Origin: Escherichia phage mEp460_ev081
Length of the DNA: 45,865 nucleotides
Strand: one strand, 5' to 3'
Sequence record: LR597641
In this document: piece after piece, positions 1 to 45,865 of the stretch
Layout of the letters: each line of letters begins with the position of its first letter
Position numbering within the stretch: the first letter of the stretch is position 1
Notes under the pieces: model-generated
Databases searched by the model: none
What the model was told of the DNA's origin: nothing
Seen by the model: only the letters and a program-made list of their open reading frames with translations
Translations under genes and position numbers: made by a program

Positions 1-25
1 ATGTTTAAAACATTCTGGAGCGGGT

Positions 26-520
26 ATGGATCGAGAGTTAAAAAATCTGACGCTGAATATCAGTCAATTGGCGGCACTGTCAGGTGTACATCGCCAGACT
101 GCTGCGGCAAGGCTGCAAAATCTACCCGTTGCAGGGGGGCATGAAAGCAACCTCAAGCTTTATCGGGTGGTTGATATTGTGTCGGCATTTCTGGCATTAC
201 CACCGCCGGTTGCAGAAGGCGAAATGGACGCACATGAGCGCAAAGCCTGGTATCAGTCTGAACGTGAGCGTCTTAAGTTCGAACAGGAAACGGCACAACT
301 CATTCCGGCCAGTGATGTCAGACGGGAGTTTGCCATCTGGGCAAAAGCGGTCGTGCAGGTGCTGGAGACATTACCGGATATTCTTGAACGTGACTGCGGT
401 CTGCAGCCTGCCGCTGTGAGCCGTGTTCAGTCCATTATTGATGATCTGCGCGATCAGGTAGCCCTGCGGGTGACTGAAGCAGGTGCGGATGATGAGGAGG
501 AATTACAGCAGGAGGAGTAA
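26..520 (+). CDS. Terminase small subunit (Nu1/NohQ-like DNA-packaging protein)
   Basis: 164-aa ORF directly upstream of and overlapping (TAATG) the GpA-type large terminase; N-terminal HTH-like segment; lies just downstream of the cos-like site when the window is circularised. Sequence similarity to lambda Nu1 is weak, so the call rests mainly on position. Confidence 0.7.
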   Translation: MDRELKNLTLNISQLAALSGVHRQTAAARLQNLPVAGGHESNLKLYRVVDIVSAFLALPPPVAEGEMDAHERKAWYQSERERLKFEQETAQLIPASDVRREFAIWAKAVVQVLETLPDILERDCGLQPAAVSRVQSIIDDLRDQVALRVTEAGADDEEELQQEE

Positions 521-2622
521 TGCTGAATCAGGAAACCGCAAAGGCAGCACGAACCGATTCAGGTTATATCCTTCGCGCACCGAGACGAATGCGGGTTGCT
601 GATGCCGTTGCTCAGTATATGCGGGTGCCCATGGGGGCAGGGAACTCAGTCCCATGGGATCCGCTGGTGGCACCGTATGTTATTGAGCCTATGAACTGCC
701 TGGCCTCGCGTGAATACGACGCAGTGATATTTGTTGGCCCGGCACGAACCGGCAAGACTATCGGCCTGATTGACGGCTGGGTGATTTACAACGTGATTTG
801 CGATCCTGCTGATATGCTGATCATTCAGATGACGGAGGAAAAAGCCCGCGAACACTCCAAAAAACGACTCGCCAGAACGTTTCGCGTCAGCCCGGAAGTG
901 GTCAGTCGCCTGAGTCCGAACAAAAATGACAACAACGTTTATGACAGAACATTCCTTGCTGGCAACTACCTGAAAATCGGCTGGCCGTCAGTCAATATCA
1001 TGTCTTCATCAGATTATAAATGCGTGGCGCTGACGGATTATGACCGTTTTCCGGAAGATATTGATGGTGAGGGGGATGCCTTCTCTCTTGCCTCAAAACG
1101 TACCACCACATTTATGTCCAGTGGTATGACGCTGGTGGAGAGTTCCCCCGGCAGGGATGTGAAGGATGTGAAATGGCGACGGACTTCACCGCATGAGGCT
1201 CCACCAACCACGGGGATCCTGTCGCTCTATAACCGTGGCGATCGCCGTCGCTGGTACTGGCCCTGTCCACACTGTGGTGAGTATTTTCAGCCCTGCGGCG
1301 ATGTGGTTGCTGGTTTCCGTGATATTGCCGATCCTGTGCTGGCAAGTGAGGCGGCTTATATTCAGTGTCCTTCCTGTTCAGGACGGATTTTGCCTGAACA
1401 AAAACGCGAGCTGAACGGACGTGGGGTCTGGTTACGGGATGGTGAATCCATCAATGCAGATGGCAGTCGTTATGGTGATCCCCGGCGTTCACGTATTGCG
1501 TCATTCTGGATGGAGGGTCCGGCAGCTGCTTATCAGACACTCTCGCAACTCGTTTACAAACTGCTTACTGCAGAACAGGAATACGAGACAACCGGAAGTG
1601 AAGAGACACTCAAGACGGTTATCAATACCGACTGGGGATTACCTTATCTTCCCCGCGCCAGCATGGAGCAACGAAAAAGTGAATTGCTTGAGCAGCGGGC
1701 AGAGCCAGTTCCTTCCCGCAGTGTGCCGGATGGCGTTAATTTCCTTGTGGCGACAGTGGATGTGCAGGCGGGACGTCATCGCCGTTTTGTGGTTCAGGTA
1801 ACGGGCTATGGCAGCCGTGGCGAACGCTGGATTATTGATCGTTACAACATCACGCAGTCATTGCGCGGTGACAGCGACGGGGAGAGCCAGCGAATTGATC
1901 CGGCCAGCTATCCGGAAGACTGGGATGTCCTGCTGACGGATGTTTTTCATAAAAGCTGGCCGCTGGCCTCCGACCCTTCTCAACAAATGCGACTGATGGC
2001 AATGGCGGTGGACTCCGGCGGTGAAGACGGGGTCACTGATAATGCCTATAAATTCTGGCGTCGTTGCCGTCGTGATGGCCTTGGTAAACGTATTTACCTG
2101 TTTAAGGGCGACAGCATCCGGCGAGCAAAACTGATCACCCGTACATTCCCTGATAACACCGGACGAACGGGCCGACGGGCGCAGGCCGCAGGTGATGTGC
2201 CGCTCTGGCTTCTTCAGACGGATGCCCTGAAAGACCGGGTGAATAACGCGTTATGGCGTGACTCGCTAGGTCCCGGCTATGTGCATTTCCCTGACTGGCT
2301 GGGGAGCTGGTTTTACGACGAACTGACGTATGAAGAGCGGAGCAGTGACGGGAAATGGAGTAAGCCGGGTCGCGGTGCCAACGAAGCTTTTGACCTGATG
2401 GTGTATGCCGAGGCTCTGGTCATTCTGCATGGATACGAAAAGATCCGCTGGCCGGATGCACCGGAGTGGGCGAGCCGGGAAACCTGGCTGGAGTGTGTCC
2501 CGGACAGTACCGAACCGTCACCCTCACCGGAACCGGTACCCACGCCTGTTAAAAAACAAAAACGGAAGAAAACAGTAACTGACGATGTTAACCCCTGGCT
2601 GACTTCCGGAGGATGGTTATGA
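520..2622 (+). CDS. Terminase large subunit (lambda GpA family)
   Basis: 700-aa ORF with a Walker-A-like GPARTGKT motif and Cys-rich zinc-ribbon-like segment (CPHCGEYF...CPSCSG), typical of GpA-type terminases; position after the small subunit. Confidence 0.9.
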   Translation: MLNQETAKAARTDSGYILRAPRRMRVADAVAQYMRVPMGAGNSVPWDPLVAPYVIEPMNCLASREYDAVIFVGPARTGKTIGLIDGWVIYNVICDPADMLIIQMTEEKAREHSKKRLARTFRVSPEVVSRLSPNKNDNNVYDRTFLAGNYLKIGWPSVNIMSSSDYKCVALTDYDRFPEDIDGEGDAFSLASKRTTTFMSSGMTLVESSPGRDVKDVKWRRTSPHEAPPTTGILSLYNRGDRRRWYWPCPHCGEYFQPCGDVVAGFRDIADPVLASEAAYIQCPSCSGRILPEQKRELNGRGVWLRDGESINADGSRYGDPRRSRIASFWMEGPAAAYQTLSQLVYKLLTAEQEYETTGSEETLKTVINTDWGLPYLPRASMEQRKSELLEQRAEPVPSRSVPDGVNFLVATVDVQAGRHRRFVVQVTGYGSRGERWIIDRYNITQSLRGDSDGESQRIDPASYPEDWDVLLTDVFHKSWPLASDPSQQMRLMAMAVDSGGEDGVTDNAYKFWRRCRRDGLGKRIYLFKGDSIRRAKLITRTFPDNTGRTGRRAQAAGDVPLWLLQTDALKDRVNNALWRDSLGPGYVHFPDWLGSWFYDELTYEERSSDGKWSKPGRGANEAFDLMVYAEALVILHGYEKIRWPDAPEWASRETWLECVPDSTEPSPSPEPVPTPVKKQKRKKTVTDDVNPWLTSGGWL

Positions 2623-2831
2623 ATCAGAATGATATTGAAGCCATGATTCAGCGTTATACGGAAGCTGAAATGGCGGTGCTGGACGGAAAATCCGTCACTT
2701 TTAATGGTCAGCAGATGACCATGGAAAACTTATCTGAGATCCGGCAGGGGCGGCAGGAGTGGGAGCGCCGCCTTGCGGCTCTGATTACACGACGACGGGG
2801 GCATCCCGGGTACCGGCTGGCGAGGTTCTGA
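2613..2831 (+). CDS. Head-tail joining protein (gpW-like)
   Basis: 72-aa ORF between terminase and portal; C-terminal RRRGHPGYR resembles the C-terminus of lambda gpW as I recall it; start may be the ATG at 2619. Confidence 0.7.
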   Translation: MVMNQNDIEAMIQRYTEAEMAVLDGKSVTFNGQQMTMENLSEIRQGRQEWERRLAALITRRRGHPGYRLARF

Positions 2832-4339
2832 TGGCAATTCTTGATGATGTGATTGGCGTTTTTTCACCAGGATGGAAAGCGGCAAGGCTGCGTTCCCGTG
2901 CGGTGATCCAGGCTTATGAGGCCGTAAAAACGACGCGGACACACAAAGCCCGACGGGAGAACCGAACTGCCGACCAGTTAAGCCAGTACGGGGCCGTGTC
3001 GTTACGTGAGCAGGCTCGTTACCTTGATAACAACCACGATCTGGTCATTGGTGTATTTGACAAGCTGGAAGAACGGGTGGTGGGGAAAAACGGGATTATT
3101 GTCGAGCCACATCCGGTATTACGCAATGGGGCCATTGCCCGTGATCTGGCAGCGGAGATACGTACCCGATGGAGTGAATGGTCTGTCAGTCCGGAGGTCA
3201 CCGGGCAGTTTACCCGTCCGATGCTGGAACGTCTGATGCTGCGTACCTGGCTGCGCGATGGTGAGGTGTTTGCCCAGATGGTTTCCGGGCGCATAAACAG
3301 CCTGACGCCTTCTGCCGGTGTTCATTTCTGGCTGGAGGCGCTCGAGCCGGACTTTATTCCCATGACCAGTGATGAGAGCAACAGGCTGAATCAGGGCGTG
3401 TTTGTTGATGACTGGGGGCGTCCCGAAAAATATCTGGTGTATAAAAGCCGTCCCGTATCCGGGCGGCAGATGGAAACCAAAGAAGTGGATGCAGAGCGAA
3501 TGCTGCATCTTAAATTTGTTCGCCGTCTGCACCAGATGCGCGGGACGTCTTTGTTGTCCGGTGTGCTGATCCGCCTCAGTGCTCTGAAAGAGTATGAAGA
3601 TTCTGAGCTGACTGCAGCAAGGATCGCCGCTGCTCTGGGGATGTACATCCGGAAAGGCGACGGACAGAGCTATGAAACGGATGGTAATGACAGCAAGGAG
3701 AATGAACGCGAGCTTACCATTCAGCCAGGCATTATTTACGACGATCTGAAACCCGGCGAAGAAATCGGAATGGTGAAGTCGGATCGCCCCAATCCTAACC
3801 TTGAAACTTTTCGTAATGGTCAGTTGCGTGCCGTGGCTGCGGGCAGTCGTCTGAGTTTTTCCAGTACAGCGCGCAACTATAACGGCACTTACAGCGCCCA
3901 GCGTCAGGAGCTGGTTGAATCTACTGATGGCTACCTGATCCTGCAGGACTGGTTTATTGGTGCCGTCACCCGCCCGATGTACCGTGCCTGGCTGAAACAG
4001 GCTGTGGTATCCGGTGTTATCAGGCTACCCCGCGATCTGGACCGATCTTCACTGTATACCGCGGTGTATTCCGGACCGGTGATGCCGTGGATTGACCCTG
4101 TTAAGGAGGCTGAGGCCTGGAAAATTCAGATTCGTGGTGGAGCGGCGACAGAATCAGACTGGGTACGTGCAGGTGGTCGTAATCCAGATGATGTCAAACG
4201 TCGGCGCAAGGCCGAAATTGATGAAAACCGCAAGCTGGATCTGGTATTTGATACCGATCCGGCCAGTGATAAAGGAGGCAGCAGTGCCGCAACGAAACGA
4301 CAGGAGCCGCAGCACACCGACGACCAGTCCGAAGAATAA
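2831..4339 (+). CDS. Portal protein (lambda gpB family)
   Basis: About 500-aa ORF; chosen start MAILDDVIGVF at an in-frame ATG immediately after the gpW stop; canonical position between W and the protease/capsid gene. Confidence 0.9.
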   Translation: MAILDDVIGVFSPGWKAARLRSRAVIQAYEAVKTTRTHKARRENRTADQLSQYGAVSLREQARYLDNNHDLVIGVFDKLEERVVGKNGIIVEPHPVLRNGAIARDLAAEIRTRWSEWSVSPEVTGQFTRPMLERLMLRTWLRDGEVFAQMVSGRINSLTPSAGVHFWLEALEPDFIPMTSDESNRLNQGVFVDDWGRPEKYLVYKSRPVSGRQMETKEVDAERMLHLKFVRRLHQMRGTSLLSGVLIRLSALKEYEDSELTAARIAAALGMYIRKGDGQSYETDGNDSKENERELTIQPGIIYDDLKPGEEIGMVKSDRPNPNLETFRNGQLRAVAAGSRLSFSSTARNYNGTYSAQRQELVESTDGYLILQDWFIGAVTRPMYRAWLKQAVVSGVIRLPRDLDRSSLYTAVYSGPVMPWIDPVKEAEAWKIQIRGGAATESDWVRAGGRNPDDVKRRRKAEIDENRKLDLVFDTDPASDKGGSSAATKRQEPQHTDDQSEE

Positions 4340-4352
4340 TTCTTGGTTCAGG

Positions 4353-6311
4353 ATGCAGGCAGGTCACCAGAGTGACGCGGATATTTATATTTATGACGAG
4401 ATTGGTTTCTGGGGTGTTACGGCGAAGCAGTTTATCAGTGATCTGAATGCACTGGGCGATATCACCCACATTAATCTCCATATTAATTCACCGGGTGGCG
4501 ATGTCTTTGAAGGCATCGCCATTTTTAATGCACTGAAAACACATGGTGCGTCCATTACCGTTTATGTCGACGGTGTGGCGGCGTCAATGGCGTCGGTCAT
4601 TGCGATGGTGGGAAACCCGGTCATTATGCCGGAAAACTCCTTCATGATGATTCATAAACCATTTGGCTTTACGGGCGGTGATGCGGAGGACATGCGCACC
4701 TATGCCGACCTGCTCGATAAAGTTGAGGCGGTTCTGTTACCCGCTTATGCACAGAAAACCGGGAAAACCACCGATGAAATTGCTGCCATGCTGGCGGATG
4801 AGACCTGGATGTCCGGTGCCGAATGTCTGGCACAGGGATTTGCTGATCAGGTGACACCAGCCGTTAAGGCAATGGCATGTATTCAGTCAAAACGTACAGA
4901 GGAATTTAAAAAGATGCCGGAATCCATTCGAAATATGATTACTCCGCCACGCAACAGTGCTCCACGCGTACAGGATGATGGACCTGCAGCCTCCCGGACG
5001 CCAGTGCAGGCAGCAGCACCCGTGGTGGATGAAAACAGCATCCGTGCGCAGGTCCTGGCAGAGCAAAAAGCGCGTGTAAACGGTATTAATGATCTGTTTG
5101 CCATGTTTGGCGGGCGTTATCAGTCGTTGCAGGCTCAGTGTCTTGCCGATCCTGAATGTTCGCTGGAGCAGGCCCGCGAAAAGCTGTTGAACGAGATGGG
5201 GCGCGAGTCCACGCCATCCAATAAAAATACCCCGGCTCATATTTATGCCGGTAACGGTAATTTTGTGGGGGACGGGATCCGCCAGGCGCTGATGGCGCGC
5301 GCCGGGTTTGAAAAAACTGAACGTGATAATGTCTACAACGGGATGACCCTGCGTGAATATGCCCGTATGTCACTGACTGAACGTGGTATTGGTGTTTCCA
5401 GTTATAACCCGATGCAGATGGTCGGTGCGGCGTTCACACACAGTACGTCTGACTTCGGTAATATTCTGCTGGATGTTGCGAACAAAGCCATTCTGCAGGG
5501 CTGGGAAGATGCCCCTGAAACCTATGAACAGTGGACGCGGAAAGGTCAGTTGTCTGATTTTAAAATTGCCCATCGTGTGGGTATGGGGGGCTTCAGTGCT
5601 CTGCGTCAGGTGCGTGAAGGGGCAGAATATAAATACGTCACCACCGGAGATAAACAGGCCACTATTGCACTGGCGACCTATGGCGAGCTGTTCAGTATCA
5701 CCCGTCAGGCCATTATCAATGATGATCTGAATATGCTGACCGATGTCCCGATGAAGCTGGGCCGTGCGGCGAAATCCACTATTGCCGATCTGGTTTATGC
5801 CATTCTGACGTCTAACCCGAAAATCTCCACAGATAATGTAAGTCTGTTCGATAAAGCGAAACATGCAAACGTACTGGAGAGCGCGGCAATGGACGTGGCA
5901 TCGCTGGATAAAGCCCGCCAGTTGATGCGCGTTCAGAAAGAGGGTGAGCGTCATCTGAATATTCGTCCTGCGTTCGTACTGGTACCGACGGCGATGGAGT
6001 CTGTTGCTAACCAGGTCATTCGCTCCTCAAGTGTCAAGGGGGCTGACATTAACGCCGGTATTATTAACCCGGTGAAAGATTTTGCGACCGTTATTGCAGA
6101 GCCTCGTCTTGATGATAACAGCCAGACCACCTTCTACCTGGCTGCGTCCAAAGGCTCCGATACGATTGAAGTGGCTTATCTCAACGGTGTGGATACGCCA
6201 TATATTGATCAGATGGAGGGCTTCAGTGTGGATGGCGTGACAACGAAAGTGCGTATTGACGCTGGTGTTGCGCCAGTTGATCACCGCGGCCTGGTGAAAT
6301 GTACGGCGTAA
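4353..6311 (+). CDS. Prohead protease (ClpP/S49-like) fused to HK97-fold major capsid protein
   Basis: Single uninterrupted reading frame; the N-terminal part has a ClpP/S49-like segment (INSPGGDVFEGIAIFNALK...ASMASVIAMVG), and the C-terminal approx. 350 aa look like a major capsid protein. Start set at the first ATG after the portal stop. Confidence 0.8.
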   Translation: MQAGHQSDADIYIYDEIGFWGVTAKQFISDLNALGDITHINLHINSPGGDVFEGIAIFNALKTHGASITVYVDGVAASMASVIAMVGNPVIMPENSFMMIHKPFGFTGGDAEDMRTYADLLDKVEAVLLPAYAQKTGKTTDEIAAMLADETWMSGAECLAQGFADQVTPAVKAMACIQSKRTEEFKKMPESIRNMITPPRNSAPRVQDDGPAASRTPVQAAAPVVDENSIRAQVLAEQKARVNGINDLFAMFGGRYQSLQAQCLADPECSLEQAREKLLNEMGRESTPSNKNTPAHIYAGNGNFVGDGIRQALMARAGFEKTERDNVYNGMTLREYARMSLTERGIGVSSYNPMQMVGAAFTHSTSDFGNILLDVANKAILQGWEDAPETYEQWTRKGQLSDFKIAHRVGMGGFSALRQVREGAEYKYVTTGDKQATIALATYGELFSITRQAIINDDLNMLTDVPMKLGRAAKSTIADLVYAILTSNPKISTDNVSLFDKAKHANVLESAAMDVASLDKARQLMRVQKEGERHLNIRPAFVLVPTAMESVANQVIRSSSVKGADINAGIINPVKDFATVIAEPRLDDNSQTTFYLAASKGSDTIEVAYLNGVDTPYIDQMEGFSVDGVTTKVRIDAGVAPVDHRGLVKCTA

Positions 6312-6333
6312 ACGTCGCAGACAACAACTCTGA

Positions 6334-6355
6334 TGGCCCGTAAGGGCTTTTTTTG
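6334..6355 (+). terminator. Rho-independent terminator after the capsid gene
   Basis: GC stem (ggcccgtaagggc) followed by a T-run immediately after the capsid stop codon. Confidence 0.5.
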
Positions 6356-6397
6356 TACCTGAAATCAGCCCCTGAACGGGGCTGTGCGGAGACAGTT

Positions 6398-6721
6398 ATG
6401 GCAAAGAATTTTGTAGAAGAAGGAAAAACGGTGGCGATTGTTGCCAGTGCAGCCATCAGCAGCGGAGATCTGGTGCAGGTGGGTGATGTTTTTGCGGTGG
6501 CGCTGACCGATATTCCACAGGGAGAAACAGGCGACGGCATAACCGAAGGTGTGTTTATGCTGCCTAAGCTGAAAACGGATGACATGAAAACGGGTAAGAA
6601 GGTTTATCTGAAGTCAGGAAAAGTTCAGCTGACTAACAGCGGCTCTGATCCGCTGGTCGGGGTTGTATGGGCAGATGCCGGAACCAGTGCAGAAGAAGTG
6701 CCGGTAAAACTCAATGTCTGA
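6398..6721 (+). CDS. Small head-associated protein (possible decoration/DUF2190-like)
   Basis: 107-aa ORF directly downstream of the capsid gene; function inferred from position only. Confidence 0.45.
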   Translation: MAKNFVEEGKTVAIVASAAISSGDLVQVGDVFAVALTDIPQGETGDGITEGVFMLPKLKTDDMKTGKKVYLKSGKVQLTNSGSDPLVGVVWADAGTSAEEVPVKLNV

Positions 6722-6989
6722 TCCCTTTTCCCGGCTGGCAGCGCGTATGGATGCGATCACGGTCAGAAAGATGGGAAAGACAGCCTCGATTAATGATGTC
6801 GATATGACTGTGATCCCGGGAGAAACACTGGCAGAGCTGAATGCTCTGTCCGGACCTGCGGTCTCTCTGGTGGTGTTTTCTTCGGGATACCGCCCACGGC
6901 GCGGGGATCGCGTTGTTTATGACGGACAACAATGGACGGTCACACGGCATGAACGTTTTAACGGTAAGCCAATGATCTTTATTGAGTAA
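6714..6989 (+). CDS. Head-tail joining / head completion protein (gpFII-like)
   Basis: 91-aa ORF in the FII position; C-terminal RRGDRVVYDGQQWTV resembles the gpFII RRGDTL...W motif as recalled. Confidence 0.55.
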   Translation: MSDPFSRLAARMDAITVRKMGKTASINDVDMTVIPGETLAELNALSGPAVSLVVFSSGYRPRRGDRVVYDGQQWTVTRHERFNGKPMIFIE

Positions 6990-7000
6990 AGAGGTGTGGG

Positions 7001-7579
7001 ATGAAGGGGCTTGAGAATGCCATCCGCAATCTGAACAGCCTTGATACCCGTATGGTGCCGCAGGCCAGCGCATGGGCGATAAACCGTGTGGCACAGAAAG
7101 CGGTCTCGGTTGCCACCCGGCAGGTTGCCGGGAATACCGTTGCGGGAGATAACCAGGTGAAAGGGATCCCCCTGAAACTGGTACGTCAGCGTGTCCGGGT
7201 GTTTAAAGCCAGTCCGTCAGGAAAAATGACGGCCAGGATCCGCGTTAACCGGGGCAATCTGCCCGCCATTAAGCTAGGGACAGCCCGGGTCAGACTGGCC
7301 CGGCGTGGTGGAAAACTGCAGTACCGTGGCAGTGTGCTGAAGGTGGGTAAATATCTTTTCCGGGATGCGTTTATTCAGCAACTGGCGAATGGTCGCTGGC
7401 ATGTGATGCGACGTATTGATGGCAAAAATCGTTACCCCATTGATGTGGTGAAAATCCCGCTGTCCGGACCGCTGACACAGGCATTTGAAGATGCCCGCGA
7501 CCACATCATTGCTGCGGAAATGCCGAAACAGCTGGGGTATGCACTGAAACAACAACTGAGGTTATGGCTGACCCGATGA
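7001..7579 (+). CDS. Minor tail protein Z
   Basis: 192 aa, same length as lambda gpZ, with clear similarity (e.g. FIQQLANGRWHVMRRIDGKNRYPIDVVKIP). Confidence 0.85.
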   Translation: MKGLENAIRNLNSLDTRMVPQASAWAINRVAQKAVSVATRQVAGNTVAGDNQVKGIPLKLVRQRVRVFKASPSGKMTARIRVNRGNLPAIKLGTARVRLARRGGKLQYRGSVLKVGKYLFRDAFIQQLANGRWHVMRRIDGKNRYPIDVVKIPLSGPLTQAFEDARDHIIAAEMPKQLGYALKQQLRLWLTR

Positions 7580-7977
7580 ACCGACATACACAAATCCGCC
7601 AGGCCGTACTGGCACGCCTTCGGGAACAGTGTGGAGACAGCGCCACGTTTTTTGACGGGCTTCCGGCATTTATTGATGCGCAGGAACTGCCTGCCGTGGC
7701 GGTGTGGCTGAGTGATGCTCAGTACACCGGAAAAATGACGGATGAAGATGACTGGCAGGCTGTTCTGCATATTGCCGTCTTCATCCGGGCACAGGCACCG
7801 GATTCAGAGCTGGATATGTGGATGGAGAGCACCATTTTCCCTGCCCTGAATGATATACCGGCACTTTCCGGACTCATCGACACCCTGATCCCACTCGGTT
7901 TTAACTATCAACGTGATAATGAGATGGCCACCTGGGCGATGGCGGAAATCACGTACCAGATCACGTACACGAATTAA
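7564..7977 (+). CDS. Tail terminator protein U
   Basis: 137 aa; similarity to lambda gpU (ATFFDG...AVAVWL...YTG...LHI.VF...PDSELDMWMES); overlaps the Z stop. Confidence 0.85.
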   Translation: MADPMNRHTQIRQAVLARLREQCGDSATFFDGLPAFIDAQELPAVAVWLSDAQYTGKMTDEDDWQAVLHIAVFIRAQAPDSELDMWMESTIFPALNDIPALSGLIDTLIPLGFNYQRDNEMATWAMAEITYQITYTN

Positions 7978-7987
7978 GGAGGTGGTA

Positions 7988-8731
7988 ATGACCACACCAA
8001 ATCCACTGGCAAAGACGAAAGGTGCGGGGACGACGTTCTGGATGTATACCGGCAACGGCGATGCGTTTGCGAACCCTTTGTCGGACACTGACTGGCTGCG
8101 TCTTGCGATGGTGAAGGATCTGCAACCTGGCGAAATGACCGCTGATGCAGAAGATGACACTTATCTCGATGATGAAGATGCAGACTGGAAAACGACAACC
8201 CAGGGGCAGAAATCCGTTGGTGATACTTCGGCGACGCTGGCCTGGCGTCCGGGTGACAGCGGGCAGAAAAAACTGGTTCAGTTGTTCGACTCCGGTGAAG
8301 TCTGCGCGTTTCGTATCAAATATCCCAACGGCACTGTTGATGTTTTCCGTGGCTGGCTGAGCTCACTGGGTAAAACCATTGCCTCAAAAGACGTGATGAC
8401 CCGCACTGTGAAAATCAGCGGTGTGGGGCGTCCGTATCTGGCAGAGGAAGGCACTGAAACCGTGAGCGTTACCGGGCTGACAGTATCACCGGCGTCTGCC
8501 AGTGTAAAAGTGGGAGCAACCACCACGCTGACCTTTACAGTAAAACCTGACGGAGCCAGTGACAAAGCGATCAGTGTGCATTCGTCAGATCCACAGACTG
8601 CCACGGTTACCCTGAACGGACTTGTGGCCACGGTAAAAGGCGTGAAGCAGGGCAGTGTCAGCATTGTGGGCATGACCGCTGACGGGAATTTTGTGGCTGT
8701 GACTGCGGTGACTGTCAGCGCAGCAGGTTAA
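7988..8731 (+). CDS. Major tail protein V with C-terminal Ig-like domain
   Basis: Strong similarity to lambda gpV (KGAGTTFWMY...NPLSD.DW...DLQPGE...YLDDEDADW); start ATG preceded by aaggagg RBS. Confidence 0.9.
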   Translation: MTTPNPLAKTKGAGTTFWMYTGNGDAFANPLSDTDWLRLAMVKDLQPGEMTADAEDDTYLDDEDADWKTTTQGQKSVGDTSATLAWRPGDSGQKKLVQLFDSGEVCAFRIKYPNGTVDVFRGWLSSLGKTIASKDVMTRTVKISGVGRPYLAEEGTETVSVTGLTVSPASASVKVGATTTLTFTVKPDGASDKAISVHSSDPQTATVTLNGLVATVKGVKQGSVSIVGMTADGNFVAVTAVTVSAAG

Positions 8732-8751
8732 CAGGACGATACTCATCATTT

Positions 8752-8776
8752 GCCCCGGTTATGCGGGGCTTTTTTG
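8752..8776 (+). terminator. Attenuating terminator between V and G
   Basis: gccccggttatgcggggc hairpin followed by a T-run just upstream of the G start. Confidence 0.45.
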
Positions 8777-8788
8777 CAGGTGGAGAAC

Positions 8789-9178
8789 ATGATGTTTCTG
8801 AAACAGGACACGTTTAATTATGAAAAACAGTCCGTGGTGCTCAGTGAGCTGTCCGGGCTGCAGAGAATTGAATATCTGACGTTTGTTCAGCAGCGAACGG
8901 CAAAGTTTGATGCCGGGGAGGGAGAACTGCCGGAGGCTGAACGACAGATTGCTTTTCTGCGGATGGGGATGGATATCAATGCCTGGCTGGTTTCCCGCTC
9001 ACTGTGGAATGCGGATCAGTCTAAGGATGTAGAGACGCTTTGCGCATCCGTTATTACAACATGGTCGTATGATGCCCTAGGTGCGGGGGCGGAGATGGTT
9101 CTGTCGCTGAGCGGTATGGGGGCCATTGATAATGCCGTGGATGATGAGCATGAGGCGCTGACGCCGGAAAAGTCCTGA
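8789..9178 (+). CDS. Tail assembly chaperone G
   Basis: Similarity to lambda gpG (MFLK...VLSELSGLQRIE); position upstream of the tape measure gene. Confidence 0.85.
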   Translation: MMFLKQDTFNYEKQSVVLSELSGLQRIEYLTFVQQRTAKFDAGEGELPEAERQIAFLRMGMDINAWLVSRSLWNADQSKDVETLCASVITTWSYDALGAGAEMVLSLSGMGAIDNAVDDEHEALTPEKS

Positions 9179-9186
9179 CGCGGGAA

Positions 9187-9516
9187 ATGCAGTTTGTCAT
9201 GCGGCTTGCCCGGGAGTTCCGGCGGGCAGACTGGCGGCGGATGCTGTCGGAAATGTCGGCCACTGAGCTTGGTGAGTGGGGCGATTATTTCCGGATGCAG
9301 AGCTTCAGTGATGTGTGGATGGATGCGCAGTTTGCCTCGCTGAAGGCATTGATCGTGAGAATGGTGTCCGGCAGCAGTGATGCTGCGGTGGCTGATTTCA
9401 GCCTTTTACCGGAAGAGAACGGGATACCGGAGCGAACGGACGAAGAACTGATGCATCTTGGGGAAGGTATTTCCGGAGGTGTGCGTTATGGACCAGATAG
9501 CCAACCTGGTCATTGA
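9187..9516 (+). CDS. Tail assembly protein T segment (expressed as G-T fusion by -1 frameshift)
   Basis: -1 frame relative to G is open from about 9154 and overlaps the 3' end of G; a GGAAAAG heptamer at 9166-9172 is the candidate slip site. Coordinates are the first-ATG ORF; the true T segment begins at the slip site. Confidence 0.65.
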   Translation: MQFVMRLAREFRRADWRRMLSEMSATELGEWGDYFRMQSFSDVWMDAQFASLKALIVRMVSGSSDAAVADFSLLPEENGIPERTDEELMHLGEGISGGVRYGPDSQPGH

Positions 9517-12500
9517 TTTGGGGATTGATGCGGCAGAGTTTAAAAATGAAATTCCCCGTATCAAAAACCTTCTGAATGGTGCAGCCAGCGATGCAGAACG
9601 GTCTTCTGCCCGTATGCAGCGTTTTATGGAGCGTCAGACTCAGGCCGCCCGGCAGACAACGCAGGCAGCTTCTTCGGCTGCAACAGCCGCATCCGTCCAT
9701 GCGCAGACGGTGGAGAAGAACGCACAGGCTCATGAACGCATGGCCCGCGAGGTGGAGAAAACCCGCCAGCGCATGGAGGCACTGAGCCAGAAAATGCGCG
9801 AGGAACAGGCGCAGGCCATGGCTCTGGCGGAGGCTCAGGATAAAGCGGCTGCTGCGTTTTATCGTCAGATTGACAGTGTGAAACAGGCCAGTGCGGGGCT
9901 GCAGGAATTACAGCGTATTCAGCAGCAGATCCGACAGGCCAGAAACAGTGGCGGGATTGGTCAGCAGGATTATCTGGCGCTGATTTCTGAGGTTACTGCG
10001 AAAACCCGTGTTCTTACACAGGCTGAGGAAGAGGCTACCCGACAGAAAGTGGCGTTTATCCGTCAGCTTAAAGAGCAGGCAACCCGCCTGAATCTTTCAT
10101 CTTCTGAGTTGCTTCGTGCTAAGGCAGCCCAGCTGGGGGTAAGCAGTGCTGCAGAAGTGTATATCCGCAAAATGGAGCAGGCAGGAAAAGCCACGCATTC
10201 GCTGGGTCTGAAAAGTGCAGCAGCCCGCCAGGAGATAGGCGTTCTGATAGGTGAACTGGCCCGCGGCAATTTAGGGGCGCTGAGGGGATCCGGGATAACG
10301 CTGGCTAACCGTGCCGGATGGATAGACACACTGATGTCACCGAAAGGCATGATGCTTGGCGGGGTTATTGGCGGTATTGCCGCGGCCGTCTATGGTCTGG
10401 GTAAAGCCTGGTATGACGGTCAGAAGGAGGGGGAAGAATTTAACCGCCAGTTGTCGCTGACGGGGCATTATGCCGGAGTCACTGCCGGGCAGCTGTGGAC
10501 GCTCAGTCGTGCTATTTCCGGGAATGGTATCACGCAACATGCTGCAGCCGGTGCGCTGGCTCAGGTGGTGGGGAGTGGTGCATTTCGTGGAAACGATATC
10601 GGTATGGTGGCGAGAGCTGCCGCACAGATGGAGCGATCGGTTGGCCAGTCGGTCAGCGATACCATAAATCAGTTTAAGCGGCTGAAGGATGATCCTGTAA
10701 ATGCCGCGAAGGCTCTGGACAATGAGCTGCATTTTCTTACTGCCACTCAGCTTGAGCAGATACGCGTCCTTGGGGAGCAGGGGCGGTCCAGTGATGCTGC
10801 ACGGATAGCCATGTCTGCACTGGCAGAGGAAACCGGTCGGCGTACTGCGGATATTGATAATAACCTCAATGCGCTTGGCAGTACGCTGAAGTATCTGTCT
10901 GATTTGTGGAGTCGTTTCTGGGATGCGGCCATGAATATTGGTCGTGAAGACTCGCTGGATGAACAGATTGCCGCTTTACAGGAGAAAGTGTCGCGGGCGA
11001 AAAGACTCCCCTGGACGGCATCATCTTCTCAGGTTGAATACGATCAGCAGCGTCTTAACGATCTTCAGGAGAAAAAACGCCAGAAGGATTTGCAGGATGC
11101 AAAAGAGCAGGCAGAGCGGAATTATCAGGAGCAACAGAAACGCCGTAATGCTGAAAATGCTGCACTGAACCGGATGAATGAAACGGAAGCAGCACGACAT
11201 CAGCGTGAAATTGCGCGTATTAATGCCATGCAGTACGCCGATCAGGCTGTCAGGGATGCGGCGATACAACGTGAAAATGAACGTTACGAGAAAGCCCTGG
11301 CATCCGGTAAGAAAAAAACACGCGAAACCCGTAATGATGAGGCCACCCGGTTATTGCTGCAGTACAGTCAGCAACAGGCACAGGTGGAAGGACAGATTGC
11401 TGCTGCCAGACAGTCAGCAGGCATTGCCACGGAAAGGATGACAGAAGCGCATAAACAGCTTCTGGCTCTGCAGCAGCGCATCAGCGACCTGGACGGGAAA
11501 AAACTGACGGCAGATGAAAAGAGTGTGCTGGCCCGTAAAGATGAACTGATTCAGGCACTGACGCTGCTGGATGTAAAACAGCAGGAGCTTCAGAAACAGA
11601 CGGCACTCAACGAGCTGAAGAAAAAAACAATTCAGCTGACCAGTCAACTGGCTGAAGAAGAGCGCGCTCAGCGTCAGCAACATGACCTGGATATCGCCAC
11701 GGTGGGTATGGGTGATCAGCAGCGACAGCGATATCAGGTACAACTGAGTCTTCGCCAGAAATACCAGCAACAGCTGGAGCAGTTGAGGCGGGATAGTGAG
11801 CAGAAAGGGACATATAACACGGATGACTACAGAAAGGCCGAGCAGGCGCTGACGGAGAGCCTGAACCGACAACTGAATGAGAATCGCCGTTACTGGCAAC
11901 AGCTTGAAGTTGTGCAGGGTAACTGGAAAAACGGAGTCCTGCGTGCATTTCAGGATTTTACCGTGGATGCAGATAATACGGCAGAAACAGCAGAACAGGT
12001 GTTCTCGTCAGCCTTCAGCAACATGGGAAATGGCCTGGCAACTTTTGTCACTACCGGCAAACTCAATTTCAAATCCTTCACCTCTTCTGTGCTGTCAGAT
12101 ATGGCGAAAATCCTGGCGCAGGCAACCATGATGAAATCGATAAAAGGGATTGGCAGTGTACTGGGATTTGATCTCAGCAGCCTTTCCCTGAATGCCAATG
12201 GGGGGATTTATCAGTCTGCTGATTTGAGTCGTTACAGTGGCACGGTGGTTAACCGTCCGACGTTTTTTGCTTTTGCAAAAGGCGCGGGTGTGATGGGGGA
12301 AGCGGGACCTGAAGCCATTCTGCCATTGCGTCGTGGTGCTGACGGTAAGCTGGGGGTTGTGGCGGATATTGGGGGTTCAGGTATGGCGATGTTTTCCCCG
12401 CAGTACAACATCGAGATCAATAACGATGGCACGAACGGGCAGATAGGTCCGGCTGCCCTGAAGGTGGTTTATGACCTTGGGAAAAAAGCGGCAGCGGACT

Positions 12501-12553
12501 TTATGCAACAGCAGGCCCGTGATGGTGGTCGGTTAAGTGGAGCATATCGGTAA
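9488..12553 (+). CDS. Tail tape measure protein H
   Basis: About 1020-aa coiled-coil-rich ORF (Ala/Gln/Glu/Arg-rich) in the H position with a Gly-rich C-terminal region. Confidence 0.9.
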   Translation: MDQIANLVIDLGIDAAEFKNEIPRIKNLLNGAASDAERSSARMQRFMERQTQAARQTTQAASSAATAASVHAQTVEKNAQAHERMAREVEKTRQRMEALSQKMREEQAQAMALAEAQDKAAAAFYRQIDSVKQASAGLQELQRIQQQIRQARNSGGIGQQDYLALISEVTAKTRVLTQAEEEATRQKVAFIRQLKEQATRLNLSSSELLRAKAAQLGVSSAAEVYIRKMEQAGKATHSLGLKSAAARQEIGVLIGELARGNLGALRGSGITLANRAGWIDTLMSPKGMMLGGVIGGIAAAVYGLGKAWYDGQKEGEEFNRQLSLTGHYAGVTAGQLWTLSRAISGNGITQHAAAGALAQVVGSGAFRGNDIGMVARAAAQMERSVGQSVSDTINQFKRLKDDPVNAAKALDNELHFLTATQLEQIRVLGEQGRSSDAARIAMSALAEETGRRTADIDNNLNALGSTLKYLSDLWSRFWDAAMNIGREDSLDEQIAALQEKVSRAKRLPWTASSSQVEYDQQRLNDLQEKKRQKDLQDAKEQAERNYQEQQKRRNAENAALNRMNETEAARHQREIARINAMQYADQAVRDAAIQRENERYEKALASGKKKTRETRNDEATRLLLQYSQQQAQVEGQIAAARQSAGIATERMTEAHKQLLALQQRISDLDGKKLTADEKSVLARKDELIQALTLLDVKQQELQKQTALNELKKKTIQLTSQLAEEERAQRQQHDLDIATVGMGDQQRQRYQVQLSLRQKYQQQLEQLRRDSEQKGTYNTDDYRKAEQALTESLNRQLNENRRYWQQLEVVQGNWKNGVLRAFQDFTVDADNTAETAEQVFSSAFSNMGNGLATFVTTGKLNFKSFTSSVLSDMAKILAQATMMKSIKGIGSVLGFDLSSLSLNANGGIYQSADLSRYSGTVVNRPTFFAFAKGAGVMGEAGPEAILPLRRGADGKLGVVADIGGSGMAMFSPQYNIEINNDGTNGQIGPAALKVVYDLGKKAAADFMQQQARDGGRLSGAYR

Positions 12554-12882
12554 TGGAGACGTTTCACTGGAAAGTGCGCCCGGATATGAATGTGGTATCA
12601 GAGCCGAAAGTGGTGACAGTGAAGCTGGGCGATGGTTATGAACAGCGTCGTGCGGCGGGACTGAATAACCAGTTGTCGATTTACAGCGTGACGATACGTG
12701 TTCGTAAATGTGAACACCCATCTTTAAAAGCCTTTCTGGAACGGCACGGTGGCGTCCGCGCATTTCAGTGGACGCCACCTTATGACTGGAAGCCGATCAG
12801 GGTGGTTTGTCGTAAATGGTCGGCAAGCGTGGGGGCGTTGTGGGTAACCATAACGGCAGATTTTGAACAGGTCGTGGCATAG
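12553..12882 (+). CDS. Minor tail protein M
   Basis: 109 aa with high similarity to lambda gpM (METFHWKVRPDM...GDGYEQR...FLERHGG...FQWTPPYDW). Confidence 0.9.
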   Translation: METFHWKVRPDMNVVSEPKVVTVKLGDGYEQRRAAGLNNQLSIYSVTIRVRKCEHPSLKAFLERHGGVRAFQWTPPYDWKPIRVVCRKWSASVGALWVTITADFEQVVA

Positions 12883-12891
12883 GAGTCTCTG

Positions 12892-13590
12892 ATGCAGGAT
12901 ATTCCACAGGAAACACATCATGAGACGACACGCCTCACTCAGTCAGCCCAGGTGGTGCTCTGGGAAATCGATCTGACAGTGGTCGGTGGAGAACGTTATT
13001 TTTTCTGTAATGAGCAGAACGATAAAGGTGAGCCGGTCACCTGGCAGAGGCGACAGTATCAGGCGTATCCCATTCAGGGGACGGGATTTGAACTGAACGG
13101 CAAAGGCAGTGCTGCCCGTCCGACACTGACGGTTTCTAACCTGCACGGCATGGTCACCGGGATGGCGGAAGACCTGCAGAGTCTGGTCGGAGGAACGGTG
13201 GTCCGGCGTAAGGTTTACGCCCGTTTTCTGGATGCGGTGAACTTCGTCAACGGAAACAGTGACGCCGATCCGGAGCAGGAGGTGATCAGCCGCTGGCGCA
13301 TCGAGCAGTGCAGCGAACTGAGCGCGGTGAGTGCCTCTTTTGTACTGTCCACGCCGACGGAAACGGACGGCGCTGTTTTTCCGGGGCGCATCATGCTGGC
13401 TAATACCTGCACCTGGACCTATCGCGGTGATGAGTGCGGTTATCACGGTCCGGCGGTCGCGGATGAATATGACCAGCCGACCTCCGATATCACGAAGGAT
13501 AAATGCAGCAAATGCCTGAGCGGCTGTAAGTTTCGCAATAACGTCGGCAACTTTGGCGGCTTCCTTTCCATTAACAAACTTTCGCAGTGA
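12892..13590 (+). CDS. Minor tail protein L
   Basis: 232 aa, near-identical in long stretches to lambda gpL as recalled (VVLWEIDLT..GGERYFFCNEQN...CSKCLSGCKFRNNVGNFGGF). Confidence 0.9.
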   Translation: MQDIPQETHHETTRLTQSAQVVLWEIDLTVVGGERYFFCNEQNDKGEPVTWQRRQYQAYPIQGTGFELNGKGSAARPTLTVSNLHGMVTGMAEDLQSLVGGTVVRRKVYARFLDAVNFVNGNSDADPEQEVISRWRIEQCSELSAVSASFVLSTPTETDGAVFPGRIMLANTCTWTYRGDECGYHGPAVADEYDQPTSDITKDKCSKCLSGCKFRNNVGNFGGFLSINKLSQ

Positions 13591-14339
13591 ATCCCATGAC
13601 AGAGACAGAATCAGCGATTCTGGCGCACGCCCGGCGATGTGCGCCAGCGGAGTCGTGCGGCTTCGTGGTGAGAACACCGGAGGGGGAAAGATATTTTCCC
13701 TGCGTGAATATCTCCGGTGAGCCGGAGGAGTATTTCCGGATGTCGCCGGAGGACTGGCTGCGGGCAGAGATGCAGGGTGAGATTGTGGCGCTGGTCCACA
13801 GTCACCCCGGTGGTCTGCCCTGGCTGAGTGAGACCGACCGGCGGCTGCAGGTGCAGAGTGATTTGCCGTGGTGGCTGGTTTGCCGGGGGGCGATTCACAA
13901 GTTCCGCTGTGTGCCACATCTTTCCGGGCGGCGCTTTGAGCACGGGGTGACGGACTGTTACACGCTGTTCCGGGATGCTTACCATCTGGCGGGGATTGAG
14001 ATGCCGGATTTTCATCGCGAGGATGACTGGTGGCGTAACGGTCAGAATCTCTATCTGGATAATCTGGAGGCTACAGGGCTGTATCAGGTGCCGTTGTCAG
14101 CGGCGCAGCCGGGCGATGTGCTGCTGTGCTGTTTTGGTTCATCGGTGCCGAATCATGCCGCCATTTACTGTGGTGACGGCGAGCTGCTGCACCATATTCC
14201 TGAACAACTGAGCAAACGAGAGAGGTACACCGACAAATGGCAGCGACGCACACACTCCCTCTGGCGTCACCGGGCATGGCACGCATCTGCCTTTACGGGG
14301 ATTTACAACGATTTGGCCGCCGCATCGACCTTCGAGTGA
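13587..14339 (+). CDS. Tail assembly protein K (JAB/MPN plus NlpC/P60-like)
   Basis: 250-aa ORF with HSHP motif (JAB-like) and a Cys/His segment; lambda K position. Confidence 0.85.
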   Translation: MNPMTETESAILAHARRCAPAESCGFVVRTPEGERYFPCVNISGEPEEYFRMSPEDWLRAEMQGEIVALVHSHPGGLPWLSETDRRLQVQSDLPWWLVCRGAIHKFRCVPHLSGRRFEHGVTDCYTLFRDAYHLAGIEMPDFHREDDWWRNGQNLYLDNLEATGLYQVPLSAAQPGDVLLCCFGSSVPNHAAIYCGDGELLHHIPEQLSKRERYTDKWQRRTHSLWRHRAWHASAFTGIYNDLAAASTFE

Positions 14340-14884
14340 AAACGGGGTCCGAAGCCATCCGGGCGCTGGCCATGCAGATCCCGGCGTTTCGTCAGAAACT
14401 GAGCGACGGCTGGTACCAGGTACGCATTGCCGGGCGTGATGCAGGTGAAACCGAATTGTCTGCCCGTCTTAATGAGCCGCTGGCAAATGGTGCCGTGATC
14501 CACATCGTGCCGCGTCTGGCGGGAGCTAAAAGTGGCGGTGTGTTTCAGGTGGTGCTGGGGGCGGCGCTGATTGCGGTGGCATGGTGGAACCCTGTGGGCT
14601 GGCTGGGTGCCGCGGCTGTATCGGGCATGTATGCGGCAGGGGCCAGTATGATCCTGGGCGGAGTGGCGCAGATGCTGGCACCGAAAGCCAGGACGCCCAC
14701 GGCAGCAAGTACAGATAACGGCAAACAGAACACCTATTTCTCCTCACTGGATAACATGGTTGCCCAGGGCAATGTTCTGCCCGTTCTGTACGGTGAAATG
14801 CGCGTGGGGTCGCGGGTGGTCTCTCAGGAGATCAGCACGGCAGACGAAGGGGATGGTGGTCAGGTTGTGGTGATTGGTCGCTGA
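14237..14884 (+). CDS. Tail assembly protein I
   Basis: 215 aa, highly similar to lambda gpI (MAATHTLPLASPGMARICLYGDLQRFGRRIDL...). Confidence 0.9.
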   Translation: MAATHTLPLASPGMARICLYGDLQRFGRRIDLRVKTGSEAIRALAMQIPAFRQKLSDGWYQVRIAGRDAGETELSARLNEPLANGAVIHIVPRLAGAKSGGVFQVVLGAALIAVAWWNPVGWLGAAAVSGMYAAGASMILGGVAQMLAPKARTPTAASTDNGKQNTYFSSLDNMVAQGNVLPVLYGEMRVGSRVVSQEISTADEGDGGQVVVIGR

Positions 14885-14944
14885 TGAAAAACGTTTTATG
14901 TGAAACCGCCTCCGGGCGGTTTTGTCGTTTATGGAGCGTGAGGA

Positions 14945-17900
14945 ATGGGTAAAGGCAGCAGTAAGGGGCATACTCCGCGCGAAGCGAAGGACAACCTGAA
15001 GTCCACGCAGTTGCTGAGTGTGATCGATGCCATCAGCGAAGGGCCGGTTGAAGGTCCGGTGGATGGATTAAAAAGCGTGCTGCTGAACAGTACGCCAGTG
15101 CTGGACACTGAGGGGAATACCAACATCTCCGGCGTCACGGTGGTGTTCCGGGCCGGTGAGCAGGAGCAGACACCGCCGGAGGGATTTGAATCCTCCGGCT
15201 CCGAGGCGGTGCTGGGTACGGAAGTGAAATACGACACGCCGATCACCCGGACCATCACGTCGGCAAACATTGACCGACTGCGTTTTACCTTCGGCGTGCA
15301 GGCACTGGTGGAAACCACCTCAAAGGGGGACAGGAATCCGTCGGAAGTCCGCCTGCTGGTTCAGATACAACGTAACGGTGGCTGGGTGACGGAAAAAGAC
15401 ATCACCATTAAAGGCAAAACCACCTCACAGTATCTGGCCTCGGTGGTGGTGGGTAACCTGCCGCCGCGCCCGTTCAATATCCGGATGCGCAGGATGACGC
15501 CGGACAGCACCACAGACCAGCTGCAGAACAAAACGCTCTGGTCGTCATACACCGAAATCATCGATGTGAAACAGTGCTACCCGAACACGGCACTGGTCGG
15601 CGTACAGGTGGATTCGGAGCAGTTCGGCAGCCAGCAGGTGAGCCGTAATTATCATCTTCGCGGGCGCATTCTGCAGGTGCCGTCGAACTATAACCCGCAG
15701 ACGCGACAATACAGCGGTATCTGGGACGGAACGTTACAACCGGCATACAGCAACAACATGGCCTGGTGTCTGTGGGATATGCTGACCCATCCGCGCTACG
15801 GCATGGGGAAACGTCTTGGTGCGGCGGATGTGGATAAATGGGCGCTGTATGTCATCGGCCAGAATTGCGACCAGTCGGTGCCGGATGGCTTTGGTGGCAC
15901 GGAACCGCGTATCACCTGTAATGCGTACCTGACCACGCAGCGCAAGGCGTGGGATGTGCTCAGTGATTTCTGCTCGGCGATGCGCTGTATGCCGGTATGG
16001 AACGGGCAGACGCTGACGTTCGTGCAGGACCGGCCATCGGATAAGGTGTGGACCTATAACCGCAGTAATGTGGTGATGCCGGATGATGGCGCGCCGTTCC
16101 GCTACAGCTTCAGCGCCCTGAAGGACCGTCATAATGCCGTTGAGGTGAACTGGATTGACCCGAATAACGGCTGGGAGACGGCGACAGAGCTTGTGGAGGA
16201 TACGCAGGCCATTGTCCGTTATGGTCGTAACGTCACGAAGATGGATGCCTTTGGCTGTACCAGCCGGGGGCAGGCACACCGCGCCGGGCTGTGGCTGATT
16301 AAAACGGAGCTGCTGGAGACGCAGACCGTGGACTTCAGCGTGGGCGCAGAAGGGCTTCGCCATGTACCGGGCGATGTCATTGAAATCTGTGATGATGACT
16401 ATGCGGGGATCAGCACCGGCGGGCGTGTGCTGGCGGTGAACAGCCAGACCCGGACGCTGACGCTCGACCGTGAAATCACGCTGCCATCCTCCGGTACCAC
16501 GCTGATAAGCCTGGTTGACGGAAGTGGCAATCCGGTCAGCGTGGAGGTTCAGTCCGTCACCGACGGCGTGAAGGTGAAAGTGAGCCGTGTTCCTGACGGC
16601 GTTGCCGGATACAGCGTGTGGGGGCTGAAGCTGCCGACGCTGCGCCAGCGCCTGTTCCGCTGTGTGAGTATCCGTGAGAACGACGACGGCACGTATGCCA
16701 TCACTGCCGTGCAGCATGTGCCGGAAAAAGAGGCCATCGTGGATAACGGAGCGCACTTTGACGGCGACCAGAGCGGCACGGTGAATGGTGTCACGCCGCC
16801 AGCGGTGCAGCACCTGACCGCAGAAGTCACCGCAGACAGTGGGGAGTATCAGGTGCTGGCGCGCTGGGACACGCCGAAGGTAGTGAAGGGTGTGAGCTTT
16901 ATGCTTCGCCTGACCGTGGCCGCCGATGACGGCAGTGAGCGGCTGGTCAGCACGGCCCGGACGACGGAAACCACTTACCGCTTCAGGCAGCTGGCGCTGG
17001 GGCGTTACACGCTGACGGTCCGGGCGGTAAATGCCCGGGGACAGCAGGGCGATCCGGCGTCGGTATCGTTCCGGATTGCCGCCCCGGCAGCGCCGTCGCG
17101 GATTGAGCTGACGCCGGGCTATTTTCAGATAACTGCCACGCCGCATCTTGCGGTTTATGATCCGACGGTACAGTTTGAGTTCTGGTTCTCGGAAACGCGG
17201 ATTACCGATATCAGGCAGGTTGAAACCACAGCCCGCTACCTTGGCACGGGGCTGTACTGGATAGCCGCCAGTATCAATATCAAACCGGGCCATGATTATT
17301 ACTTTTATATCCGCAGTGTGAACACCGTTGGCAAATCGGCATTCGTGGAGGCCGTCGGTCGGGCGAGCGATGATGCGGAAGGTTACCTGGATTTTTTCAA
17401 AGGCAAGATAACCGAATCCCATCTCGGTAAAGAGCTGCTGGAAAAAGTTGATCTGACGGAGGATAACGCCAGCAGACTGGATGAGTTTTCGAAAGAGTGG
17501 AAGGACGCTAACGATAAATGGAATGCCATGTGGGGCGTCAAAATTGAGCAGACCAAAGACGGCAAACATTATGTCGCGGGTATTGGCCTCAGCATGGAGG
17601 ACACGGAGGAAGGCAAGCTGAGCCAGTTTCTGGTTGCCGCTAACCGTATCGCGTTTATTGACCCGGCAAACGGGAATGAAACGCCGATGTTTGTGGCGCA
17701 GGGCAACCAGATATTCATGAACGACGTGTTCCTGAAGCGCCTGACAGCCCCCACCATTACCAGCGGTGGCAGTCCTCCGGTATTTTCCCTGACATCAGAC
17801 GGAAAGCTGACCGCTAAAAATGCGGATATCAGTGGTAGTGTGAATGCGAACTCAGGAACGCTCAACAATGTCACGATTAACCAGAACTGTACGATTAAGG

Positions 17901-18358
17901 GCATGCTGGAGGCGACCCAGGTCAGAGGGGATTTCGTTAAAGCTGTATCAAAAGCCTTCCCGAAAAAAGTCGGTACGTGGGGTAACACGGAAACACCAAA
18001 CGGTACGGTTACAGTCACCATCAGCGATGATCATAACTTTGACCGCCAGATTATTATTCCGCCCATTATTTTTAACGGTATAGCGTATGACGATCCGGGG
18101 AGCGGAAATAACCCAGGAGGCACGCGATACACGGGTTATGGTTTTGAAGTTCGCAAAAACGGCGTATTAATCGCATCCAGAGAAACTAAAGGGGCCATTC
18201 CCGGTAGTTACAGTGCAGTTATTGATATGCCTAGTGGTGGTGGTAGCGTCACTCTGGAGTTTAAGATTTTCCAGAAAGGCAATCAGGGGGCAGGCAATAT
18301 CACCGACTGTACGGTGATTGTGACCAAAAAAGCCGCTTCCGGCATCAGTATTCGTTGA
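14945..18358 (+). CDS. Tail tip / host specificity protein J
   Basis: 1137 aa; N-terminus [34 protein letters not shown] matches lambda gpJ; the C-terminal receptor-binding region diverges from what I recall of lambda J. Confidence 0.95.
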
Positions 18359-18378
18359 AATTGTTATAACCCATATAA

Positions 18379-18406
18379 GGGCACCAGAAATGGTGCCTTT
18401 TTTATT
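18379..18406 (+). terminator. Rho-independent terminator after J
   Basis: ggcaccagaaatggtgcc hairpin followed by ttttttatt. Confidence 0.5.
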
Positions 18407-18427
18407 GCAGAAAAGCGAGAGGTAATT

Positions 18428-19027
18428 ATGCGTAAACTTTATGCCGCCATTTTTTCCGCAGCCATTTGTCTGGCCGTATCCGGTGCGCCTGCATGGGCAT
18501 CTGAACATCAGTCCACGCTGAGCGCGGGGTATCTTCATGCCTCGACGAACGTTCCCGGCAGCGATGATCTTAACGGGATTAACGTGAAATACCGTTATGA
18601 GTTTACGGACACACTGGGGATGGTGACGTCGTTCAGCTATGCAGGAGACAAGAATCGCCAGCTGACCCGTTACAGCGATACCCGCTGGTATGAAGATTCC
18701 GTGCGTAACCGCTGGTTCAGCGTGATGGCGGGGCCGTCTGTACGCGTGAATGAATGGTTCAGCGCGTATGCGATGGCGGGTGTGGCTTACAGCCGTGTGT
18801 CGACTTTCTCCGGGGATTATCTCCGCGTAACTGACAATAAGGGGAAAACGCACGATGTGCTAACCGGAAGTGATGACGGTCGCCACAGCAACACGTCTCT
18901 GGCGTGGGGGGCTGGCGTGCAGTTTAACCCGACCGAGTCCGTGGCCATTGATGTCGCTTATGAAGGTTCCGGCAGTGGCGACTGGCGCACTGACGGTTTC
19001 ATCGTGGGTGTCGGTTATAAATTCTGA
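18428..19027 (+). CDS. lom: Outer membrane protein Lom (Ail/Lom/PagC family)
   Basis: 199 aa with signal peptide and a beta-barrel-like alternating pattern ending GYKF; lambda lom position after J. Confidence 0.85.
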   Translation: MRKLYAAIFSAAICLAVSGAPAWASEHQSTLSAGYLHASTNVPGSDDLNGINVKYRYEFTDTLGMVTSFSYAGDKNRQLTRYSDTRWYEDSVRNRWFSVMAGPSVRVNEWFSAYAMAGVAYSRVSTFSGDYLRVTDNKGKTHDVLTGSDDGRHSNTSLAWGAGVQFNPTESVAIDVAYEGSGSGDWRTDGFIVGVGYKF

Positions 19028-19053
19028 TTAGCCAGGTAACACAGTGTTATGAC

Positions 19054-19081
19054 AGCCCGCCGGTTCAGGCGGGCTTTTTTG
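19054..19081 (+). terminator. Rho-independent terminator after lom
   Basis: agcccgccggttcaggcgggc hairpin followed by a T-run. Confidence 0.5.
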
Positions 19082-19085
19082 TGGG

Positions 19086-22000
19086 GTGAATATGGCAGTA
19101 AAGATTTCAGGTGTACTGAAAGACGGCACAGGAAAACCGGTACAGAACTGCACAATCCAGCTGAAAGCAAAACGTAACAGTACCACGGTGGTGGTGAACA
19201 CGCTGGCCTCAGAAAATCCGGATGAAGCCGGGCGTTACAGCATGGACGTTGAGTACGGGCAGTACAGCGTTATTCTGTTGGTGGAGGGATTCCCGCCGTC
19301 ACATGCCGGGACCATCACCGTGTATGAAGATTCCCGACCCGGTACGCTGAATGATTTTCTCGGTGCCATGACGGAGGATGATGCCCGTCCGGAGGCACTG
19401 CGCCGTTTTGAACTGATGGTGGAAGAGGTGGCGCGTAACGCGTCCGTGGTGGCACAGAACACGGCAGTCGCGAAGAAGTCAGCCGGCGATGCCGGCACAT
19501 CTGCCCGTGAGGCGGCAACCCATGCGACTGATGCTACAGGCTCAGCACGCGCAGCCAGCACGTCAGCCGGACAGGCCGCTTCGTCGGCTCAGTCAGCGTC
19601 TTCCAGCGCAGGAACGGCATCAACAAAGGCCACTGAAGCATCAAAAAGTGCTGCCGCTGCAGAGTCCTCAAAAAGCGCGGCAGCTACCAGTGCCAGTGCC
19701 GCGAAAACGTCAGAAACGAATGCGGCAGCGTCACAACAATCAGCAGCCACTTCTGCATCCACCGCGACCACGAAAGCGTCAGAAGCTGCCACCTCAGCCC
19801 GGGATGCGGCGGCTTCAAAAGAGGCGGCAAAATCATCAGAAACGAACGCATCCTCGAGCGCCAGTAGCGCAGCTTCCTCGGCAACAGCGGCAGGAAATTC
19901 CGCGAAGGCGGCAAAAACGTCCGAGACGAACGCCAGGTCTTCTGAGACGGCAGCGGGACAGAGCGCCTCAGCTGCGGCAGGCTCAAAAACAGCGGCTGCG
20001 TCGTCTGCCAGTGCCGCGTCAACAAGTGCCGGGCAGGCCTCAGCCAGTGCCATCGCCGCCGGAAAATCGGCAGAAAGCGCCGCATCATCCGCTTCAACAG
20101 CCACAACGAAGGCTGGCGAAGCCACTGAACAGGCCAGCGCAGCAGCGAGGTCAGCTTCCGCAGCGAAGACATCCGAAACGAACGCGAAAGCGTCGGAAAC
20201 CAGCGCAGAATCCTCAAAAACGGCTGCCGCATCGTCCGCCAGTTCGGCGGCGTCATCGGCCTCATCGGCGTCTGCTTCAAAAGATGAGGCGACCAGACAA
20301 GCGTCAGCAGCGAAGGGCAGCGCCACGACGGCATCCACGAAGGCAACAGAGGCTGCTGGCAGTGCGACGGCGGCAGCACAGAGCAAGAGTACGGCAGAAT
20401 CCGCAGCAACGCGCGCCGAGACAGCAGCAAAACGGGCAGAGGATATTGCATCCGCTGTGGCGCTTGAGGATGCGAGCACGACGAAAAAGGGGATAGTACA
20501 GCTCAGTAGTGCGACTAACAGCACTTCCGAGTCACTGGCGGCAACACCAAAAGCCGTTAAGGCCGCGTATGACCTGGCTAACGGGAAATACACCGCACAG
20601 GATGCAACGACAGCACAGAAAGGGATAATCCAGCTAAGCAGCGCGACCAACAGCACGTCTGAAACGCTTGCCGCGACACCAAAGGCAGTAAAAACAGCCT
20701 ATGACAATGCTGAGAAACGTCTGCAGAAAGATCAGAACGGTGCGGATATCCCTGGCAAAGACACCTTTACGAAAAATATTGGTGCCTGCCGTGCCTTTGG
20801 TGGGTCAGTAAGCACAATAACAGGAAACTGGACGACTGCACAGTTTATCGAGTGGCTGGATTCTCAGGGAGCATTTAACCATCCCTACTGGATGTGCAAG
20901 GGTTCCTGGTCTTATGGCAATAATAAAATCATTACTGATACTGACTGCGGTAATATTCATCTCGCCGGAGCTGTCATTGAAGTAATGGGGATAAAATCAG
21001 CGATGACGATCCGCATTACCACACCGACCACCTCCACTGGTGGTGGAACAACTAACGCCCAGTTTACCTATATTAATCACGGAACAGATTATTCACCTGG
21101 CTGGCGAAGGGACTATAACTCCAGAAATAAGCCAACGGCATCAGAGATCGGGGCGTTACCGTCAGGTGGAACAGCAGTATCATCAGTTAATCTGTCTTCA
21201 AAAGGTCGGGTAACCGCGCTGACAGACAATACGCAGGGGGCAACAGGTCTTGAGTTATACGAGGTGTATAACAACGGATATCCAACAGCGTATGGAAATA
21301 TCATTCACCTGAAAGGGATGACAGCCGTTGGCGAAGGTGAGTTACTCATCGGCTGGAGTGGTACAAGCGGTGCTCATGCTCCGGCATTTATTCGTTCACG
21401 ACGGGATACGACCGACGCAAACTGGTCGCCGTGGGCGCAGCTTTACACCTCGGCTCATCCTCCTGCAGAGTTTTATCCAGTCGGTGCACCAATCCCGTGG
21501 CCATCAGATACCGTTCCGTCTGGCTATGCCCTGATGCAGGGGCAGATTTTTGACAAATCTGCATACCCGAAACTTGCAGCGGCTTATCCGTCAGGCGTGA
21601 TCCCTGATATGCGTGGCTGGACGATTAAGGGCAAACCTACCAGTGGTCGGGCCGTATTGTCTCAGGAACAGGACGGCATTAAATCGCATACCCACAGCGC
21701 CAGCGCATCCAGTACGGATTTGGGGACGAAAACCACATCGTCGTTTGATTACGGCACTAAATCCACGAATAACACTGGTGCGCATACCCATAGTTTAAGT
21801 GGCAGCACGAATGCAGCTGGTAATCACAGCCATAGAGATGGCCGTCGATTTAACCCCAGTGTTTTTAAAGATACTTATCAATATGGTTATACAAGCTCAG
21901 GTCAAAATACCTGGGGTGTACAAGGCTCAGTAGGTATGTCTACGGGGTGGTTAGCTAATACCAGTACAGATGGTAATCATAGCCACTCACTGTCCGGCAC

Positions 22001-22163
22001 AGCAGCATCTGCAGGTGCACACGCGCATACTGTCGGTATTGGTGCTCATACGCACTCCGTTGCGATTGGTTCACATGGACACACCATCACCGTTAACGCT
22101 GCTGGTAACGCGGAAAACACCGTCAAAAACATCGCATTTAACTATATTGTGAGGCTTGCATAA
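19086..22163 (+). CDS. stf: Side tail fiber protein Stf
   Basis: N-terminus [26 protein letters not shown] matches lambda Stf (likely true start at the ATG at 19092); long Ala/Ser/Thr-rich repeat region; C-terminal His-rich GxHxH repeats and ending [11 protein letters not shown] as in lambda-type fibres. Confidence 0.9.
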
Positions 22164-22738
22164 TGGCATTCAGAATGAGTGAACAACCACGGACCATAAA
22201 AATTTATAATCTGCTGGCCGGAACTAATGAATTTATTGGTGAAGGTGATGCATATATTCCGCCTCATACAGGTCTGCCAGCAAACAGTACCGATATTGCA
22301 CCGCCAGATATTCCGGCTGGCTTCGTGGCTGTTTTCAACAGTGATGAGTCATCGTGGCATCTCGTTGAAGATCATCGGGGTAAAACGGTTTATGACGTGG
22401 CTTCCGGCGACGCGTTATTTATTTCTGAACTCGGTCCGTTACCGGAAAATGTTACCTGGTTATCGCCGGAAGGGGAGTTTCAGAAGTGGAACGGCACAGC
22501 CTGGGTGAAGGATACGGAAGCAGAAAAACTGTTCCGGATCCGGGAGGCGGAAGAAACAAAAAACAACCTGATGCAGGTAGCCAGTGAGCATATTGCGCCG
22601 CTTCAGGATGCTGCAGATCTGGAAATTGCAACGGAGGAAGAAATCTCGTTGCTGGAAGCATGGAAAAAGTATCGGGTATTGCTGAACCGTGTTGATACGT
22701 CAACTGCACAGGATATTGAATGGCCAGCACTGCCGTAG
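22163..22738 (+). CDS. tfa: Tail fiber assembly protein Tfa
   Basis: 191 aa; start overlaps the stf stop; conserved Tfa-like C-terminus ([29 protein letters not shown]). Confidence 0.9.
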
Positions 22739-22835
22739 GGTAAAACATATAAATTCTATAATTAGATGTATCTTTCCATTTACGGCAAGGAAGGGGGCTT
22801 GGAAGACGTAAAGCATCTCACACCGAGATTATTTT

Positions 22836-23426
22836 TTATATGTCAGGTGTCTGAAGTTTTGCTTTGGCTCTTAAAATGGTTTGCCGCGAGGTTTTGAATT
22901 CCCGGGCAATGGCACTTATACTTACACCTGACTTAATTCGTTCGAATACCACCTGTTTCTGTTCTTCATTTAACACAGGTGGTCGACCAAAACGTTTCCC
23001 TGCGCCGCGGGCTCTTACTATCCCGGAATGAGTGCGTTCAAGTAAAAGGTCTCGTTCAAATTCAGCGACTGCTGAAATTACTTGCATCATCATTTTTCCT
23101 GTTGGACTGGTCAGGTCAATGCCACCCAATGCTAAGCAATGCACTCTGATACCTGTTTCGGTCAGTTGTTCCACTGTTTTCCTGATATCCATTGCATTAC
23201 AACCAAGGCGATCCAGTTTTGTCACAATCAATTGATCACCACATTTCAGGCGAGCAAGCAACCGGTTAAAACCTGGACGCTCACTGGTTGCTGCTGAGCC
23301 GCTAATGTGTTCTTCGATTATTTGCTGAGGTTTGATTTTAAAACCTGCACTTTCGATTTCCCGGCGTTGATTTTCGGTGGTCTGATCCAGCGTTGATATC
23401 CGACAGTAAGCAAAAATTCGAGACAT
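22836..23426 (-). CDS. Serine recombinase / DNA invertase (Pin/Gin/Hin family)
   Basis: 196 aa with N-terminal catalytic motif (YCRISTLDQ with presumptive catalytic Ser), resolvase/invertase core and C-terminal HTH; located directly downstream of tfa as pin genes are in e14/Rac/Qin. Confidence 0.85.
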
Positions 23427-23742
23427 AGTGAGACTCTATACGAAATTGGTGTTCATATCATAATGCATCTCAGAAAATAATTATGATTATTTTTGTGCAT
23501 ATTTGTATGTACACGTTCGAAAATAAACGAATGCGTATGCAACCCCGTAATTTTGGTGAGACCCAAAATCGATTTTGTGAAAAAAGGCTTTAACTCGGTT
23601 TGTTTTTCGAGTTCCGGGCGGACTCAAGGAAGAAGAATAGTGTTGCGTGTTATTTTAACCAGATTTCAAGTTGTTTGGTCGTGGAAAAGTGGAGCAAAAT
23701 GTTGTTAAAGTGGAAAAATGATAAAAAAGTAAGTTTATTATA

Positions 23743-23976
23743 TTACATTTTACCATTTAAATTTTGGTTGTCTTTAAGAACTGATATCGCTGTTTGTAAT
23801 AATTCTTTGTTATCCAGCCATGATTTTTTCTTTATGTTTCCTTCAATGTAATCAAGCAATGTTCTGGTATTGATAGGTCTTCCCTGTTTTGCTACTTCCA
23901 CTACAGCATCCCCTAGGATAATTCTTACTTCAGGAAGCTGCGCAGGGAACCACTTTAGGGTGTCTTTTGATTTCAT
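23743..23976 (-). CDS. Small protein, YdfK/YnaE-like (tentative)
   Basis: 77-aa ORF next to the pin-like gene in an AT-rich region, the position occupied by ydfK in Qin; similarity is from memory and unverified. Confidence 0.4.
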   Translation of the reverse strand: MKSKDTLKWFPAQLPEVRIILGDAVVEVAKQGRPINTRTLLDYIEGNIKKKSWLDNKELLQTAISVLKDNQNLNGKM

Positions 23977-24808
23977 GAAGATATTCCTTAAAATATTATT
24001 GATTTTCATTGCGATATTGTATGTCTGATTCAGGATATGTTGACTTATACATCGGTTTTGTCTGGGTTATTGGATATGCCAATCCCTAATTTTATTAGGG
24101 CATGACTAAAAATGCTGAATATGATAAGGAGAGATGTGATTATCAGTATGCTGTTCATATAGCCTCGAATTAGTAATGTGTTATATATGATATAGTTGAC
24201 AATTTTTATCTTGGGTGTTCTTAAAGTTCGTAGATAAACATTGTCGTTTCAGGTATACAGGAATGCTAACAGGTGGCAGCAAAAATCAGGCGGTTTATGG
24301 CGCAAGCTGAAGCGGCAACTGTAAACTATCTTATGCAGAGACTCTACACGGATTGGGTTTAAAAGTATACATAGATAACAGTTTTTATCTGAAAAAGAAA
24401 AATATCAAGGTGATATAGCCTATATGCCTTTGATGCGGAGGAATGAATGTGATGGGAGTGATGTATCTGAATAGTTGAAAAACCGCAGACACGCCTTATG
24501 CAAGAACGTGCTGCGGTTGGCTGGTAAATTTTTCGATAGTGTGAGTATTGAATGATTTCCAGCCGTTCTTGATTTTACGCATAAATCCATGAAAAAACTA
24601 CTTATCTGTTGGGGAGTTTTTTTTGGGGCATATATGGGACAGAAATAGGCCCCAGATAGACACTGAGATCGAACTTAGGATGCTTTTTAAAAAATGCAAC
24701 TATCTGAAAAAACCTAGAAAACGCCAAGGAAACCACAGGATGGGAAAAAACACCTGTGAATTATGGATTTCAAGAGTCATACGTGTCAACTATTTGATAA
24801 ATATTAAA

Positions 24809-26089
24809 TTAATTTTTCATTGCTTCGTTATGGGGCATGGTTGGGGCAAACTCGCTTAACTGTGTATTTAACAAAGCTACCTGTGCATTATTGTTTTCAG
24901 ACATCCATTTTCCGTATACCTGAAATACCATTTGCGCATCTGCATGGCCCATCTGGTTTGCTATAAATGCCGGGTTAGCACCAGCTGTCAGCGACCAGCA
25001 GGCATAAGTATGTCTCGACTGATATGATTTTCGATGGCGGAGTCCGGCACGTTTTATCGCTGCGTCCCACATCTGCCTTATTGAGTCAACGGTAAAATGG
25101 TCACCATAATTTTTTACTCTCGCTGACACTTCAGGTTGAAAAACAAAGGTGCATTTATGTTTTTCTGTTCTGCCATACTCTCTGAGGTAAACATCAATGA
25201 TATGCTCTTTGCTCAGTCTCGTTAATGTCATCTGACTCCGGAGAGCGTCGATTGCTGGCTTAATAAGATGAATGACCCGATTGGTTCCCGCCTGTGTTTT
25301 TGGTACCGTGAAACGGTCTTTTGCTAAATTTCTCCTGATCATCATTGTTCCATTTTTCAGATCTATGTCCTCCCATCCAAGTGCACACAGCTCACCAGGG
25401 CGAACGCCAGTATAAACAGAAACACACCATAAATTTTTGGCTTGCTGATTTCTGCACGCATCGATAAGACGGATGAATTCCTCCCGCGAAAGAGGATCCG
25501 GAATGGTTCTTGATTCCTTTAATGGCGAGATCCCCTTAAACGGGTTATCTGCCAGGTAACCGTTATCAACACCAAACTGGAACACGGCGTTAAGATTTGT
25601 CATGTAATTATTTACAGTTACAGCCGATCTCCCTGGTTGTGTAACAATATAGTTACTTTTGGGGATCTGGTATCCAGTCAGTAGCTCTTTACGAACCTCC
25701 AGTAATTTTTCTTTATTAATCGATGAGGCAAGATTTTTTTCACCGATTATGCTCAGGATATTTTTGATGACGGCACGGTATGTGTTGAGTGATGTTTTTG
25801 CGACTTCAGTTTCTTTCAGTGCCAGAAATTTTTCAGCCAGTTCTTTTATGGTTAAATCTTGTCGGGCCTCACCAAATTTTTCCAGATTGCGTGAGGAGGG
25901 AAACTGTTTTGCATAGTCGAAAACACCAGTTTTTATTGCGTAACAAACAGAGGCGCGTAGCTCACCTGCAACGCGCCTGTTTTTTGCTGTGTCAGGAACC
26001 CCCAGGTTTTCCCTGACTCTTACGCCTTTATAAACAAACCAGATACGTAATTTCCCTCCATGGTTTTCCACGCCTGTCGGATATTTCAT
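24809..26089 (-). CDS. int: Tyrosine integrase
   Basis: C-terminal catalytic signature (RHTYACWSL...GH...VYGKW containing the R, HxxR and Y elements); adjacent excisionase; start set at MKYPTGVENHGGK (the ORF extends 5 codons further upstream). Confidence 0.9.
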   Translation of the reverse strand: MKYPTGVENHGGKLRIWFVYKGVRVRENLGVPDTAKNRRVAGELRASVCYAIKTGVFDYAKQFPSSRNLEKFGEARQDLTIKELAEKFLALKETEVAKTSLNTYRAVIKNILSIIGEKNLASSINKEKLLEVRKELLTGYQIPKSNYIVTQPGRSAVTVNNYMTNLNAVFQFGVDNGYLADNPFKGISPLKESRTIPDPLSREEFIRLIDACRNQQAKNLWCVSVYTGVRPGELCALGWEDIDLKNGTMMIRRNLAKDRFTVPKTQAGTNRVIHLIKPAIDALRSQMTLTRLSKEHIIDVYLREYGRTEKHKCTFVFQPEVSARVKNYGDHFTVDSIRQMWDAAIKRAGLRHRKSYQSRHTYACWSLTAGANPAFIANQMGHADAQMVFQVYGKWMSENNNAQVALLNTQLSEFAPTMPHNEAMKN

Positions 26090-26123
26090 TTCAACTTCTC
26101 TCATTAGTTAGTGTGGCTTTTAG

Positions 26124-26375
26124 TCAAGTAAGATGACGTCTTGGTCTTGCTGATGCCTGGCGCTCAATCCAGCGATCAATTTCTTCCAGGTTGTAAAAGC
26201 ATGGACTGTTATCCCATGGCATACCGTCATGAGCGACATGCTTATATTCCCTTCCTTCCATAAACGATTTTTCCCGGGCCTTTTTTAACGTACCTTTTTT
26301 TATTCCTTTCAGCGCAATTAACTGCTCTTCGGATACCCATTTGCCGGGAGAGACAATCATGATTACTTCGCTCAT
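26124..26375 (-). CDS. xis: Excisionase (putative)
   Basis: 83-aa basic ORF immediately upstream of and co-oriented with int. Confidence 0.6.
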   Translation of the reverse strand: MSEVIMIVSPGKWVSEEQLIALKGIKKGTLKKAREKSFMEGREYKHVAHDGMPWDNSPCFYNLEEIDRWIERQASARPRRHLT

Positions 26376-26447
26376 CGATTTCTTTATCTCTTACATCAGA
26401 CGAGCGCCGGTTGCAGAATACCAGTCACAACCGGCGACAGTTGAACA

Positions 26448-28919
26448 TTAAGAATCAGCCTGACTCGGGATCAGTTTTTGCCAGATAGCTGAAACGTATT
26501 TTGCCTGGTAACGGGCGTCATCAAGTGCATTATGGCGCTCACCTTCGAATGGAATAGCCGTTCTGGCATCGAAGTCTATGGCTTTCCCCAGCTCAACGAT
26601 TGTGCGTACATCGCGATCGTTGTAGTAACGCCACGGGCAGGGGATCCCCTGCCGTTCGTATGAACGGCGCAAAATCGTGTTGTCGAAGTTGGCTCCATTT
26701 CCCCAGACATGAACAAAAAATTCACCGGAGTTTTCGTCGATAAATTCCCGCAATTGTAACAGTGCATCATCTAACGGGATTTCATCGGTCATAATGGCAG
26801 ATTGCGCTTCGCGTGATTGTTTAAGCCACCATTTAATGGTGTCCCGATCAATGACTCCGCCAGCAGTTTCCAGATCGATAGTCTTACTAAATTCCGGTCC
26901 CATATCTCCGGTTTGCGGATCGAAAAATATTGCACCTATTGAGATAATCGGGGCATCGGGATTTTTTCCCATGGTTTCAAGGTCGATCATCAGATGAATC
27001 CCCGCTCTGCTGGTGGATGTGAGATTATGATGACCGTTCGCCTTAATTAAGGGATCTGACGCCTCGCCAGTTTCACTATCGCTGGCATGATGCTGATTGC
27101 TGCCAGTGTTCTCCTTGTGCTGATGCGCAGAGCCTTCCATTTCCTCCAGATCATTTTTCTGAACTTCAGGCTGATTCTCTCCATCGAATATTTCCTGGTA
27201 TGTTGCGTCACCCATCACCGCACCACAATCAGGGCAGTTGCCGCCACCGCTCTGACCGCAGGCGGTGCAGATCTTTTCCGGTTCCTGTTGCACTACTGGT
27301 TCAGGTTGTTTCGTTTCTGGCTCGTTTTGTTGCGTATTTGGGCTGTTTTGTTCCGCTTTCTGGTCGTTCTGTTCCGTTTCTTGCTGGTTCTGGTTCACAG
27401 AATCGCGGGTCTGGATCCCCTTAATCCATTTCGGATCATTCGGGTCGCTAATCCCTTCAACAAATTCACCACGTGATACTGCAAGCAGTTCATCGGCGTC
27501 AGGCTGGCTGATATTGGCTGCCTGCATAATTTTGTTTACTTCGTCAGCGGTAACTTTTACTGACCCTGGTTGTGCGGTCGTGTCAGATGCACCAGTATTT
27601 TGTTGTGAACCTGAGTATGTACCGTTTTTGCGGGCGAAATATTCTTCTTTCGTGATTTCAGTAGCCCCAGCAGACAGCGCCTTATCCAGACCAGAAAGTT
27701 TATTTGCGCGACCGTATTTTTCGCCATCCTTGTCGGTGAAGAGGAAGTAGAACGGCCCCTCACGTTCTACAGATGGTTCGACTTCCACTTTGCATTCGGT
27801 TTTTTCGTTGTCTGGAATTGCCGTTTCCACTGCATCAGTTTCTGGTACTGGCGACGAGAGAGTATCAGTTGCGCTCTGATTTGTTCCTTCATCTTCAAAC
27901 ACGCCCTTTGTAGTCAGGTATTCAGTAATGTATTTGTTCAGTGCCACAGGGTCTTTGTGAATGTCGATCGGACGTTCACGGACAAGGCCAAAAATAGTCT
28001 GGCGGTCGTAGCGAAGGGCATCAGGCTGTTTGCGCATTGATGCCGAGATACGCTTCCAGTCTTCGCGGTCGTTGTCGATAACTTCATTTTTTGCCCAGCG
28101 ATGGATGCTGCCGTCAATGTTTCCGGCATCCACATCACCAGGCCAGAGAGCGTAGGCCAGTTCGTCATCCAGTGTTTTCCATGTCTGCTTGTATTCGCGA
28201 TGAATGGCAGCAATGACCGGGTTGATTTTTCCTGTTGAATTTTCAGTGTGCTGTTGATTGGCTCTGGCGCGGGCGAGATCAACAACAGACGTGTATTTTC
28301 CGGCTTCCTTGCGTTCACCTTCGCGACGTTTTTTCCAGATGCGCATCTCTGCCTGAATTTCGGGCCATTTGGCACCAGGCTTACATTTATGCTTAACCCA
28401 CCCGATGGCATGCAGCTTAAGCTCCGGATACATAGCGTTAACTTCTGGCATTTTCATCAACGCTTCAACGATATGGCCGTCGAATGTTGCCATGTCTTCC
28501 TGCAACAATTCCTGTGCGCTAATCACCATATCAACAGTGATGTTTTCACATGTGTCGAACTTAACCATGACAGCGTTCTGTACTTCAGGGGCTAGGTTGT
28601 CAAAAGTGACGTTCATCGGATCGGATTCAGTCTCGACCGGGACAAAGGAAGCAGACGCCTCATCCCAGCGGTTTTCCTGCATATATTCAGCATCCCAGGA
28701 ATCGAGGGCAGGGCGGGGTATACCGGGTTTATCCTCGCAAACAAGAAATTTATAAGCGCAGTCCTGAGCAGCCGGATAATGTTCCAGGAATTGCCAGTGA
28801 AATTTTGCGCGGGCGCGACGTTCATCACCGGCTTCAATGGCAGTGGCTACAGCGACGGCACCTTCTTCCTTTATTGCCTGTTCGTCCGGAATGGCGGCGC
28901 AAATAAAGACTTTACTCAT
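26448..28919 (-). CDS. Large exonuclease-family protein with C-terminal DEDDh (DnaQ-like) 3'-5' exonuclease domain
   Basis: 823 aa; C-terminal IDLETMG...WGNGANFD...HNALDDARY matches the Exo I/II/III motifs of DnaQ-like exonucleases; central CTACG...CPDCG zinc-ribbon-like motif and a Q/N/E-rich low-complexity linker. Confidence 0.75.
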   Translation of the reverse strand: MSKVFICAAIPDEQAIKEEGAVAVATAIEAGDERRARAKFHWQFLEHYPAAQDCAYKFLVCEDKPGIPRPALDSWDAEYMQENRWDEASASFVPVETESDPMNVTFDNLAPEVQNAVMVKFDTCENITVDMVISAQELLQEDMATFDGHIVEALMKMPEVNAMYPELKLHAIGWVKHKCKPGAKWPEIQAEMRIWKKRREGERKEAGKYTSVVDLARARANQQHTENSTGKINPVIAAIHREYKQTWKTLDDELAYALWPGDVDAGNIDGSIHRWAKNEVIDNDREDWKRISASMRKQPDALRYDRQTIFGLVRERPIDIHKDPVALNKYITEYLTTKGVFEDEGTNQSATDTLSSPVPETDAVETAIPDNEKTECKVEVEPSVEREGPFYFLFTDKDGEKYGRANKLSGLDKALSAGATEITKEEYFARKNGTYSGSQQNTGASDTTAQPGSVKVTADEVNKIMQAANISQPDADELLAVSRGEFVEGISDPNDPKWIKGIQTRDSVNQNQQETEQNDQKAEQNSPNTQQNEPETKQPEPVVQQEPEKICTACGQSGGGNCPDCGAVMGDATYQEIFDGENQPEVQKNDLEEMEGSAHQHKENTGSNQHHASDSETGEASDPLIKANGHHNLTSTSRAGIHLMIDLETMGKNPDAPIISIGAIFFDPQTGDMGPEFSKTIDLETAGGVIDRDTIKWWLKQSREAQSAIMTDEIPLDDALLQLREFIDENSGEFFVHVWGNGANFDNTILRRSYERQGIPCPWRYYNDRDVRTIVELGKAIDFDARTAIPFEGERHNALDDARYQAKYVSAIWQKLIPSQADS

Positions 28920-29011
28920 TTTGTTTTACCTCATTACAGATTTAAGGGTGAACAAATCCCTGCCATTGCTGGCATATAAGAATGAAATCGGATGTTTATT
29001 ACGGAACTGTT

Positions 29012-29203
29012 TTAAAGACCTGCCGGGATTTCGTTATTATCCTGGTGAATAACTTTATCGACCGGGTAACAGTTACCGGGAATTTTCTGTTCGGTTGCTG
29101 CAGTCACACACTCCTGCATTGTCCTGTGAACACTGACTGCAATATCAACTGGCTCTCCGGAAACAAGAAAAACTGTCAGAACAAGTGCAAATGCTGTATT
29201 CAT
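29012..29203 (-). CDS. ydfD: YdfD-like small membrane protein
   Basis: 63 aa from MNTAFALVLTVFLVSGEPVD..., matching E. coli Qin YdfD as recalled; start overlaps the dicB stop. Confidence 0.7.
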   Translation of the reverse strand: MNTAFALVLTVFLVSGEPVDIAVSVHRTMQECVTAATEQKIPGNCYPVDKVIHQDNNEIPAGL

Positions 29204-29388
29204 TGCCAGCATCCTTTTTGTATCGGACGTAAACGGGCCAACATTGAAAGAATGCATATTTTATTTAATAGCTTCCGTTCGTGTTTTCTCTTGTTAATGG
29301 CATCTTCAGTAAATACAGGGTTACTGATAGTGACACCAATTTCAAAACAACCTTCAGACGTATTAACGTTTGGTAATAACGTTTCCAT
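29200..29388 (-). CDS. dicB: Cell division inhibitor DicB
   Basis: 62 aa from METLLPNVNTSEGCFEIGVTISNPVFTEDAINKRK..., matching Qin DicB as recalled; immediately downstream of DicF. Confidence 0.8.
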   Translation of the reverse strand: METLLPNVNTSEGCFEIGVTISNPVFTEDAINKRKHERKLLNKICILSMLARLRPIQKGCWQ

Positions 29389-29557
29389 TATCGCGTCCTC
29401 AACAATGAATTTTGTGATGCGGTGCCTGGTGCCTCCAGGTGACGTTAACCAGTTAACAATTAACGCCGGATACAGAGAATCCACCCATAACACTGTTTTT
29501 GGTTTTAACTGTTCCGCGTGCGCTCAGCCGCATTCACCGCATCACAAAATTCACTTT

Positions 29558-29615
29558 AAAAAGGGCGGCAGAGCAGTCACGGAGTAAAACTGATACCGCC
29601 AAACGTCACCAGAAA
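29558..29615 (-). ncRNA. dicF: DicF small regulatory RNA
   Basis: Reverse complement reads TTTCTGGTGACGTTTGGCGGTATCAGTTTTACTCCGTGACTGCTCTGCCGCCCTTTTT, matching E. coli DicF (ftsZ-targeting sRNA) with its intrinsic terminator; located between the ydfBC-like gene and dicB as in Qin. Confidence 0.8.
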
Positions 29616-29890
29616 ATTGATAACAGAGGGCGTTGCAGCGGGGTTGTCACTTAAGCGTATGGTCAACCTGACAACTCGGTGTCCTCAACGGGGAAGGAAT
29701 AACCCCGCCATACTTACCGCCGCGCCATTTCGCGGGTTGCCACAACCGGAAGCGCACGGTCGAATTAAATTTAACGACACCGTACAGTGAGACGAACTTC
29801 GCCGTGCGCTTTCGTGTTGTATGCCTGCTTTTAACCACGTCAGGCGAGGTGGTATCCTTCTTATCCCGAATAACCAAGAAGGAAATCTAT

Positions 29891-30091
29891 ATGACTAAAG
29901 AAGAATTTGTCTCTTATATTTTTGATAAAACGGTTGAAATGTATGCCGCTACTTACGGGTCCTGTAATCCTCTGAATAAACCAGAGGGGAAAGATGATTT
30001 CGACAAAATTTACCGCTTCTTGGAGGACCGCTATATCAAAAGGTTAGAGGACGCAGGGATCAAATCCCCAGTGAAGTCACCATTGTCCTGA
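29891..30091 (+). CDS. Hypothetical small protein, antisense to the dicB-operon transcript
   Basis: 66-aa ORF (MTKEEFVSYIFDKTVEMYAATYG...) with a good RBS (aaggaaat, about 7 nt upstream) and protein-like composition; convergent with the minus-strand operon. Confidence 0.35.
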   Translation: MTKEEFVSYIFDKTVEMYAATYGSCNPLNKPEGKDDFDKIYRFLEDRYIKRLEDAGIKSPVKSPLS

Positions 30092-30425
30092 GAACTTGCA
30101 GGACGTCATGATCGTAACTTCCATCCAAACCGCGACGGCAAATTGCTTCTCGTATTACCGGAAGCAGTTCGCTGGAAATCTCGGTGCATATTTCACCTGA
30201 TAATACGCCTGGCTCAAGTGAGAATATTGGTGAACTTACGGTCTTGGTCTCGACAGTTTCAGAGTCAGTGCCAACATTATAAAGCTCAACGAAAGCGGTC
30301 TTGATTTTCCGGGCCAGATCTTTTGCTGGCTCGCTTGCAATATCTTTCCCGATTTCTCGCAGCACAGAATGCAATGTATGAGCTGCTGTTTTCTGTACAT
30401 CAGACGGTAAATCTTTAAATTCCAT
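30060..30425 (-). CDS. Hypothetical protein in YdfB/YdfC position of the dicB operon
   Basis: 121-aa ORF from MEFKDLPSDVQKTAAH... between the ydfA-like gene and DicF; homology to YdfB/YdfC is inferred from position and memory only. Confidence 0.45.
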   Translation of the reverse strand: MEFKDLPSDVQKTAAHTLHSVLREIGKDIASEPAKDLARKIKTAFVELYNVGTDSETVETKTVSSPIFSLEPGVLSGEICTEISSELLPVIREAICRRGLDGSYDHDVLQVLRTMVTSLGI

Positions 30426-30436
30426 CGTCAGCCTCA

Positions 30437-30589
30437 TCAGTCAGTGTTTCTGGCTAACCAGCAACGCGCGCCAGATTCGGTTTTAAACGTTTTGCTTTTG
30501 GTATATGTCATCGCGGTGAACGTACCGTCCTGGTTGGGGAACACGCCACATACCAGAGATTCGCTGTTGCCAAGATCGATAGTATCCAT
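30437..30589 (-). CDS. YdfA-like small protein
   Basis: 50-aa ORF from MDTIDLGNSESLVCGVFPNQDGTF...; first gene downstream of the repressor gene, preceded by an operator-like palindrome. Confidence 0.45.
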   Translation of the reverse strand: MDTIDLGNSESLVCGVFPNQDGTFTAMTYTKSKTFKTESGARCWLARNTD

Positions 30590-30702
30590 GCTGACCTCAT
30601 TTCCCCTTAACGCCGGGGTAGCGGAACTGTTTGCTGAGAACACCGTGCGGTGTCTTGATGGAAGTAATTTAGTTTTCTCATTATTTTTCGTCAAGGTTTT
30701 TT

Positions 30703-30718
30703 GATGAGAAAACTCAAG
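30703..30718. promoter_or_regulatory. Operator-like palindrome (TGAGAAAACTCAA) upstream of the dicB-type operon
   Basis: Second copy of the motif found in the repressor/cro intergenic region; an inverted partner (agttttctca) lies about 25 bp upstream. Confidence 0.45.
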
Positions 30719-30781
30719 TATTGGCGCAAGATAAAGCCAATACATTGAAATGTAAGGCTTTAAAATTTTGTGAAGGGATGA

Positions 30782-31189
30782 TTATTGATGCTTGTTGCGT
30801 TTGCGAGCCTCTAATAGCTCGGTGAACAGGCGATTAAAATTCTCAACGCGGGCGCGGAGTTCGCTGAGTTGTGCTTGTTGCTCTGATTTAGGAAGTGCGC
30901 GATACAAACGCAGCATCTCTAACTCATCTTCCGATAAGTCTAAGGCACTATCGAGTGAAACAGGGGGAGCTGGTGTTTTGTCCTCGTCGCCAAACAGTAT
31001 CCAGGTTGGTGAACATTGCAATACCTCGGCGAGGCGATGCAAATTTTGCCCGCGCGGGGCTGTATGGTCACTTTCCCATAATGAAATTGATGAGCCAGAT
31101 ACGCCAGCAGCTTTGCTTAAACCGTTTTGACTTAAGCCTACCTGCTTACGTCTTTCTCTAATGCGTTGACCTAAAGTTTTCTCGTTCAT
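30782..31189 (-). CDS. Immunity repressor, DicA-like (XRE-family HTH)
   Basis: 136 aa; HTH segment (LGQRIRERRKQVGLSQNGLSKAAGVSGSSISLWE) and C-terminal similarity to E. coli DicA (VLQCSPTWILFGDEDK...NFN.LF.ELL.ARKR); divergent from a Cro/DicC-like gene; no S24 peptidase domain. Confidence 0.85.
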   Translation of the reverse strand: MNEKTLGQRIRERRKQVGLSQNGLSKAAGVSGSSISLWESDHTAPRGQNLHRLAEVLQCSPTWILFGDEDKTPAPPVSLDSALDLSEDELEMLRLYRALPKSEQQAQLSELRARVENFNRLFTELLEARKRNKHQ

Positions 31190-31236
31190 ATTTAGATATC
31201 TTAATAACCCTTGACTTGAGATTCCTTGAGTGATTA

Positions 31237-31255
31237 GCATTGAGAAAACTCAATA
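31237..31255. promoter_or_regulatory. Operator-like palindrome in the repressor/cro divergent promoter region
   Basis: TTGAGAAAACTCAA perfect palindrome between the divergent DicA-like and DicC-like genes. Confidence 0.5.
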
Positions 31256-31266
31256 TTGGAGGTGCG

Positions 31267-31494
31267 ATGTTTAAATCAGACGTAATTAATTTTTACGGTA
31301 CGAAAGCCAAAGTAGCGAAAGCTGCTGGCGTTGACCCATCTGCTGTTTCTCAATGGCAAGAGCTGGTTCCTGAAGGTCGCGCGATGCGTCTACAGGAGGC
31401 ATCTGGCGGCGAGCTTCTGTATGATCCCAAGGTTTATGACGAATATCGTAAGACGAAGCGGGCGGGGCGGTTGAACAATGAAAATCACTCCTGA
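31267..31494 (+). CDS. Cro/DicC-like regulator
   Basis: 75-aa ORF divergent from the repressor; my alignment to DicC/YdaS-family proteins is from memory and unverified. Confidence 0.65.
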   Translation: MFKSDVINFYGTKAKVAKAAGVDPSAVSQWQELVPEGRAMRLQEASGGELLYDPKVYDEYRKTKRAGRLNNENHS

Positions 31495-31999
31495 ACAGGC
31501 TCGTGAGGCTCTGGATGCCTGGATATGTCGACCAGGAATGACACAGGAGCAGGCGACGATATTAATCACTGAAGCATTCTGGGCTTTGAAAGAGCGCCCG
31601 AACATCGATGTTCAGCGTGTCACAGATGAAGGTGGCGCGGTTGATCAGCGAGCGCTTGGCGTTAATCGAGTGAAGATATTCGAACGCTGGAAGGCTATCG
31701 ACACTAGGGATAAGCGTGAAAAGTTCACGGCGCTAGTGCCTGCAATTATGGAGGCTATCCGGATTAATGATTTCAGGTTGTATCGTGAAATTAGTGACGG
31801 AAAAAGCATCACGTACATGATCGCCGGGTTAAACAAAGAATATGGCGATGTGGTGGAGTCCGGACTGCTTTTTGCTGATCCTGCCGTAGTGGATCGTGAA
31901 ACTGACGAACTTATAGAAAAAGCAATTGCTTTCAAACTTGCGTATCGACAGCAATACCAACAAAAAGCTGGATGGAATTATGAGCCTTCTTTTTGCTGA
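31478..31999 (+). CDS. Hypothetical early protein (possibly YdaT/CII-like regulatory)
   Basis: 173-aa ORF between the cro-like and replication genes; functional call is by position only. Confidence 0.4.
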   Translation: MKITPEQAREALDAWICRPGMTQEQATILITEAFWALKERPNIDVQRVTDEGGAVDQRALGVNRVKIFERWKAIDTRDKREKFTALVPAIMEAIRINDFRLYREISDGKSITYMIAGLNKEYGDVVESGLLFADPAVVDRETDELIEKAIAFKLAYRQQYQQKAGWNYEPSFC

Positions 32000-32945
32000 A
32001 CGCCCACTGGTTATAAACACACAGCTTGCGATGAAGATTGGCTTAAATGAAGCCATTGTGTTGCAGCAGTTGCATTACTGGTTGAGAGATACCAATTCCG
32101 GCATGGAATGTGATGGTGTTCGCTGGATTTACAACACAACGGAACAATGGCTGGAACAGTTCCCATTCTGGTCAGAGTCAACGTTAAAGCGCGCGTTTGC
32201 AAGTCTGAAAACGCTGGGGCTTTTGCGTTGTGAAAAGCTCAATAAATCAAAGCGCGATATGACCAATTTCTACACGATCAACTACGGGAGCGAGCTTTTA
32301 GATGGTGGCAAATTGAGCGAATCCATCGGTTTAAAATGCGCCGCTCCATCAGGTCAAAATGACACGATGGAAGAGGTCAAAATGAAACGCTCCATTGGTT
32401 CAAAACGACCCAATGTCATCGGGTCAAAATGGCCTGATGATCTTACAGAGAATACAACAGAGATTACTACAGAGAATAAAAACACTTTTCGTCCGGAAGC
32501 TTCGCAACCGGACCCGCAGACCGCTGAACAGGATTTTTTAACCCGGAACCCCGACGCGGTTGTGTTTAGTGCGAAAAAACGCCAGTGGGGTAGCAGGGAG
32601 GATTTGGCGTGTGCGCAGTGGATTTGGGGGCGGATCGTGAACCTTTACGAACAGGCTGCCAGCGACGATGGAGAGATCATGCGACCAAAAGAGCCTAACT
32701 GGACAGCCTGGGCCAATGACGTGCGCACAATGCGGATGCTGGATGGCAGAAGCCACAGACAAATTTGCGAAATGTTTGGTCGGGTACAGCGAGATCAATT
32801 CTGGGTAAAAAACATCATGAGCCCGTCAAAACTCCGCGAAAAATGGGACGAACTGGTCATCCGCCTGGGACGTTCACCTGTACAGCGTTGTATGAATCAT
32901 ATTTCTGAACCGGATACAGAAATTCCGCCTGGTTTCAGAGGATAA
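31980..32945 (+). CDS. Replication initiation protein (lambda O-like, contains origin iterons)
   Basis: 321-aa ORF with N-terminal replisome-organizer-like region; the coding sequence contains about five direct iterons followed by an AT-rich stretch, as in ori-lambda inside gene O. Confidence 0.75.
   Translation: MSLLFAERPLVINTQLAMKIGLNEAIVLQQLHYWLRDTNSGMECDGVRWIYNTTEQWLEQFPFWSESTLKRAFASLKTLGLLRCEKLNKSKRDMTNFYTINYGSELLDGGKLSESIGLKCAAPSGQNDTMEEVKMKRSIGSKRPNVIGSKWPDDLTENTTEITTENKNTFRPEASQPDPQTAEQDFLTRNPDAVVFSAKKRQWGSREDLACAQWIWGRIVNLYEQAASDDGEIMRPKEPNWTAWANDVRTMRMLDGRSHRQICEMFGRVQRDQFWVKNIMSPSKLREKWDELVIRLGRSPVQRCMNHISEPDTEIPPGFRG
32321..32490 (+). repeat. Putative replication origin: iteron array plus AT-rich region
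   Basis: Repeated TCCATYGGKTCAAAATG-like units (tccatcggtttaaaatg, tccatcaggtcaaaatg, gaggtcaaaatg, tccattggttcaaaacg, catcgggtcaaaatg) followed by AT-rich acagagaatacaacagagattactacagagaataaaaaca. Confidence 0.6.
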
Positions 32946-32985
32946 GTTTTGATTTCAGGTCATGAGGTAATTTTAAGGGGGACTT

Positions 32986-33387
32986 GTGGCAAAAGTTTTT
33001 ACACAAGAAGAGCGGGAAAAAATTAAAGGGCAGGTGGTGGAACTCGTGCGCCAGAGCGGTCGTGAGACGTTACGGCAACTGGAAGCTAAAACAGGTGCGA
33101 CTAGATATCTGATGAGCGTTCTTGCCAGAGAGCTGGTAGCCAGTGGCGATGTATACAACTCCGGCTACGGGTTATTCCCGTCTGAACAGGCGCGTAAGGA
33201 CTGGCAAAACGCCCGCAAAAAACTATCGAGGGCAAAGGTGAAGAAAACAGCTGTGGTTGATCCGGACCTTATCTGGTCGTTACCTGATGGAGAAATACGT
33301 CGCTACGACAGTCGCCTAAACATAATCTGTCGCGAGTGCCGGATGAGTGAAGTTATGCAGCGCATACTGGCATTTTATCAGGGATAA
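32986..33387 (+). CDS. Hypothetical protein
   Basis: 133-aa ORF (GTG start) after the replication gene; no recognisable motifs. Confidence 0.45.
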   Translation: MAKVFTQEEREKIKGQVVELVRQSGRETLRQLEAKTGATRYLMSVLARELVASGDVYNSGYGLFPSEQARKDWQNARKKLSRAKVKKTAVVDPDLIWSLPDGEIRRYDSRLNIICRECRMSEVMQRILAFYQG

Positions 33388-33821
33388 TGTTAGGTATTTT
33401 AGACGTTACTAGATTAAAAAGCATTAGTTCAGGAGTGAATTGACATTCTCATTTTTCATGGCACAGGGTAGATCTGGCGTGGTTGTCCGCTTTGTGCCAA
33501 GAGCGGACGTTGGTATGCAAGAGCCCTCCAAAAGTTGATGGTTGGTTTGCAGGGGGGCTTAAAGAAACTGCACTTATCAAGTTGAAGTTCTGTATTCAGC
33601 GAAATCGTAGCACTCTGACGATAAGTAACTCCGGTACTCCGCTCTTCGATGAAGAACCAGAGTAATCCCCCCGAAAAACCAGCGCATCAAAATTGGATCT
33701 TCAGCGGTAGCTTATCGGCTATCGGAAGTACAGGTGTGGATTCGTGGTGAATTGCTTTGATAATAAACGATTAATACGGAAAAACGCATTAATCATTTAT
33801 TAGCTTTTAGTAAACCACAAT

Positions 33822-35171
33822 TTATTCCGTTTTACATATCATAGTAGTCGATTGGAGAATATAGTTTCTGGGAATGTACTCTTCAAAGTGTTCGTCCTTT
33901 TTAAATACATGAACTACATTTGGGAATAATTGATAGTCAACAGGGTGTATAGCGTTTGGATTATGGTACATGTACATGGCTGTACACCATGGTTCTTGAT
34001 AGTTAGGGTCACTTACATCGGCTGAAAATGGATGTGGGGCTGCATCCTGATCAGTTTTAACACCACTGACGTACACTTTGAATCCACTCGCCTCTACACC
34101 TGCAAGAATTCCCATCCGGTTAAACTTAGGTATGGTTGCTTGAGTAGTGAGTAAAACGGCAGAAACATAATTATTTTGTTCTGAGCCAAAAAAGTTCGAC
34201 TTGATACTTCTATTTTCATCTGTATGTCTTTCAATAGAAATGCCTGACTCAATATCAATCCCGTACAAATAGCTATGCAAGGCTTCGCTTGAGAAGGCCA
34301 TGGACATTCTTTTTGAATAATCCTGCATTGCTATGACAAATGGTTTGTTCTTTGTATGGTTGAGTTCCCAGTAATGAACTTTCTCTGGCTCAGGGCAATG
34401 CCGGACTTTTTTTAATAAACTTCTTGCAAACTTAAAAGGCATGACATTTAGAACATGTTTTCTTAATTCATCCATCTGTTCATCGTTAATGACTTTTCTT
34501 TCAAGAGGGGCTTCTGCTTCAGCAATGCTTACAGCCTCTACAGCAATTTCCACTCCAAATTTAGATAGCAGAAAATCTGGTTGATTGTATTCTCTATTCA
34601 TTTCAAAGTCGAGTTCATAAAATACAGCGTTCAAATATAATTCAAATAACCTTGAATTAAATGCATCACTTTGAAAATCCCTTATAAATATTCCATCAGG
34701 ATCTTTGAACCAGTATGCAAGTTCCTCAAGAACAATATATGCAGGGAAATGAAGAGGGTCTTCGAGGAGCATTTTTATATAAACATTCCTTTTTTTCTCT
34801 GGGACTTTACTCAAGAATAATGAAAAAGGTTTGGATGATTCATCGCCTTGCATGAATGTACCATTTTGGTGCTGCGCCAGCATCTTTGGTATGTCATCGT
34901 TCAAATTATTAAGCAAGACATCCATTGAATCAAATGAAGCCAAGACGTTTATTGCTCTGAATTTTTTATCTAAATCCCGACCTAAGACTATTGCGTTAAA
35001 ATCTTTATCAATATTGCATATGATTATTGTGGATAACAATGTTATCCCATTCCCCTCATATTTAAACCAGCGTATCTCCTCAGAAAATGTCTTAAGGTAA
35101 GGTGAGCGACCGTAAAAATAAATATCAAATTGTTCTTTGCTGATCTCACTGAAGTGTAATCCTGCGTTCAT
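33822..35171 (-). CDS. Hypothetical protein, AT-rich orphan gene (candidate accessory/defence cargo)
   Basis: 449-aa uninterrupted ORF on the strand opposite its neighbours, in a markedly AT-rich segment; no P-loop, HEXXH, RT or other motif I can recognise. Confidence 0.7.
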   Translation of the reverse strand: MNAGLHFSEISKEQFDIYFYGRSPYLKTFSEEIRWFKYEGNGITLLSTIIICNIDKDFNAIVLGRDLDKKFRAINVLASFDSMDVLLNNLNDDIPKMLAQHQNGTFMQGDESSKPFSLFLSKVPEKKRNVYIKMLLEDPLHFPAYIVLEELAYWFKDPDGIFIRDFQSDAFNSRLFELYLNAVFYELDFEMNREYNQPDFLLSKFGVEIAVEAVSIAEAEAPLERKVINDEQMDELRKHVLNVMPFKFARSLLKKVRHCPEPEKVHYWELNHTKNKPFVIAMQDYSKRMSMAFSSEALHSYLYGIDIESGISIERHTDENRSIKSNFFGSEQNNYVSAVLLTTQATIPKFNRMGILAGVEASGFKVYVSGVKTDQDAAPHPFSADVSDPNYQEPWCTAMYMYHNPNAIHPVDYQLFPNVVHVFKKDEHFEEYIPRNYILQSTTMICKTE

Positions 35172-35293
35172 ACCAATTCCTTTTCAATGAATAATTGGCC
35201 TTTAGGAGTGATTCCCTTTGTCTTTAATTCAGTTCTAACTAGTTCTTTAATCCAATAGCCTAAGCTCATCATGCAGTTGGATCATAAGACAAC

Positions 35294-35322
35294 GCCCTAT
35301 AGTGCTCGTGATACTATAGGGC
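35294..35322. promoter_or_regulatory. Perfect 10-bp inverted repeat (GCCCTATAGT-9 bp-ACTATAGGGC), operator candidate
   Basis: Seen directly in the intergenic region upstream of the 449-aa gene's start codon. Confidence 0.4.
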
Positions 35323-35613
35323 ATCTGACCACACTGTTAACTGGAGTAACGACTATGGCAGGAATACAGCATAACCAAACTCACCCCAAACTTACATAGC
35401 GCTTTCTGGCCGTGAGCATAACAAGGTCCACTCCTCGCTCAAAGCGGACTAGAAGGTTAGCTTGTGTCGGACTTTGCGTATTAAATGACTAGTGGTTGAG
35501 CCCCATTTCCACAGAAAAAATCAGAGAAACTATACCCAATAGTTGTATTGAATCACTGACGAGACAGCCTCATATTCATCAGGACTGGTGTACGTCCAAT
35601 ACAGGAGGTTGTG

Positions 35614-35703
35614 GTGCTGGTTCTCAAATGTGCGCTGGCTATTACGGCTGTAATGGCGATTTATTGTCTTGCTATTGTTCTTATGGATCGCCTTTCTGAC
35701 TGA
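35614..35703 (+). CDS. Small hydrophobic peptide (29 aa; type I toxin-like or small membrane protein), tentative
   Basis: GGAGG (35604-35608) followed 5 nt later by GTG; encodes MLVLKCALAITAVMAIYCLAIVLMDRLSD, one predicted TM helix with a charged tail; the overlapping frame-0 Cys/Gly-rich ORF looks like an alternative-frame artefact. Confidence 0.35.
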   Translation: MLVLKCALAITAVMAIYCLAIVLMDRLSD

Positions 35704-35914
35704 TTTCACATTGGCGAGGTAACGGTAGTTAAGTAGAATGGCTGCGGGTGCTTGAGGCTATCTGCCTCGGGCATGAACACCAACGGCAGATAGAGAAAAG
35801 CCCCAGTTAACATTACGCGTCCTGCAAGACGCTTAACATTAATCTGAGGCCAATTTCATGCTAGACACATGTAGGTTAGCCTCTTACGTGCCGAAAGGCA
35901 AGGAGAAGCAGGCT

Positions 35915-36070
35915 ATGAAGCAGCAAAAGGCGATGTTAATCGCCCTGATCGTCATCTGTTTAACCGTCATAGTGACGGCACTGGTAACGAGGAAAGACCT
36001 CTGCGAGGTACGAATCCGAACCGGGCAGACGGAGGTCGCTGTCTTCACAGCTTACGAACCTGAGGAGTAA
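35915..36070 (+). CDS. hok: Hok/Gef-family type I toxin (HokD/RelF-like)
   Basis: 51 aa MKQQKAMLIALIVICLTVIVTALVTRKDLCEVRIRTGQTEVAVFTAYEPEE; the in-frame upstream extension from 35858 sits in the mok position; 3' fold-back region and terminator follow. Confidence 0.9.
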   Translation: MKQQKAMLIALIVICLTVIVTALVTRKDLCEVRIRTGQTEVAVFTAYEPEE

Positions 36071-36138
36071 GAGACCCGGCGAGGGAGAAATCCCTCGCCA
36101 CCTCTGATGTGGCAGGCATCCTCAACGCACCCGCACTT

Positions 36139-36168
36139 AACCCGCTTCGGCGGGTTTTTGTTTTTATT
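36139..36168 (+). terminator. hok mRNA terminator
   Basis: cccgcttcggcggg hairpin followed by tttttgtttttatttt. Confidence 0.6.
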
Positions 36169-36286
36169 TTCAACGCGTTTGAAGTTCTGGACGGTGCCGG
36201 AATAGAATCAAAAATACTTAAGTAGCGCGCAGGGATAAGAGGGATGGTCCCTTAAAGGGGAGAGCTAATTATCCGGAAGGATTCTG

Positions 36287-36538
36287 ATGATGAACATCGA
36301 AGAACTGCGTAAAATTTTTTGTGAAGATGGCCTCTATGCGGTGTGCGTTGAAAATGGAAATCTTGTTAGTCATTACCGCATTATGTGTTTGCGAAAGAAT
36401 GGGGCTGCGTTAATTAATTTTGTGGATGGTCGAGTGACAGACGGATTTATCTTGCGCGAAGGTGAGTTTGTCACTTCATTACAGGCACTGAAAGAGATCG
36501 GAATAAAAGCAGGCTTTTCAGCTTTTGCAGAAGAATAA
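36287..36538 (+). CDS. Hypothetical protein
   Basis: 83-aa ORF (MMNIEELRKIFCEDG...) with RBS; nin-region position. Confidence 0.5.
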   Translation: MMNIEELRKIFCEDGLYAVCVENGNLVSHYRIMCLRKNGAALINFVDGRVTDGFILREGEFVTSLQALKEIGIKAGFSAFAEE

Positions 36539-36604
36539 ACTCATCTACAATCTTGCGCGGGGCTGAACTCCCGCTGAGTAACACCGTGCCACCGGAGAAA
36601 ACCG

Positions 36605-36883
36605 ATGGCACGCAACGTAAAATATTACAATTCTGATAATTCGCCCGTTCTTGCCTGCACGCACGAGCGGTATTCTCACGCATTCAAGTCTGAATGGTTC
36701 CAACACCCTCCATGCACTGAAGAGCAGGCTGAATGGATAATTCAGTGTTACCGCAGGCGCGGATACGAGGTTAAGAAAGCCCTTAGTCTCGACTACCGTC
36801 ACTGGATAATCTCAGTCAGATTGCCTTACTCCGAACGCCCACCACGTGCGTCCCGCACTTTCCAGCAACGGATCTGGAGGTAA
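36605..36883 (+). CDS. Hypothetical nin-region protein
   Basis: 92-aa ORF whose stop abuts the start of the DUF968 gene. Confidence 0.5.
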   Translation: MARNVKYYNSDNSPVLACTHERYSHAFKSEWFQHPPCTEEQAEWIIQCYRRRGYEVKKALSLDYRHWIISVRLPYSERPPRASRTFQQRIWR

Positions 36884-36884
36884 C

Positions 36885-37934
36885 GTGCGGGTATTACTTA
36901 GACCTGTTCTGGTGCCTGAGCTTGGGCTGGTGGTCCTTAAGCCGGGCCGTGAATCCATACAGATATTTCATAATCCTCGAGTGCTGGTGGAACCGGAACC
37001 AAAAAGCATGCGTAATCTGCCATCCGGAGTCGTTCCTGCCGTTGGCCAGCCGCTGGCGGAAGACAAAACATTGCTGCCGTTTTTTAGTAACGAACGGGTG
37101 ATTCGTGCTGCTGGCGGCGTTGGCGCATTGTCTGACTGGCTATTACGTCATGTTACATCCTGCCAGTGGCCTAATGGAGATTACCATCACACTGAAACAG
37201 TCATTCACCGTTATGGTACCGGCGCAATGGTGTTGTGTTGGCACTGCGACAACCAACTGCGTGACCAGACATCGGAATCACTGGAGCTGCTTGCTCAACA
37301 AAATCTGACAGCATGGGTGATTGACGTCATCCGTCACGCAATAAGCGGTACGCAGGAGCGGGAATTATCTTTGGCTGAATTATCCTGGTGGGCGGTCTGC
37401 AATCAGGTGGTGGATGCACTACCTGAGGCTGTATCGCGTCGTTCGCTGGGATTACCAGCGGAAAAAATCTGCTCGGTGTACCGCGAAAGCGACATCGTAC
37501 CGGGAGAGCAGACCGCCACCAGCATACTGAAACAGCGCACAAAAAATCTTGCGCCGCTGCCTCACGCCCACCAGCAACAGAACCCACCACAGGAAAAGAC
37601 GGTGGTCAGCATTGCCGTTGATCCTGAGTCTCCGGAATCTTTCATGAAACGACCTAAACGTCGCCGCTGGGTTAACGAGAAATACAAACGCTGGGTGAAG
37701 ACACAGCCGTGTGCGTGTTGTGGTAAGCCAGCCGACGATCCCCATCACCTGATTGGTCATGGTCAGGGCGGAATGGGGACAAAATCTCACGATATTTTCA
37801 CGCTACCGCTGTGTCGGGAGCATCACAACGAGCTTCATGCGGATCCTCTGGCGTTCGAAGAAAAGCATGGTTCTCAGGTTGATTTAATTTTTCGTTTTCT
37901 TGATCACGCCTTTGCAACTGGCGTGCTTGGGTAA
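36885..37934 (+). CDS. DUF968-family protein with HNH-like Cys/His motif (YdfU-like)
   Basis: GTG start preceded by GGAGG; C-terminal CACCGKPADDPHHLIGHGQGG...LCREHHNELH HNH-like signature; position upstream of rusA/Q as ydfU in Qin. Confidence 0.7.
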   Translation: MRVLLRPVLVPELGLVVLKPGRESIQIFHNPRVLVEPEPKSMRNLPSGVVPAVGQPLAEDKTLLPFFSNERVIRAAGGVGALSDWLLRHVTSCQWPNGDYHHTETVIHRYGTGAMVLCWHCDNQLRDQTSESLELLAQQNLTAWVIDVIRHAISGTQERELSLAELSWWAVCNQVVDALPEAVSRRSLGLPAEKICSVYRESDIVPGEQTATSILKQRTKNLAPLPHAHQQQNPPQEKTVVSIAVDPESPESFMKRPKRRRWVNEKYKRWVKTQPCACCGKPADDPHHLIGHGQGGMGTKSHDIFTLPLCREHHNELHADPLAFEEKHGSQVDLIFRFLDHAFATGVLG

Positions 37935-37946
37935 AAGAGGTGACTG

Positions 37947-38303
37947 ATGCTCATAGATTTGGTTTTACCTTACCCGCCGACGGTGAACACTTACTGGCGA
38001 CGCCGTGGCAGCACATATTTTATCTCGGAGGAGGGAAAGCGTTATCGCCGGGCTGTGGCGCTTATTGTTCGCCAGCAGCGGCTGAAATTAAGCCTGTCCG
38101 GAAGGCTGGCGATAAAGGTGATTGCAGAGCCACCGGATAAGCGTCGTCGCGACCTGGACAATATCCTGAAAGCACCGCTGGATGCGCTGACGCATGCGGG
38201 AGTGTTAATGGACGATGAGCAGTTTGATGAAATCAATATCGTTCGTGGTCAGCCAGTATCTGGCGGACGTCTGGGGGTGAAGATTTACCCCATAATGCAT
38301 TAA
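37947..38303 (+). CDS. rusA: Holliday junction resolvase RusA
   Basis: 118 aa with RusA-family motifs (PPTVNTYWRRRG...PDKRRRDLDNILKAPLDALTHAGV..DDEQ); canonical nin-region location upstream of Q. Confidence 0.9.
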   Translation: MLIDLVLPYPPTVNTYWRRRGSTYFISEEGKRYRRAVALIVRQQRLKLSLSGRLAIKVIAEPPDKRRRDLDNILKAPLDALTHAGVLMDDEQFDEINIVRGQPVSGGRLGVKIYPIMH

Positions 38304-38317
38304 GAGCAGGTCAAAAA

Positions 38318-39139
38318 ATGAAACTGGAAGATTTACCGAAATACTACTCCCCAAAATCCCCTGGCCTGACCGATGCATCGGCCTCAACGTCAAAAGATGC
38401 GCTGAGTATCACTGATGTGATGGCCGCGCAGGGCATGACACAGAATCGGGCTGAGATGGGTTTTTCTGCGTTCCTGGGGAAAATGGGCATCAGTATGAAT
38501 GACAGGGCGCGGGCAACAGAATTACTGGCAGATTATGCACTCAGTCGGTGCGATCGTGTGGCGGCGTTGAGAAAACTTCCGGCAGAAATAAAACCGGTAG
38601 TGATGCGCATTATGGCTTCGTACGCTTTTGAGGATTATGCCCGCAGCGCAGCGAGTAAAAAGCAGTGCCCTTGTTGCTATGGGGAAAAATTTATTGAAAG
38701 CATAGTTTTTACAAACAAGGTCCAGTATCCGGATGGTAAGCCGCCGGTATGGGCAAAGTGTACGAAAGGTGTGTATCCGTCTTACTGGGAAGAATGGAAA
38801 AAAGTCAGGGAGGTGGTAAAAGTTGCCTGTCCGGAGTGTGGCGGAAAGGGTGAGGTTTCCACCGCCTGTAAGGATTGCCGTGGGCGTGGTGTCGCCATTC
38901 ATCGTGAAGAGTCGGTAAAACGTGGTATGCCTGTTGTCAGAGACTGCCAGCGTTGTGGTGGTCGTGGCTATGAAAGACTACCATCAACGGAGGCATTTAA
39001 TGCTATATGCGAGGTGACAAACCAGATAACACGCGCGTCATGGGAAAAAACAGTTAAGAAATTCTATGATGCGCTGGTGACCCGGTTTGATATTGAAGAA
39101 GCATGGGCTGAGCGGCAGTTAAAAAAGGTAACTAGGTAA
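38318..39139 (+). CDS. Late-gene antiterminator Q (QuuQ-like, zinc-binding)
   Basis: 273 aa with multiple CxxC pairs (CPCCYGEK, CPECGGKG, CKDCRGRG, CQRCGGRG); followed by a promoter and short terminated leader, then late genes. Confidence 0.75.
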   Translation: MKLEDLPKYYSPKSPGLTDASASTSKDALSITDVMAAQGMTQNRAEMGFSAFLGKMGISMNDRARATELLADYALSRCDRVAALRKLPAEIKPVVMRIMASYAFEDYARSAASKKQCPCCYGEKFIESIVFTNKVQYPDGKPPVWAKCTKGVYPSYWEEWKKVREVVKVACPECGGKGEVSTACKDCRGRGVAIHREESVKRGMPVVRDCQRCGGRGYERLPSTEAFNAICEVTNQITRASWEKTVKKFYDALVTRFDIEEAWAERQLKKVTR

Positions 39140-39144
39140 CAAGG

Positions 39145-39172
39145 TTGATTTTTCCGGAATCTGTGGTAAATT
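39145..39172 (+). promoter_or_regulatory. Putative late promoter pR'
   Basis: TTGATT, 16-nt spacer, TG-extended TAAATT -10 immediately downstream of Q. Confidence 0.5.
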
Positions 39173-39220
39173 CGTCATAATGATGGGCTTTTTATGCCTG
39201 ACGTTAGAAGAGTTTCTACA

Positions 39221-39246
39221 ACCCGCCGCCGAGCGGGTTTTTTATT
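39221..39246 (+). terminator. Putative tR' terminator of the short pR' leader
   Basis: cccgccgccgagcggg hairpin followed by ttttttatt about 50 nt downstream of the promoter. Confidence 0.55.
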
Positions 39247-39282
39247 GCGGAATTAATTACGGACCGTTATTATTCTGCTCCC

Positions 39283-39358
39283 GGCCCTTTAGCTCAGTGG
39301 TGAGAGCGAGCGACTCATAATCGCCAGGTCGCTGGTTCAAATCCAGCAAGGGCCACCA
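39283..39358 (+). tRNA. tRNA with CAU anticodon (Met, or Ile2 if lysidine-modified; ileZ-like)
   Basis: 76-nt cloverleaf: acceptor GGCCCTT/AAGGGCC, D-arm AGCTCAGTGG, anticodon loop CTCATAA, T-arm GGTTCAAATCC, 3' CCA. Confidence 0.85.
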
Positions 39359-39458
39359 TCACAAACCGCCATTAGCTTATCAGGAAGAGCAGACGACACG
39401 ATAACAGGGTTGTTGGTGCGGGGGCGGGTCCCCGATGGCGGTCCATTATCGGTATTCA

Positions 39459-39535
39459 GCGTTGTTAGCTCAGCCGGACAGAGCAATTGCCTTCTAAGCA
39501 ATCGGTCACTGGTTCGAATCCAGTACAGCGCGCCA
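39459..39535 (+). tRNA. tRNA-Arg (UCU anticodon; argN/argO-like)
   Basis: 77-nt cloverleaf: acceptor GCGTTGT/ACAGCGC, anticodon loop CTTCTAA, T-arm GGTTCGAATCC, 3' CCA. Confidence 0.85.
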
Positions 39536-39645
39536 TATTCATTCTTCCAGATTCCTTCCGGCAGAGCCTTATACTGGAATATACCTGGCTCAGGATATTG
39601 TTGAAAACATAATATGTTTGTCAAAAATAAAAGTTCTGTTAAGTA

Positions 39646-39999
39646 TTGATTGAGTGTTTGTTATACGGTCTAATGGTTTTTTCAGCATTAAATATTTATC
39701 ATTCATATGGTGTGGGTAGAGTGAATATTGATGAGGCGTCGGGGTGTTTCATCCTTAGGCAGCGTATTGATATAGTCAATGCAGCACGAGCAAAGGCCTT
39801 CAGCCGTTTGACAGTTTTGTTCTGTGCTCCTGATCGTCTTTCGGGAAGAGACGTTATTATTCTGAATAGTGATGCTATACAGAGGGTTTGCGATGAGTTC
39901 ATGGTTGCTAATTCAGAATTATTTGCTCTTGTTCAGGAGTACAACAGAATAGCCAGGACCTGTGGTATGGATGAACTTCGGATTACTCATCTGGGGTAG
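39646..39999 (+). CDS. Hypothetical protein (uncertain start)
   Basis: 117-aa ORF (non-ATG first codon) after the tRNAs in the cargo position before lysis genes; no motifs recognised. Confidence 0.35.
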   Translation: MIECLLYGLMVFSALNIYHSYGVGRVNIDEASGCFILRQRIDIVNAARAKAFSRLTVLFCAPDRLSGRDVIILNSDAIQRVCDEFMVANSELFALVQEYNRIARTCGMDELRITHLG

Positions 40000-40473
40000 A
40001 TACATATCTGGATTATCACCTGTTACGGTAAAAAGTGATTGCTTACTGTTTTTGTGAATGGCATTGCAGCAGCCGGATAATGTCAGTGCTGGCTGACGGT
40101 GTGCTGGTGGCGGGTGTGGTGGTTGTTGCTTTCCCGTTGCTGAAAAAGAAAACGCCAGACTGTTAGCCGGGTATCAGTTAGCGGGAGAAATTTTTAAATA
40201 CTTCACAATTCAGGCGGTTGACTGTTCTCTGGTTTGCGGGGAGTTTGTTAAAAGAAACTGGCATGGTGAATCCCCCTGTGCGGAGGGGCAATCAGCGAGT
40301 AGGTATATGGGATAATCGCGGATTCAGGTGCTGGTACTGAATTCACCGGGAGGCACCCGGCACCATGCACTTCAATAGATTCTCTCCACATTATGGATAT
40401 TCTTTCAGAATATCCCACGCAGACTTTGTGTAAATGTTAACAAATGTGCGTTTTATTTGATCTGATTCGCTGT

Positions 40474-40503
40474 TTGAGCGTCCAAAACAACGGTATATAT
40501 AAT
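40474..40503 (+). promoter_or_regulatory. Putative promoter of the lipoprotein moron
   Basis: TTGAGC, about 18-nt spacer, TATAAT, about 30 nt upstream of the lipoprotein start. Confidence 0.45.
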
Positions 40504-40532
40504 CCTTTACTATATGACATATGTGAGGAAAA

Positions 40533-40961
40533 ATGGGTTTTCGTAGCGCATCAATTCTTACGTTGATTATTAGTGGGATTATTATCGGGTGCACTGATGC
40601 TGTATCGACAAATTATCATGACCGTACATCATATTACTCCGATAAAGCAATAGAGACACAGTATGTGAGTTCATCTGAACGTACTTCTGATGTTAGTGAG
40701 GATATCCGTCTGTATGCCCATCAAATCAAGAGCGCCATCGAAAAACAGTTCGGGGATGCGAGTAAGTATTCAGGAAAAGAGTGTACACTGAGAATGCATA
40801 TGGCCCCGAATGGCCTTCTACTGGAGGTTAAAAGAGAAAGTGGAGACCTCGATTTATGTCGTGAAGCGATGAATGCGATAAAGAATGCTGATATACCTGC
40901 CCCCCCTTCGCCGGAAGTATATAAAGTATTTCAAAATGGGGTGCTGGATTTTAAACCCTGA
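40533..40961 (+). CDS. Lipoprotein with TolA C-terminal (domain III)-like domain
   Basis: 142 aa; signal peptide with lipobox IIGC; C-terminal approx. 80 aa (YAHQIKSAIEKQFGDASKYSGKECTLRMHMAPNGLLLEVKRESGDLDLCREAMNAIKNADIPAPPSPEVYKVFQNGVLDFKP) closely resemble the C-terminus of E. coli TolA as I recall it. Confidence 0.75.
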   Translation: MGFRSASILTLIISGIIIGCTDAVSTNYHDRTSYYSDKAIETQYVSSSERTSDVSEDIRLYAHQIKSAIEKQFGDASKYSGKECTLRMHMAPNGLLLEVKRESGDLDLCREAMNAIKNADIPAPPSPEVYKVFQNGVLDFKP

Positions 40962-41111
40962 TATTTATTGTTTTGTAATAAACGGTTTCGGCTTAGGTTT
41001 GTTCTGACACAACTACGGCACTGAGCTAAATTTAGCGGATAGTCAGCTCTGAGCCAGTGGCGGACGTAACAACTACTATTGCTGAGATTTTAATGGATTG
41101 AGGAGCAAGAA

Positions 41112-41507
41112 GTGGGATTAAAGAAAATCGTTATGTTGACTTTTTGGGTCGGTTTTGTTGCGGGATGCACACCTTTACACCCTTCAGATTGCCACAAAAC
41201 TACTGCTACAGGTAGTTGCAGTTCAGGACGCTGGGATGATCAGGATGAATGGGGGGCGCAAGCGCGGGGAATCAGAGCTGCAATTAATGCCAAACTTGAT
41301 GAGCCGCATAACTGGAAAGGGAAAAAATGCAGGTTGCATATGGAATTCTCTCAGGATGGCACGGCGTTAAAAATATCTACCAGTAACGGTGATAAAGCCT
41401 ATTGCGAAGCGATAAAGTCCGCAGCTCATAAAGCCAAATTTCCGGCCTTCAACAATCCGGAAGTCTACAGAGATTTTCAGAAATCTGGCTTTGACATGCG
41501 AGGTTAG
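41112..41507 (+). CDS. Lipoprotein with TolA C-terminal-like domain (paralog of 40533-40961)
   Basis: 131 aa; lipobox VAGC; C-terminal KGKKCRLHMEFSQDGTALKISTSNGDKAYCEAIKSAAHKAKFPAFNNPEVYRDFQKSGFD shares the same pattern as the upstream paralog and TolA domain III. Confidence 0.75.
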   Translation: MGLKKIVMLTFWVGFVAGCTPLHPSDCHKTTATGSCSSGRWDDQDEWGAQARGIRAAINAKLDEPHNWKGKKCRLHMEFSQDGTALKISTSNGDKAYCEAIKSAAHKAKFPAFNNPEVYRDFQKSGFDMRG

Positions 41508-41630
41508 CTCTTCAATTACTATATCTCATTCATAGCAAACTGACAGATTTGATGATGTTCTATATACGAAACCTGTGATGTCAAGTCTGAGCTAATACAA
41601 ATAAACATAATATCAGAGAAATACATTTTA

Positions 41631-41656
41631 TTAGCTCGCTACGGCGAGCTTTTTAT
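41631..41656 (+). terminator. Rho-independent terminator after the lipoprotein pair
   Basis: agctcgctacggcgagct hairpin followed by ttttat. Confidence 0.5.
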
Positions 41657-41758
41657 ATTGCATCGTCTCCAGCATATATATCAATTAAGGCTCTGATTGA
41701 TGTGTCTGGAAGCCTACACATAATAACTATGCCATCCGTTCCGTGCGGAGGTGAGGCT

Positions 41759-41974
41759 ATGAAATCCATGGACAAAATTTCAACAGGCATTGCCTACGGC
41801 ACCTCCGCAGGCAGTGCTGGCTACTGGTTTTTACAGCTGCTCGATAAAGTCACGCCCTCACAGTGGGCAGCAATAGGTGTGCTGGGTAGCCTGGTATTTG
41901 GCCTGCTGACGTACCTGACAAATCTTTATTTCAAGATTAAAGAAGACAGGCGTAAGGCTGCGAGAGGAGAGTAA
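41759..41974 (+). CDS. Holin, phage 21 S21 pinholin type
   Basis: 71 aa [26 protein letters not shown]...[13 protein letters not shown]...[17 protein letters not shown]; dual-start MKSM motif; two TM segments. Confidence 0.9.
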
Positions 41975-41978
41975 TCCA

Positions 41979-42286
41979 ATGACTCAATACTATGAACTGG
42001 TTGTGAAAGGAGTCCGTAATTTTGAGAATAAAGTTACGGTAACTGTAGCCTTACAGGACAAAGAACGCTTTGACGGTGAAATTTTTGGCCTGGATGTCGC
42101 CATGGACCGTGTTGAAGGAGCTGCGCTGGAGTTTTATGAGGCAGCAGCCAGAATGAGCGTCCGGCAAGTCTTCCTGGAAGTAGCAGAAAAATTGTCAGAA
42201 AAAGTTGAGTCTTATCTGCAGCATCAGTACTCCTTTAAGATTGAAAATCCTGCCAATAAGCACGAGCGTCCTCATCATAAATATCT

Positions 42287-42290
<4 letters not shown>
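41979..42290 (+). CDS. YdfR-like protein (DUF1327), inserted between holin and endolysin
   Basis: 103-aa ORF in the same position as ydfR in Qin (between essQ and rrrQ). Confidence 0.65.
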
Positions 42291-43314
<1,024 letters not shown>

Positions 43315-43677
43315 ATTAATATTAAATCGGATTATTTTTAGCGCTGAATGTGAAATTTAAATAAAAAGGACTCTTCCATGAGTCAAAATCCTTGAAATCT
43401 TAAGGGTAAGATAAAAGGTCATTAGACAGAATGACACGTTTTATTAATAAATAAAGCTATTGTTTCATTCGTGTGTTTTTCTTTACAAAAGTAATCCTTG
43501 CTATGGTTGGTTAATCATGCGTTAATGGTGTTCTGGTTTGTTACAAAATTATCTGAAGCAGTCATTGTTATAATTTTATTATTTGTACCTCTTGAGATTT
43601 CCTTGTTGGTTTTTCTCTCTGATATTTTTTTTCGGACCATTCTGCCCAAGGGCTAACTTCTTCAAAAGGTAATAATG

Positions 43678-43890
43678 ATGTCTAACAAAATGACTGGTTT
43701 AGTGAAATGGTTTAACCCTGAAAAAGGTTTTGGTTTCATCACGCCGAAAGATGGTAGCAAAGATGTGTTTGTGCATTTCTCAGCTATTCAGAGCAACGAT
43801 TTCAAAACGTTAACTGAGAATCAGGAAGTCGAATTTGGTATTGAGAACGGACCTAAAGGCCCTGCAGCTGTTCATGTAGTGGCACTTTGA
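43678..43890 (+). CDS. Cold-shock protein (CspA family; CspI/CspB-like)
   Basis: 70 aa with RNP motifs (KGFGFI, VFVHF); long AT-rich 5' UTR typical of csp genes. Confidence 0.9.
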
Positions 43891-44093
43891 GGTAGAAAAT
43901 ATTACAAACCATATTCACTTTAGATGCCCGTGTTGCCATGGTTCTCAGTATAGAACATCATCTTTTGATGTTTCTGACAGAAATCCTTTCGGGGCAAAAT
44001 GTATCTTTTGTAAATCAATGATGATTACATTTGATAATATTTCACAATACTTAAATGTTAGCCATCTGTCGTTAGATTTAAGAAAGTGAAAAT

Positions 44094-44118
44094 GAAGGCT
44101 CCTTCGGGAGCTTTTTTG
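44094..44118 (+). terminator. Rho-independent terminator after csp
   Basis: gaaggctccttcgggagc hairpin followed by ttttttg. Confidence 0.55.
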
Positions 44119-44161
44119 CTTAGTGTCTAGTCGATGGATACTCACATATTACGGTAACATT

Positions 44162-44392
44162 ATGAAAAAAATAATAGTTTTTTTTAACTCTGAACCAGCA
44201 ATGGTAGTGCCAGTGATGACCGGAGTTAACACCATCATGCGTGAATATCCAAATGGCGAAACAACACACCTCACTGTAATGGCTGCAGGGTTTCCATCTC
44301 TGACCGGAGATCATAAAGTCATTTATGTAGCAGCGGATCGACATGTAACTTCAGAAGAAATTCTGGAAGCAGCAATGAGACTCTTGAATTGA
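44162..44392 (+). CDS. Hypothetical protein (YnfN-like position)
   Basis: 76-aa ORF from MKKIIVFFN... between the csp and gns-like genes, as in the Qin cspI-ynfN-gnsB cluster. Confidence 0.45.
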   Translation: MKKIIVFFNSEPAMVVPVMTGVNTIMREYPNGETTHLTVMAAGFPSLTGDHKVIYVAADRHVTSEEILEAAMRLLN

Positions 44393-44564
44393 TTTGATTC
44401 TAATGCATTGATAATAAATGATAATCATCTTTATCTGTTTGTGTGAAATTTAGACCGTCGTATGTTGATTATTGCGATGTTTCATCTTATCTTTTATACG
44501 TTTGCTCCATATAATTGACACTACTGTGTACCAGGACAGTCATAACAGACTAAAAGAGGAAATG

Positions 44565-44738
44565 ATGAACATTGAAGAGTTAAAAACAAAAACAGAAGCA
44601 GATATTTCTGAATATATAACAAAAAAAATCATTGAGCTTAAGAAAAAGACCGGGAAAGAAGTTACCAGTATCCAGTTTACTGCACGGGAAAAAATGACTG
44701 GTCTTGAAAGCTATGATATCAAGATTGATTTAATCTAG
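44565..44738 (+). CDS. GnsA/GnsB-family protein
   Basis: 57 aa MNIEELKTKTEADISEYITKKIIELKKKTGKEVTSIQFTAREKMTGLESYDIKIDLI, resembling GnsB as recalled; RBS agagga. Confidence 0.7.
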   Translation: MNIEELKTKTEADISEYITKKIIELKKKTGKEVTSIQFTAREKMTGLESYDIKIDLI

Positions 44739-45033
44739 CATGTTTATAGTATTAGCATCAATTTCTCATCAGATGCTATTCAACAATACAAATTACCCAT
44801 AAACCTCGTTTTTACGGGGTTTTGTTATATTTAAACATTACTGAATAGATATAAATCTCGATTGTCGATGGTATTGGTTGTGTGACAATACCTAGTCTTT
44901 CCGGTATGCCTGAAGAGAATACAAACGACAGATTATGTAAGGGAAACGCGCTGAAACTTTCACTCTTTCATGCTGAGTGATTTGACGTTATATTTTTAGC
45001 CGCAAGTGAAGAGCAAACGAATGGAGCGACAAA

Positions 45034-45240
45034 ATGCATAAAGATCAATACACTGATGCCCCCTCCCAGGAGCAGGTTCGTGTAAAAACTATGCTTAATA
45101 GCACCATTTCGATGGGTTACCCGGATGTTGTAATTGCATGTATAGAACATCAAGTATCTCTGGAAGCATTCAGGGCAATTGAGGCCGCGTTAGTAAAGCA
45201 CGATAAGAATACGAAGGATTATTCCCTGGTGGTTGACTGA
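45034..45240 (+). CDS. Hypothetical protein
   Basis: 68-aa ORF with RBS (ggagcgacaaaATG) between the gns-like gene and cos. Confidence 0.45.
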
Positions 45241-45603
45241 TCACCATAACTGCTAACCATTCTGACCATTTCACAAGTGACAGAGTCAATATCGTATTCT
45301 GTCACTGTAAGGCTAATACAGTACTGCAATTCAACTACAGCAATGCCTCGTATTTAGGTGAATTTACAATATCGTCCAGTTCGGATGCCGGCTGCATTTC
45401 TGAAGATAAGGCATTTCGGTTCGCGTATTTTCCCCTCATGCTCGTCAGTCCTGCGCGTAGTAAGAAACAGGACACTCACACTAATTTGTGTGGGCATGCT
45501 GTGATGTCCTTCTGAATTATCCCCATGCCATTATGTAACGCTCTGTTTCAGATGCTCGTCACGGTTGTCAGGCTGTCGGGTCCTCCCAGTGGGGGTCCCT
45601 GCC

Positions 45604-45623
45604 ACGGGGCGGGAGCGTCGCGG
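45604..45623. other. Putative cohesive-end site (cosN-like)
   Basis: ACGGGGCGGGAGCGTCGCGG followed by aaaaaggctagtttttgaaatttcatccg parallels the lambda cos region as recalled (ACGGGGCGGCGACCTCGCGG gttttcgctatttatgaaaattttccgg); the small terminase gene lies about 270 bp downstream across the window junction. Confidence 0.5.
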
Positions 45624-45628
45624 AAAAA

Positions 45629-45824
45629 GGCTAGTTTTTGAAATTTCATCCGTCATCACCACTACTGTAATAGATTGATATTACAGTATTTTTATTTTTG
45701 TGGTGTCGATTTTGATTGTTTTTTGTGGCTAGTTTTTGAAATTTCATCCGTCATCACCACTACTGTAATAGATTGATATTACAGTATTTTTATTTTTGTG
45801 GTGTCGATTTTGATTGTTTTTTGT
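45629..45824. repeat. Perfect tandem direct repeat (2 x 98 bp) in the cosB position, each unit containing a 10-bp-arm palindrome
   Basis: Unit ggctagtttttgaaatttcatccgtcatcaccactactgtaatagattgatattacagtatttttatttttgtggtgtcgattttgattgttttttgt occurs twice in tandem; each contains TACTGTAATA-gattga-TATTACAGTA. Confidence 0.85.
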
Positions 45825-45865
45825 TCATCACTAACACCGTTTGCCTAAAGTCGTTCGCAAGATGC

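Follow-up and report, generated by a model that had tools for sequence, protein, structure and literature searches.

The pin gene behind the tail-fibre genes of a lambdoid Escherichia phage is probably a relic tnpR of a decayed Tn3-family transposon

Introduction

Din invertases, among them Gin of Mu, Cin of P1, PinE of e14 and Hin, are small serine recombinases whose genes lie beside tail-fibre genes and whose products are usually annotated as DNA invertases. They come with 26-bp crossover sites, an invertible segment, alternative fibre ends and, in the 5′ part of the invertase gene, a recombinational enhancer that depends on Fis, and members of the clade are about 60–80% identical to one another. 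Genes with the same neighbours and the same annotation occur in Escherichia coli K-12 as pinR (b1374) of the Rac prophage and pinQ (b1545) of the Qin prophage. Both lie in decayed cryptic prophages, in the order stf-tfa-pin-ydfK/ynaE-ynaM/ynfT with pin convergent to tfa.

The only published function in this group is that of PinQ, to which PinR is stated to be equivalent: it inverts the P segment of e14 in trans, which creates StfE2, and StfE2 blocks T2 adsorption (PMC12529663). The authors of that study conclude that PinQ and PinR are active invertases, and PinQ/PinR was recently put forward as the founding case of anti-phage systems activated by a recombinase. In their BLAST searches with Qin and Rac queries, inversions were seen in e14 only, and their paper mentions neither Tn3 nor the residue change described below (PMC12529663). 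The papers that a search found to name both pinR and Tn3 are plasmid annotation papers, and none of them discusses the origin of PinR. A preprint in which a fljAB-linked Salmonella gene is called 'pinR' was set aside, the name there being only the annotation label of a predicted invertase.

Here we analyse the pin gene of Escherichia phage mEp460_ev081 within a stretch of 45,865 nucleotides (sequence record LR597641), referred to below as the window. The gene belongs to the known PinR/PinQ group, and both the gene and its arrangement have been described before. What can usefully be added is a transposon origin, which we consider likely, and an Arg-to-Cys change at a catalytic position.

Results

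The pin locus of the window

Around pin, the window has the vegetative gene order of a lambdoid phage genome (J, lom, stf, tfa, pin, a ydfK/ynaE-like open reading frame, int and xis; Table 1). An earlier note on this DNA had placed an intact serine recombinase gene about 100 bp past tfa on the opposite strand, and this was borne out: tfa and pin are convergent, with 97 bp from stop codon to stop codon. The pin protein consists of a Resolvase domain (PF00239, E=2.5e-36) and an HTH_7 domain (PF02796, E=3.8e-11), the two domains that also make up the Din invertases. Its top match among solved structures was Gin (E=2.7e-29), NCBIfam yielded sub-threshold matches only, to invertase and resolvase models alike, and public annotations name the product a DNA invertase.

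Table 1. Positions of pin and of the features around it in the window
Feature	Position	Strand	Basis
J	14945-18358		gene order around pin in the window
stf, side tail fibre	19086..22163	+	Pfam phage_tail_N, Phage_fiber_2, Collar
tfa, tail fibre assembly	22163..22738	+	Pfam Caudo_TAP, E=3.6e-43
decayed 38-bp terminal inverted repeat (right end) of a Tn3-family transposon	22790..22827	.	alignment with GGGGTCCGCTTGGAAAACGGAAAATATCCCACGCTAAG
pin, 196-aa small serine recombinase	22836..23426	-	Pfam; 100% identical to K-12 PinR
codon 76 of pin, TGT (Cys), at the position of catalytic Arg71 of Tn3/gamma-delta resolvase	23199..23201	-	alignments
decayed res region	23427..23522	-	alignment with transposon res
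ydfK/ynaE-like open reading frame upstream of pin	23743..24009	-	b-region module common to Qin and Rac
int, followed by xis	24809-26104	-	gene order in the window

Two further observations concern reading frames. A long, repetitive Ala/Ser/Thr-rich stretch of stf (19500-20450) gives rise to shadow open reading frames of 335, 355 and 255 aa in other frames and on the opposite strand, which are almost certainly not genes. An open reading frame of 823 aa lies downstream of xis (26448-28919, minus strand).

The pin protein is 100% identical to PinR and differs from PinQ by 2 residues (99% identity). At the DNA level, identity to Rac and Qin was 99% from window 21967/21978 to 24520/24774, and the gene order of the K-12 module is shared, as is the cysteine at position 76. 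The K-12 copies stand in cryptic prophages, whereas the module of the window is part of an apparently complete lambdoid phage genome, with J, lom, stf and tfa followed by att, int and xis. When window 20500-24800 was used as a query against 5426 complete E. coli genomes, some part of it was matched in 5404, and at least 80% of it was covered by one collinear alignment in 453. PinR at an identity of at least 99% was found in ten sequenced lambdoid phages; the next phage match was at 61%, and true Din invertases were at about 38%.

Three phages with other stf/tfa genes, HannyBb, Tritos and PhiR63_1, share a common stretch with the window only from position 22627 on. Even where the tail fibre is a different one, the last ~110 bp of tfa thus move together with pin and the b region. 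Because these phages share only the end of tfa through the b region, pin travels with the b region and the att side, whichever tail fibre precedes them.

Beyond pin, the b region is a hot spot of cargo exchange. In PhiR68_2 (8025-11505 of the locus compared), a close relative, the pin-ydfK module is followed by ybcY, a tfa fragment, appY and ompT, and this cargo occupies the place of the att and int of the window. The order presumably mirrors the end of the DLP12 prophage on the K-12 map. The homology to K-12 Qin ends at about window 24774, exactly at the annotated Qin boundary beside ydfJ, so the phage attachment site is probably at ~24774, where some 35 bp separate it from the 3′ end of int (24809). 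The region around ~24774 is bracketed by an imperfect inverted repeat of 35 nt (24167-24201 and 24784-24818, 74%).

The window lacks an invertible segment and crossover sites

The earlier note had found neither an alternative inverted stf′/tfa′ segment nor an obvious pair of crossover sites, and had proposed a search for gix/hix-like half-sites. All of our searches agreed with it. In the six frames of the window, tblastn detected neither another tfa nor another stf C-terminus. Long inverted repeats were absent from 18000-26500, where only short, weak pairs consistent with chance were present. Related phages and the 453 E. coli genomes align to the region as single collinear matches. The half-site pattern TTATCNAAAACC was not enriched, with 18 matches against 13.5 expected, and no inverted pair of sites emerged.

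Full-length sites were scanned with the 26-bp Din consensus TTMTCNNAAACC-NN-GGTTTNNGAKAA, scored out of 20. Scores of 18-19 were obtained for all four reference sites, namely the two pix sites of K-12 e14, gix and hixL. The best site in the window scored 16 and lies inside gene J at 17186, and shuffled sequences reached the same score. Sites scoring at least 13 numbered 19 in the window, compared with 20 expected. Dyads of the type recognised by transposon TnpR (see below) were likewise scanned for across the whole window, and none scored above chance, including upstream of pin. Neither kind of site was found in the interior of stf, which leaves the note's suggestion that the recombinase acts on a site inside stf without support. 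A perfect 7+7 dyad, ATTTTGG-TGAGAC-CCAAAAT, is present upstream of pin at 23550-23569, shortly beyond the point where the transposon-derived DNA described below ends. As a recombinase site we rejected this dyad (ATTTTGG-n6-CCAAAAT), which has no partner and resembles neither site class.

With no cognate site anywhere in the window, whether of the Din type (gix/pix) or a TGTCCGAAA-type dyad, the description of the gene as orphaned is supported. pin is an orphan in cis, and any activity must be in trans. Since pin is not supplied with a substrate in cis and is not tied to one tail fibre, it does not switch the host range of the phage.

PinR groups with Tn3-family resolvases

The label 'Pin-like invertase' given in the note did not survive comparison of the proteins. 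PinR shared 37.7% of its residues with PinE, 36.1% with Gin and 31.5% with gamma-delta resolvase, compared with 79% between PinE and Gin and 37% between Gin and gamma-delta resolvase (the PinE sequence was read from its locus). These values place PinR outside the Din family, at a distance from the Din invertases that equals that of a transposon resolvase. None of the Din-family features looked for was found with pin: clade-level identity, a pair of 26-bp sites, an invertible segment or alternative fibre ends.

By contrast, PinR was 84.5% identical in amino acids and 82% in nucleotides to P0014, an E. coli plasmid protein whose sequence was likewise read from its locus (L002), where it is the TnpR. 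In 5 of the 6 loci listed, a 160-bp spacer separates the gene for P0014 from a divergent gene for a Tn3-family transposase of 994 aa. Homologues at 78-84% identity occur on E. coli plasmids and in Hafnia, Shewanella and Klebsiella, and those outside E. coli (78-79%) show the same tnpR/tnpA arrangement as the E. coli element. Altogether, in 11 of the 16 loci listed, covering four host groups, the tnpR homologue and the gene for a DDE_Tnp_Tn3 transposase of 994 aa point away from each other across a gap of about 160 bp. In the remaining five loci tnpA is missing or broken; it is absent from L006 and L020 and reduced to a fragment of 138-177 aa in L012 and L019. pin thus belongs, at 78-84% identity, to a clade encoded beside Tn3-family transposases. 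The E. coli element is 3.8 kb long and has perfect 38-bp terminal inverted repeats of the Tn3 type (GGGGTCCGCTTGGAAAACGGAAAATATCCCACGCTAAG) at both ends in L002 and L007.

Transposon relics flank pin

The similarity to the transposon does not stop at the ends of the gene. By blastn, the window and the transposon were 82% identical over 712 bp (window 22797-23506), so that homology overruns pin at both ends, for 39 bp beyond its stop codon, where it reaches the terminal repeat, and for 80 bp upstream, where it enters res. The terminal-repeat relic between tfa and pin was identical to the transposon repeat at 25 of 38 positions (counted manually from the alignment).

An alignment of res from four transposons revealed a conserved dyad beside tnpA, TGACCGAAA-n8-TTTCGGACA, a second conserved dyad, TGTCCGAAA-n14-TTTCGGAYA, and a further half-site beside tnpR, TTTCGTACA. 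The tnpA-side dyad is presumed to be crossover site I. The window retains the right half of this presumed site (TTTCGAACG, 23514-23522), and similarity is gone past its centre. The relic of site II is mutated (TGCACAAAA...TTTCTGAGA, 23468-23499), and the half-site of site III is in fairly good condition (23437-23445). In a position-weight scan, the transposon dyads scored 28.8 and 27.1 bits, compared with a maximum of 14.6 bits in the window, which is below the mean maximum of shuffled sequences. Thus, what adjoins pin is a decayed relic of res and not an intact site.

Transposon homology ends beyond about 23523-23531, near the centre of the presumed crossover site, and no remnant of tnpA was found in the window; of the two 38-bp repeats, one decayed copy is left. 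A second break of this kind was present in L006 (4841-4911), an E. coli microcin plasmid contig. There, tnpR and res are present and tnpA is absent, and in the comparison with L002 similarity to the full transposon stops in the left half of the tnpA-proximal dyad, where that of the window also stops. Breaks within the same dyad fit recombination at site I, and the alignments suggest that recombination at the tnpA-proximal dyad may repeatedly part tnpR from tnpA.

In short, pin shares with Tn3-family TnpR a nearly identical recognition helix and homology that reaches into the terminal repeat and res. It differs in the loss of the transposase gene, the left end and an intact res dyad, and in the two properties described next.

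A catalytic arginine is replaced by cysteine and selection is relaxed

Cys76 of PinR aligns with Arg71, both with the sequences of the Gin and gamma-delta resolvase crystals and in the family alignment. The nucleotide alignment shows CGT in the transposon gene, so that a single CGT-to-TGT transition accounts for the cysteine. Among the best 120 cluster representatives, position 76 was Arg in 112, Cys in 5 and unscorable in 3; the cysteine was confined to PinR/PinQ-type clusters, which include a second prophage lineage at 85% identity. The residues Y7, R9, S11 and R73, equivalent to Y6, R8, S10 and R68 of Tn3 resolvase, are kept. Position 39 is Glu throughout the PinR/TnpR clade, where Tn3 has D36. 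The complete Tn3 catalytic set (Y6, R8, S10, D36, R68 and R71) is therefore not present in PinR.

Mutational work on Tn3 resolvase counts Y6, R8, S10, R68 and R71 among the crucial residues (Olorunniji and Stark, PMC2794168). In that work, R71A and R71K abolished recombination and cut cleavage ~1000-fold while leaving binding intact, and site binding survived every mutation tested (PMC2794168). The alignment thus makes the catalytic competence of PinR doubtful. Because the HTH region is almost unchanged from that of transposon TnpR, PinR probably still binds TGTCCGAAA-type DNA.

Among the database proteins, a few rare ones (P0004-P0008) are clean chimeras with an N-terminal part of the TnpR type, carrying Arg76, and a C-terminal part of the PinR type. 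These could reflect homologous recombination between plasmid transposon and prophage copies, or could be assembly artefacts.

Between two Cys-bearing prophage lineages, dN/dS of pin was 0.335. This is below neutral, 34 of the 62 changes being non-synonymous compared with 76.6% expected (p=1.4e-4). For transposon-borne tnpR, dN/dS was 0.02-0.07 in the four of six pairs for which dS could be computed; dS exceeded 3 in two of these four, and the reliable values are 0.065 (E. coli-Shewanella) and 0.049 (Hafnia-Klebsiella). Where measurable, dN/dS of prophage pin was therefore 5-15 times above that of transposon tnpR. These results indicate that pin is under purifying selection that is relaxed but real and, as the gene is both intact and selected, that it has some function.

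Discussion

We consider it likely that pin is a relic tnpR of a decayed Tn3-family transposon, with no substrate in cis, that is now carried as a trans-acting accessory gene. The order of events would have been as follows. An ancestral lambdoid phage may have received a Tn3-family transposon ~50 bp past the end of tfa. The transposon would later have lost its transposase half, and the break close to the middle of the presumed res site I may point, to judge from the alignment, to resolvase-mediated recombination at that site. Still in place would be the recombinase gene, between a decayed terminal repeat and a res region that has decayed until no intact binding dyad is left; the ydfK/ynaE-like open reading frame is part of the b-region module and lies outside the transposon relic. 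In the prophage lineage, a single C-to-T change would then have turned the catalytic arginine (R71) into cysteine, and the gene would have been kept as an accessory gene of the b region under relaxed purifying selection. If pin derives from tnpR and not from a Din invertase, an invertible stf/tfa segment was never to be expected beside it. Any action of PinR would be in trans, and a DNA-binding or modulating role seems more likely for it than that of an efficient recombinase.

That the gene is instead a stranded invertase of the Gin/Cin/Pin/Hin type, whose stf′/tfa′ segment and crossover sites have been deleted, was suggested by its place beside tail-fibre genes, as with gin, cin and pinE, by Gin as the best structure match and by the public annotation as DNA invertase. 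The sequence relationships of pin contradict this reading, which we regard as highly improbable: the identity to Gin and PinE is about that of gamma-delta resolvase to Gin, the closest relative by far is a transposon TnpR, relics of a terminal repeat and of res lie on either side of the gene, the module follows the b region and the att side and not one stf/tfa type, and neither gix-like sites nor remnants of stf/tfa were found in the window. The protein might also be a resolvase that has stayed active and works on an intact res of related Tn3-family transposons or of plasmids elsewhere in the same cell, for example by resolving cointegrates or plasmid multimers. Its HTH region is almost equal to that of transposon TnpR, and related transposons are common on E. 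coli plasmids. However, these transposons encode their own TnpR, PinR has cysteine at the R71 position, and the dN/dS of pin is well above that of transposon-borne genes where it was measured; we judge this role very unlikely.

A different role in trans follows from the published work on PinQ. According to it, PinR would be an anti-phage accessory that flips the 1.8-kb P segment of e14 at pix in a lysogenised host, and the chimeric StfE2 would block adsorption of T2-like phages and protect the host, so that a local invertible segment would not be needed. PinQ, for which this was reported, is only 2 residues away, and the protein of the window is identical to PinR. In that study T2 survivors carried the P segment in inverted orientation, the wild type showed 30% inversion compared with 88% when PinQ was overproduced, and the effect was gone in strains with stfP, stfE or e14 deleted (PMC12529663). 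However, its Table S4 gives 22% inversion without pinQ and 1.5% without pinE, with pinQ and pinR still present, and the 88% is listed for a pinE+ strain only (PMC12529663). These figures therefore do not distinguish PinQ as the direct catalyst from PinQ acting through PinE. The cysteine at the R71 position speaks against this role too, as does an HTH region near-identical to that of TnpR, whose TGTCCGAAA-type sites differ from pix (TTCTCCCAAACC). We think that this role in inversion is possible, if on the whole unlikely. The earlier note's suggestion of action in trans on other elements accordingly agrees with the published claim for PinQ/PinR, and the paper leaves direct catalysis by PinQ unproven.

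A more speculative idea, which we hold only tentatively and consider rather doubtful, is that PinR and PinQ are domesticated, catalytically crippled resolvases that bind DNA or partner other serine recombinases without cutting on their own. Such a protein might, for example, bias the PinE-driven inversion of the e14 P segment, or poison or repress related Tn3-family transposons. A counter-point to our main reading is the inversion reported with overproduced PinQ: if PinQ catalyses it directly, then the cysteine must be tolerated, and pix, which is unlike the TnpR sites, must be recognised.

For the phage of this window, these results mean that the tail fibre is not phase-variable. More widely, most E. 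coli genomes and many lambdoid phages have this pin gene, which is routinely annotated as a DNA invertase. A transposon origin would explain why the invertible segment is missing and would correct this annotation, and the Arg-to-Cys change bears on the published mechanism of PinQ. If the protein is indeed a crippled resolvase, the anti-phage mechanism published for the 'PinQ invertase' would need to be reinterpreted as PinE-dependent.

Follow-up and report, generated by a model that had tools for sequence, protein, structure and literature searches.

Does the leftward operon at positions 29012-30745 of the DNA analysed here (the window, 45,865 nt from Escherichia phage mEp460_ev081, LR597641) belong to a working phage, or is it a leftover of a decayed prophage, or even a product of faulty assembly? 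On the strength of sequence comparison, and with a probability that we put at about 0.88, we surmise that this stretch is the promoter-proximal part of a pL-type early-left operon, and that the phage to which it belongs is a complete, temperate lambdoid of the Qin family. The Qin-type operon in this complete E. coli phage is real, yet it is ordinary and previously described: dicBF in a functional phage is already known, being in print for mEp460_ev081, together with dicAC and rem (Ragunathan et al. 2023, PMC10448788), and annotated in the record of phage Tritos. With the dicBF operon so well studied, the finding has low weight as a discovery; the exact DicF sequence itself is present on at least 120 IMG/VR contigs.

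The operon genes that have counterparts in K-12 are the following:

29012-29203, minus strand: ydfD, 63 aa; Pfam PF07358 (DUF1482), 88 bits; 94% identical to K-12.
29200-29388, minus strand: dicB, 62 aa, MinC-dependent division inhibitor; Pfam PF05358, 126 bits; NCBIfam NF049927, 132 bits.
29563-29615, minus strand: DicF sRNA, 53 nt; Rfam RF00039, 76.7 bits; 53/53 identical to K-12; 3' terminator-like hairpin and U-run.
29563-29752, minus strand: DicF precursor, 190 nt, which holds the mature sRNA; 189/190 identical to K-12.
30437-30592, minus strand: ydfA, 51 aa, with which the leftward operon begins; Pfam PF07151 (DUF1391), 93.9 bits; 88% identical to K-12 YdfA.

The preliminary description had recognized DicF, dicB and ydfD from the letters alone, and all three identifications are borne out. 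The DicF match (E=2.6e-15) lies above the Rfam gathering score of 48, and the RNA has a predicted fold of -22 kcal/mol (z = -3.3). In K-12, the 190-nt precursor is the product of RNase III cleavage (processing scheme from PMC10448788), and sequence comparison indicates that this processing substrate is conserved in the window. Directly downstream of dicF lies dicB, after a 174-nt spacer of which 172 positions are identical to K-12. The dicB match clears the NCBIfam cutoff of 100, with 87% amino acid identity to K-12 (175/189 nt); the 8 of 62 residues that differ from the K-12 protein are mostly at the C-terminus. The 4-nt overlap between ydfD and dicB is the same in K-12, where ydfD is annotated as a lysis protein. 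A generic terminator scan within the operon found none but the 3' hairpin of DicF, the latter seen by folding. For ydfA, the proposed identity stood and the proposed end at 30745 did not, as that coordinate is merely an upstream in-frame ATG of a 102-codon ORF in the ydfA frame.

Between ydfA and the DicF precursor, homology to K-12 ends at window position 30446 and restarts at 29818. Neither ydfB nor ydfC is present in this interval; in their place is an unrelated cassette of two genes:

30060-30425, minus strand: 121-aa protein, phrog_33007; not YdfB/YdfC; its N-terminal 50 aa form a 'MEFKDLP' helical hairpin common to other slot proteins.
29891-30091, plus strand: 66-aa gene, phrog_34441, convergent with the operon; RefSeq-annotated and missed by the preliminary description.

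The 121-codon ORF had been taken for YdfB/YdfC in a single frame; the ORF exists as described and the identity does not hold. Fused ydfB and ydfC, or their ancestral form prior to interruption, would account for its place between ydfA and the DicF precursor and for its size, which is close to that of ydfB and ydfC together (42 + 72 aa). However, neither blastn nor blastp found any similarity of the ORF to ydfB or ydfC, and the PHROG families differ (phrog_33007 vs. phrog_2061 for YdfB and phrog_1744 for YdfC); in addition, the ORF and its convergent 66-aa partner are found in prophages without dicBF genes, and a true ydfB fusion, the 205-aa protein of phage HannyBb (phrog_35040), looks different. 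Ruled out by blastn, blastp and PHROG, the fusion retains practically no probability. From these comparisons, the 121-aa ORF makes up, together with the convergent 66-aa gene, an unrelated, evidently mobile cassette, and the slot that it fills ahead of the DicF precursor is polymorphic. Since slot contents also vary among other carriers of the exact DicF sequence, ydfB and ydfC would not be essential to the operon.

The 66-aa gene and the 121-codon ORF overlap by 32 nt, at the 3' end of the latter; the 66-aa gene has its own Shine-Dalgarno as well as a conserved promoter-like element, GGTGGTATCCTT, upstream, which makes it a probable autonomous moron. Three prophage cassettes that were compared (from Enterobacter, Salmonella and one unidentified host) carry this gene intact, at 87-94% amino acid identity, and synonymous changes in it are at least about as common as non-synonymous ones. 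A Cedecea copy (73% identical) stands alone. The whole cassette also resides in Enterobacter and Salmonella prophages that lack dicB. Neither protein had a match in Pfam, NCBIfam or PADLOC, and the best E-values against PDB sequences were 0.055 and 0.73; homologues were confined to Enterobacteriaceae, every one annotated as hypothetical. An AlphaFold model of the 121-aa protein, built from 13 sequences, was poor (pLDDT 55, pTM 0.40). We speculate, and rate it as unlikely, that the pair is no passive filler but an autonomous cassette whose 66-aa gene is expressed in the lysogen from a conserved promoter of its own, antisense to the repressed operon, either for a new function of benefit to the lysogen or for damping, through convergent transcription, leaky read-through into the toxic genes dicF and dicB. 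A lysogen-benefit function may take the form of exclusion or of a toxin-antidote pair. If this speculation were true, antisense morons would have a dedicated hot spot in the slot that precedes the DicF precursor. With its convergent 66-aa gene, the polymorphic stretch from ydfA to the DicF precursor is the sole uncharted piece of this locus.

Downstream of ydfD, as far as the attachment site, the window has the following:

24757-24774, no strand assigned: attP core GAAATCCATAA, the same as that of Qin attL and attR.
24809-26104, minus strand: tyrosine integrase, intact form of the K-12 pseudogene intQ; phrog_1, 262 bits.
26124-26375, minus strand: excisionase (xis), 83 aa; annotated so in identical prophages, Tritos and HannyBb.
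26448-28919, minus strand: exonuclease, 823 aa, intact form of the K-12 pseudogene ydfE; Pfam PF16473, 225 bits; phrog_2082.

Over residues 1-256, the exonuclease shares 96% identity with the K-12 ydfE remnant, and its C-terminus carries a DnaQ/Rv2179c-like 3'-5' exonuclease domain; likewise, window positions 24757-25968 are 98.8% identical to the K-12 intQ remnant. Alignment to K-12 Qin, which had been set beforehand as the check on the proposed kinship, gave the DicF and dicB matches described above as well as colinearity over 12,190 of 20,469 bp of Qin (60%), at 92-99% identity. Recombination at the attP core gives exactly the attL and attR arms of K-12 Qin. A near-identical genome, with 99.96-99.98% identity, is found as an uninterrupted prophage at the Qin site (ydfJ|rspB) of E. 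coli 20Ec-P-124; the window is a circular permutation of that prophage, i.e. an excised form with contiguous attP and without bacterial flanks, and its two halves meet at 24757-24774, the 18 bp by which they overlap in the prophage forms. Colinearity, the identical att core and a prophage at the Qin locus thus uphold the proposal that this phage is an intact counterpart or relative of Qin.

These data also bear on the possibility that the window is a decayed, non-viable Qin-like remnant, in which dicBF would be no working phage operon but a module domesticated by the host. Such decay is common among E. coli copies, most of which are partial: part of the 2.6-kb region occurs in 4767 of 5426 genomes and at least 80% of it is covered in only 176, and the prophage of strain IMT16316, despite 99.9% identity, has a truncated terminase and has lost structural genes. 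The window differs in several respects: 1) it is in the excised, circularly permuted form; 2) each of the 19 structural proteins of the isolated phage mEp460 has a full-length counterpart, uninterrupted by stop codons; 3) int, xis, an O-like protein gene, Q, holin, endolysin, Rz and rem are intact, with PHROG matches for the O-like protein, Q, holin, endolysin, Rz and int; 4) PGAP pseudogene flags in an identical prophage fall on moron fragments only; and 5) relatives sharing these modules form plaques. We therefore consider a decayed remnant distinctly improbable, and the earlier assertion of full replication, morphogenesis and lysis modules is well founded.

A chimeric or mis-assembled sequence, in which the juxtaposition of dicBF and complete phage modules would be an artefact, is still harder to credit. 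Close to the presumed cos region, positions 45629-45824 consist of two perfect tandem copies of a 98-bp sequence; this duplication, missing from identical prophages, resembles the untrimmed overlap of a circularised contig and could itself be an assembly artefact. Aside from this duplication, however, the whole 45.8 kb is colinear with a prophage of an independently finished genome at 99.96-99.98% identity, and the left 24.7 kb recurs at 99.9-100% identity in two more finished genomes. We thus retain the reading of a Qin-type dicB/DicF operon in an apparently complete Qin-related phage, as first proposed, which colinearity, the att match and intact modules all favor.

The control region of the operon is the part that departs from K-12:

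30666-30720, minus strand: putative sigma-70-like pL/dicBp-equivalent promoter, TTGACG-17-TAAATT; consensus match, with an inverted pair of the candidate operator on both sides.
30782-31189, minus strand: DicA-like repressor, 135 aa; Pfam HTH_3, 56.8 bits; 57% identical to DicA over 127 aa.
31190-31266, no strand assigned: control region between repressor and cro, with a single candidate operator at 31241-31253 and a PR-like promoter match at 31211-31240.
31267-31494, plus strand: Cro/DicC-like regulator, 75 aa, divergent from the repressor; Pfam P22_Cro, 59 bits; 70% identical to K-12 DicC.
36287-36538, plus strand: rem, antirepressor of DicA-type repressors; 96% identical to K-12 Rem.

As had been suggested, a DicA-like repressor lies upstream of the leftward operon; its start codon was taken from the RefSeq annotation of identical prophages. 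Pfam matched the HTH alone, with no Peptidase_S24 domain. By homology, all three components of a short DicA-type repressor, divergent DicC/Cro and Rem system are present; the function of Rem in K-12 has been described (PMC10448788). A YdaT-like protein is also encoded, 98% identical to YdfX. The candidate operator motif, TGAGAAAACT[AC]AA, occurs in 3 copies in the window vs. 0.17 expected; promoter and operator assignments are consensus matches, from which we infer their function. Ahead of the leader, the DNA shows no alignment to the K-12 dicBp promoter/operator sequence; homology resumes in the leader. Given promoter/operator DNA unlike K-12 dicBp, regulation by the repressor and Rem is extrapolated across 57% identity. 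With repressor and operators both differing from K-12, the term Qin-type applies only to the transcribed part of the operon, and the phage is probably heteroimmune, its repressor being just 57% identical and its promoter/operator DNA unrelated. SOS control of rem was considered and rejected, as no CTGT-N8-ACAG site (LexA box) lies upstream of or anywhere near rem; the one match in the whole window, at 44524, is at chance level.

Onto the gene identities, synteny, intactness, att site and conserved processing substrate found here, we project regulation and activities from work on DicF and DicB in K-12 (PMC10448788, PMC6832061). In the lysogen, the DicA-type repressor (135 aa, no RecA-cleavable domain) would bind operators at the leftward and the divergent cro/dicC promoters, keeping the operon off. 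Derepression would most likely proceed via the phage's own Rem antirepressor or via a DicA/DicC bistable switch. A single leftward transcript would then comprise ydfA, the 121-aa ORF, the DicF precursor, dicB, ydfD, the exonuclease gene, xis and int, with RNase III and RNase E cutting the precursor to yield 190-nt and 53-nt DicF. Against this, the convergent gene that lies within the operon might reduce the transcription that reaches dicF and dicB. The sRNA is predicted to base-pair with ftsZ and manX mRNAs, while DicB, together with MinC, would block FtsZ-ring function and would also block ManYZ activity; YdfD is presumably a small lysis-type protein. In an induced or infected cell, division would accordingly stop, and superinfecting phages that depend on ManYZ would be shut out during phage replication. 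The genome may serve as a reference for Qin before its decay, with full-length YdfE exonuclease, intact xis and int, the same att site and an mEp460-type virion module. As an undecayed Qin, it therefore offers a natural system for asking what DicF and DicB contribute to a phage, not to a host.

Among known systems, the dicBF operon of K-12 Qin (dicC, dicA ydfA ydfB ydfC dicF dicB ydfD ydfE) is like that of the window in gene order and orientation, and the two elements share the att site, rem, hokD/sok, ydfU, the lysis cassette, cspI, gnsB, pinQ and tfaQ. In contrast to K-12 Qin, the window has the unrelated 121-aa/reverse 66-aa cassette instead of ydfB and ydfC, and it is devoid of relBE, flxA and ydfV. 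The defects of Qin, namely IS2 in ydfE, a truncated int, no xis and the loss of head and tail genes, are missing from the window, which has full head, tail and terminase genes along with intact exonuclease, xis and int.

Other close parallels are infectious phages. Both mEp460_ev081 (LR597641.1) and Tritos are functional infectious lambdoid siphoviruses for which dicB, dicF, dicA/C and rem have been reported, and the mEp460 record has the same start point as the window. Tritos (OV696610, prophage 3 of E. coli LF82) is plaque-forming, and its record annotates DicF, dicB and ydfD, followed downstream by the 823-aa exonuclease, xis and int that the window also has; 59-80% of the window length is shared, at 93-96% identity. 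Tritos differs in having a K-12-type ydfB/ydfC slot and another immunity region (CI/Cro/Rha). HannyBb is a further infectious relative with the same operon.

Two other known systems resemble parts of this arrangement. Like DicA and Rem, GfoR and GfoA of the Gifsy prophages pair a short, non-cleavable, HTH-only repressor with a small antirepressor encoded elsewhere on the phage; Gifsy antirepressors are LexA-controlled, whereas rem in the window has no LexA box upstream. Kil of lambda and KilR of Rac are, like DicB, small division inhibitors of the early-left operon that are expressed on derepression, and KilR takes the place of dicF and dicB in the Salmonella prophage with this 121/66-aa cassette. 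These proteins are unrelated to DicB and have no sRNA partner; moreover, Kil works on FtsZ via ZipA, whereas DicB works via MinC.

The whole window was scanned with Rfam, and the ORFs of the operon (minus strand, 29012-31240) were read from the ORF list; with a short gene on the opposite strand, the features are as follows:

30782-31240, minus: repressor ORF from the ORF list, likely start at 31189 (135 aa)
30437-30592, minus: ydfA, DUF1391 (Pfam/NCBIfam)
30060-30425, minus: 121-codon ORF from the ORF list
29891-30091, plus: 66-codon gene, phrog_34441, annotated by RefSeq in identical prophages
29563-29614, minus: match to DicF, RF00039, 76.7 bits vs. a gathering score of 48, E=2.6e-15
29200-29388, minus: dicB, DicB family at 126 bits and 132 bits (Pfam and NCBIfam)
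29012-29203, minus: ydfD, DUF1482 (Pfam/NCBIfam)

The preliminary description had identified DicF and dicB, had placed ydfA-like and ydfD genes in the same leftward operon, and had proposed a pairwise alignment to the Qin prophage carried by E. coli K-12. This alignment bore out all four assignments, with identity to K-12 in 53/53 nt of mature DicF, 189/190 nt of the 190-nt RNase III precursor, 172/174 nt of the dicF-dicB spacer, 175/189 nt of dicB (87% aa) and 187/192 nt of ydfD (94% aa), and 88% aa identity for YdfA. The next rightward gene is 98% identical in aa to YdfX, the Cro-like protein 70% to DicC and the repressor 57% to DicA; the repressor carries HTH_3 alone, with no S24 peptidase domain in Pfam or NCBIfam. 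As judged by these alignments, chance is ruled out as the source of DicF, dicB and the other K-12 matches.

In K-12, a single polycistronic transcript is driven by dicBp, and RNase III (190 nt) and RNase E (53 nt) liberate DicF from it; ftsZ and manX are the targets that DicF represses, DicB, together with MinC, stops division and also phage entry that depends on ManYZ, and DicA, a repressor that cannot be cleaved, is countered by Rem and set against DicC in a bistable switch (PMC10448788; PMC6832061). Given that the window conserves the transcribed sequences, as well as Rem (96% identical to the K-12 protein), the best-supported explanation is that this regulatory and processing scheme would apply to the window's operon, acting in this phage as a pL-operon programme. 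The control DNA differs from that of K-12. The motif TGAGAAAACT[AC]AA occurs in 3 copies in the window vs. 0.17 expected, two of them as an inverted pair around a predicted promoter (TTGACG-17-TAAATT) upstream of ydfA and the third in the repressor/cro intergenic region. Since both control DNA and motif are unlike K-12, they suggest that the window's phage has an immunity specificity other than K-12's. No LexA box was found upstream of rem; a hok/sok type I toxin-antitoxin locus lies just upstream of this gene (35746-36070; sok RNA RF01794, 115 bits; HokD 100% identical to K-12 HokD).

That the operon sits in a full phage related to Qin, complete with replication, morphogenesis and lysis modules, as had been claimed, was upheld as follows: 1) by BLAST, 12,190 of the 20,469 bp of Qin are colinear with the window at 92-99% identity; 2) the left end of Qin aligns up to window position 24774 and its right end down to 24757, and the window at 24757-24774 reads as a perfect attL/attR hybrid of the K-12 sites, with GAAATCCATAA as its core; 3) each of the 19 structural proteins of phage mEp460, an isolate, has a full-length counterpart in the window (93.6-100% identity, no stop codons); 4) PHROG profiles matched an integrase, an O-like initiator, a Ren-like protein, a DUF968/HNH protein, RusA, Q, holin, endolysin and Rz, and Xis is intact. 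As the ends of Qin meet at the attL/attR hybrid, the window corresponds to an excised, circularly permuted Qin-site prophage. It is 99.96-99.98% identical over its whole length to an uninterrupted prophage of E. coli 20Ec-P-124, which is flanked by a truncated ydfJ and by rspB and in which the PGAP pseudogenes are moron fragments only; the left 24.7 kb recurs at 99.9-100% identity in two further finished genomes. IS2 interrupts ydfE of K-12 Qin after residue 256, whereas the window has a whole exonuclease (823 aa) and also a whole int, the K-12 lesions being absent. The exonuclease (26448-28919, minus) comprises an N-terminal region without assigned function and a C-terminal DnaQ/Rv2179c-like 3'-5' exonuclease domain. 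We infer that this exact genome is viable.

One element of the preliminary description, a single YdfB/C ORF of 121 codons, did not hold. Nucleotide homology to K-12 ends at 30446 and restarts at 29818, blastp relates the 121-aa product to neither YdfB nor YdfC, and this product belongs to phrog_33007 rather than phrog_2061 (YdfB) or phrog_1744 (YdfC); on these grounds a fused YdfB/C is ruled out and the ORF is read as a replacement. Its 3' end overlaps the convergent 66-codon gene by 32 nt, and the two form a cassette at 29830-30440 (compared loci: L010 4001-4535, L011 4001-4583, L012 4001-4535, L015 3501-4032, L016 3501-3701). The convergent pair, its geometry unchanged, lies directly after the repressor in three further prophages (Enterobacter, Salmonella and one read-archive assembly) from which dicB and DicF are absent, their place being taken by KilR, YdaE, Gam and RecT, or other genes. 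In all of these copies the 66-aa ORF is unchanged in length and 87-94% identical in aa, and synonymous codon changes occur at least about as often as non-synonymous changes, a pattern which argues for a real gene. In a Cedecea prophage it is solitary and antisense between cro and cII-like genes, and in another contig its convergent partner is non-homologous; every copy is preceded by a conserved GGTGGTATCCTT element and by a good Shine-Dalgarno sequence. The 66-aa gene can stand alone, antisense within early operons, always behind the GGTGGTATCCTT element. Phages PPompW and Evi encode, in the same slot, 135-aa proteins that share the N-terminal 50 residues (MEFKDLP...) of the 121-aa protein; here too, an unrelated reverse-strand ORF comes next. 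Judging from these arrangements, the cassette moves separately from dicBF among lambdoid prophages of various Enterobacteriaceae. It occurs at >=99% identity in 406 of the 408 matching complete E. coli genomes (of 5426), BL21(DE3) included. As to function, Pfam, NCBIfam, PADLOC and a PDB sequence search gave no match, and the AlphaFold model of the 121-aa protein was poor (pLDDT 55).

We surveyed at least 120 IMG/VR viral contigs with the exact 53-nt DicF, 104 of them with enough upstream DNA. Among the matches listed, the slot that separates ydfA from the DicF precursor held K-12-type ydfB-ydfC in about 62-65 contigs, a ydfB fusion of 205 aa in 6-8, P118 plus ydfC without ydfA in about 7 and other cassettes (slot length 696-989 nt) in about 25, while the window's own cassette was in none; at least five or six architectures were seen, several with reverse-strand ORFs. 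DicB and YdfD followed DicF in 104 of the 109 listed contigs whose downstream DNA was long enough. The slot upstream of the DicF precursor is a cassette-exchange hot spot. By contrast, the dicF-dicB spacer and about 200 nt upstream of DicF hardly vary and exceed even the dicB coding sequence in conservation.

Other features were noted in the window. A 449-aa ORF (33822-35171, minus), inside an insert at about 33512-35425, gives a full-length match to the PADLOC defence protein PD-T7-1 (E=4e-157, 521 bits), with no Pfam or NCBIfam match; given this match, its location with the replication genes on one side and hok/sok on the other, and its absence from the near-identical IMT16316 prophage, we assign it as an anti-phage defence moron. 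A 98-bp sequence is perfectly duplicated in tandem at 45629-45824 (two copies, 100% identical), just upstream of the gene for the small terminase and close to the presumed cos region. It may be a real duplication, but the prophages of IMT16316, 20Ec-P-124 and KE48, otherwise 99.9-100% identical, have one copy only, which suggests an untrimmed overlap of a circularised assembly. Downstream of Q are two tRNA genes, at 39283-39358 and 39459-39535: one has anticodon CAT and is called Met by ARAGORN, but RefSeq has the identical gene as tRNA-Ile; the other is tRNA-Arg(TCT). Rfam also placed sRNA STnc100 at 40232-40422 (114 bits) in the Q-to-lysis moron region, a cspA thermoregulator at 43520-43936 (110 bits) upstream of cspI, whose product is 100% identical to K-12 CspI, and family IS009 (22506-22704) within tfa.

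The dicBF operon in a complete Qin-type phage is correctly described and already known, leaving the polymorphic cassette slot as the sole unexplored element of the finding. According to Ragunathan et al. 2023, the functional temperate phage mEp460_ev081 carries dicB, dicF, dicAC and rem; the mEp460 record and the window have an identical starting point. Segment 21967-24774 (pinQ, tfaQ, stfQ 3' end, ydfK, ynfT) is 99.1% identical to the K-12 Qin left end; PinQ inversion was recently reported to block phage T2 adsorption, and mEp460_ev081 and Tritos are among the PinQ carriers (PMC12529663). The dicBF region is common to HannyBb and several other isolated phages, and 4767 of the 5426 complete E. 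coli genomes have a partial copy of it. Phage Tritos, which is prophage 3 of strain LF82, is plaque-forming and a siphovirus by imaging, its recombination module type is classed as 'nuclease only, no annealase, no anti-RecBCD' in a 2025 survey, and its database record annotates DicF, dicB and ydfD beside the same exonuclease, xis and int as in the window.

Follow-up and report, generated by a model that had tools for sequence, protein, structure and literature searches.

The O-like gene and its surroundings

The window (by which we mean the whole stretch of DNA that was analysed, 45.9 kb) is a nearly complete genome of a lambdoid (Rac/Qin-like) E. coli phage, with the terminase genes first, the integrase and RecE-type exonuclease genes in the middle and Q and the lysis genes last. 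The region considered here is arranged as follows:

30782-31240, minus strand: CI-like repressor gene (Pfam HTH_3; PHROG)
31211-31240, plus strand: pR-like promoter (consensus scan match only, 9/12 positions)
31240-31494, plus strand: Cro-like gene (Pfam P22_Cro; PHROG)
31478-31999, plus strand: cII/YdaT-like gene (Pfam YdaT; PHROG)
31980-32945, plus strand: O-like replication initiator gene, 321 aa (PHROG phrog_391 'replication initiation O-like', E 1e-92)
32986-33387, plus strand: DUF977/LygF ('Ren-like') gene, 133 aa (Pfam PF06163, E 6e-27; phrog_142)
Beyond DUF977/LygF, opposite strand: 449-aa gene

The pR-like promoter site lies between the divergent CI-like and Cro-like genes, a position that fits its designation, and transcription from it would read through the cro-like, cII/YdaT-like and O genes and hence across the putative origin described below. 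A PHROG scan of the ORFs that run from O to Q assigned DUF968/HNH, RusA and Q. Across the O region, the window is 96-97% identical to HannyBb (PP925841) and PhiR42_1 (PV340562), both of which are isolated phages that share its gene order, including the loader-less arrangement, and in both of which the homologous ORF is annotated as O.

Three parts of the 321 aa initiator can be distinguished:

32001-32294, plus strand: N-terminal winged-helix domain, approximately aa 8-105, presumed to bind the iterons (AF2 model)
32517-32870, plus strand: lambda-O-type C-terminal domain, aa 180-297 (BLASTP to lambda O)
32904-32942, plus strand: C-terminal tail SEPDTEIPPGFRG, matching the C-terminus of host DnaT (phmmer, tblastn)

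The AF2 model of the initiator is of low confidence (pLDDT 58) and is indicative only. The folded part of the N-domain (aa 10-105) is modelled as H-H-b-b-H-H-b-b (pLDDT 60-83) and its best fold matches, which are weak (E 0.03), are the N-domain-DNA complexes of staphylococcal plasmid Rep proteins (5kbj and 4pql, TM 0.57); another weak match is to the N-domain of DnaD (2v79), and homologues of the N-domain in Staphylococcus phages carry a DnaD-like annotation. The likeness to winged-helix initiators of the plasmid Rep or DnaD-N type (5kbj, for example) is therefore to be read as a weak likeness of fold in a low-confidence model, with no family assignment at the sequence level. Searches of Pfam and NCBIfam with the initiator returned no family match of any kind, even at E<=10, and PF04492 (Phage_rep_O) is among the families absent at that threshold, whereas lambda O itself scores 5.7e-36; nor did BLAST detect any similarity to the lambda O N-domain in the window initiator. 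The C-domain, on the other hand, aligns by BLASTP with lambda O residues 135-270 (34% identity over 148 residues, E 3e-28), in an alignment that starts at the last iteron of the window and runs on through the domain, which is helical in the AF2 model (pLDDT 60-80). Between the two domains lies a linker (aa 109-175) that is predicted by AF2 to be disordered and is the origin-coding part of the protein, the iteron array encoding aa 107-153. The tail is likewise disordered in the model.

Iterons and an A-rich block within the initiator gene

The DNA elements within the O-like gene are these:

32298-32439, plus strand: iteron array, six units at 23-24 bp spacing (repeat search, pattern search, comparison with relatives)
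32300-32315 (degenerate), 32324-32338, 32347-32361, 32370-32384 (partial), 32393-32407 and 32417-32431, plus strand: iteron cores
32440-32490, plus strand: A-rich, easily melted block, candidate DNA-unwinding element (composition and stability)

The first-pass annotation described five direct repeats and a following AT-rich stretch in the O-like gene, likened the arrangement to ori-lambda and named motif enrichment and conservation in homologues among the ways of testing it; each part of this description holds, with the addition of a sixth unit. The repeat search returned a single family of five copies at 32310-32439, with start-to-start spacings of 23, 23, 23 and 24 nt, and the pattern CATYRGKTYAAAAYG is matched exactly at four places, each on the plus strand (starts 32324, 32347, 32393 and 32417). 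With up to two mismatches allowed, there are nine matches in the window against 2.6 +/- 1.6 in shuffled sequence, and none of the shuffles reaches nine. Copy 3 (GAAGAGGTCAAAATG, 32370-32384) retains the GGTCAAAATG core only. The sixth unit lies one period upstream at 32300-32315 and is degenerate here, but is clear in mEp460 and in Klebsiella phages. Dyad arms of the form CATYRG...CYRATG can be seen in units 2, 4 and 5 and are not clear in units 1 and 3, so that some iterons have partial symmetry only; the inverted-repeat pair I1 is 78% complementary.

The adjoining block at 32440-32490 is 71% A+T, with 59% purine on the top strand. By raw GC its AT-richness is only moderate (0.36-0.38), but it holds the least stable 40-mers of the O gene (nearest-neighbour dG -44.3 against a window mean of -55.1 +/- 4.7) and ranks among the least stable 2% of the window. 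Three ACAGAGA repeats are found within it at 12 nt intervals (32445, 32457 and 32469), and a GATC at 32439 marks its boundary. No DnaA box was found in the iteron and A-rich region; the nearest match is at 32997, at the start of LygF, and the total for the window is at the level expected by chance.

The resemblance to ori-lambda extends beyond the order of the elements. In both, iterons spaced about two helical turns apart are followed by an A-rich, purine-skewed block, the whole lying in the part of the initiator gene that encodes the linker between the N- and C-domains and downstream of a pR-type promoter; the C-domains are homologous and the iterons have a central TCAAAAYG in common. The two differ in that the window has six units of 23-24 bp where lambda has four annotated iterons of ~18-19 bp, and in that the window N-domain, unlike that of lambda O, is not PF04492. 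Reading these elements as an origin is well supported, and the putative origin itself is an ordinary member of the lambda kind.

Several observations indicate that these elements are maintained as DNA rather than as protein sequence. The five iteron units translate as SIGLK, PSGQN, EVKM, SIGSK and VIGSK, being read in three different frames because the 23-nt period is not a multiple of three, and this rules out a repeat at the protein level. Third-codon identity was compared with two reference relatives that are ~70-80% identical, mEp460 and the Klebsiella phage Kp4882-3. In the region encoding the N-domain it is 0.51 (mEp460) and 0.49 (Kp4882-3), rising to 0.83 and 0.81 in the iteron array and to 1.0 in the A-rich block; over the first part of this block (32440-32478), identity is 100% with mEp460 and 95% with the Klebsiella phage, all third codon positions included. 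Since third-codon identity climbs from ~0.5 to 0.8-1.0 across 32298-32490, the constraint acts on the DNA, and by this measure purifying selection on the origin DNA is strong.

The repeats are also kept where the protein around them is not. Six repeats are retained in mEp460 and in the Klebsiella relatives, and in the Klebsiella phages the N-domain, the six iterons and the A-rich block are all present alongside a different C-domain (PF09524). Conversely, initiators that combine an HTH_36-type N-domain with a window-type C-domain have another internal array altogether, made up of six 15-nt units of the form CCCGTCAANNNTTGA. In these comparisons, the iterons change with the type of N-domain and not with the C-domain. 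From the Klebsiella phages and the HTH_36-type initiators, therefore, iterons appear to travel with the N-domain, as would be expected of an origin and its cognate DNA-binding domain. In the mechanism that we propose, the winged-helix N-domain would bind the six ~23-bp iterons, and the resulting nucleoprotein complex would melt the adjacent A-rich block, probably aided by rightward transcription.

Absence of a helicase loader gene

In lambda, O is followed by P, but the window has no P gene and its O-like gene is followed instead by DUF977/LygF, which starts 41 nt past the O stop codon. The first-pass annotation had noted that no P-like or DnaC-like gene was evident downstream of the initiator, on the grounds that no ORF there contained a Walker A motif. 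This absence extends to the whole of the 45.9-kb window, in which there is no DnaB-like gene either: Walker-A screens of the entire window with [AG]x4GK[ST], and then with GK[STN], found only the terminase and one chance match, and tblastn of the window with host DnaC, Rac YdaV, lambda P and DnaB gave no match.

The Walker A sequence of DnaC is GKPGTGKN and falls outside the [AG]x4GK[ST] pattern. Screens written with GK[ST] will overlook loaders of the DnaC type, and the same applies to the earlier Walker-A criterion.

The first-pass annotation also raised the possibility that the 133-aa ORF, that is, DUF977/LygF, stands in for a loader. In favour of this, it occupies the slot taken by P in lambda and has no known function, and no relative with a solved structure was found for it. 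In many other phages, however, LygF follows a DnaC-like or P-like loader, and in Rac-type phages it lies farther downstream. It is missing, moreover, from loader-less Klebsiella phages, where the gene after the initiator is Dam, and from mEp460, SfII and SfIV, where the tail-bearing initiator is followed by a PerC-like gene in place of a loader. PHROG places LygF in a group that includes Ren-like exclusion proteins. On the strength of its co-occurrence with loaders and its absence from loader-less Klebsiella phages and mEp460, we reject LygF as the loader, and the broader suggestion that P or DnaC has been replaced by a helicase loader of a new type, be it LygF or another small protein, is very unlikely to be correct.

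A loader-less context is an already known variant of the lambda-type module. 'O-only' modules, in which a single O homologue is present with no helicase or loader, as in the window, have been described in phage LLS and in 34/314 lambdoid phages, and the account in question says that their mechanism of replication is not understood (Genome Res 2025, PMC12315714). The passages of it that were consulted make no mention of a DnaT-like tail, of DnaC-carrying sister loci or of iterons. What is new here is the presence of a DnaT-like tail on the initiator and the covariation of that tail with a loader of the DnaC type.

The DnaT-like tail and the loaders that accompany it

Aligned against the PDB by phmmer, aa 301-321 of the initiator match DnaT chains (2ru8, 6aep and 9zbt_D) and no other part of the protein aligns; by tblastn, residues 160-179 of K-12 DnaT match with 65% identity (E 2e-5). 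The last 13 residues of DnaT, which ends SEPDSQIPPGFRG, and of the window initiator, which ends SEPDTEIPPGFRG, are nearly identical, but the initiator lacks both the three-helix DNA-binding domain of DnaT (PF17948 / NF002770) and the DnaT N-domain. It is because of the tail alone that O-like relatives have been annotated as 'primosomal protein I'. Related endings are found in mEp460 (...DYSQIPAGFRG) and, despite their different C-domain, in the Klebsiella phages (...DYSVPAGFRS). A search of literature text for the string PPGFRG found no match.

The host dnaT gene is directly upstream of dnaC, and a comparable pairing is seen in the Rac prophage of E. coli K-12, where YdaU ends ...PDSAIPPGFRG and the DnaC-like YdaV begins 7 nt later. 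The body of Rac YdaU is DUF1376, differing from the N- and C-domains of the window initiator, and the window has no equivalent of ydaV. The link to DnaC is closer still in the sister loci of the window. At least 80 IMG/VR loci are listed in which the C-domain is at least 91% identical to that of the window, and all of those listed bear the tail. In about half of the 80, LygF lies 41 nt past the stop codon, as it does in the window; in the others, a 246-248-aa paralogue of DnaC starts 7 nt past the stop codon and frequently has a DUF1627 gene and LygF, in that order, after it. The family of this paralogue includes K-12 YdaV, which shares 50% identity with host DnaC. Both arrangements, with and without the DnaC paralogue, occur with a window-type N-domain (L039 is an example that carries the paralogue). 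In alignment, the two arrangements are homologous as far as the O stop codon and again from ~22 nt upstream of LygF, so that what sets them apart is a gene-precise dnaC-like cassette, absent from the window.

The cleanness of this absence relative to the sister loci could be taken to mean that the module is defective, having lost its dnaC-like gene, and that the genome persists only as a passively replicated prophage. The same arrangement recurs, however, in the isolated phages HannyBb and PhiR42_1 and in 174 of the 239 tail-bearing loci listed in the census described below, and the loader-less phage LLS is reported to grow (PMC12315714). Together with the strong purifying selection on the origin DNA, this makes a defective module the least probable of the explanations considered here.

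We think it probable, though well short of certain, that 32298-32490 is a phage replication origin lying inside the gene for its own initiator, that the host DnaB-DnaC complex is recruited to it directly and that the tail is the best candidate for the point of contact. Direct recruitment of host DnaB-DnaC by the initiator is the most likely route because the phage encodes no helicase or loader of its own and because the initiator is one of a set whose partner is otherwise a DnaC paralogue carried by the phage; the complex may be recruited by the disordered C-terminal tail SEPDTEIPPGFRG. Direct use of the host proteins had been suggested in the first-pass annotation, and the suggestion gains comparative support from the sisters with a C-domain and tail at least 91% identical that carry the DnaC paralogue 7 nt downstream.

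The distribution of the tail was surveyed by running two degenerate DNA patterns for I-P-[PA]-G-F-R-G-stop (a PP and a PA version) against viral contigs. Each pattern has at least 120 loci, and among the matches listed 118 of 120 in each case are the C-terminus of an initiator-like ORF. Among the 239 tail-bearing viral loci listed, 65 have a DnaC-like gene and 174 have no loader, whilst a P-like or DnaB-like gene was found in none (0/239); in the loci checked for position, the DnaC-like gene starts 0-7 nt after the initiator. The tail caps at least six unrelated body architectures among these 239 loci, including PF04492 (the lambda-O N-domain), PF13730 (HTH_36), PF07120 (DUF1376) and several classes with no Pfam match, and some tail-bearing initiators (L138 and L183) carry the whole DnaT C-terminal domain PF17948. 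For a tail common to DnaT and at least six initiator architectures, the accompanying loader is thus either a DnaC paralogue or missing altogether; among the 239 loci listed it is never of the P type. In converse samples, the upstream O protein ends TDWIYGV[DE]L in 79/79 lambda-P loci among the matches listed, and the upstream ORF ends IPPGFRG in 79/79 YdaV-like loci among the matches listed; the converse samples (C-domain, P and YdaV queries) consist of close relatives only and are not phylogenetically independent.

Because the counts come from listed matches that are dominated by close relatives, only two or three changes of ending and loader can be regarded as independent. Two matched pairs illustrate these swaps. 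Amongst initiators with a PF04492 N-domain, lambda O has an ending of the TDW type (TDWIYGVDL, where the window has the DnaT-like tail) and P downstream, but a second initiator of the same type (L110) has the tail and a DnaC-like gene downstream. Amongst DUF1376 initiators, YdaU of the K-12 Rac prophage has the tail and the DnaC-like YdaV downstream, but YdaU of Rac-SA53 ends ...LDCTDWRDD and has a P-like gene downstream. The matched swaps are cleaner evidence than the listed counts that tail and loader covary.

This covariation bears on two other ways in which the tail might act. In the first, nothing changes at the origin, but what the tail brings in is the restart primosome (PriA/PriB): once the A-rich block has melted, PriA would come to the bubble and DnaB would be loaded via PriA-PriB-DnaT-DnaC. 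The tail is, after all, copied from DnaT, the C-terminal domain of which docks on PriA via a conserved hydrophobic interface (PMC13377028), and the L138 and L183 initiators carry that domain whole. Recruitment of PriA/PriB leaves unexplained, however, why a DnaC paralogue so frequently follows within 7 nt of the tail, and a P-like loader never among the loci listed, and the extreme tail is not stated in PMC13377028 to form the PriA contact. We regard this route as unlikely.

In the second, the tail is a self-association element by which the initiator oligomerises on the iterons, and other surfaces recruit the helicase; the lambda-O-type C-domain, for instance, might contact DnaB or DnaC directly. 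Direct helicase contact of this kind is known for plasmid Rep proteins. DnaT without its C-terminal 18 residues is a dimer instead of a trimer (Szymanski et al. 2013, cited through PMC5314882), and the Hafnia and Providencia initiators that have the same N-domain as the window appear loader-less with the tail absent. There is little reason, however, for a self-association tag to follow the type of loader, and yet the PF04492 and DUF1376 initiators switch ending and loader together. Like recruitment of the restart primosome, then, this role for the tail seems improbable to us.

To return to direct recruitment of host DnaB-DnaC, what has been reported of DnaT does not all favour the tail as the point of contact. 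One study, cited in PMC5314882, reports that DnaT requires its last 18 residues in order to form trimers; in the preprimosome structures of 2026, the C-terminal domain of DnaT sits on PriA, and it is the N-terminal domain that is indicated as the recruiter of DnaB/DnaC (PMC13377028). Both reports count against the tail as a DnaB-DnaC contact. A wider proposal, which we advance tentatively and with appreciable doubt, is that the ...PDxxIPPGFRG tail is the element by which DnaT and the phage initiators that have captured it engage DnaB-DnaC, that loader-less lambdoid phages mimic DnaT at their own origin and that the phage DnaC paralogue is an optional accessory. O-only modules are found in about one in ten lambdoid phages and their replication is said not to be understood (PMC12315714); the covariation of the tail with DnaC makes this variant testable by experiment. 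The handover from DnaT to DnaB-DnaC is still described as unknown, and the tail bears on that question as well.

The tail is not a necessity for loader-less replication, a possibility ruled out by Hafnia phage yong2 and Providencia phage PSTCR8lys, which have the same N-domain, look loader-less and lack the tail. Homologues of the N-domain in Pseudomonas and Staphylococcus phages also lack the tail, and what follows them is either the phage's own primase-helicase or a loader together with a helicase, which fits, but does not prove, a function for the tail that is specific to hosts with DnaC and DnaT.

Initiator architecture and the DnaT-like tail

The C-terminal tail of the initiator, which resembles the end of host DnaT, cannot be regarded as a requirement for replication in modules that lack a loader (DnaC-like or P-like) gene. 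Two phage initiators sharing the N-domain of the window's protein provide counter-examples, both lacking the tail and having no annotated loader downstream:

L494 (Hafnia phage yong2), 2501-3532, initiator ending ...RWLVERTGGAL
L495 (Providencia phage PSTCR8lys), 2489-3550, initiator ending ...TEQAAQEATA

In the IMG/VR loci L138 and L183, a DUF1376-type N-domain is fused to the entire DnaT C-terminal DNA-binding domain (PF17948) followed by the tail, and among the matches listed, most initiators of this PF17948-plus-tail type have no DnaC-like gene downstream. The initiator of locus L030 joins an HTH_36-type N-domain to the same C-domain and tail as the window's and is a second case of an origin within the initiator gene, with an internal iteron array:

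L030, 2799-2888, six 15-nt units (CCCGTCAANNNTTGA)

A PerC-like gene and a conserved GATC site

In the ...VDYSQIPAGFRG tail class, there is a 4-nt overlap (ATGA) between the initiator stop codon and a PerC-like ORF (Pfam PF06069) of 162-164 amino acids:

L004 (mEp460), 4451-4939, PerC-like ORF

The sample comprises mEp460, 93 IMG/VR loci among the matches listed (L370, for example) and the SfII and SfIV records; among the matches listed, none of this tail class has a DnaC-like or P-like gene. Such tight coupling to the initiator suggests an accessory or regulatory part for the PerC-like protein in loader-less modules.

Within the window's own origin, a GATC (32439-32442) lies exactly where the last iteron meets the A-rich block, and this boundary site is invariant across the E. 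coli and Klebsiella relatives. As a gene for a Dam-type methylase follows shortly after the initiator in many relatives, it is possible that the origin is under methylation control.

Other genes of the window

Elsewhere in the window, the following were found:

33822-35171, minus strand, PD-T7-1 anti-phage defence protein, 449 aa (PADLOC PDLC04073, E 4e-157)
22836-23426, minus strand, 196-aa ORF immediately downstream of the large ORFs in the tail-fibre region
40533-40961 and 41112-41507, tandem pair of paralogous ORFs, with Q on one side and the lysis genes on the other

The PD-T7-1 ORF, which has no Pfam match, is flanked by LygF (the DUF977 gene following the initiator) and a hok/mok-like gene, and looks like a defence moron of the early-right region. 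In HannyBb the equivalent position carries an annotated DNA invertase, of which the 196-aa ORF appears to be the counterpart; this suggests that the window contains an invertible host-range segment. Both tandem paralogues belong to phrog_5772.

What the first reader, a model, noticed from the sequence alone, without database searches (positions are those of the whole stretch)
33400..35710. AT-rich cargo island with a 449-aa orphan gene of unknown function, next to a palindromic operator, a small hydrophobic ORF and hok
Between the replication gene and hok, the composition drops sharply in GC and a single 449-aa ORF (33822-35171) runs opposite to the surrounding early operon, which is the usual signature of horizontally acquired defence cargo in lambdoid nin regions. 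I cannot match the protein to any ATPase, nuclease, RT, protease or HEPN signature by eye. Its upstream region holds a perfect 10-bp palindrome and a strongly ribosome-bound 29-codon hydrophobic ORF. In Qin this position holds relBE-hokD, so a different and possibly novel module has replaced a toxin-antitoxin locus.
Basis: partly seen in the sequence, partly recalled or inferred. Interest (0 to 1): 0.75.

Follow-up and report, generated by a model that had tools for sequence, protein, structure and literature searches.

The report
Known PD-T7-1 defence gene cassette

Summary
A low-GC island (0.386 against 0.47-0.49 in the flanks) holds one 449-aa ORF (33822-35171, minus strand) that runs against the prophage early operon, next to hok/sok.

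The ORF is not an orphan. It matches the PADLOC model PD-T7-1 end to end (E = 4e-157). PD-T7-1 is a single-gene anti-phage system that Vassallo et al. validated in 2022. The identical protein occurs on 565 contigs, and 191 complete E. coli genomes carry at least 80% of 33400-35860.

The island is a discrete 1,965-bp cassette (33485-35449). It is bracketed by inverted copies of a 24-bp motif, the same motif that flanks fun(Z) in phage P2 (Nilsson et al. 2004). That bracket encloses dozens of other defence cargos in lambdoid and P2-like phages.

Verdict: already known, low interest, with a modest evolutionary footnote.

The parts
33485..33508 (+). Left bracket: the 24-bp hairpin-forming motif GTCCGCTTTGTGCCAAGAGCGGAC, at the exact left end of the cassette
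   Evidence: The pattern search finds 2 copies in the window against 0 expected in 100 shuffles. The Yersinia P2-like copy of the cassette starts exactly here, and lambdoid backbones with other cargo run up to 33511. The same motif flanks fun(Z) in phage P2.
33680..33760 (+). 3' remnant (about 26 codons) of an alpA (AlpA/excisionase-family) gene, convergent with PD-T7-1; a pseudogene
   Evidence: PGAP annotates an 'AlpA family / helix-turn-helix, incomplete, missing N-terminus' fragment on identical DNA. tblastn gives 85% identity to the C-terminus of the intact AlpA that follows PD-T7-1 in an Enterobacter element. Intact alpA-int lies downstream of the homologues in Enterobacter, Buttiauxella, Edwardsiella and Serratia.
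33822..35171 (-). PD-T7-1, a single-gene anti-phage defence protein of 449 aa. Predicted layout: N-terminal alpha/beta domain (about 1-100), PD-(D/E)xK-like nuclease core (about 130-260; E177, D199, E212, K255 invariant) and a conserved C-terminal domain (about 270-449)
35168..35272 (-). 34-codon relic of a 64-aa ribbon-helix-helix (YlcI/YnfO-like) gene. The N-terminal two-thirds are deleted, the stop codon is mutated (TAA to CAA), and the frame now ends in ATGA overlapping the PD-T7-1 start codon
   Evidence: Protein alignment with the intact 59-64-aa proteins upstream of PD-T7-1 in four genera. The DNA alignment shows a deletion of about 160 bp that also removed the gene's own palindromic operator/promoter region. 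Sub-threshold NCBIfam hits of the intact protein to YlcI/YnfO, RelB and the RepA regulator. PGAP names E. coli homologues YlcI/YnfO or HicB-family antitoxin.
35294..35322 (-). Conserved stem-loop (10-nt perfect arms, 9-nt loop; up to 13 pairs with G-U).
   Evidence: Inverted repeat found. 51 unique variants in related elements show compensatory changes. 50 of 51 fold more stably on the PD-T7-1-sense strand (mean -25.4 against -20.8 kcal/mol), with many G-U pairs and usually a U-rich tail. No Rfam family matches it.
35313..35340 (-). Best sigma-70-like promoter candidate for PD-T7-1: -35 TTAACA, 16-nt spacer, -10 TATAGT. The -10 hexamer lies in the 5' arm of the stem-loop
   Evidence: Consensus scan, 10 of 12 matches, the best hit on this strand. 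The TATAGT version of the stem occurs only in the truncated cassette form. This is a prediction, not shown.
35355..35399 (+). First 14 codons (MAGIQHNQTHPKLT, then stop), with their GGAG ribosome-binding site at 35343-35346, of an Icd-like cell-division-inhibitor gene that opens the satellite's replication operon; a remnant
   Evidence: The intact 95-aa homologue in Enterobacter hits NF033153 phage_ICD_like at 57.7 bits (cutoff 25). Alignment and synteny. Sequence read.
35426..35449 (-). Right bracket: an inverted copy of the 24-bp motif (GTCCGCTTTGAGCGAGGAGTGGAC on the minus strand), at the exact right end of the cassette
   Evidence: The same motif pair brackets different cargo in GPEC606 and phage Evi and 85 distinct cassettes in viral contigs.
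35611..35703 (+). Context, not part of the cassette: a conserved small hydrophobic ORF (29 aa from the GTG at 35614; AGGAGG at 35603-35608) in the hok-proximal backbone
   Evidence: Conserved with its SD and start codon and only conservative substitutions in five copies that have diverged 4-10%. No NCBIfam match. Not annotated by PGAP.
35746..36070 (+). Context, not part of the cassette: the hok/sok type I toxin-antitoxin locus (sok/hok leader 35746-35920; mok-like frame 35858-36070; hokD 35915-36070)
   Evidence: Rfam RF01794 at 115 bits, E = 7e-27. HokD annotated on identical DNA. Hok-family NCBIfam hit.

Best explanation
The island is a 1,965-bp mobile cassette (33485-35449) whose only intact gene is PD-T7-1, a known, experimentally validated, single-protein anti-phage defence system.

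Shown here:
- The protein is a full-length member of the PD-T7-1 family.
- The family is a stand-alone gene with no recurrent partner.
- It has a central domain with the PD-(D/E)xK restriction-endonuclease fold and invariant acidic residues (E177, D199, E212) at the positions of the catalytic motif.
- The cassette is bracketed by inverted copies of the 24-bp motif that also flanks fun(Z) in phage P2.
- Its interior is a fragment of a Gram-negative PICI-type satellite.

Inferred:
- The prophage expresses the gene during lysogeny. The likely source is the TTAACA-16-TATAGT promoter that overlaps the inherited hairpin, because the native promoter and its ribbon-helix-helix regulator were deleted.
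- On infection by T7-like or T-even phages, the N- and/or C-terminal domains sense a phage cue, and the nuclease core cuts nucleic acid. Phage DNA is the most likely target. A tRNA or other RNA target is the alternative, because the best structural match is a PD-(D/E)xK tRNase toxin.
- This protects the lysogen and therefore the prophage.
- The cassette reached this slot by recombination at the bracket motif, which also moved the same cassette into P2-like phages.
For: Identity:
- PADLOC PD-T7-1 E = 4e-157, covering residues 8-447 against profile positions 2-448 of 452.
- The validated ECOR46 gene has the same ORF length (1,350 nt), and its published HHpred nuclease hits fall at residues 171-219, the same numbering as the motif found here.
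- Phenotype in the literature: protects against T7 and more strongly against T-even phages (PMC9519451). Protects against a Teseptimavirus and reduces T7 plaque size when expressed in K-12 (10.1101/2024.12.20.629700).

Stand-alone gene:
- 204 homologues and 222 loci in 100,044 species genomes, with no recurrent neighbouring gene family.

Nuclease core:
- Invariant E177, P198-D199, E212-A213 and K255 among 32 homologues down to 34% identity.
- A weak PHROG Holliday-junction-resolvase hit at residues 196-239.
- PD-T7-5, a second validated system, shares residues 117-427.

Spread and selection:
- The identical protein is on 565 contigs.
- 191 complete E. coli genomes carry at least 80% of 33400-35860, with the best matches 100% identical over the full length.

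Cassette and bracket: and PMC8987985 citing Nilsson et al. 2004.

PICI origin: and the zone scheme of PMC10111431.

Promoter.
Against: - No biochemical activity, trigger, or abortive-versus-direct classification for PD-T7-1 could be found in the text available to me. That classification is only in a figure of PMC9519451.
- I could not retrieve the ECOR46 sequence, so I could not confirm that the validated clone is the same truncated-RHH cassette. This is inferred from the ORF length and from the absence of any intact RHH-PD-T7-1 arrangement in 5,426 complete E. coli genomes.
- Expression from the predicted promoter is untested.
- The recombination mechanism at the bracket is inferred from sequence patterns. 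No recombinase is identified.
Confidence: 0.85

Rival explanations
1. One reading: the 449-aa protein is a novel, uncharacterised defence module that replaced a toxin-antitoxin locus.
For: No Pfam or NCBIfam family matches. PHROG 8571 is 'unknown function'. RefSeq calls it a hypothetical protein. The slot does hold relBE in Qin.
Against: There is a full-length, very strong match to PADLOC PD-T7-1, a system published and validated in 2022. The same protein is on 565 contigs. The 'replacement' is generic cassette turnover at a bracketed slot, not a specific swap with relBE.
Confidence: 0.03
2. PD-T7-1 is the toxin of a two-gene toxin-antitoxin or regulator-effector pair with the upstream ribbon-helix-helix protein, and the window copy, having lost that partner, is inactive or a decaying remnant.
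For: An intact 59-64-aa RHH-like gene lies 21-23 bp upstream of PD-T7-1 in Enterobacter, Buttiauxella, Edwardsiella and Serratia. It gives weak hits to RelB-type antitoxins, and PGAP calls some homologues HicB-family antitoxin.
Against: - The same RHH gene precedes many unrelated cargos in the satellite slot. It belongs to the slot, not to PD-T7-1.
- Distant PD-T7-1 homologues have no such neighbour.
- The nuclease ORF is intact and identical on 565 contigs without the RHH.
- No complete E. coli genome has the intact pair, yet E. coli PD-T7-1 was active when cloned alone.
Confidence: 0.07
3. The effector is an RNase (for example a tRNase) that acts by abortive infection, rather than a DNase that attacks phage DNA.
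Against: Most other structural neighbours are DNA endonucleases or resolvases (XisH, BsmI, NucC, Hjc, HamA, FokI, HindIII). Vassallo et al. note that 7 of 11 putative DNase systems gave direct immunity, but they do not say in the text which group PD-T7-1 falls in.
Confidence: 0.25
4. The inverted repeat at 35294-35322 is a protein-binding operator that controls PD-T7-1.
For: It overlaps the -10 hexamer of the best predicted promoter. Symmetric change in both arms is also what a co-evolving dimeric operator would show.
Against: - 50 of 51 variants are more stable on one strand, because many pairs are G-T on that strand and would be A-C on the other. Duplex protein binding does not predict this.
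- Most variants carry a U-rich tail, as intrinsic terminators do.
- In intact elements the RHH gene has a separate palindrome (GTGTACCTATT...AATAGGTACAC) just before its start, and this is deleted here.
- No regulator gene remains in the cassette.
Confidence: 0.15

Closest known systems
PD-T7-1 (Vassallo et al. 2022, Nat Microbiol; PADLOC PDLC04073)
   Same: Full-length profile match, the same 449-aa length, the same single-gene organisation, and the same position of the weak PD-(D/E)xK signature (residues about 171-219). It is found in prophages, as reported for PD-T7-1 homologues.
   Different: Nothing of substance. I could not retrieve the ECOR46 sequence for a residue-by-residue comparison. 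New here: the gene's cassette context (bracket motif, PICI-derived remnants).
PD-T7-5 (Vassallo et al. 2022; PADLOC PDLC04110)
   Same: Shares the nuclease core plus the C-terminal domain (residues 117-427, E = 1.5e-40). It is also a single-gene system annotated 'Nuclease'.
   Different: PD-T7-5 is shorter (profile of 346 positions) and lacks the N-terminal domain of about 110 aa. The match is much weaker than to PD-T7-1.
PD-(D/E)xK nuclease superfamily (restriction endonuclease-like fold; for example Hjc, XisH, CdiA-CT 1026b, NucC, HamA)
   Different: The third motif is E-A-[V/T], not (D/E)-x-K. An invariant K255 on the following helix may substitute, but that is inference. Large flanking domains have no annotated relatives. 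No sequence-level hit to any Pfam PD-(D/E)xK family.
Inverted-repeat-flanked Z/fun cassettes of P2-like phages (Nilsson, Karlsson and Haggard-Ljungquist 2004, Mol Biol Evol 21:1-13)
   Same: The same 24-bp motif, in inverted orientation, sits at both cassette ends. It flanks fun(Z) in reference P2 and flanks this very PD-T7-1 cassette in the P2-like Yersinia phage vB_YpM_46. [quoted passage not shown]
   Different: Here the bracket sits in a lambdoid (Rac/Qin-like) prophage between DUF977 and hok, not between P2 genes G and FI. I could not read the 2004 paper itself, so I tested the equivalence of 'their' repeat and this motif on the P2 sequence, not against their text.
Gram-negative PICI / helper-embedded PICI satellites (Fillol-Salom et al. 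2018; PMC10111431)
   Same: The cassette interior reproduces, in order, the end of alpA, an accessory gene with its small RHH gene, a regulatory hairpin, and the start of the icd-like gene that leads the replication zone. This is the int-alpA / dynamic zone / replication zone layout.
   Different: Only a fragment of about 1.9 kb is present. There is no integrase, primase or intact alpA, so it is not a satellite, only DNA derived from one.

Membership tests
PD-T7-1 defence system | Full-length match to the family profile | tested here: met
   PADLOC PDLC04073 E = 4e-157, 521 bits, residues 8-447 against profile positions 2-448 of 452.
PD-T7-1 defence system | Single-gene system with no obligatory partner gene | tested here: met
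   No recurrent neighbouring family among 89 loci. Listed as one CDS in Table S2 of PMC9519451. The upstream RHH gene is slot-associated and is truncated here.
PD-T7-1 defence system | Weak PD-(D/E)xK/Hjc-like signature around residues 171-219 | tested here: met
PD-T7-1 defence system | Reduces plating of T7-like and T-even phages | not testable with these tools
   Known for the ECOR46 and NILS69 genes. Not measured for this exact sequence.
PD-(D/E)xK nuclease superfamily | Restriction-endonuclease-like alpha/beta core fold | tested here: met
PD-(D/E)xK nuclease superfamily | Catalytic motif D...(D/E)-x-K | tested here: inconclusive
   D199 and E212 are invariant, but position 214 is V or T, not K. 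Invariant K255 might substitute. The active-site geometry was not examined.
PD-(D/E)xK nuclease superfamily | Metal-dependent phosphodiester cleavage | not testable with these tools
   No biochemical data found.
Inverted-repeat-bracketed Z/fun-type cassette (Nilsson et al. 2004) | Inverted copies of the conserved motif exactly at both cargo boundaries | tested here: met
   33485-33508 (+) and 35426-35449 (-), with 0 expected by chance. The breakpoints coincide with the motif.
Inverted-repeat-bracketed Z/fun-type cassette (Nilsson et al. 2004) | The same motif flanks fun(Z) in phage P2 | tested here: met
   NC_001895: motif at 15335-15358 (+, 2 mismatches) and 17432-17455 (-, 4 mismatches) on either side of fun(Z).
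Inverted-repeat-bracketed Z/fun-type cassette (Nilsson et al. 2004) | Alternative cargos occupy the same bracketed slot | tested here: met
   85 distinct cassettes. Lambdoid and P2-like contexts. 8 of 10 sampled cargos are PADLOC defence families.
Inverted-repeat-bracketed Z/fun-type cassette (Nilsson et al. 2004) | Movement by site-specific recombination at the repeats | not testable with these tools
   No recombinase identified. No target-site duplication seen. The claim rests on sequence patterns and on the cited literature.
Type II toxin-antitoxin pair (RHH antitoxin plus toxin) | Intact antitoxin gene adjacent to the toxin | tested here: not met
   The RHH gene has lost its beta-strand and first helix. 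No intact pair in any complete E. coli genome.
hok/sok type I toxin-antitoxin (context) | sok/hok-leader RNA structure plus a Hok peptide | tested here: met
   Rfam RF01794 at 115 bits against a gathering score of 59. HokD WP_000813254.1 annotated on identical DNA.
Retron / DRT (RT-associated effector) | Reverse transcriptase encoded next to the effector | tested here: not met
   No RT in the window island. Only one homologue (P. fluorescens HK44) has an overlapping upstream RT, and none of the other loci do.

The most novel reading that the evidence does not exclude
The 24-bp inverted-repeat bracket marks an active, integron-like cassette-exchange network that moves defence genes between three unrelated kinds of mobile element: PICI-type satellites (the source of this cassette's interior), P2-like phages (Z/fun slot) and Rac/Qin-like lambdoid prophages (DUF977-hok slot). 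It would be driven by a still-unidentified recombinase or hairpin-dependent mechanism. In this reading the E. coli form of PD-T7-1 was 'unlocked' for constitutive expression when its RHH regulator was deleted and a new -10 element arose inside the inherited hairpin.
Probability: 0.25. Interest if true: 0.55.

Novelty: already known. Interest (0 to 1): 0.22.

Why it matters
For the finding as submitted, it matters little. The gene is a catalogued defence system that standard tools (PADLOC, DefenseFinder) would flag, and the same sequence is common in E. coli.

Two side results have some value.

1. The molecular mechanism of PD-T7-1 is still unknown. The invariant residues (E177, D199, E212, K255, D157/D159, H316, R352, H403-N404-P405) and the three-domain model give concrete targets for mutagenesis.

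2. The cassette carries unmistakable relics of a PICI-type satellite, yet it sits between the Nilsson-type repeats in both a lambdoid prophage and a P2-like phage. That is a documented case of defence DNA passing between satellite, P2-like and lambdoid elements. A 2026 survey reported no P2 or P4 defence homologues in PICIs. In addition, the bracket motif gives a simple sequence handle (GTCCGCTTTG-N-GC-N-A-NN-AG-N-GGAC, in inverted pairs) for harvesting defence cassettes, including unannotated ones.

Tried and rejected
- Pfam and NCBIfam on the 449-aa protein gave no hits.
- Foldseek of the whole model against the PDB gave nothing with E < 0.01. The Rad50 'hits' have TM about 0.12 and are meaningless.
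- A profile search of PDB sequences gave no hit at E <= 1.
- The afdb50 fold library was unavailable.
- RT-associated effector idea: prompted by the overlapping RT gene in P. fluorescens HK44. Rejected as a one-off after surveying 89 loci.
- TA-pair idea with the RHH gene: rejected, because the RHH gene goes with the slot rather than the cargo and is truncated here.
- Rfam on the island and on four intact satellites gave no family for the hairpin. C4, c4-a1b1 and isrK hits occur in one satellite (L098) but 230-430 nt away from the hairpin. A weak isrK-like hit at 36079-36160 is below threshold.
- attC (integron) reading of the bracket: considered because cargo starts after 'GGAC-GTT' and adjacent cassettes are separated by a 66-bp composite palindrome. 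Set aside because the stem sequence is conserved rather than only the structure, the GTTRRRY box is not consistently met, and no integron integrase is nearby.
- MITE/transposon reading: no target-site duplication.
- Literature search for the motif sequence itself returned only chance matches.
- I could not obtain Nilsson et al. 2004, the ECOR46 contig, or the figure-only abortive/direct call for PD-T7-1.
Full report
**Observation.** The window holds a 449-aa ORF at 33822-35171 on the minus strand, inside a clear GC trough of 0.33-0.39 in 300-bp windows. The cassette GC is 0.386 and the ORF 0.364, against 0.465 and 0.489 in the flanking 5 kb. The surrounding genes are on the plus strand. On identical DNA in RefSeq genomes they are annotated as a Rac/Qin-like early region: HTH repressor, Cro/CI, YdaT-family, a replication-region protein and DUF977 upstream; hokD, rem, ydfU (DUF968), rusA and antiterminator Q downstream. 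So the basic observation stands. Three details need correcting:
- The 'perfect 10-bp palindrome' is a 10-nt perfect inverted repeat with a 9-nt spacer (35294-35303 and 35313-35322).
- The small hydrophobic ORF and hok lie outside the acquired DNA.
- The island's real ends are 33485 and 35449.

**What the gene is.** Pfam and NCBIfam find nothing, and PHROGs gives only an 'unknown function' family. The PADLOC library, however, matches PD-T7-1 over the whole protein (E = 4e-157, residues 8-447 against profile positions 2-448 of 452), and more weakly PD-T7-5 over residues 117-427 (E = 1.5e-40).

PD-T7-1 is one of the 21 systems recovered by functional selection from the E. coli pangenome (Vassallo et al. 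2022, PMC9519451). It is a single CDS from ECOR46 with a 1,350-nt ORF, the same length as here. It is labelled 'Nuclease', was cloned with about 300 bp on one side of the ORF (presumably the upstream side, since the systems were cloned with native promoters), and protects more strongly against T-even phages than against T7. An independent study found that PD-T7-1 from strain NILS69 protects against a Teseptimavirus and shrinks T7 plaques when expressed in K-12.

The published HHpred hits are weak (Hjc 80% probability, residues 177-219; PDDEXK_5 55%) and use the same residue numbering as the motif I find. The exact window protein is on 565 contigs. 191 of 5,426 complete E. coli genomes carry at least 80% of 33400-35860, and the best matches are 100% identical over the full length. 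The gene is therefore neither an orphan nor novel.

**How it probably works.** The family is broad: 204 hits at E < 1e-5 and 222 loci in one-genome-per-species collections, spanning Proteobacteria, Bacteroidota, Verrucomicrobiota, Planctomycetota and Actinomycetota. Across 89 loci no neighbouring gene family recurs, which fits a self-contained sensor-effector protein.

Foldseek on the whole chain and a profile search of PDB sequences find nothing, so there is no solved relative. The acidic residues sit where the catalytic motif belongs, but the third motif reads E-A-V/T rather than (D/E)-x-K. K255 on the next helix may substitute, which is inference.

I conclude, with moderate confidence, that PD-T7-1 is a nuclease-type effector with an N-terminal domain (about 1-110, absent from PD-T7-5) and a conserved C-terminal domain that are candidates for sensing. 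Whether it cuts DNA or RNA, and whether it acts by abortive infection, is not known from anything I could read.

**Anatomy of the island.** Comparison with relatives shows what the non-coding features are. In Enterobacter, Buttiauxella, Edwardsiella and Serratia the homologue lies in a fixed layout: integrase, then alpA, then (convergent) PD-T7-1 preceded by a 59-64-aa gene, then a divergent operon of small genes, DUF4222 and a D5/AAA_25 primase-helicase. Several of these elements abut prophage portal, protease or terminase genes. This is the Gram-negative PICI / helper-embedded PICI organisation described in PMC10111431.

The window keeps, in the same order:
- the last 26 codons of alpA (33680-33760; PGAP pseudogene);
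- PD-T7-1;
- a 34-codon relic of the small gene (35168-35272);
- a stem-loop (35294-35322);
- the ribosome-binding site and first 14 codons of the first gene of the divergent operon (35355-35399). That gene is Icd-like (NF033153, 57.7 bits).

The small gene is ribbon-helix-helix-like, with sub-threshold YlcI/YnfO, RelB and RepA-regulator hits. PGAP names its E. coli homologues YlcI/YnfO or HicB-family antitoxin. In the window a deletion of about 160 bp removed its N-terminal two-thirds and its own palindrome (GTGTACCTATT...AATAGGTACAC). Its stop codon mutated so that the relic now ends in an ATGA overlap with the PD-T7-1 start.

The RHH gene belongs to the satellite slot, not to PD-T7-1. It precedes several different cargos in 86 related viral contigs, where the distance from the hairpin to alpA varies from 0.45 to 2.2 kb. 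No complete E. coli genome has an intact RHH-PD-T7-1 pair, so the truncated form is the E. coli form.

**The 'palindromic operator'.** The stem-loop is conserved in position in those elements but varies in sequence, with compensatory changes. Of 51 unique variants, 50 fold more stably on the PD-T7-1-sense strand (mean -25.4 against -20.8 kcal/mol), because many pairs are G-U on that strand. Most are followed by a U-rich tract. That is the signature of an RNA hairpin, most simply an intrinsic terminator, possibly of a short transcript antisense to the icd ribosome-binding site. It is not the signature of a duplex operator. Rfam has no family for it.

In the window the stem has a unique sequence that creates TATAGT. 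Together with the conserved TTAACA 16 nt upstream, this forms the best sigma-70-like promoter on that strand (35340-35313, 10 of 12 matches). After the deletion of the native promoter region, this is the likeliest source of PD-T7-1 transcription. That is a prediction.

**The cassette and its bracket.** The copy in the P2-like Yersinia phage vB_YpM_46 (99% identity) matches 33485-35450 exactly. There it lies between the tail-fibre genes and the sheath gene FI. A lambdoid prophage with different cargo (GPEC606) matches the window up to 33511 and again from 35427.

The shared ends are inverted copies of a 24-bp hairpin-forming motif: GTCCGCTTTGTGCCAAGAGCGGAC at 33485-33508 (+) and GTCCGCTTTGAGCGAGGAGTGGAC at 35426-35449 (-). 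None are expected by chance.

The motif occurs in more than 120 viral contigs. Paired copies bracket 85 distinct cassettes encoding over 100 protein families, sometimes in arrays of three. They occur in the lambdoid DUF977-hok slot (57 loci) and in the P2-like G-FI slot (at least 16 loci), and cassettes of identical length (the 1,941-bp PD-T7-1 spacing and a 1,418-bp one) appear in both backbones. Eight of ten sampled cargos match PADLOC families: PDC-S33, retron III-A RT, DarT, DarG, AbiH, AbiEii, ThsB and NsnA. The stem sequence is conserved rather than covarying, which suggests sequence-specific recognition.

This is not new. Reference phage P2 has the same motif on both sides of fun(Z). 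[quoted passage not shown] 2004, cited in PMC8987985). Vassallo et al. also noted the Z/fun locus as a second P2 defence hotspot. I could not read the 2004 paper itself.

**The slot.** On the same prophage backbone the DUF977-hok interval holds a RelA/SpoT-domain protein, QueH plus a cytosine methyltransferase and an NgoMIV-family endonuclease, or QueH with a methylase remnant. In K-12 Qin, relBE lies directly upstream of hokD.

**Verdict.** The finding is a correct recognition of defence cargo, but the cargo is already known and catalogued. The bracket that mobilises it was described two decades ago. What this analysis adds is:
- stronger support for the nuclease core;
- a list of invariant residues;
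- evidence that the cassette interior is a fragment of a PICI-type satellite that has since spread in lambdoid and P2-like phages;
- a re-interpretation of the 'operator' as an inherited RNA hairpin that now overlaps the probable promoter.

Noticed in passing
window 35611-35703 (+): A conserved 29/30-codon hydrophobic ORF (MLVLKCALAITAVMAIYCLAIVLMDRLSD) with an AGGAGG Shine-Dalgarno sequence, upstream of hok/sok. It is kept as an ORF with only conservative hydrophobic substitutions in five copies diverged by 4-10%. PGAP does not annotate it, and NCBIfam gives no match. It could be an unrecognised small membrane protein or a type I-toxin-like gene of the lambdoid backbone.
   Followed up: partly
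L003/L013 2748-5410 (Pseudomonas fluorescens HK44, AFOY02000015.1): A 51%-identical PD-T7-1 homologue overlaps by 4 bp the end of a 418-aa reverse transcriptase (RVT_1; best PADLOC hits are a generic RT and RT_UG17; weak group II maturase hit). This is the only RT pairing among about 89 loci. It may be a distinct RT-nuclease defence pair or a chance juxtaposition.
   Followed up: partly
L093 about 2645-2740 and 86 IMG/VR loci (L098-L183); window 35294-35350: In PICI-type satellites, a highly conserved stretch of about 35 nt covers the ribosome-binding site and start of the icd-like gene (GGAGTAAC...ATGGC on the coding strand). On the opposite strand it is followed by a covarying, G-U-rich, U-tailed hairpin. 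This looks like a cis-antisense small RNA that ends opposite the icd RBS. No Rfam family matches it. In one satellite (L098), C4, c4-a1b1 and isrK matches lie 230-430 nt away.
   Followed up: partly
L109 4643-10053, L115 6164-11574, L134 546-5956: Arrays of three consecutive cassettes between DUF977 and hok (spacings 1174, 1941 and 2230 bp). The first two each have their own inverted pair, with only about 18 bp between neighbouring brackets; the third shares a boundary site with the PD-T7-1 cassette. The PD-T7-1 cassette is the middle one. The composite 66-bp junction between the first two is itself an imperfect palindrome.
   Followed up: partly
PICI slot cargos, e.g. L163 8488-9354, L111 3223-4410, L117 6827-7657, L162 3596-4513, L150 318-1370, L161 11160-12251: The slot between the hairpin and alpA in these satellites holds at least a dozen unrelated genes of 180-400 aa. 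Only one of ten tested has a strong PADLOC match (HNH-endonuclease-like, PDC-M68A). The rest are unannotated candidates for new defence genes.
   Followed up: partly
bracketed cassettes L284 5389-6397 (269-aa protein) and L298 5534-7150 (452-aa protein): Two recurrent cargo proteins of the inverted-repeat-bracketed slot (6 and 2 cassette variants) have no PADLOC match at E <= 1e-5. They are further candidate defence genes.
   Followed up: no
window 36079-36160 (+): A sub-threshold isrK-like match (25.7 bits against a gathering score of 50, E = 0.008) just downstream of hokD. It has two hairpins, the second with a U-tail. It may simply be the hok terminator region.
   Followed up: no
window 41042-41065 (+): A third, degenerate copy of the bracket motif (GTCAGCTCTGAGCCAGTGGCGGAC, 3 mismatches, followed by GTA) lies further downstream in the prophage. 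No partner copy was found within 5 mismatches.
   Followed up: no
L191 4982 and 5973 (E. coli K-12 Qin, about 1,645,981 and 1,646,972): Motif-like sites (at most 3 mismatches) flank the ydfV 3' end and flxA region next to relB in Qin. This suggests flxA may also be a bracketed cassette. Not checked further.
   Followed up: no
literature: bioRxiv 10.64898/2026.02.27.708500: This survey reports no homologues of P2 or P4 defence genes in PICI or cfPICI satellites. The PD-T7-1 cassette in P2-like phage vB_YpM_46 carries PICI-derived remnants (alpA, RHH, icd), and intact PICI-type elements carry 60-87%-identical PD-T7-1. This is an apparent counter-example at lower identity.
   Followed up: partly

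Follow-up and report, generated by a model that had tools for sequence, protein, structure and literature searches.

Between an anti-phage defence gene and a complete hokD/sok locus, in a prophage with close relatives in Escherichia coli chromosomes, sits an open reading frame (ORF) of 29 codons. We think this small ORF is probably a real, independently inherited small gene of Escherichia and Shigella lambdoid prophages, which is the best explanation of the sequence comparisons taken as a whole. The window, by which we mean the whole stretch of DNA that was analysed, is 45,865 nucleotides of Escherichia phage mEp460_ev081 (record LR597641) and is an E. coli Qin-like lambdoid prophage. It is the comparative data, rather than the bare pattern of a Shine–Dalgarno sequence (SD) in front of a start codon, that carry the case for coding presented here. 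Should the peptide be made, an uncharacterised membrane protein that RefSeq annotation almost never records would be encoded by about a third of complete E. coli genomes and by most of the Shigella/EIEC virulence plasmids that match.

A 29-codon frame and its start signals

The letters around the start of the ORF (caGGAGGttgtgGTGctg..., and in a longer stretch ...tccaatacaGGAGGttgtgGTGctggttctcaaa...) contain what the initial annotation of this DNA had picked out, namely a GGAGG followed at good spacing by a GTG and 29 codons, and the translated peptide is exactly the one given there. The features of the locus are collected in Table 1. The product, MLVLKCALAITAVMAIYCLAIVLMDRLSD, is predicted to cross the membrane as one helix and has an acidic tail, DRLSD, at its C terminus. 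Its mean Kyte–Doolittle hydropathy (KD) over residues 6 to 24 lies between 2.4 and 3.1 in every allele, so the earlier description of a single hydrophobic helix with a short charged tail holds up well. The same annotation spoke in its title of a ribosome-bound ORF, a phrase that reflects the GGAGG match.

Table 1. Coordinates of the small ORF and its neighbours in the window
Feature	Position	Strand	Details
449-aa gene	33822-35171	-	match to defence protein PD-T7-1, E = 4e-157
Conserved module travelling with the small ORF	35436..35730		from the hairpin-containing right flank of the defence slot to ~25 nt past the stop
Putative sigma-70 promoter of the small ORF	35548..35576	+	-35 TTGAAT 35548-35553, 17-nt spacer, -10 CATATT 35571-35576
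Short leader	35577..35613	+	Shine–Dalgarno GGAGG 35604-35608, 5-nt spacer before GTG 35614
Small ORF	35614..35703	+	GTG start, 29 sense codons, stop TGA 35701-35703; product MLVLKCALAITAVMAIYCLAIVLMDRLSD
hokD/sok locus	35711..36156	+	complete; separate from the small ORF
hok promoter	35711-35739	+	TTGGCG-17-TAGAAT; consensus promoter scan
hok mRNA leader	35746-35920	+	Rfam RF01794, 115 bits
hokD CDS	35915-36070	+	Pfam HOK_GEF, E = 1.2e-23, 82.9 bits; annotated as hokD by RefSeq
hok terminator	36139-36156	+	terminator scan

The program-made list of ORFs opens the frame one codon earlier, at GTG 35611, which gives a peptide of 30 residues. That codon varies among homologues (GTG, CTG, TTG, ATG or CCG), whereas GTG 35614 is kept in all the prophage copies examined and is an ATG on the Shigella/EIEC virulence plasmid pINV; we therefore take the 29-codon reading as the right one. 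That the start codon is a GTG is a point against reading the ORF as a gene. An overlapping Cys/Gly-rich frame of 67 residues (35496–35699), which the initial annotation had passed over, is broken by a 1-nt indel or by stops in 32 of 40 unique homologous versions, and the choice is thereby borne out; neither this frame nor one of 59 residues on the minus strand has a coding signature.

How much of this could be chance? A GGAGG followed at 4 to 9 nt by a start codon and at least 20 codons of open frame occurs 17 times in the window, compared with 9.8 ± 3.0 in shuffled sequence, and the pattern alone is within chance. A hydrophobic helix in an ORF this short is rare in the window. Only 4 of its 388 six-frame ORFs of 22 to 45 codons have a 19-residue stretch with a mean KD of at least 2.2. 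The small ORF is one of the four, and two of the other three belong to recognised small-protein families, YnaM-like and DUF3927.

Homologues were gathered by scanning viral contigs with a 15-mer at 35531–35545 and by BLAST matches in E. coli genomes, phages and plasmids. The 15-mer lies upstream of the ORF, and the scan therefore does not select on it. The set comprises 84 complete copies with 23 to 24 distinct ORF alleles, which we refer to by L numbers where they have to be told apart. Across these copies the start signals are largely kept. The putative sigma-70 promoter, TTGAAT-17-CATATT, matches the consensus at 8 of 12 positions, which puts it under the threshold of the consensus scan, and was found by a looser scan; its predicted transcript start is near 35583, with an inferred leader of ~31 nt. 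All six columns of the -10 hexamer are invariant in 39 unique main-family sequences, and the motif TTGA(A/G)(T/G)-17-CATATT is kept, despite a diverged spacer, in 9 of 12 allele classes as well as in L137. The alleles that keep it include those of phage HannyBb / ATCC 8739, L132, L134 and Shigella pINV. Conservation of the hexamers favours a promoter belonging to the ORF itself, short of proof. The -35 region differs in three allele classes (L111, E. albertii L128 and L133), and its replacement there, like the weak match to consensus, is a further point against a gene.

The SD is similarly constant. Four of its five columns are invariant in the main family, compared with 63% of columns that vary in the surrounding leader. 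One lineage has GGGGG, two have GGAGA, and L133 is left with AAGG alone; all copies examined except L133 thus have GGAGG or a close variant, and the kept start and ribosome-binding site of a small-protein gene are found here. SD, GTG and promoter-like site are all retained while neighbouring DNA is replaced. The leader may also form a small 5' hairpin (GGAC...GUCC), for which there are two alternative pairings, each with compensatory-looking changes and breaks, so that the covariation is ambiguous.

Constraint on the encoded amino acids

Not one of the 84 complete copies, which come from viral contigs and E. coli, has a stop or a frameshift in the ORF, and the intact alleles include some with 12 to 22 nucleotide differences (L132/L136, L133, L134, L137 and pINV). 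A tblastn search of plasmids tells the same story: at least 80% of the peptide is covered in 143 of 143 matching records.

Where the sequences do vary, they vary as a coding sequence would. In the 39 unique main-family sequences the variable columns at codon positions 1, 2 and 3 number 8, 2 and 13 of 28 (0.29, 0.07 and 0.46), the third position coming near the level of the leader and post-stop flanks, where ~0.6 of columns vary. Because divergence among the copies is low and recombination common, the statistics rest on about 50 variants, which are treated as independent although, in closely related and recombining mobile elements, they are not strictly so; the P values should be taken as moderate. 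With that proviso, position 2 differs from position 3 (Fisher test, P = 0.002) and from the flanks (P = 8e-7), and 23 of 48 distinct variants are synonymous against 30.5% expected (P = 0.0085), or 24 of 53 when the pINV allele is included (P = 0.014). The excess of synonymous variants is confined to this frame; the other five have none, and each has between one and seven variants that create stops. Pairwise pN/pS against the window allele is 0.14 to 0.58 in 21 of 22 comparisons, the exception being L004 at ~1.

Amino-acid replacements exchange one hydrophobic residue for another, which leaves the hydropathy of the helix within the range given above. Eleven residues are invariant in the 13 distinct proteins: M1, L2, L8, A9, I10, V13, I16, Y17, L19, S28 and D29. 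Purifying selection on the encoded amino acids is thus found, on a small number of variants, and the pattern indicates that the frame of the small ORF is under constraint at the level of protein. The initial annotation had asked whether the ORF, as distinct from its nucleotide sequence, would prove to be conserved in homologous loci. Codon positions and synonymous excess both say that it is conserved as a coding frame, and the frame chosen from the letters alone is the only one of the six with that excess.

Distribution, setting and independence from hok

The ORF occurs in 1951 of 5426 complete E. coli genomes. The initial annotation's remark that such ORFs are usually missed holds for this one, as no feature is annotated at the ORF in any of the 30 RefSeq rows sampled and calls are only sporadic: WP_000960667.1 ('MULTISPECIES hypothetical protein'), OSK45992.1, EGI50483.1, GCZ25347.1 and a Prokka call on pWR100. 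A degenerate-codon scan of 185,579 species genomes, one per species, found it in E. albertii, E. ruysiae, S. flexneri and three short contigs from metagenome-assembled genomes. These contigs, labelled Collinsella, Scatousia and Haemophilus, have an element of the same E. coli type and were probably mis-binned. The scan revealed no deeper family beyond the mobile elements of Escherichia and Shigella; the family being restricted in this way, deep conservation is not available as an argument.

Nor does the peptide have relatives of a more distant kind in the databases searched. The window peptide has no match in Pfam or NCBIfam (hmmscan, E ≤ 10), PHROGs, PADLOC or a PDB profile search, and other alleles match nothing beyond some PHROG families of unknown function, and these weakly (best E = 0.027). 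In a phmmer search of 1.84e9 representative proteins every hit was a copy with at least 83% identity along the part that matched, most of them with wrongly extended starts and eight of nine with the same stop. Since all the matches are this close and nearly all end at the same place, the small ORF does not look like the remnant of a longer gene; by these searches it is an orphan family. The peptide strings have no match in the searchable literature, and the ORF is not mentioned in the hokW-sokW paper, the icsP/VirB papers or the CFT073 small-protein preprint.

The annotated order of genes at the locus runs from cro/cI-type regulators through YdaT, replication genes, DUF977, the 449-aa minus-strand gene, hokD, rem, ydfU and rusA to a Q antiterminator. 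The small ORF lies between the PD-T7-1 defence gene and hokD/sok, co-oriented with the early rightward phage operon, and the 851 bp around it (35400–36250) match Qin-like lambdoid prophages of E. coli chromosomes at 100% identity. Other strains carry different genes in the position of PD-T7-1 (SIR2, an ABC-three-component system, DUF262 with an AAA ATPase, DUF4145, an nSTAND1 NTPase, QueH-like genes), from which we conclude that it is an exchangeable defence slot. Homology to many prophages begins at about 35420–35436 regardless of the upstream gene. What travels together is a module of ~270–300 bp at the right edge of the prophage defence slot, with the small ORF inside it.

The stop of the small ORF is 8 nt before the hok -35 box, with hokD 212 nt downstream. 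As it ends upstream of the hok promoter, the ORF lies outside the hok mRNA, and it does not fall within the hok transcription unit with its tac/mok/sok/fbi anatomy. The hok leader follows directly in 75 of the 84 complete viral-contig copies. In 8 of the 84 what follows the ORF is unrelated DNA, which carries a DUF1971 gene in converging orientation, and unrelated downstream DNA is also found in a Shigella chromosome (L131); in this hok-less arrangement (L100, L134, L131) homology stops between the -35 and -10 boxes of hok. The converse also occurs. L072 has kept hok and lost 35562–35758, and with it the ORF, and in Sakai Sp4, which has no small ORF, the match to the upstream query is confined to its last ~70 nt, where the hok promoter lies. 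In K-12, where relBE stands directly upstream of hokD, the small ORF should be absent too.

A third arrangement is found on pINV. Its copy of the peptide, MLVLKGTLAIAAVMTIYCLIVVLMERFSD, is 79% identical and accounts for most of the 143 matching plasmid records, nearly all of which are Shigella/EIEC pINV. On pWR100 the ORF has a GGAGG and an ATG start and is intact, ~290 nt upstream of icsP; downstream of it stand the remains of hok, a degenerate promoter and a truncated leader without the coding sequence. As the ORF is intact there while hok has decayed, it has outlived hok on pINV. Chance persistence of a 29-codon ORF through ~17 substitutions is not improbable, and we regard this survival as supportive rather than decisive. 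Taken together, the arrangements indicate that the small ORF is modularly independent of hok/sok, though usually adjoining it.

Possible roles, alternatives and known systems

If the small ORF is a gene, as we think probable, its expression might run as follows. Rightward transcription would start at the ORF's own weak sigma-70 promoter, and during lytic growth the early rightward phage transcript would also read through it. Translation would begin at GTG 35614 behind the GGAGG, and the 29-residue peptide would enter the inner membrane as one helix, predicted to have Lys5 on the cytoplasmic side and the acidic DRLSD tail in the periplasm. Its place at the right edge of an interchangeable anti-phage gene slot, next to Hok, leads us to guess that it may be a lysogen-expressed 'moron' peptide acting in the membrane, for example by perturbing the membrane or modulating a membrane protein during phage infection. 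The boundary of a slot that exchanges PD-T7-1, SIR2, ABC-three-component, nSTAND and DUF262/AAA genes, with Hok alongside, makes the peptide an inexpensive candidate to test for a part in phage exclusion or in the physiology of the membrane. A more specific idea, which we consider unlikely, is that the peptide is a partner of the defence cargo or of Hok, either a second membrane effector or a modulator that sets the threshold of Hok abortive infection, in either case carried as an 'edge' gene fixed to a defence hotspot of lambdoid prophages. The pINV copy lies inside the H-NS/VirB-controlled upstream region of icsP and could have been co-opted there. That long upstream region has been the subject of studies of icsP regulation, and constructs made from it would carry the ORF unnoticed.

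Could the peptide instead be a second type I membrane toxin, restrained by an antisense or divergent small RNA and paired in tandem with Hok? We think this unlikely, for all that the peptide has the right build. It is a small, hydrophobic and probably membrane-bound peptide with a charged tail, its 29 residues and its hydropathy fitting a type I toxin; TisB and ZorO are also 29 residues long. It adjoins a genuine type I locus, moreover, at the edge of a defence-gene slot. The likeness to type I toxins drawn in the initial annotation survives to this extent. Profile searches found nothing that resembles Hok/Gef or another toxin family, and the anatomy of an RNA antitoxin was not found in the window allele. 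A distant Hok homology suggested by alignment by eye (K5, a CL motif, and R-L-S-D against R-x-x-L-C-E) was rejected, hhalign giving a 13-allele profile a probability of 0.4% against HokD.

A conserved antisense promoter or RNA on the opposite strand, the kind of element that the initial annotation had proposed to look for, did not come to light. No opposite-strand promoter lies over the ORF or its leader in the consensus scan, and none is conserved in a looser scan of 12 allele classes. Rfam has no family match over the ORF region. Folding of neither strand beats that of shuffled sequence (z = -1.29 for plus and +0.85 for minus), and the folds differ between alleles; pairing of the ORF mRNA with Sok, DicF, STnc100 or IS009 is not above shuffles. 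Two candidate elements within the ORF were discarded. A possible antisense promoter, TTGAGA-18-TGTATT, has a -10 without A at position 2 and loses its -35 to synonymous changes in L133 and L134, and a terminator-like hairpin at 35638–35657 is, by eye, absent from the divergent allele L134.

Another candidate source of a restraining RNA is divergent rather than antisense. The main and pINV alleles have a promoter-like site, GTGATT-16-TATAGT, back to back with the promoter of the ORF, and its putative transcript would run leftward towards a hairpin at 35426–35449. In the commonest allele (L125) the start region of the ORF recurs as a direct repeat (GTGGTGaCTGGTT) within the stretch that this site would transcribe; the repeat would give an antisense match, and the duplex energy of this allele is better than that of 97.7% of shuffles. 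Against this, a 15-nt deletion has removed the repeat from the window allele, where the duplex energy is at shuffle level, as it is for pINV and most other alleles. L005/L138, L132/L136, L133 and L134, all with the ORF intact, lack both the divergent promoter and the stretch ahead of it; five allele classes with an intact ORF are without the whole divergent region. For several alleles the fold of lowest energy has the SD (CAGGAGG) paired with the 3' end of the ORF (CCUUUCUG), but the fold is inconsistent across alleles. The SD is strong and apparently accessible, and type I toxin mRNAs that are tightly silenced do not typically have such an SD. Toxin function is a hypothesis that these comparisons neither support nor exclude; the anatomy of an RNA antitoxin, by which type I systems are defined, was sought in the window allele and not found.

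It is quite improbable, in our view, that the ORF is incidental and that what is conserved is non-coding DNA or RNA, whether a recombination flank of the defence slot or an upstream element of the hok promoter. The non-coding stretch at 35529–35576 is at least as conserved as the ORF, which is partly forced by the search pattern at 35531–35545; because of this strong conservation, the region is likely to be under some constraint at the DNA or RNA level as well. The closeness of the stop to the hok -35 box and the ease with which an SD, a start and a short ORF arise by chance would also fit. So would the transcription start sites (TSS) of the Shigella M90T atlas (PMC7132871), which gives icsP starts at 90709 and 90726 on pWR100. 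The atlas has no TSS for the pINV copy of the ORF: none is given at 90800–91199, and none of its listed TSS has the ORF promoter within its upstream 100 nt. The absence of a TSS counts against strong expression of the pINV copy in the conditions of the atlas; the icsP literature describes the icsP upstream region as H-NS-silenced. A DNA or RNA element would not, however, be expected to have three-base periodicity with a nearly invariant second position, nor a synonymous excess and freedom from stops in one frame of six, nor replacements of hydrophobic by hydrophobic residues. The ORF is also retained where hok is absent or decayed and in copies whose upstream flank has been replaced, and neither strand folds better than shuffles.

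Highly improbable is a regulatory upstream ORF whose transcription or translation across the hok -35 box tunes the hok promoter or yields a 5'-extended hok transcript, the peptide sequence being unimportant: there is no terminator between the stop at 35703 and the hok start at ~35746, the hok leader usually follows directly, and a 10-nt deletion in L132/L136 runs the ORF into the hok -35 box, but the amino-acid sequence is constrained (the deficit of changes at position 2, the conservative replacements) and neither the hok-less arrangement nor pINV, both of which keep the ORF, has a hok for it to act on.

A small gene for a membrane peptide, then, is the reading we prefer, and it has several known systems for company. 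Hok/Gef proteins (PF01848) resemble the peptide in being small, borne on prophages or plasmids, and built from an N-terminal basic residue followed by one hydrophobic helix; hokD and the small ORF are, besides, adjacent and co-oriented in most copies. Unlike Hok, with its 51 residues, the peptide has 29 and no periplasmic domain, and it matches no Hok/Gef profile, whether in Pfam at E ≤ 10 or by hhalign. The small ORF also differs from hok/sok in that a mok-like overlapping frame, a Sok-like antisense RNA and a conserved fold-back structure are all lacking, and in standing outside the hok mRNA.

The pairs TisB/IstR-1, ZorO/OrzO, ShoB/OhsC and DinQ/AgrB come closer in the size and shape of their toxins, which have 26 to 29 residues and a single hydrophobic helix, and the main alleles share with these divergent-sRNA systems an opposite-pointing promoter-like site just upstream of the ORF promoter. 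Toxin mRNAs of the TisB, ZorO, ShoB and DinQ type have long, processed 5' leaders and a defined pairing site of 18 to 23 nt. The small ORF differs in its short inferred leader, in alleles that are intact and have lost the divergent element, and in pairing that, for the window allele, is at the level of shuffles.

Inner-membrane regulators such as MgtS, AcrZ and MgrB have fewer than 50 residues, one helix, an ordinary SD and no RNA antitoxin. The peptide has the same architecture, but MgtS and its like belong to the chromosomal core, and their partners and inducing signals are known. The YnaM-like (PF23676) and DUF3927 (PF13064) proteins, both encoded in the window, are likewise short single-helix peptides of lambdoid prophages often skipped by annotation. 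The small peptide is similar to neither and, unlike them, has no family model in Pfam, NCBIfam or PHROGs. The class to which it belongs, small single-helix membrane peptides of prophages, is a known one and no new principle is involved; what is new is this uncharacterised member.

Neighbourhood of the small ORF

Upstream of the small ORF, a 29-codon frame for a predicted single-helix membrane peptide, sits a gene for a 449-residue homologue of PD-T7-1, an anti-phage defence. Replication genes border this slot on one side and the small ORF and hok on the other. In other strains the slot holds SIR2, an ABC-three-component system, DUF262 with an AAA ATPase, DUF4145, an nSTAND1 NTPase or QueH-like genes. 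This varied cargo marks the slot as a hotspot for defence genes in Qin-like lambdoid prophages.

A divergent promoter-like site is set back to back with the proposed promoter of the small ORF, in the main alleles and in that of the Shigella virulence plasmid, pINV. A transcript from it would run leftward across 35420-35522, toward a hairpin at 35426-35449. Within that region most alleles carry a direct repeat of the region around the small-ORF start (GTGCTGGTGGTGACTGGTT), part of which the window has lost through a 15-nt deletion, with Escherichia ruysiae (L130) as the reference.

Two further short ORFs with hydrophobic products are, on their Pfam matches, members of recognised small-protein families. 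Rfam matches elsewhere in the window are IS009, DicF, two tRNAs, STnc100 and a cspA-type thermoregulator leader, content typical of Qin/Rac-like prophages.

Features of the window and of homologous loci
Feature	Position	Strand	Detail
PD-T7-1 homologue	33822-35171	minus	labelled 'hypothetical protein'; PADLOC E = 4e-157
Divergent promoter-like site	35529-35556	minus	GTGATT-16-TATAGT
Extended Hok frame	35858-36070		upstream ATG at 35858
YnaM-like ORF	24045-24158	minus	PF23676, E = 6.5e-28
DUF3927 ORF	40035-40166	plus	PF13064, E = 1.7e-27
Further Rfam matches	22506-22704; 29563-29614; 39283-39532; 40232-40422; 43520-43936	29563-29614 minus	gathering score
Divergent small-ORF allele	L132 2581-2688; L136 1515-1622		E. 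coli FT130; E. coli S30
Deletion variant	L072, about 3763-4329		IMGVR_UViG_2778261226_000002
pINV copy, icsP upstream region	L135 3900-4200; NZ_CP037924.1 about 90800-91100		S. flexneri M90T pWR100

Variant and deleted copies, and copies elsewhere

In the divergent allele of E. coli FT130 and S30, a 10-nt deletion removes the stop codon, and the ORF enters the hok -35 box and reaches 35 residues (…FSDWRGRGS). Over the 29 positions common to its peptide and that of the window, 12 residues differ, with the hydrophobic character fully kept. The deletion variant is a prophage with no counterpart of window 35562-35758: the ORF promoter spacer, the small ORF and the hok promoter are all gone, and the upstream flank abuts the hok leader directly.

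On pINV, the small ORF is intact upstream of icsP, with GGAGG and an ATG start; Prokka calls it and PGAP misses it. Downstream of it the hok promoter is degenerate, the hok leader is truncated and the hok coding sequence is missing, and so the icsP upstream region resembles a prophage-type hok locus that has decayed. The M90T atlas records no transcription start site in the small-ORF region. The E. coli-type small ORF and hok sequence also occurs on three short contigs in metagenome-assembled genomes of taxa unrelated to E. coli, labelled Collinsella, Scatousia and Haemophilus (L126, L127 and L129); these contigs are most likely pieces of E. coli prophage assigned to the wrong bin.

An extended Hok frame

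The upstream ATG of the window's hokD locus opens a 70-residue Hok with an N-terminal extension, annotated 'MokW-like' in phage HannyBb. In hok/sok of plasmid R1, mok is a separate frame that overlaps hok, whereas here the upstream start shares the hok frame.

What the first reader, a model, noticed from the sequence alone, without database searches (positions are those of the whole stretch)
35700..36170. hok/sok-type type I toxin-antitoxin locus inside the phage early region
A 51-aa Hok-family toxin, apparently identical to HokD/RelF, with an upstream in-frame extension in the mok position and a terminator-bearing 3' fold-back region. The Sok antisense RNA should be encoded on the opposite strand in the leader but cannot be placed by eye. 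It may support prophage maintenance or abortive infection.
Basis: partly seen in the sequence, partly recalled or inferred. Interest (0 to 1): 0.4.

Follow-up and report, generated by a model that had tools for sequence, protein, structure and literature searches.

The report
Intact prophage hok/sok toxin-antitoxin cassette
This is an intact copy of a well-known small killer-gene module (Hok membrane toxin held in check by the Sok antisense RNA), carried by an E. coli lambdoid prophage and nearly identical to a version already studied experimentally, so it is real but ordinary.

Summary
Window 35915-36070 (+) encodes a 51-aa Hok-family peptide that is 100% identical to E. coli K-12 HokD. An in-frame ATG at 35858 gives a 70-aa Mok-type extension. 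The full hok mRNA anatomy is present: promoter, tac, ucb, mok SD, dcb, 3' stem-loop, fbi and terminator.

Its promoter is TTGCCT-17-TAACCT (35901->35873), and it has a 5' single-stranded tail, a long hairpin and a U-tract. The promoter is identical to the sokW promoter of Sakai prophage 5, which was tested by mutation.

The cassette (~35727-36165) is 94% identical to hokW-sokW. It is 100% identical to chromosomal loci that PGAP annotates as hokD, and it occurs in about 1400 of 5426 complete E. coli genomes. K-12 hokD is the truncated form: homology starts only at about 35900.

The one less ordinary point is variability. Among near-identical relatives, the most variable stretch of the mRNA is the target of the Sok 5' tail, while the target hairpin is kept. 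This may reflect diversification of Sok specificity.

Verdict: already known; low interest.

The parts
35711..35739 (+). hok promoter: -35 TTGGCG (35711-35716), 17-nt spacer, -10 TAGAAT (34-39)
   Evidence: Consensus scan, 9/12 matches. The -10 and the start region are conserved in Sp5 hokW. The inferred TSS at 35746 is position 1 of the Rfam model and of R1 hok mRNA.
35746..36166 (+). full-length hok mRNA (about 421 nt)
   Evidence: MFE -174 kcal/mol, z = -6.0 against shuffles. Alignment to R1, hokC, Rac and Sp5 loci.
35746..35757 (+). tac (translational activator element) at the 5' end, GGGUGCUUGAGG
   Evidence: Pairs with fbi in the full-length MFE. Pairs with ucb in the Rfam consensus structure. 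99-100% paired across 68 relatives.
35798..35806 (+). ucb / anti-SD (AAGCCCCAG)
   Evidence: Pairs with the mok SD in the full-length MFE, with the same C-A mismatch as in R1 (PMC9841398). Pairs with tac in the open form.
35807..35843 (+). hairpin between ucb and mok SD; its complement forms the terminator hairpin of Sok
   Evidence: Compensatory changes at 3 pairs (helix 5).
35846..35849 (+). mok Shine-Dalgarno GAGG
   Evidence: Aligned to the R1 mok SD, G105-G108. Lies 8 nt upstream of the ATG at 35858.
35858..36070 (+). mok reading frame (70 aa), in frame with hok
   Evidence: 93% identical to Sp5 orf74. K-12 mokC is likewise an in-frame extension of hokC. 57-nt offset in most relatives and 56 nt in a minority.
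35879..35883 (+). dcb (GCCUC), pairs with the mok SD in the processed mRNA
   Evidence: Rfam consensus hairpin. The constrained open fold is within 1.1 kcal/mol of the MFE of the truncated RNA.
35900..35905 (+). hok Shine-Dalgarno AAGGAG
   Evidence: Read from the sequence. Homology with K-12 hokD begins here.
35915..36070 (+). hok toxin gene (51 aa; HokD allele)
   Evidence: Pfam PF01848 at 1.2e-23. 100% identical to K-12 HokD. PGAP annotates the identical locus as hokD.
36078..36099 (+). 3' stem-loop, the presumed road-block that defines the processed mRNA 3' end
   Evidence: 9-bp stem. 99.3% paired, with changes on both sides at 4 pairs (helix 6).
36120..36132 (+). fbi (fold-back inhibitory element), CCUCAACGCACCC
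   Evidence: The 15-nt stretch 35744-35758, which contains tac, forms a duplex of -27.3 kcal/mol with the fbi region (14 bp). Within the mRNA from the inferred TSS the pairing is 12 bp with one bulge at 36126, and C/U variation falls at the bulged base.
36139..36166 (+). intrinsic terminator of hok mRNA
   Evidence: Terminator scan: 7-bp stem with 5 GC pairs, then a T-run. The right boundary of the cassette in relatives is 36159-36165.
35873..35901 (-). Sok promoter: -35 TTGCCT (35901->35896), 17-nt spacer, -10 TAACCT (35878->35873)
   Evidence: Identical to the Sp5 sokW promoter, whose -10 was inactivated by mutation. Same position as the R1 and Rac Sok promoters. It is the predominant allele among 80 relatives. 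The consensus scan did not flag it because the -10 matches only 3/6.
35790..35866 (-). Sok antisense RNA (predicted 77 nt): 5' tail, long hairpin and U-tract
   Evidence: Ends transferred from the annotated K-12 sokC through alignment A1. The 5' end lies 7 nt downstream of the -10. An 81-nt stretch (35866->35786) containing Sok folds at -30.5 kcal/mol, z = -4.3, and the 77-nt RNA gives the same energy; the hairpin is followed by UUUUCUCU. Sok covers the mok SD and start codon.

Best explanation
This is an intact hok/mok/sok type I toxin-antitoxin cassette of the hokD/hokW subfamily, in the nin-like region of a Qin/DicB-type lambdoid prophage of E. coli.

Mechanism, inferred from homology to R1 hok/sok and Sp5 hokW-sokW:
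1. A stable hok mRNA of about 421 nt is made from 35746.
2. Its 5' tac pairs with the 3' fbi, and the ucb box sequesters the mok SD, so the full-length RNA is neither translated nor bound by Sok.
3. Slow 3' trimming back to the 36078-36099 stem-loop frees tac.
4. tac then pairs with ucb, and the mok SD moves into a hairpin with dcb. This hairpin presents a loop (CUAGACA, 35861-35867).
5. The unstable 77-nt Sok RNA, transcribed from the opposite strand, recognises that loop through its 5' tail. It covers the mok SD and AUG, blocks mok translation and therefore the coupled hok translation, and the duplex is degraded.
6. When Sok synthesis stops, for example on prophage induction, transcription shut-off or loss of the element, Hok is made. 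It inserts into the inner membrane and collapses the membrane potential.

Shown here: the sequence elements, the pairings, their conservation, and identity to a validated promoter. Inferred: expression, processing, toxicity and the biological role.
For: - Toxin: Pfam HOK_GEF at 1.2e-23; 100% identical to HokD.
- Leader: Rfam RF01794 at 115 bits.
- Closed form: tac-fbi and ucb-SDmok pairs are in the MFE of the full-length RNA.
- Open form: only 1.1 kcal/mol above the MFE once the 3' end is removed.
- Conservation in 68 relatives: tac-fbi 99.1%, ucb/SDmok helix 98.7%, tac/ucb 99.8% and 3' hairpin 99.3% paired. The closed-form structure has 14 pairs changed on both sides against 3.4 in shuffles; the open form has 5 against 1.3.
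- Sok: its promoter is identical to the mutationally validated sokW promoter. Sok has the canonical tail, hairpin and U-tract shape (R1 architecture in PMC1635323).
- Relatives: 94% nucleotide identity to hokW-sokW, which was shown to be a functional type I TA. The cassette is a discrete unit with sharp boundaries at 35726/7 and 36159-36165 in many phage contexts.
Against: - No expression data exist for this copy.
- The Sok -10 (TAACCT) is a weak consensus match, and the generic promoter scan missed it.
- The MFE of the truncated RNA shows a 5' tac-proximal hairpin rather than tac/ucb, so the open form is only near-optimal.
- Chromosomal hok loci tested earlier (hokA, hokB, hokC) did not mediate post-segregational killing, according to the preprint 10.1101/2025.08.07.668861.
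- The biological role is unsettled. In Sp5 the locus aids lysis and phage release, while R1 hok/sok excludes phage T4.
Confidence: 0.9

Rival explanations
1. The locus is a silent or decaying relic like the K-12 chromosomal hok genes. The elements look intact, but the cassette no longer kills, for example because Sok or hok promoter activity or mRNA processing is inadequate.
For: K-12 hokD is a truncated derivative: homology starts at about 35900 and there is no Rfam hit. Chromosomal hok loci failed post-segregational killing tests. The Sok -10 matches the consensus at only 3/6.
Against: All elements are present and about 99% paired across relatives, with compensatory changes. The Sok promoter allele is the predominant one and equals the functional sokW allele. 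Only 3 of 80 phage-borne relatives lack the leader. HokD peptide is toxic when expressed.
Confidence: 0.08
2. Role rival: the cassette acts mainly as an abortive-infection or defence module, forming a small defence island with the adjacent PD-T7-1 gene. Host transcription shut-off by an infecting phage depletes Sok and releases Hok.
For: The adjacent ORF 33822-35171 (-) matches PADLOC PD-T7-1 at 4e-157. [quoted passage not shown]
Against: The preprint found no enrichment of hok next to defence systems. The cassette occurs in many other contexts without this neighbour: most relatives share only 35727-36165. The only direct test of a prophage copy showed a pro-phage role.
Confidence: 0.25
3. Role rival: the cassette stabilises the prophage by post-segregational killing of cells that lose or excise it.
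For: This is the classical function of plasmid hok/sok. The cassette travels with prophages.
Against: Chromosomal loci did not show post-segregational killing. In Sp5 the measured effect was on lysis and phage yield after induction. No test was made here.
Confidence: 0.2

Closest known systems
hokW-sokW (mokW) of Sakai prophage 5 / VT2-Sakai / 933W (Takada et al. 2021, PMC8621323)
   Same: 94% nucleotide identity from the hok -10 to fbi. The Sok promoter, tac, ucb, mok SD, dcb and hok SD are identical. Both have a 70-aa in-frame Mok-Hok ORF.
   Different: Five amino-acid differences in the 70-aa Mok-Hok ORF: one in the Mok extension and four in the Hok C-terminal tail. The allele of the Sok-tail target differs (CCAATTTCATGCTAGAC here, CTCAATCCATGCTGAAC in Sp5). 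The sequence downstream of fbi differs, so Sp5 lacks this terminator. The position in the prophage also differs.
hokD (relF) of the E. coli K-12 Qin prophage
   Same: Identical 51-aa protein. The 3' UTR, fbi and terminator are the same, with 2 mismatches downstream of the junction at 35900. The downstream neighbours rem and ydfU are the same.
   Different: K-12 has relBE upstream. It lacks everything left of about 35900: the hok promoter, tac, ucb, the mok start, the Sok body and the Sok -10. It gives no Rfam hit. The window carries the complete form.
hokC/mokC/sokC (gef) of E. coli K-12
   Same: Same architecture with an in-frame mok. The annotated sokC was used to transfer the Sok ends. The Rfam hit is of similar strength, 118 bits.
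   Different: The sokC hairpin is 18 nt shorter (59 nt against 77 nt). In K-12 the hokC 3' end is interrupted by IS186.
hok/mok/sok (parB) of plasmid R1
   Same: The same set of elements in the same order. The Sok promoter is at the same place (TTGCGC-17-TATCCT). The C-A mismatch in the ucb/SD helix is also shared.
   Different: About 44% protein identity is reported for HokW against Hok. R1 mok is out of frame with hok (58-nt offset). R1 has a longer 5' hairpin and a shorter Sok (64 nt).

Membership tests
[quoted passage not shown] | Hok/Gef-family toxin of about 50 aa with an N-terminal transmembrane helix | tested here: met
   PF01848 at E=1.2e-23, 82.9 bits against a cutoff of 22, covering profile positions 1-42 of 42. 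100% identical to HokD.
[quoted passage not shown] | Conserved structured hok mRNA leader from +1 to the hok AUG | tested here: met
   RF01794 at 115.3 bits against a gathering score of 59, full model 1-157. The model matches the hok-sense strand, as it also does at K-12 hokC.
[quoted passage not shown] | 5'-3' end pairing (tac/fbi) that locks the full-length mRNA | tested here: met
   12 bp plus one bulge in the MFE. The 15-nt stretch 35744-35758 forms a duplex of -27.3 kcal/mol with the fbi region. 99.1% of cells paired in 68 sequences.
[quoted passage not shown] | Overlapping mok frame whose SD alternates between ucb and dcb pairing | tested here: met
   mok is 35858-36070. The ucb/SD helix is in the full-length MFE. 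The tac/ucb plus SD/dcb form is 1.1 kcal/mol above the MFE of the truncated RNA. Both forms are conserved.
[quoted passage not shown] | cis-encoded Sok antisense RNA with its own promoter, a 5' single-stranded tail and a terminator hairpin, overlapping the mok translation-initiation region | tested here: met
   The promoter is identical to the validated sokW promoter. The predicted 77-nt RNA has a tail, a hairpin and a U-tract; an 81-nt stretch containing it folds with z = -4.3. This is a sequence-level test only.
[quoted passage not shown] | Toxicity of Hok and neutralisation by Sok; 3' processing of hok mRNA | not testable with these tools
   Known for the identical HokD peptide (toxic control in 10.1101/2025.08.07.668861) and for hokW-sokW. 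Not measured for this copy.

The most novel reading that the evidence does not exclude
Among prophage hokD/hokW cassettes that are otherwise about 95-100% identical, the target of the Sok 5' tail (window 35851-35866: the SD-AUG spacer plus mok codons 2-3, which includes the loop of the SD/dcb hairpin) exists as at least 11 sharply different alleles. The alleles differ at a mean of 6 of 16 positions, yet the hairpin keeps the same shape and stability (mostly -12 to -13.5 kcal/mol). This would fit diversifying selection on Sok-hok recognition specificity. Such selection would insulate the several hok/sok copies that co-reside in one E. coli genome, or between an incoming phage and a resident prophage, in the way incompatibility determinants of antisense-controlled plasmids do. 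The window carries one such allele (loop CUAGACA).
Probability: 0.35. Interest if true: 0.45.

Novelty: already known. Interest (0 to 1): 0.12.

Why it matters
The finding adds little. The locus type, its mechanism and even a 94%-identical prophage copy have been characterised, and the identical sequence is annotated as hokD in many E. coli genomes.

It has three modest uses:
- It shows the complete ancestral form of the truncated K-12 hokD/relF locus, in the same Qin-type context.
- It supplies Sok coordinates, which genome annotations omit.
- It is a reminder that Rfam's 'sok' model hits the hok-sense strand.

The allelic diversity at the Sok recognition site, if selection-driven, would bear on how multiple near-identical type I TA copies avoid cross-talk.

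Tried and rejected
1. The generic sigma-70 scan found the hok promoter but not the Sok promoter, whose -10 TAACCT matches only 3/6. Sok was placed by homology instead.
2. The Rfam 'sok' hit lies on the + strand. Checking against the annotated K-12 sokC showed that the model represents the hok-sense leader. It therefore confirms leader homology but not the antisense gene.
3. Unconstrained folding of the 3'-truncated mRNA did not give the textbook tac/ucb stem. It gave a tac-proximal 5' hairpin resembling the described metastable structure. Constrained folding showed the open form is only 1.1 kcal/mol higher.
4. I tested whether co-resident copies carry different Sok-target alleles. Only two genome pairs were among the 80 IMG/VR loci, one with the same allele and one with different alleles, so the test is inconclusive.
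5. PADLOC has no model hitting Hok itself. Pfam finds nothing for Rem, for the 449-aa neighbour or for the 30-aa ORF.
6. A decayed locus was considered and rejected. All elements are intact and conserved, unlike K-12 hokD.

Full report
**What is there**

Window 35915-36070 (+) is a 51-aa ORF preceded by an AAGGAG Shine-Dalgarno at 35900-35905. It matches Pfam HOK_GEF over the full profile (E=1.2e-23) and is 51/51 identical to E. coli K-12 HokD. An in-frame ATG at 35858 extends it to 70 aa. This ORF is 93% identical to the 70-aa 'gef homolog' orf74 of phage VT2-Sakai, that is, MokW/HokW. A sigma-70-like promoter (TTGGCG-17-TAGAAT, 35711-35739) and an intrinsic terminator (36139-36156 plus a T-run) bracket the unit.

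**Genomic identity**

The 901 bases around the locus are 100% identical to several E. coli chromosomes, where PGAP calls the gene hokD. About 1414 of 5426 complete genomes hold at least 80% of that stretch. The window is collinear with one such chromosome. On the minus strand upstream are dicB/ydfD and DicF, followed by a cI/cro-like pair and replication-region genes. Next come a 449-aa gene on the minus strand, hok, rem, ydfU (DUF968), rusA, a Q antiterminator, two tRNAs and the lysis genes. This is a Qin/DicB-type lambdoid prophage, and hok sits in the nin-like region between replication and Q.

In K-12 Qin the same rem-hokD arrangement exists, but relBE lies upstream. Homology to the window starts only at about 35900, just at the hok SD, with two mismatches downstream of the junction. 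K-12 hokD thus lacks the promoter, leader, mok start and Sok, and gives no Rfam hit. The window carries the complete form.

**hok mRNA anatomy**

Rfam RF01794 ('sok') hits 35746-35920 on the + strand at 115 bits against a gathering score of 59. The model is 157 nt, ends in the hok AUG, and matches the hok-sense strand at K-12 hokC too. There the annotated sokC is on the opposite strand. So the model represents the hok leader, not the antisense RNA.

I used the element definitions summarised in PMC9841398 and alignment to R1, hokC, Rac-hok and Sp5. The elements map as follows:

| Element | Window coordinates |
|---|---|
| tac | 35746-35757 |
| ucb / anti-SD | 35798-35806 |
| mok SD (GAGG) | 35846-35849 |
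| dcb (GCCUC) | 35879-35883 |
| 3' stem-loop | 36078-36099 |
| fbi | 36120-36132 |

The MFE of the 421-nt transcript (-174 kcal/mol, z = -6.0) contains the tac-fbi helix (12 bp, one bulge). It also contains the ucb/mok-SD helix with the same internal C-A mismatch as R1. After removal of the 3' end, the 'open' form (tac/ucb plus SD/dcb) is only 1.1 kcal/mol above the MFE. The unconstrained MFE shows a tac-proximal hairpin reminiscent of the described metastable structure.

**Sok**

On the minus strand, TTGCCT (35901->35896), a 17-nt spacer and TAACCT (35878->35873) occupy the position of the R1 Sok promoter (TTGCGC-17-TATCCT). They are base-for-base identical to the Sp5 sequence. In Sp5 the sokW promoter-less mutant was made with primers YO-421/422. 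These primers change exactly this -10 (TAGGTTA to CCGGCTC on the sense strand), and the mutation abolished protection.

Transferring the annotated K-12 sokC ends through the alignment gives Sok = 35866->35790, 77 nt. The 5' end lies 7 nt downstream of the -10. The RNA has a tail of about 9-15 nt and a long hairpin followed by UUUUCUCU. An 81-nt stretch containing it (35866->35786) folds at -30.5 kcal/mol with z = -4.3, and the 77-nt RNA gives the same energy. This is the architecture established for R1 Sok: a 64-nt RNA with an 11-nt 5' tail and a stem-loop (PMC1635323). Sok covers the mok SD and AUG. Its first six bases, GUCUAG, are complementary to bases CUAGAC (35861-35866) of the loop of the SD/dcb hairpin.

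**Comparative support**

Eighty IMG/VR phage contigs encode the identical Hok. Of these, 77 keep the full leader and 3 are truncated; 2 of the 3 carry the K-12 relE-type junction. Homology to the window typically starts at 35726/7 and ends at 36159-36165. The cassette is therefore a discrete unit of about 440 bp in varied contexts.

On an alignment of 68 distinct full-length sequences, the helices are paired as follows:

| Helix | Cells paired |
|---|---|
| tac-fbi | 99.1% |
| ucb/SD | 98.7% |
| tac/ucb | 99.8% |
| 3' stem-loop | 99.3% |

On the closed-form structure, 14 pairs show changes on both sides against 3.4 +/- 1.4 in shuffles, and slid controls collapse to about 35-45% paired. The open form has 5 such pairs against 1.3. 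These sequences are closely related, so the shuffles overstate significance. The slid controls and the Rfam score are the firmer evidence.

**Function**

The mechanism given in the best explanation is inferred from homology. For the nearest relative, hokW-sokW, experiments showed the following:
- HokW is toxic and Sok-promoter-dependent protection exists.
- Protection depends partly on RNase III and Hfq.
- sokW RNA is lost and HokW accumulates in a RecA-dependent way after mitomycin C.
- Phage release is about two-fold lower without the locus.

[quoted passage not shown] Which role this copy plays is untested. The adjacent PD-T7-1 defence gene makes a defence-island reading possible, but the cassette usually travels without it.

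**The one non-routine observation**

Across the 67 non-R1 sequences, per-column entropy averages 0.165 bits. It peaks at 0.90 in 35851-35865, the highest 15-nt window of the whole mRNA. This is the target of the Sok 5' tail. The invariant mok ATG sits in the middle of it.

There are 11 alleles of the 16-nt target, differing at a mean of 6 positions. Nearly all alleles still fold into an SD/dcb hairpin of -12 to -13.5 kcal/mol with different loops, such as CUAGACA, CUGAACA, CUCUACACA, CGACA, CUCGUCA and CUCACAA. Other presumably weakly constrained parts, such as hairpin loops and 3' UTR linkers, have entropy of 0.15-0.3.

This pattern fits diversification of antisense recognition specificity, but relaxed constraint plus recombination is not excluded. 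The only two same-genome pairs available gave one identical and one different allele. The papers I searched did not mention this pattern.

**Verdict**

This is a real, intact and correctly interpreted hok/mok/sok module, and it is already known. The Sok coordinates and the element map are the added value.

Noticed in passing
window 33822-35171 (-): The 449-aa ORF immediately upstream of hok/sok has no Pfam hit but matches the PADLOC anti-phage defence protein PD-T7-1 at 4e-157 over its full length, and PD-T7-5 more weakly. PGAP calls it 'hypothetical protein'. It is inserted on the opposite strand in the prophage nin-like region, next to a partial HTH pseudogene.
   Followed up: partly
window 35851-35866 (target of the Sok 5' tail); alignment A3: This is the most variable stretch of the whole hok mRNA among near-identical relatives (entropy 0.90 against a mean of 0.165). 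There are 11 alleles differing at a mean of 6 of 16 positions, while the target hairpin keeps its shape and stability. It may reflect diversification of Sok specificity.
   Followed up: partly
window 35611-35703 (+): A 30-aa hydrophobic ORF (VLVLKCALAITAVMAIYCLAIVLMDRLSD) with a strong AGGAGG SD 5 nt upstream ends 8 nt before the hok -35. It stays open, with conservative substitutions, in 13 related loci, but 3 of them lose the GTG start. It is unannotated in most records. It could be a small membrane peptide or nothing.
   Followed up: partly
window 35746-35920 (+); L003 602-754 (-): Rfam RF01794, named 'sok antitoxin', matches the hok-sense leader (tac to the hok AUG) and not the antisense strand. 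At K-12 hokC the hit lies opposite to the annotated sokC. Automated annotation from this model would put Sok on the wrong strand and make it too long.
   Followed up: yes
window 36053-36056 (+): The hok Tyr47 codon TAC is followed by G, within GCTTACGAA. This stretch is invariant in all aligned hok loci, including R1. It is the TACG context reported for TadA A-to-I editing (Tyr to Cys) of hok mRNAs (preprint 10.1101/2025.08.07.668861).
   Followed up: no
window 22506-22704 (+), 29563-29614 (-), 40232-40422 (+), 43520-43936 (+), 39283-39355 and 39459-39532 (+): Other Rfam hits above the gathering score are IS009, DicF, STnc100 and a cspA-type thermoregulator (a cspB/cspF-like gene), plus two prophage tRNAs that PGAP annotates as Ile and Arg in the identical locus. 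All are typical cargo of a Qin-like prophage.
   Followed up: no
window ~35900; L002 (K-12 Qin): The junction between K-12 relBE and hokD maps to window position ~35900, inside the Sok -35 and just upstream of the hok SD. The K-12 arrangement therefore replaced the entire hok leader and Sok. In K-12 hokD is left with its own SD, directly downstream of relE.
   Followed up: partly

Follow-up and report, generated by a model that had tools for sequence, protein, structure and literature searches.

Two lipoproteins of TolA domain III fold encoded by a mobile insert in a lambdoid prophage, with a possible role as co-receptor decoys

Escherichia phage mEp460_ev081 (sequence record LR597641; the window, that is, the whole stretch of DNA analysed, comprises 45,865 nucleotides) carries a two-gene cassette, a mobile insert located in the late part of a lambdoid prophage genome. 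Both genes, designated here ORF-A and ORF-B, encode small lipobox-bearing proteins that end in a copy of domain III of TolA, retain the edge strand by which this domain binds its ligands, and have evolved under purifying selection in a variety of mobile contexts. The proteins may serve as co-receptor decoys that render their host tolerant to Tol-dependent bacteriocins and filamentous phages, the likeliest function considered here, put forward with somewhat less than even confidence.

The insert between antiterminator and lysis genes

On one side of the cassette lies the gene of the antiterminator Q (38318-39139, + strand, as are all features given here; Pfam Antiterm PF03589, E = 1e-54), followed by two tRNA genes (39283-39358 and 39459-39535), with a CAT anticodon (tRNA-Ile in RefSeq) and Arg-TCT, as in Stx-type phages. 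On the other side is the P21-type holin gene (41702-41974; Pfam match) of a lysis cassette (41702-43314) in which Pfam recognizes the holin, DUF1327, lysozyme and Rz (DUF2514). The two lipoprotein genes are therefore located outside the tolQRA-tolB-pal operon, and the position between the Q/tRNA region and the holin that an earlier, sequence-only reading had assigned to them agrees with both the Pfam matches and the tRNA coordinates. Deposited lambdoid and Stx phages are homologous up to 40369 and again from about 41721, delimiting an insert (40370-41720) with a GC content of 39-46%, compared to approximately 49-53% in the Q, RusA and lysozyme genes. The cassette thus bears the marks of a moron, namely extra DNA between conserved phage genes, as placed by the homology break points, and a deviating base composition, and it is present in several different prophage backbones. 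Known morons of the Q-S junction (stx, bor, lom) share its location, its lower GC content and, putatively, its promoter-plus-terminator layout, but differ in cargo. These data support the earlier proposal of a separate insert at the conversion-gene site with two lipoproteins of TolA domain III fold. A PD-T7-1 defence gene is also found in the same prophage. The ORF at 39646-39999 (117 aa) was considered as a partner gene and rejected, as it has no Pfam or PADLOC match and is unannotated in the identical RefSeq sequence.

A promoter is plausible at 40474-40503, roughly 30 nt upstream of the ORF-A start, where a sigma-70-like candidate combines TTGAGC, an 18 nt spacer and TATAAT (10 of 12 consensus matches). 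This site is joint best in a scan of 39000-42400, a region with a modest enrichment of promoter-like sites (11 observed vs 6.9 ± 2.6 expected by chance), and is not conserved in the A-only subfamily. A common promoter cannot be claimed, because no alignment is obtained between the sequences upstream of the two A subfamilies and the homology between prophage and plasmid copies of B starts at about 41082, 30 nt before the start codon. Downstream, an intrinsic-terminator-like hairpin of 7 bp with 5 GC pairs (41633-41650; fold energy -13 kcal/mol, z = -3.7) is followed by TTTTTATATT, with the T tract reaching 41660, and closes the cassette, leaving some 40 nt (41661-41701) to the listed start of the holin ORF at 41702. 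The spacer between the two genes (40962-41111), which includes the ORF-B Shine-Dalgarno sequence, has no predicted terminator (fold z = -0.4). Of the promoter and terminator with which the cassette had previously been credited, both consensus matches stand, whereas the promoter is reduced to a plausible one. Transcripts from the late promoter downstream of Q would traverse the cassette in lytic growth, and since the promoter candidate is an unconserved consensus match, expression of the two genes may be mainly late and Q-dependent.

Two lipobox proteins with the fold of TolA domain III

ORF-A (40533-40961) is preceded by the Shine-Dalgarno sequence GAGGA (40525-40529) and encodes a 142-aa lipoprotein precursor comprised of a signal peptide, the lipobox IIG-C20 (Cys codon 40590-40592), a disordered, Ser/Thr-rich linker (residues 21-54) and the TolA domain (residues 55-142; 40695-40958). 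The 131-aa precursor encoded by ORF-B (41112-41507; Shine-Dalgarno GAGGAG at 41100-41105) begins with GTG, while PGAP places its start at the ATG at 41133, and features the lipobox VAG-C19 (Cys codon 41166-41168) and a linker ahead of the TolA domain (residues 44-131; 41241-41504). Encoded on the same strand, both products display a basic n-region, a hydrophobic core and a lipobox of the form [LVI][ASTVI][GAS]C that marks lipoproteins of the Lgt/LspA/Lnt pathway, and the ORF calls and translations confirm the lipoboxes IIGC and VAGC read previously. The Gly-Cys pair of the lipobox is unchanged in 22 aligned relatives despite a diverging signal region (dN 0.6). The residue at position +2 is Thr in both proteins, and not Asp, which predicts Lol-dependent sorting to the outer membrane.

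Both ORFs exceed the gathering threshold of Pfam PF06519 (25 bits) across most of the 96 model positions, ORF-A with 82.6 bits (E=2e-23, model positions 4-96) and ORF-B with 54.6 bits (E=1e-14, model positions 10-92). Comparison to the TolA chains of the PDB with phmmer returns E values of about 1e-27 and about 5e-9, respectively, and ORF-A is identical to E. coli TolA 334-421 at 52 of 88 positions (59%). The AlphaFold2 models, with pLDDT > 90 at residues 50-142 of ORF-A and 85-97 at residues 41-131 of ORF-B, each have E. coli TolAIII as their best Foldseek match in the PDB, chain 2x9a_B for ORF-A (rmsd 0.6 Å, TM 0.96) and 3qdp for ORF-B (rmsd 1.0 Å, TM 0.92), and both fit the disulfide-bonded TolAIII fold with cysteines that align with C363 and C388. 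Profile search, phmmer, structure prediction and superposition are in this respect unanimous, and the C-terminal resemblance to TolA proposed in the earlier reading proves to be correct. The exposed β3 edge strand is kept as LDFKP in ORF-A, which conserves the C-terminal L417-D418-F419-K420-P421 of TolA together with the C363-C388 disulfide and part of the colicin A site, and as FDMRG in ORF-B, in which the residues of the colicin A site are lost. ORF-B carries a conserved Cys loop, PLHPSDCHKTTATGSC, and the B family has a motif, SSGRWDDQDEWG, that may resemble the TolB boxes of colicins but differs from them in spacing. Values of dN/dS are 0.3-0.4 for ORF-A, measured against relatives of 65-68% identity, and 0.07-0.12 for ORF-B, measured against plasmid, Citrobacter, Enterobacter and Serratia copies (dS 0.5-1.1).

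Domain III of E. coli TolA (residues 325-421; 1TOL, 1S62, 3QDP/3QDR, 2X9A) shares its fold, disulfide and β3 edge with both proteins. In contrast to TolA, the two lack the transmembrane domain I and the helical domain II, and hence any coupling to the TolQR motor and the proton-motive force; they would be anchored by an N-terminal lipid, probably in the outer rather than the inner membrane, and are encoded on mobile elements. An assignment as TolA proper was thus rejected, given the absence of domains I and II, the length of 142 and 131 aa and the location outside the tol-pal operon. Matches to the TolA equivalogs of NCBIfam are confined to model positions 293-386 of 387; scores against NF007065 (107.8 for ORF-A and 53.7 for ORF-B) remain below the cut-off of 213, and ORF-A passes that of TIGR02794 (75.6 vs 59.45) via its C-terminal part only. 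The genes are already annotated in RefSeq and grouped as PHROG 5772, to which both ORFs belong over their full length (E = 1e-62 and 7e-65), and ORF-B corresponds to WP_001348108.1, the ‘cell envelope integrity TolA C-terminal domain-containing protein’. Both the PHROG and the RefSeq name are annotation bins marked ‘unknown function’. In many genomes, PGAP flags ORF-A as an incomplete tolA (‘tolA pseudogene, missing N-terminus’); the RefSeq labels ‘tolA’ and ‘tolA pseudogene’ are misleading for these genes.

Relatives in prophages, plasmids and chromosomes

ORF-A and ORF-B are 29% identical to one another. The closest relatives of A are enterobacterial TolA proteins (55-59%), and the clade of B stands apart, its identity to any long TolA reaching 39% at most. 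This low identity and the different nearest relatives exclude a tandem or recent duplication, so that the description of the pair as paralogous holds in a broad sense, but not in the sense of tandem duplicates, the two being members of subfamilies of separate history. An identical cassette is found in about 776 of 5426 complete E. coli genomes (~14%, about one in seven). A family search of representatives of clusters at 50% identity gave 577 matches at E ≤ 1e-3; the best 150 of these include 63 short proteins with a lipobox, of which 31 keep a C-terminus of the form [LIMVF]-D-[FLIVM]-[KRQ]. All members observed come from prophages, IMG/VR contigs, plasmids or chromosomes; tblastn searches of deposited phage genomes returned nothing for either protein, and the PADLOC defence models gave no match to the cassette proteins.

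The genomic contexts of these relatives are diverse. Relatives of A alone occupy the stx slot of Stx-like prophages, in the order Q, tRNAs, the gene itself, nanS-p and holin. Genes of the B type lie directly downstream of the relaxase gene nikB in IncK2/Z and other I-complex-type plasmids, with MPF_I/MOBP or trbABC in the neighbourhood, and a remnant of such a gene is present on pO157. TolA-tip lipoproteins on Klebsiella IncF (MPF_F) plasmids form a third subfamily. On cloacin-type ColRNAI plasmids, which are mobilizable and not pilus-encoding, the gene of a TolA-tip lipoprotein shares an operon with that of a TonB C-terminal domain secreted to the periplasm, and this operon adjoins the immunity and lysis genes; ‘TolA and TolB family proteins’ of a cloacin plasmid have been mentioned in passing (PMC10269471). 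Hundreds of plasmids in total, including pO157, Klebsiella resistance plasmids and cloacin plasmids, have relatives. In Serratia, relatives are found beside GmrSD and HEPN genes. B-type genes are also found in the chromosomes of several genera, where they are under strong purifying selection; the copies of Enterobacter, Klebsiella and Raoultella have ordinary chromosomal neighbourhoods, and several chromosomal copies lie among metabolic genes, with no mobile-element or defence genes adjacent.

Possible functions of the tethered TolA tips

As co-receptor decoys, the two lipoproteins would be exported, lipidated at Cys20 (A) and Cys19 (B) and sorted to the inner leaflet of the outer membrane, where a flexible linker would suspend a disulfide-bonded copy of TolA domain III from each anchor, able to bind only the ligands of the TolA tip. 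At this point of entry, the decoys would intercept Tol-dependent bacteriocins by their translocation domains, and pilus-specific filamentous phages by their g3p, ahead of the genuine, energised TolA, and the outcome would be a tolerant lysogen or plasmid host. The tandem of A and B might supply one prophage with two decoys of different ligand range.

This proposal draws on what is known of the TolA tip, by which many colicins and filamentous phages gain entry. The β3 strand of TolA (A415-K420) is the common site to which TolB, ColN and g3p bind by β-strand addition, with a Kd of about 1 µM for ColN compared to about 40 µM for TolB (PMC4339652), and this tighter binding of ColN suggests that invaders would outcompete TolB on a decoy. 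Colicin A occupies a site composed of K368, L375-P380 and K396 (PMC3365938). Periplasmic g3p-N1 sequesters TolA, resulting in colicin A tolerance and a 4-log lower phage uptake, and the TolA-tip interaction is thus titratable in vivo (PMC10424213). The same interaction is blocked by an excess of one partner in the superinfection immunity conferred by Ff g3p; there, and with g3p-N1, the blocker is a phage ligand acting on TolA or an artificial construct, whereas the cassette would be a natural case, in which a gene of a mobile element provides a replica of the receptor itself. A decoy, as suggested by the earlier reading, is made more plausible by the relatives next to the I-complex relaxase, on IncF plasmids, in the cloacin/TonB operon and beside the GmrSD and HEPN genes of Serratia, contexts that are independent of lysis genes and tied to pili, bacteriocins or defence. 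The relatives in the stx slot, the low dN/dS of the B family and the PD-T7-1 gene of the same prophage count in its favour as well. A laboratory titration with periplasmic TolAIII was reportedly carried out by Levengood-Freyermuth et al. in 1993. Other small phage lipoproteins, namely Cor of phi80, N15 and HK022 and Llp of T5, exclude superinfection by inactivating the outer-membrane receptor FhuA. The products of ORF-A and ORF-B, likewise small and phage-encoded and predicted to act in the envelope as lipoproteins, are not known to be related to these in sequence or fold, and would imitate a co-receptor of the periplasm instead of obstructing a receptor at the surface.

Other observations count against a decoy. 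Binding of g3p and ColN by β3 should extend to the N-terminus of TolB and could harm Tol-Pal, the colicin A-site residues are lost in B, and a pure decoy leaves the strongly conserved N-terminal Cys loop of B unexplained. Chromosomal copies of B among metabolic genes and the lack of a PADLOC model for these proteins point the same way, and expression that is mainly late and Q-dependent would fit the protection of a lysogen less well.

The main rival to the decoy, modulation of Tol-Pal through TolB, is unlikely, though far from negligible. Here, by binding the TolB N-terminus at the outer membrane, the tethered tips would dampen TolB-Pal cycling or divert it, leading to a mild tol-like state in which vesicles are more abundant and the outer membrane leaks more or is more readily disrupted; the phage copies would help in the release of phage or cargo when the late operon is on, and the chromosomal copies would tune envelope behaviour. 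Among functional surfaces, the TolB-binding β3 edge is indeed the one best conserved between A, B and the proteins of the Klebsiella plasmids, as is also reflected in the C-terminal pattern of the 31 short lipoproteins, but the affinity of TolA for TolB is weak, at about 40 µM. While the phage copies would belong to a Q-dependent late transcript, just upstream of the lysis genes or nanS-p, this phage already possesses a full set of holin, endolysin and spanin, and the plasmid and chromosomal copies are unconnected to lysis. The ordinary neighbourhoods of B in Enterobacter, Klebsiella and Raoultella favour the tuning of the envelope, as does a review in which altered TolB interactions are suggested as a means to regulate vesicle production (PMC7391070), yet a constitutive tol phenotype is costly and the identical cassette persists in one of every seven complete E. 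coli genomes. An accessory role in lysis was down-weighted, as A-only and B-only genes occur with no lysis genes adjacent, and the lysis modulation offered as an alternative by the sequence-only reading is weakened by the same distribution of both subfamilies.

A sub-case of the decoy, rather improbable as a full account, would restrict it to conjugative plasmids, shielding pilus-bearing donors from pilus-specific filamentous phages that require TolA, and not from bacteriocins; the prophages would have acquired their copies secondarily, for the same restricted task. The position of B directly after the relaxase in MPF_I plasmids, the third subfamily on Klebsiella MPF_F plasmids and the rank of the solved If1 g3p-TolA complex (2x9a) as a top structural match of the ORF-A model are all consistent with this restriction. 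The cloacin plasmids, however, encode no pilus and pair their TolA-tip lipoprotein with a TonB C-terminal domain, pointing to bacteriocins, and most prophage and chromosomal carriers may lack pili. Finally, the notion of decaying, non-functional tolA remnants left by illegitimate recombination, despite the PGAP flag on ORF-A that might suggest it, is effectively refuted by two intact ORFs, each equipped with a signal peptide, a lipobox and a ribosome-binding site of its own, by the invariant Gly-Cys pair and dN/dS well below 1, and by the many family matches and short lipobox proteins among them.

Returning to the co-receptor decoy, it may exemplify a broader principle. Lipid-anchored or secreted tips of TolA (domain III) and TonB (C-terminal domain) could together constitute a widespread class of mobile-element immunity, unrecognised so far, a generalization that is offered tentatively and with only limited confidence. 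Such proteins would be periplasmic decoys against Tol- and Ton-dependent bacteriocins and pilus-specific filamentous phages, acting after the outer membrane is crossed and before the energised machinery is reached. Searches of open-access and bioRxiv full text found no functional study of TolA-tip lipoproteins, in agreement with the earlier reading, to which no characterized phage system of this kind was known.

Should the decoys prove to be real, periplasmic mimicry of a co-receptor would represent a new principle of envelope defence, as opposed to the loss or masking of surface receptors, and would help to explain why natural E. coli tolerate colicins and filamentous phages. It would also bear on bacteriocin- and phage-based therapeutics and on the means by which conjugative plasmids compensate for the burden of exposed pili, and these lipoproteins would be natural competitors of the TolA-TolB contact with relevance to the biology of Tol-Pal.

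Two lipoproteins bearing the TolA tip

The cassette at 40474-41656 holds two tandem genes, ORF-A (40533-40961, + strand, 142 aa) and ORF-B (41112-41507, + strand, 131 aa), each preceded by a good ribosome-binding site. The lipoproteins proposed by the sequence-only reading from the lipoboxes IIGC and VAGC are borne out at the sequence level, with canonical lipoprotein signal peptides ending at C20 in ORF-A (MGFRSASILTLIISGIIIG-C20) and at C19 in ORF-B (MGLKKIVMLTFWVGFVAG-C19), each followed by Thr. The better start of ORF-B is the GTG at 41112 rather than the RefSeq ATG at 41133, since only the former has GAGGAG six bases upstream and the charged n-region common to the homologues.

That reading had also noted a likeness of both C-termini to TolA, which profile search and structure prediction uphold. 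Pfam TolA_C (PF06519; cut-off 25) matches ORF-A at 82.6 bits and ORF-B at 54.6 bits. Against the solved structures of E. coli TolA, residues 55-142 of ORF-A align without gaps to residues 334-421 (E ~1e-27, 52/88 identical), both proteins ending in LDFKP, and ORF-B aligns with E ~5e-9 and 27 of 88 residues identical. The AlphaFold2 models have disordered linkers and a confident domain (pLDDT >90 for ORF-A 50-142 and 85-97 for ORF-B 41-131), for which Foldseek ranks E. coli TolA domain III (TolAIII) first, with an rmsd of 0.6 Å and TM of 0.96 for ORF-A (2x9a_B) and 1.0 Å and 0.92 for ORF-B (3qdp); TonB C-terminal domains rank far behind in both cases. The TolA disulfide C363-C388 is kept in both proteins, a feature that fits a periplasmic location. 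TolA domains I and II are absent from both, and each scores below the 213 bits of the full-length TolA equivalog NF007065 (ORF-A 107.8, ORF-B 53.7 bits); these are therefore TolA-tip proteins, bearing domain III, and not TolA. The B subfamily additionally displays an N-terminal motif at residues 19-43 (41166-41240), C-x-PLHPSxCHKTTATGSC-SSGRWDDQDEW, which has two extra cysteines, is kept across genera (dN/dS 0.02-0.1) and is of low confidence in the structure model.

In the identical RefSeq sequence NZ_CP023815.1, PGAP treats ORF-A (6402-6662) as a 'tolA' pseudogene that lacks its N-terminus and begins ORF-B (6834-7208) at an internal ATG, so that the signal peptide loses its charged n-region, and in other genomes the 142-aa ORF-A protein is named plain 'TolA'. 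A full-length model underlies the RefSeq names 'tolA' and 'tolA pseudogene, missing N-terminus', which are artefacts of its use.

Setting within the phage genome

The window is a complete, circularly permuted lambdoid phage genome ordered as terminase and tail, integrase, early genes, RusA, Q, cassette region and lysis genes. Antiterminator Q (38318-39139) and, downstream of it, two tRNA genes (39283-39358 and 39459-39535) precede the cassette, while a P21-type holin (41702-41974), DUF1327, lysozyme and Rz follow ORF-B. The tRNA at 39283-39358 is Met (anticodon CAT) according to ARAGORN and tRNA-Ile, presumably lysidine-modified, in the identical RefSeq gene; it is paired with tRNA-Arg(TCT), as it is in the late regions of Stx-type phages.

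Homology to deposited lambdoid and Stx phages ends at 40369 and restarts at ~41721. The last 70 bases before the break (40300-40369) are identical to sequence just 3' of stx1B in Stx1 phages (Shigella phages 75/02 and 7888, phage Nil3) and mark the cassette's left-hand boundary of recombination. Within the cassette GC is 39-46% compared to ~50% in the flanking genes. Of the promoter and terminator claimed for the cassette, the latter is a terminator-like hairpin at 41633-41650 (-13 kcal/mol, z = -3.7) followed by a T tract; the former, TTGAGC-18-TATAAT at 40474-40503, remains a prediction with 10/12 matches, in a region only modestly enriched in such sites. The sequence upstream of ORF-A is not common to the other A subfamily. 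No terminator is predicted between ORF-A and ORF-B, making their co-transcription likely, and in the lytic cycle the cassette would be transcribed by read-through of Q-modified polymerase as well.

A 448-aa protein in the early region (33822-35168, - strand) matches the PADLOC anti-phage defence protein PD-T7-1 over its full length (E = 4.9e-157) and has no Pfam match, and thus a known defence gene resides in the cassette-bearing prophage. A Pin/Hin-type serine invertase (22836-23426, - strand) adjoins a 1025-aa tail-fibre gene (19086-22163), which suggests an invertible host-range segment. A low-GC block (30-38%) 3' of the lysis genes (43300-45300), with a cold-shock protein gene (43675-43890) and small ORFs (RefSeq ynfN and gnsB-like), looks like a second accessory region comparable to that of the Qin prophage.

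Distribution and relatives

Of 5426 complete E. coli genomes, 776 carry the exact cassette, with ≥99% identity in most cases. Its synteny holds in at least 35 IMG/VR contigs, where the S21-type holin is always the next gene downstream although the backbones differ, for example in having unrelated endolysins. In Stx-like prophages, A-type genes (65-68% identity) are present without a B-type gene, exactly in the usual place of stxAB, the order being Q or QuuD, an optional methyltransferase, tRNA-Ile, tRNA-Arg, the A-type gene, nanS-p, DUF826 and holin. B-type genes (~87% DNA identity) lie directly 3' of the relaxase gene nikB on IncK2/Z and other I-complex-type conjugative plasmids, which have MPF_I/MOBP or trbABC neighbours, and on pO157 next to what is left of nikB, together ~550 plasmid places in E. 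coli. Single chromosomal B-type genes (79-89% protein identity) occupy unrelated sites in Citrobacter, Enterobacter, Klebsiella, Raoultella and Serratia, that of Serratia neighbouring GmrSD and HEPN genes.

Both genes were described as paralogous, and both are indeed TolA-tip genes; however, they are only 29% identical, and A is closest to enterobacterial TolA proteins, while B falls into a clade of its own made up of short lipoproteins. The tandem is thus two lineages juxtaposed, and duplication is ruled out. ORF-B is under strong purifying selection despite high synonymous divergence (dN/dS 0.07-0.12 at dS 0.5-1.1, Cys loop PLHPSxCHKTTATGSC included), and ORF-A is under moderate constraint (0.3-0.4 overall, 0.23-0.37 in the domain).

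A profile search of 1.84 billion representatives returned 577 matches, the best 150 of which include 63 proteins of <190 aa in which TolAIII comes after an N-terminal lipobox, and 51 long, TolA-like proteins. In PLSDB, 717 plasmids encode a TolA-tip protein, 650 of them from Klebsiella. On IncFIB/FII conjugative plasmids, a 144-aa lipoprotein (lipobox ITAC, C-terminus LDFRL) adjoins a thioredoxin-fold gene, which lies 5' of it in the Klebsiella plasmid NZ_CP024040.1 (4217-5246) and may encode a disulfide helper dedicated to the domain's Cys-Cys bond. Cloacin-type ColRNAI plasmids of ~10 kb bear a two-gene operon beside colicin-E3-like immunity and lysis genes, made up of the genes of a TolA-tip lipoprotein (lipobox LTAC, C-terminus FKNAPLDFRP) and a Sec-exported TonB C-terminal domain, which overlap in the Klebsiella plasmid NZ_CP033403.1 (8137-8870, - strand); the cloacin-plasmid genes are listed without comment in one paper (PMC10269471). 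A second case of small TolA-tip and TonB-tip proteins close together is seen on the Raoultella terrigena chromosome, where a 111-aa lipoprotein (8140-8475; lipobox LAVC, weak TonB_C match) is encoded two genes downstream of a B-type gene.

Binding surfaces and proposed function

TolB, colicin N and g3p-N1 dock by β-strand addition to the C-terminal β3 strand of TolAIII (A415-K420), and proline at D418 or K420 abolishes all three interactions (PMC4339652, PMC7391070). Colicin A binds the opposite edge, L375-P380 with K368, K379 and K396 (PMC3365938). The β3 site is L-D-F-K-P in ORF-A, identical to TolA, F-D-M-R-G in ORF-B, with the Asp and β-formers kept, and L-D-F-R-L in the Klebsiella IncF lipoprotein, making this edge the constant feature of the three subfamilies. 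The colicin A site is partly kept in ORF-A (LLEVKR, K379, K396; K368 replaced by His) and lost in the other two.

A lipid-tethered TolA tip, unable to transduce energy, can only bind the partners of TolA. The finding itself is real and widespread; for function, we infer, at somewhat under an even chance, that these lipoproteins act as decoys, catching Tol-dependent bacteriocins and g3p before TolA does. Their place would be the outer membrane's inner face, the point at which g3p and translocation domains first come through. This is mechanistically reasonable because TolAIII is bound far more tightly by invaders than by TolB (ColN ~1 µM versus ~40 µM; PMC4339652) and periplasmic g3p-N1 titrates the TolA contact, giving colicin tolerance and blocking filamentous-phage entry (PMC10424213). 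The decoy role also fits the places where these genes occur: on plasmids that encode pili, on bacteriocin plasmids together with a TonB-tip gene, beside defence genes, in the conversion-gene slot of prophages, and in a prophage that has PD-T7-1 as well.

The main alternative, rather unlikely, is that TolB is the true ligand and Tol-Pal is modulated, with effects on vesiculation, envelope leakiness or help with release; conservation of the edge that binds TolB, the position in the late operon and the ordinary chromosomal surroundings of some copies are consistent with it. Less likely are decoys restricted to filamentous phages, an improbable version, and the reading of these genes as pseudogenes, which is scarcely credible.

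Fold and annotation bin are already known; in the open-access and bioRxiv literature searched, the architecture has no described function and no functional study of TolA-tip lipoproteins was found. Mimicry of a periplasmic co-receptor by mobile elements, as proposed here, would extend envelope-level exclusion by a new variant.
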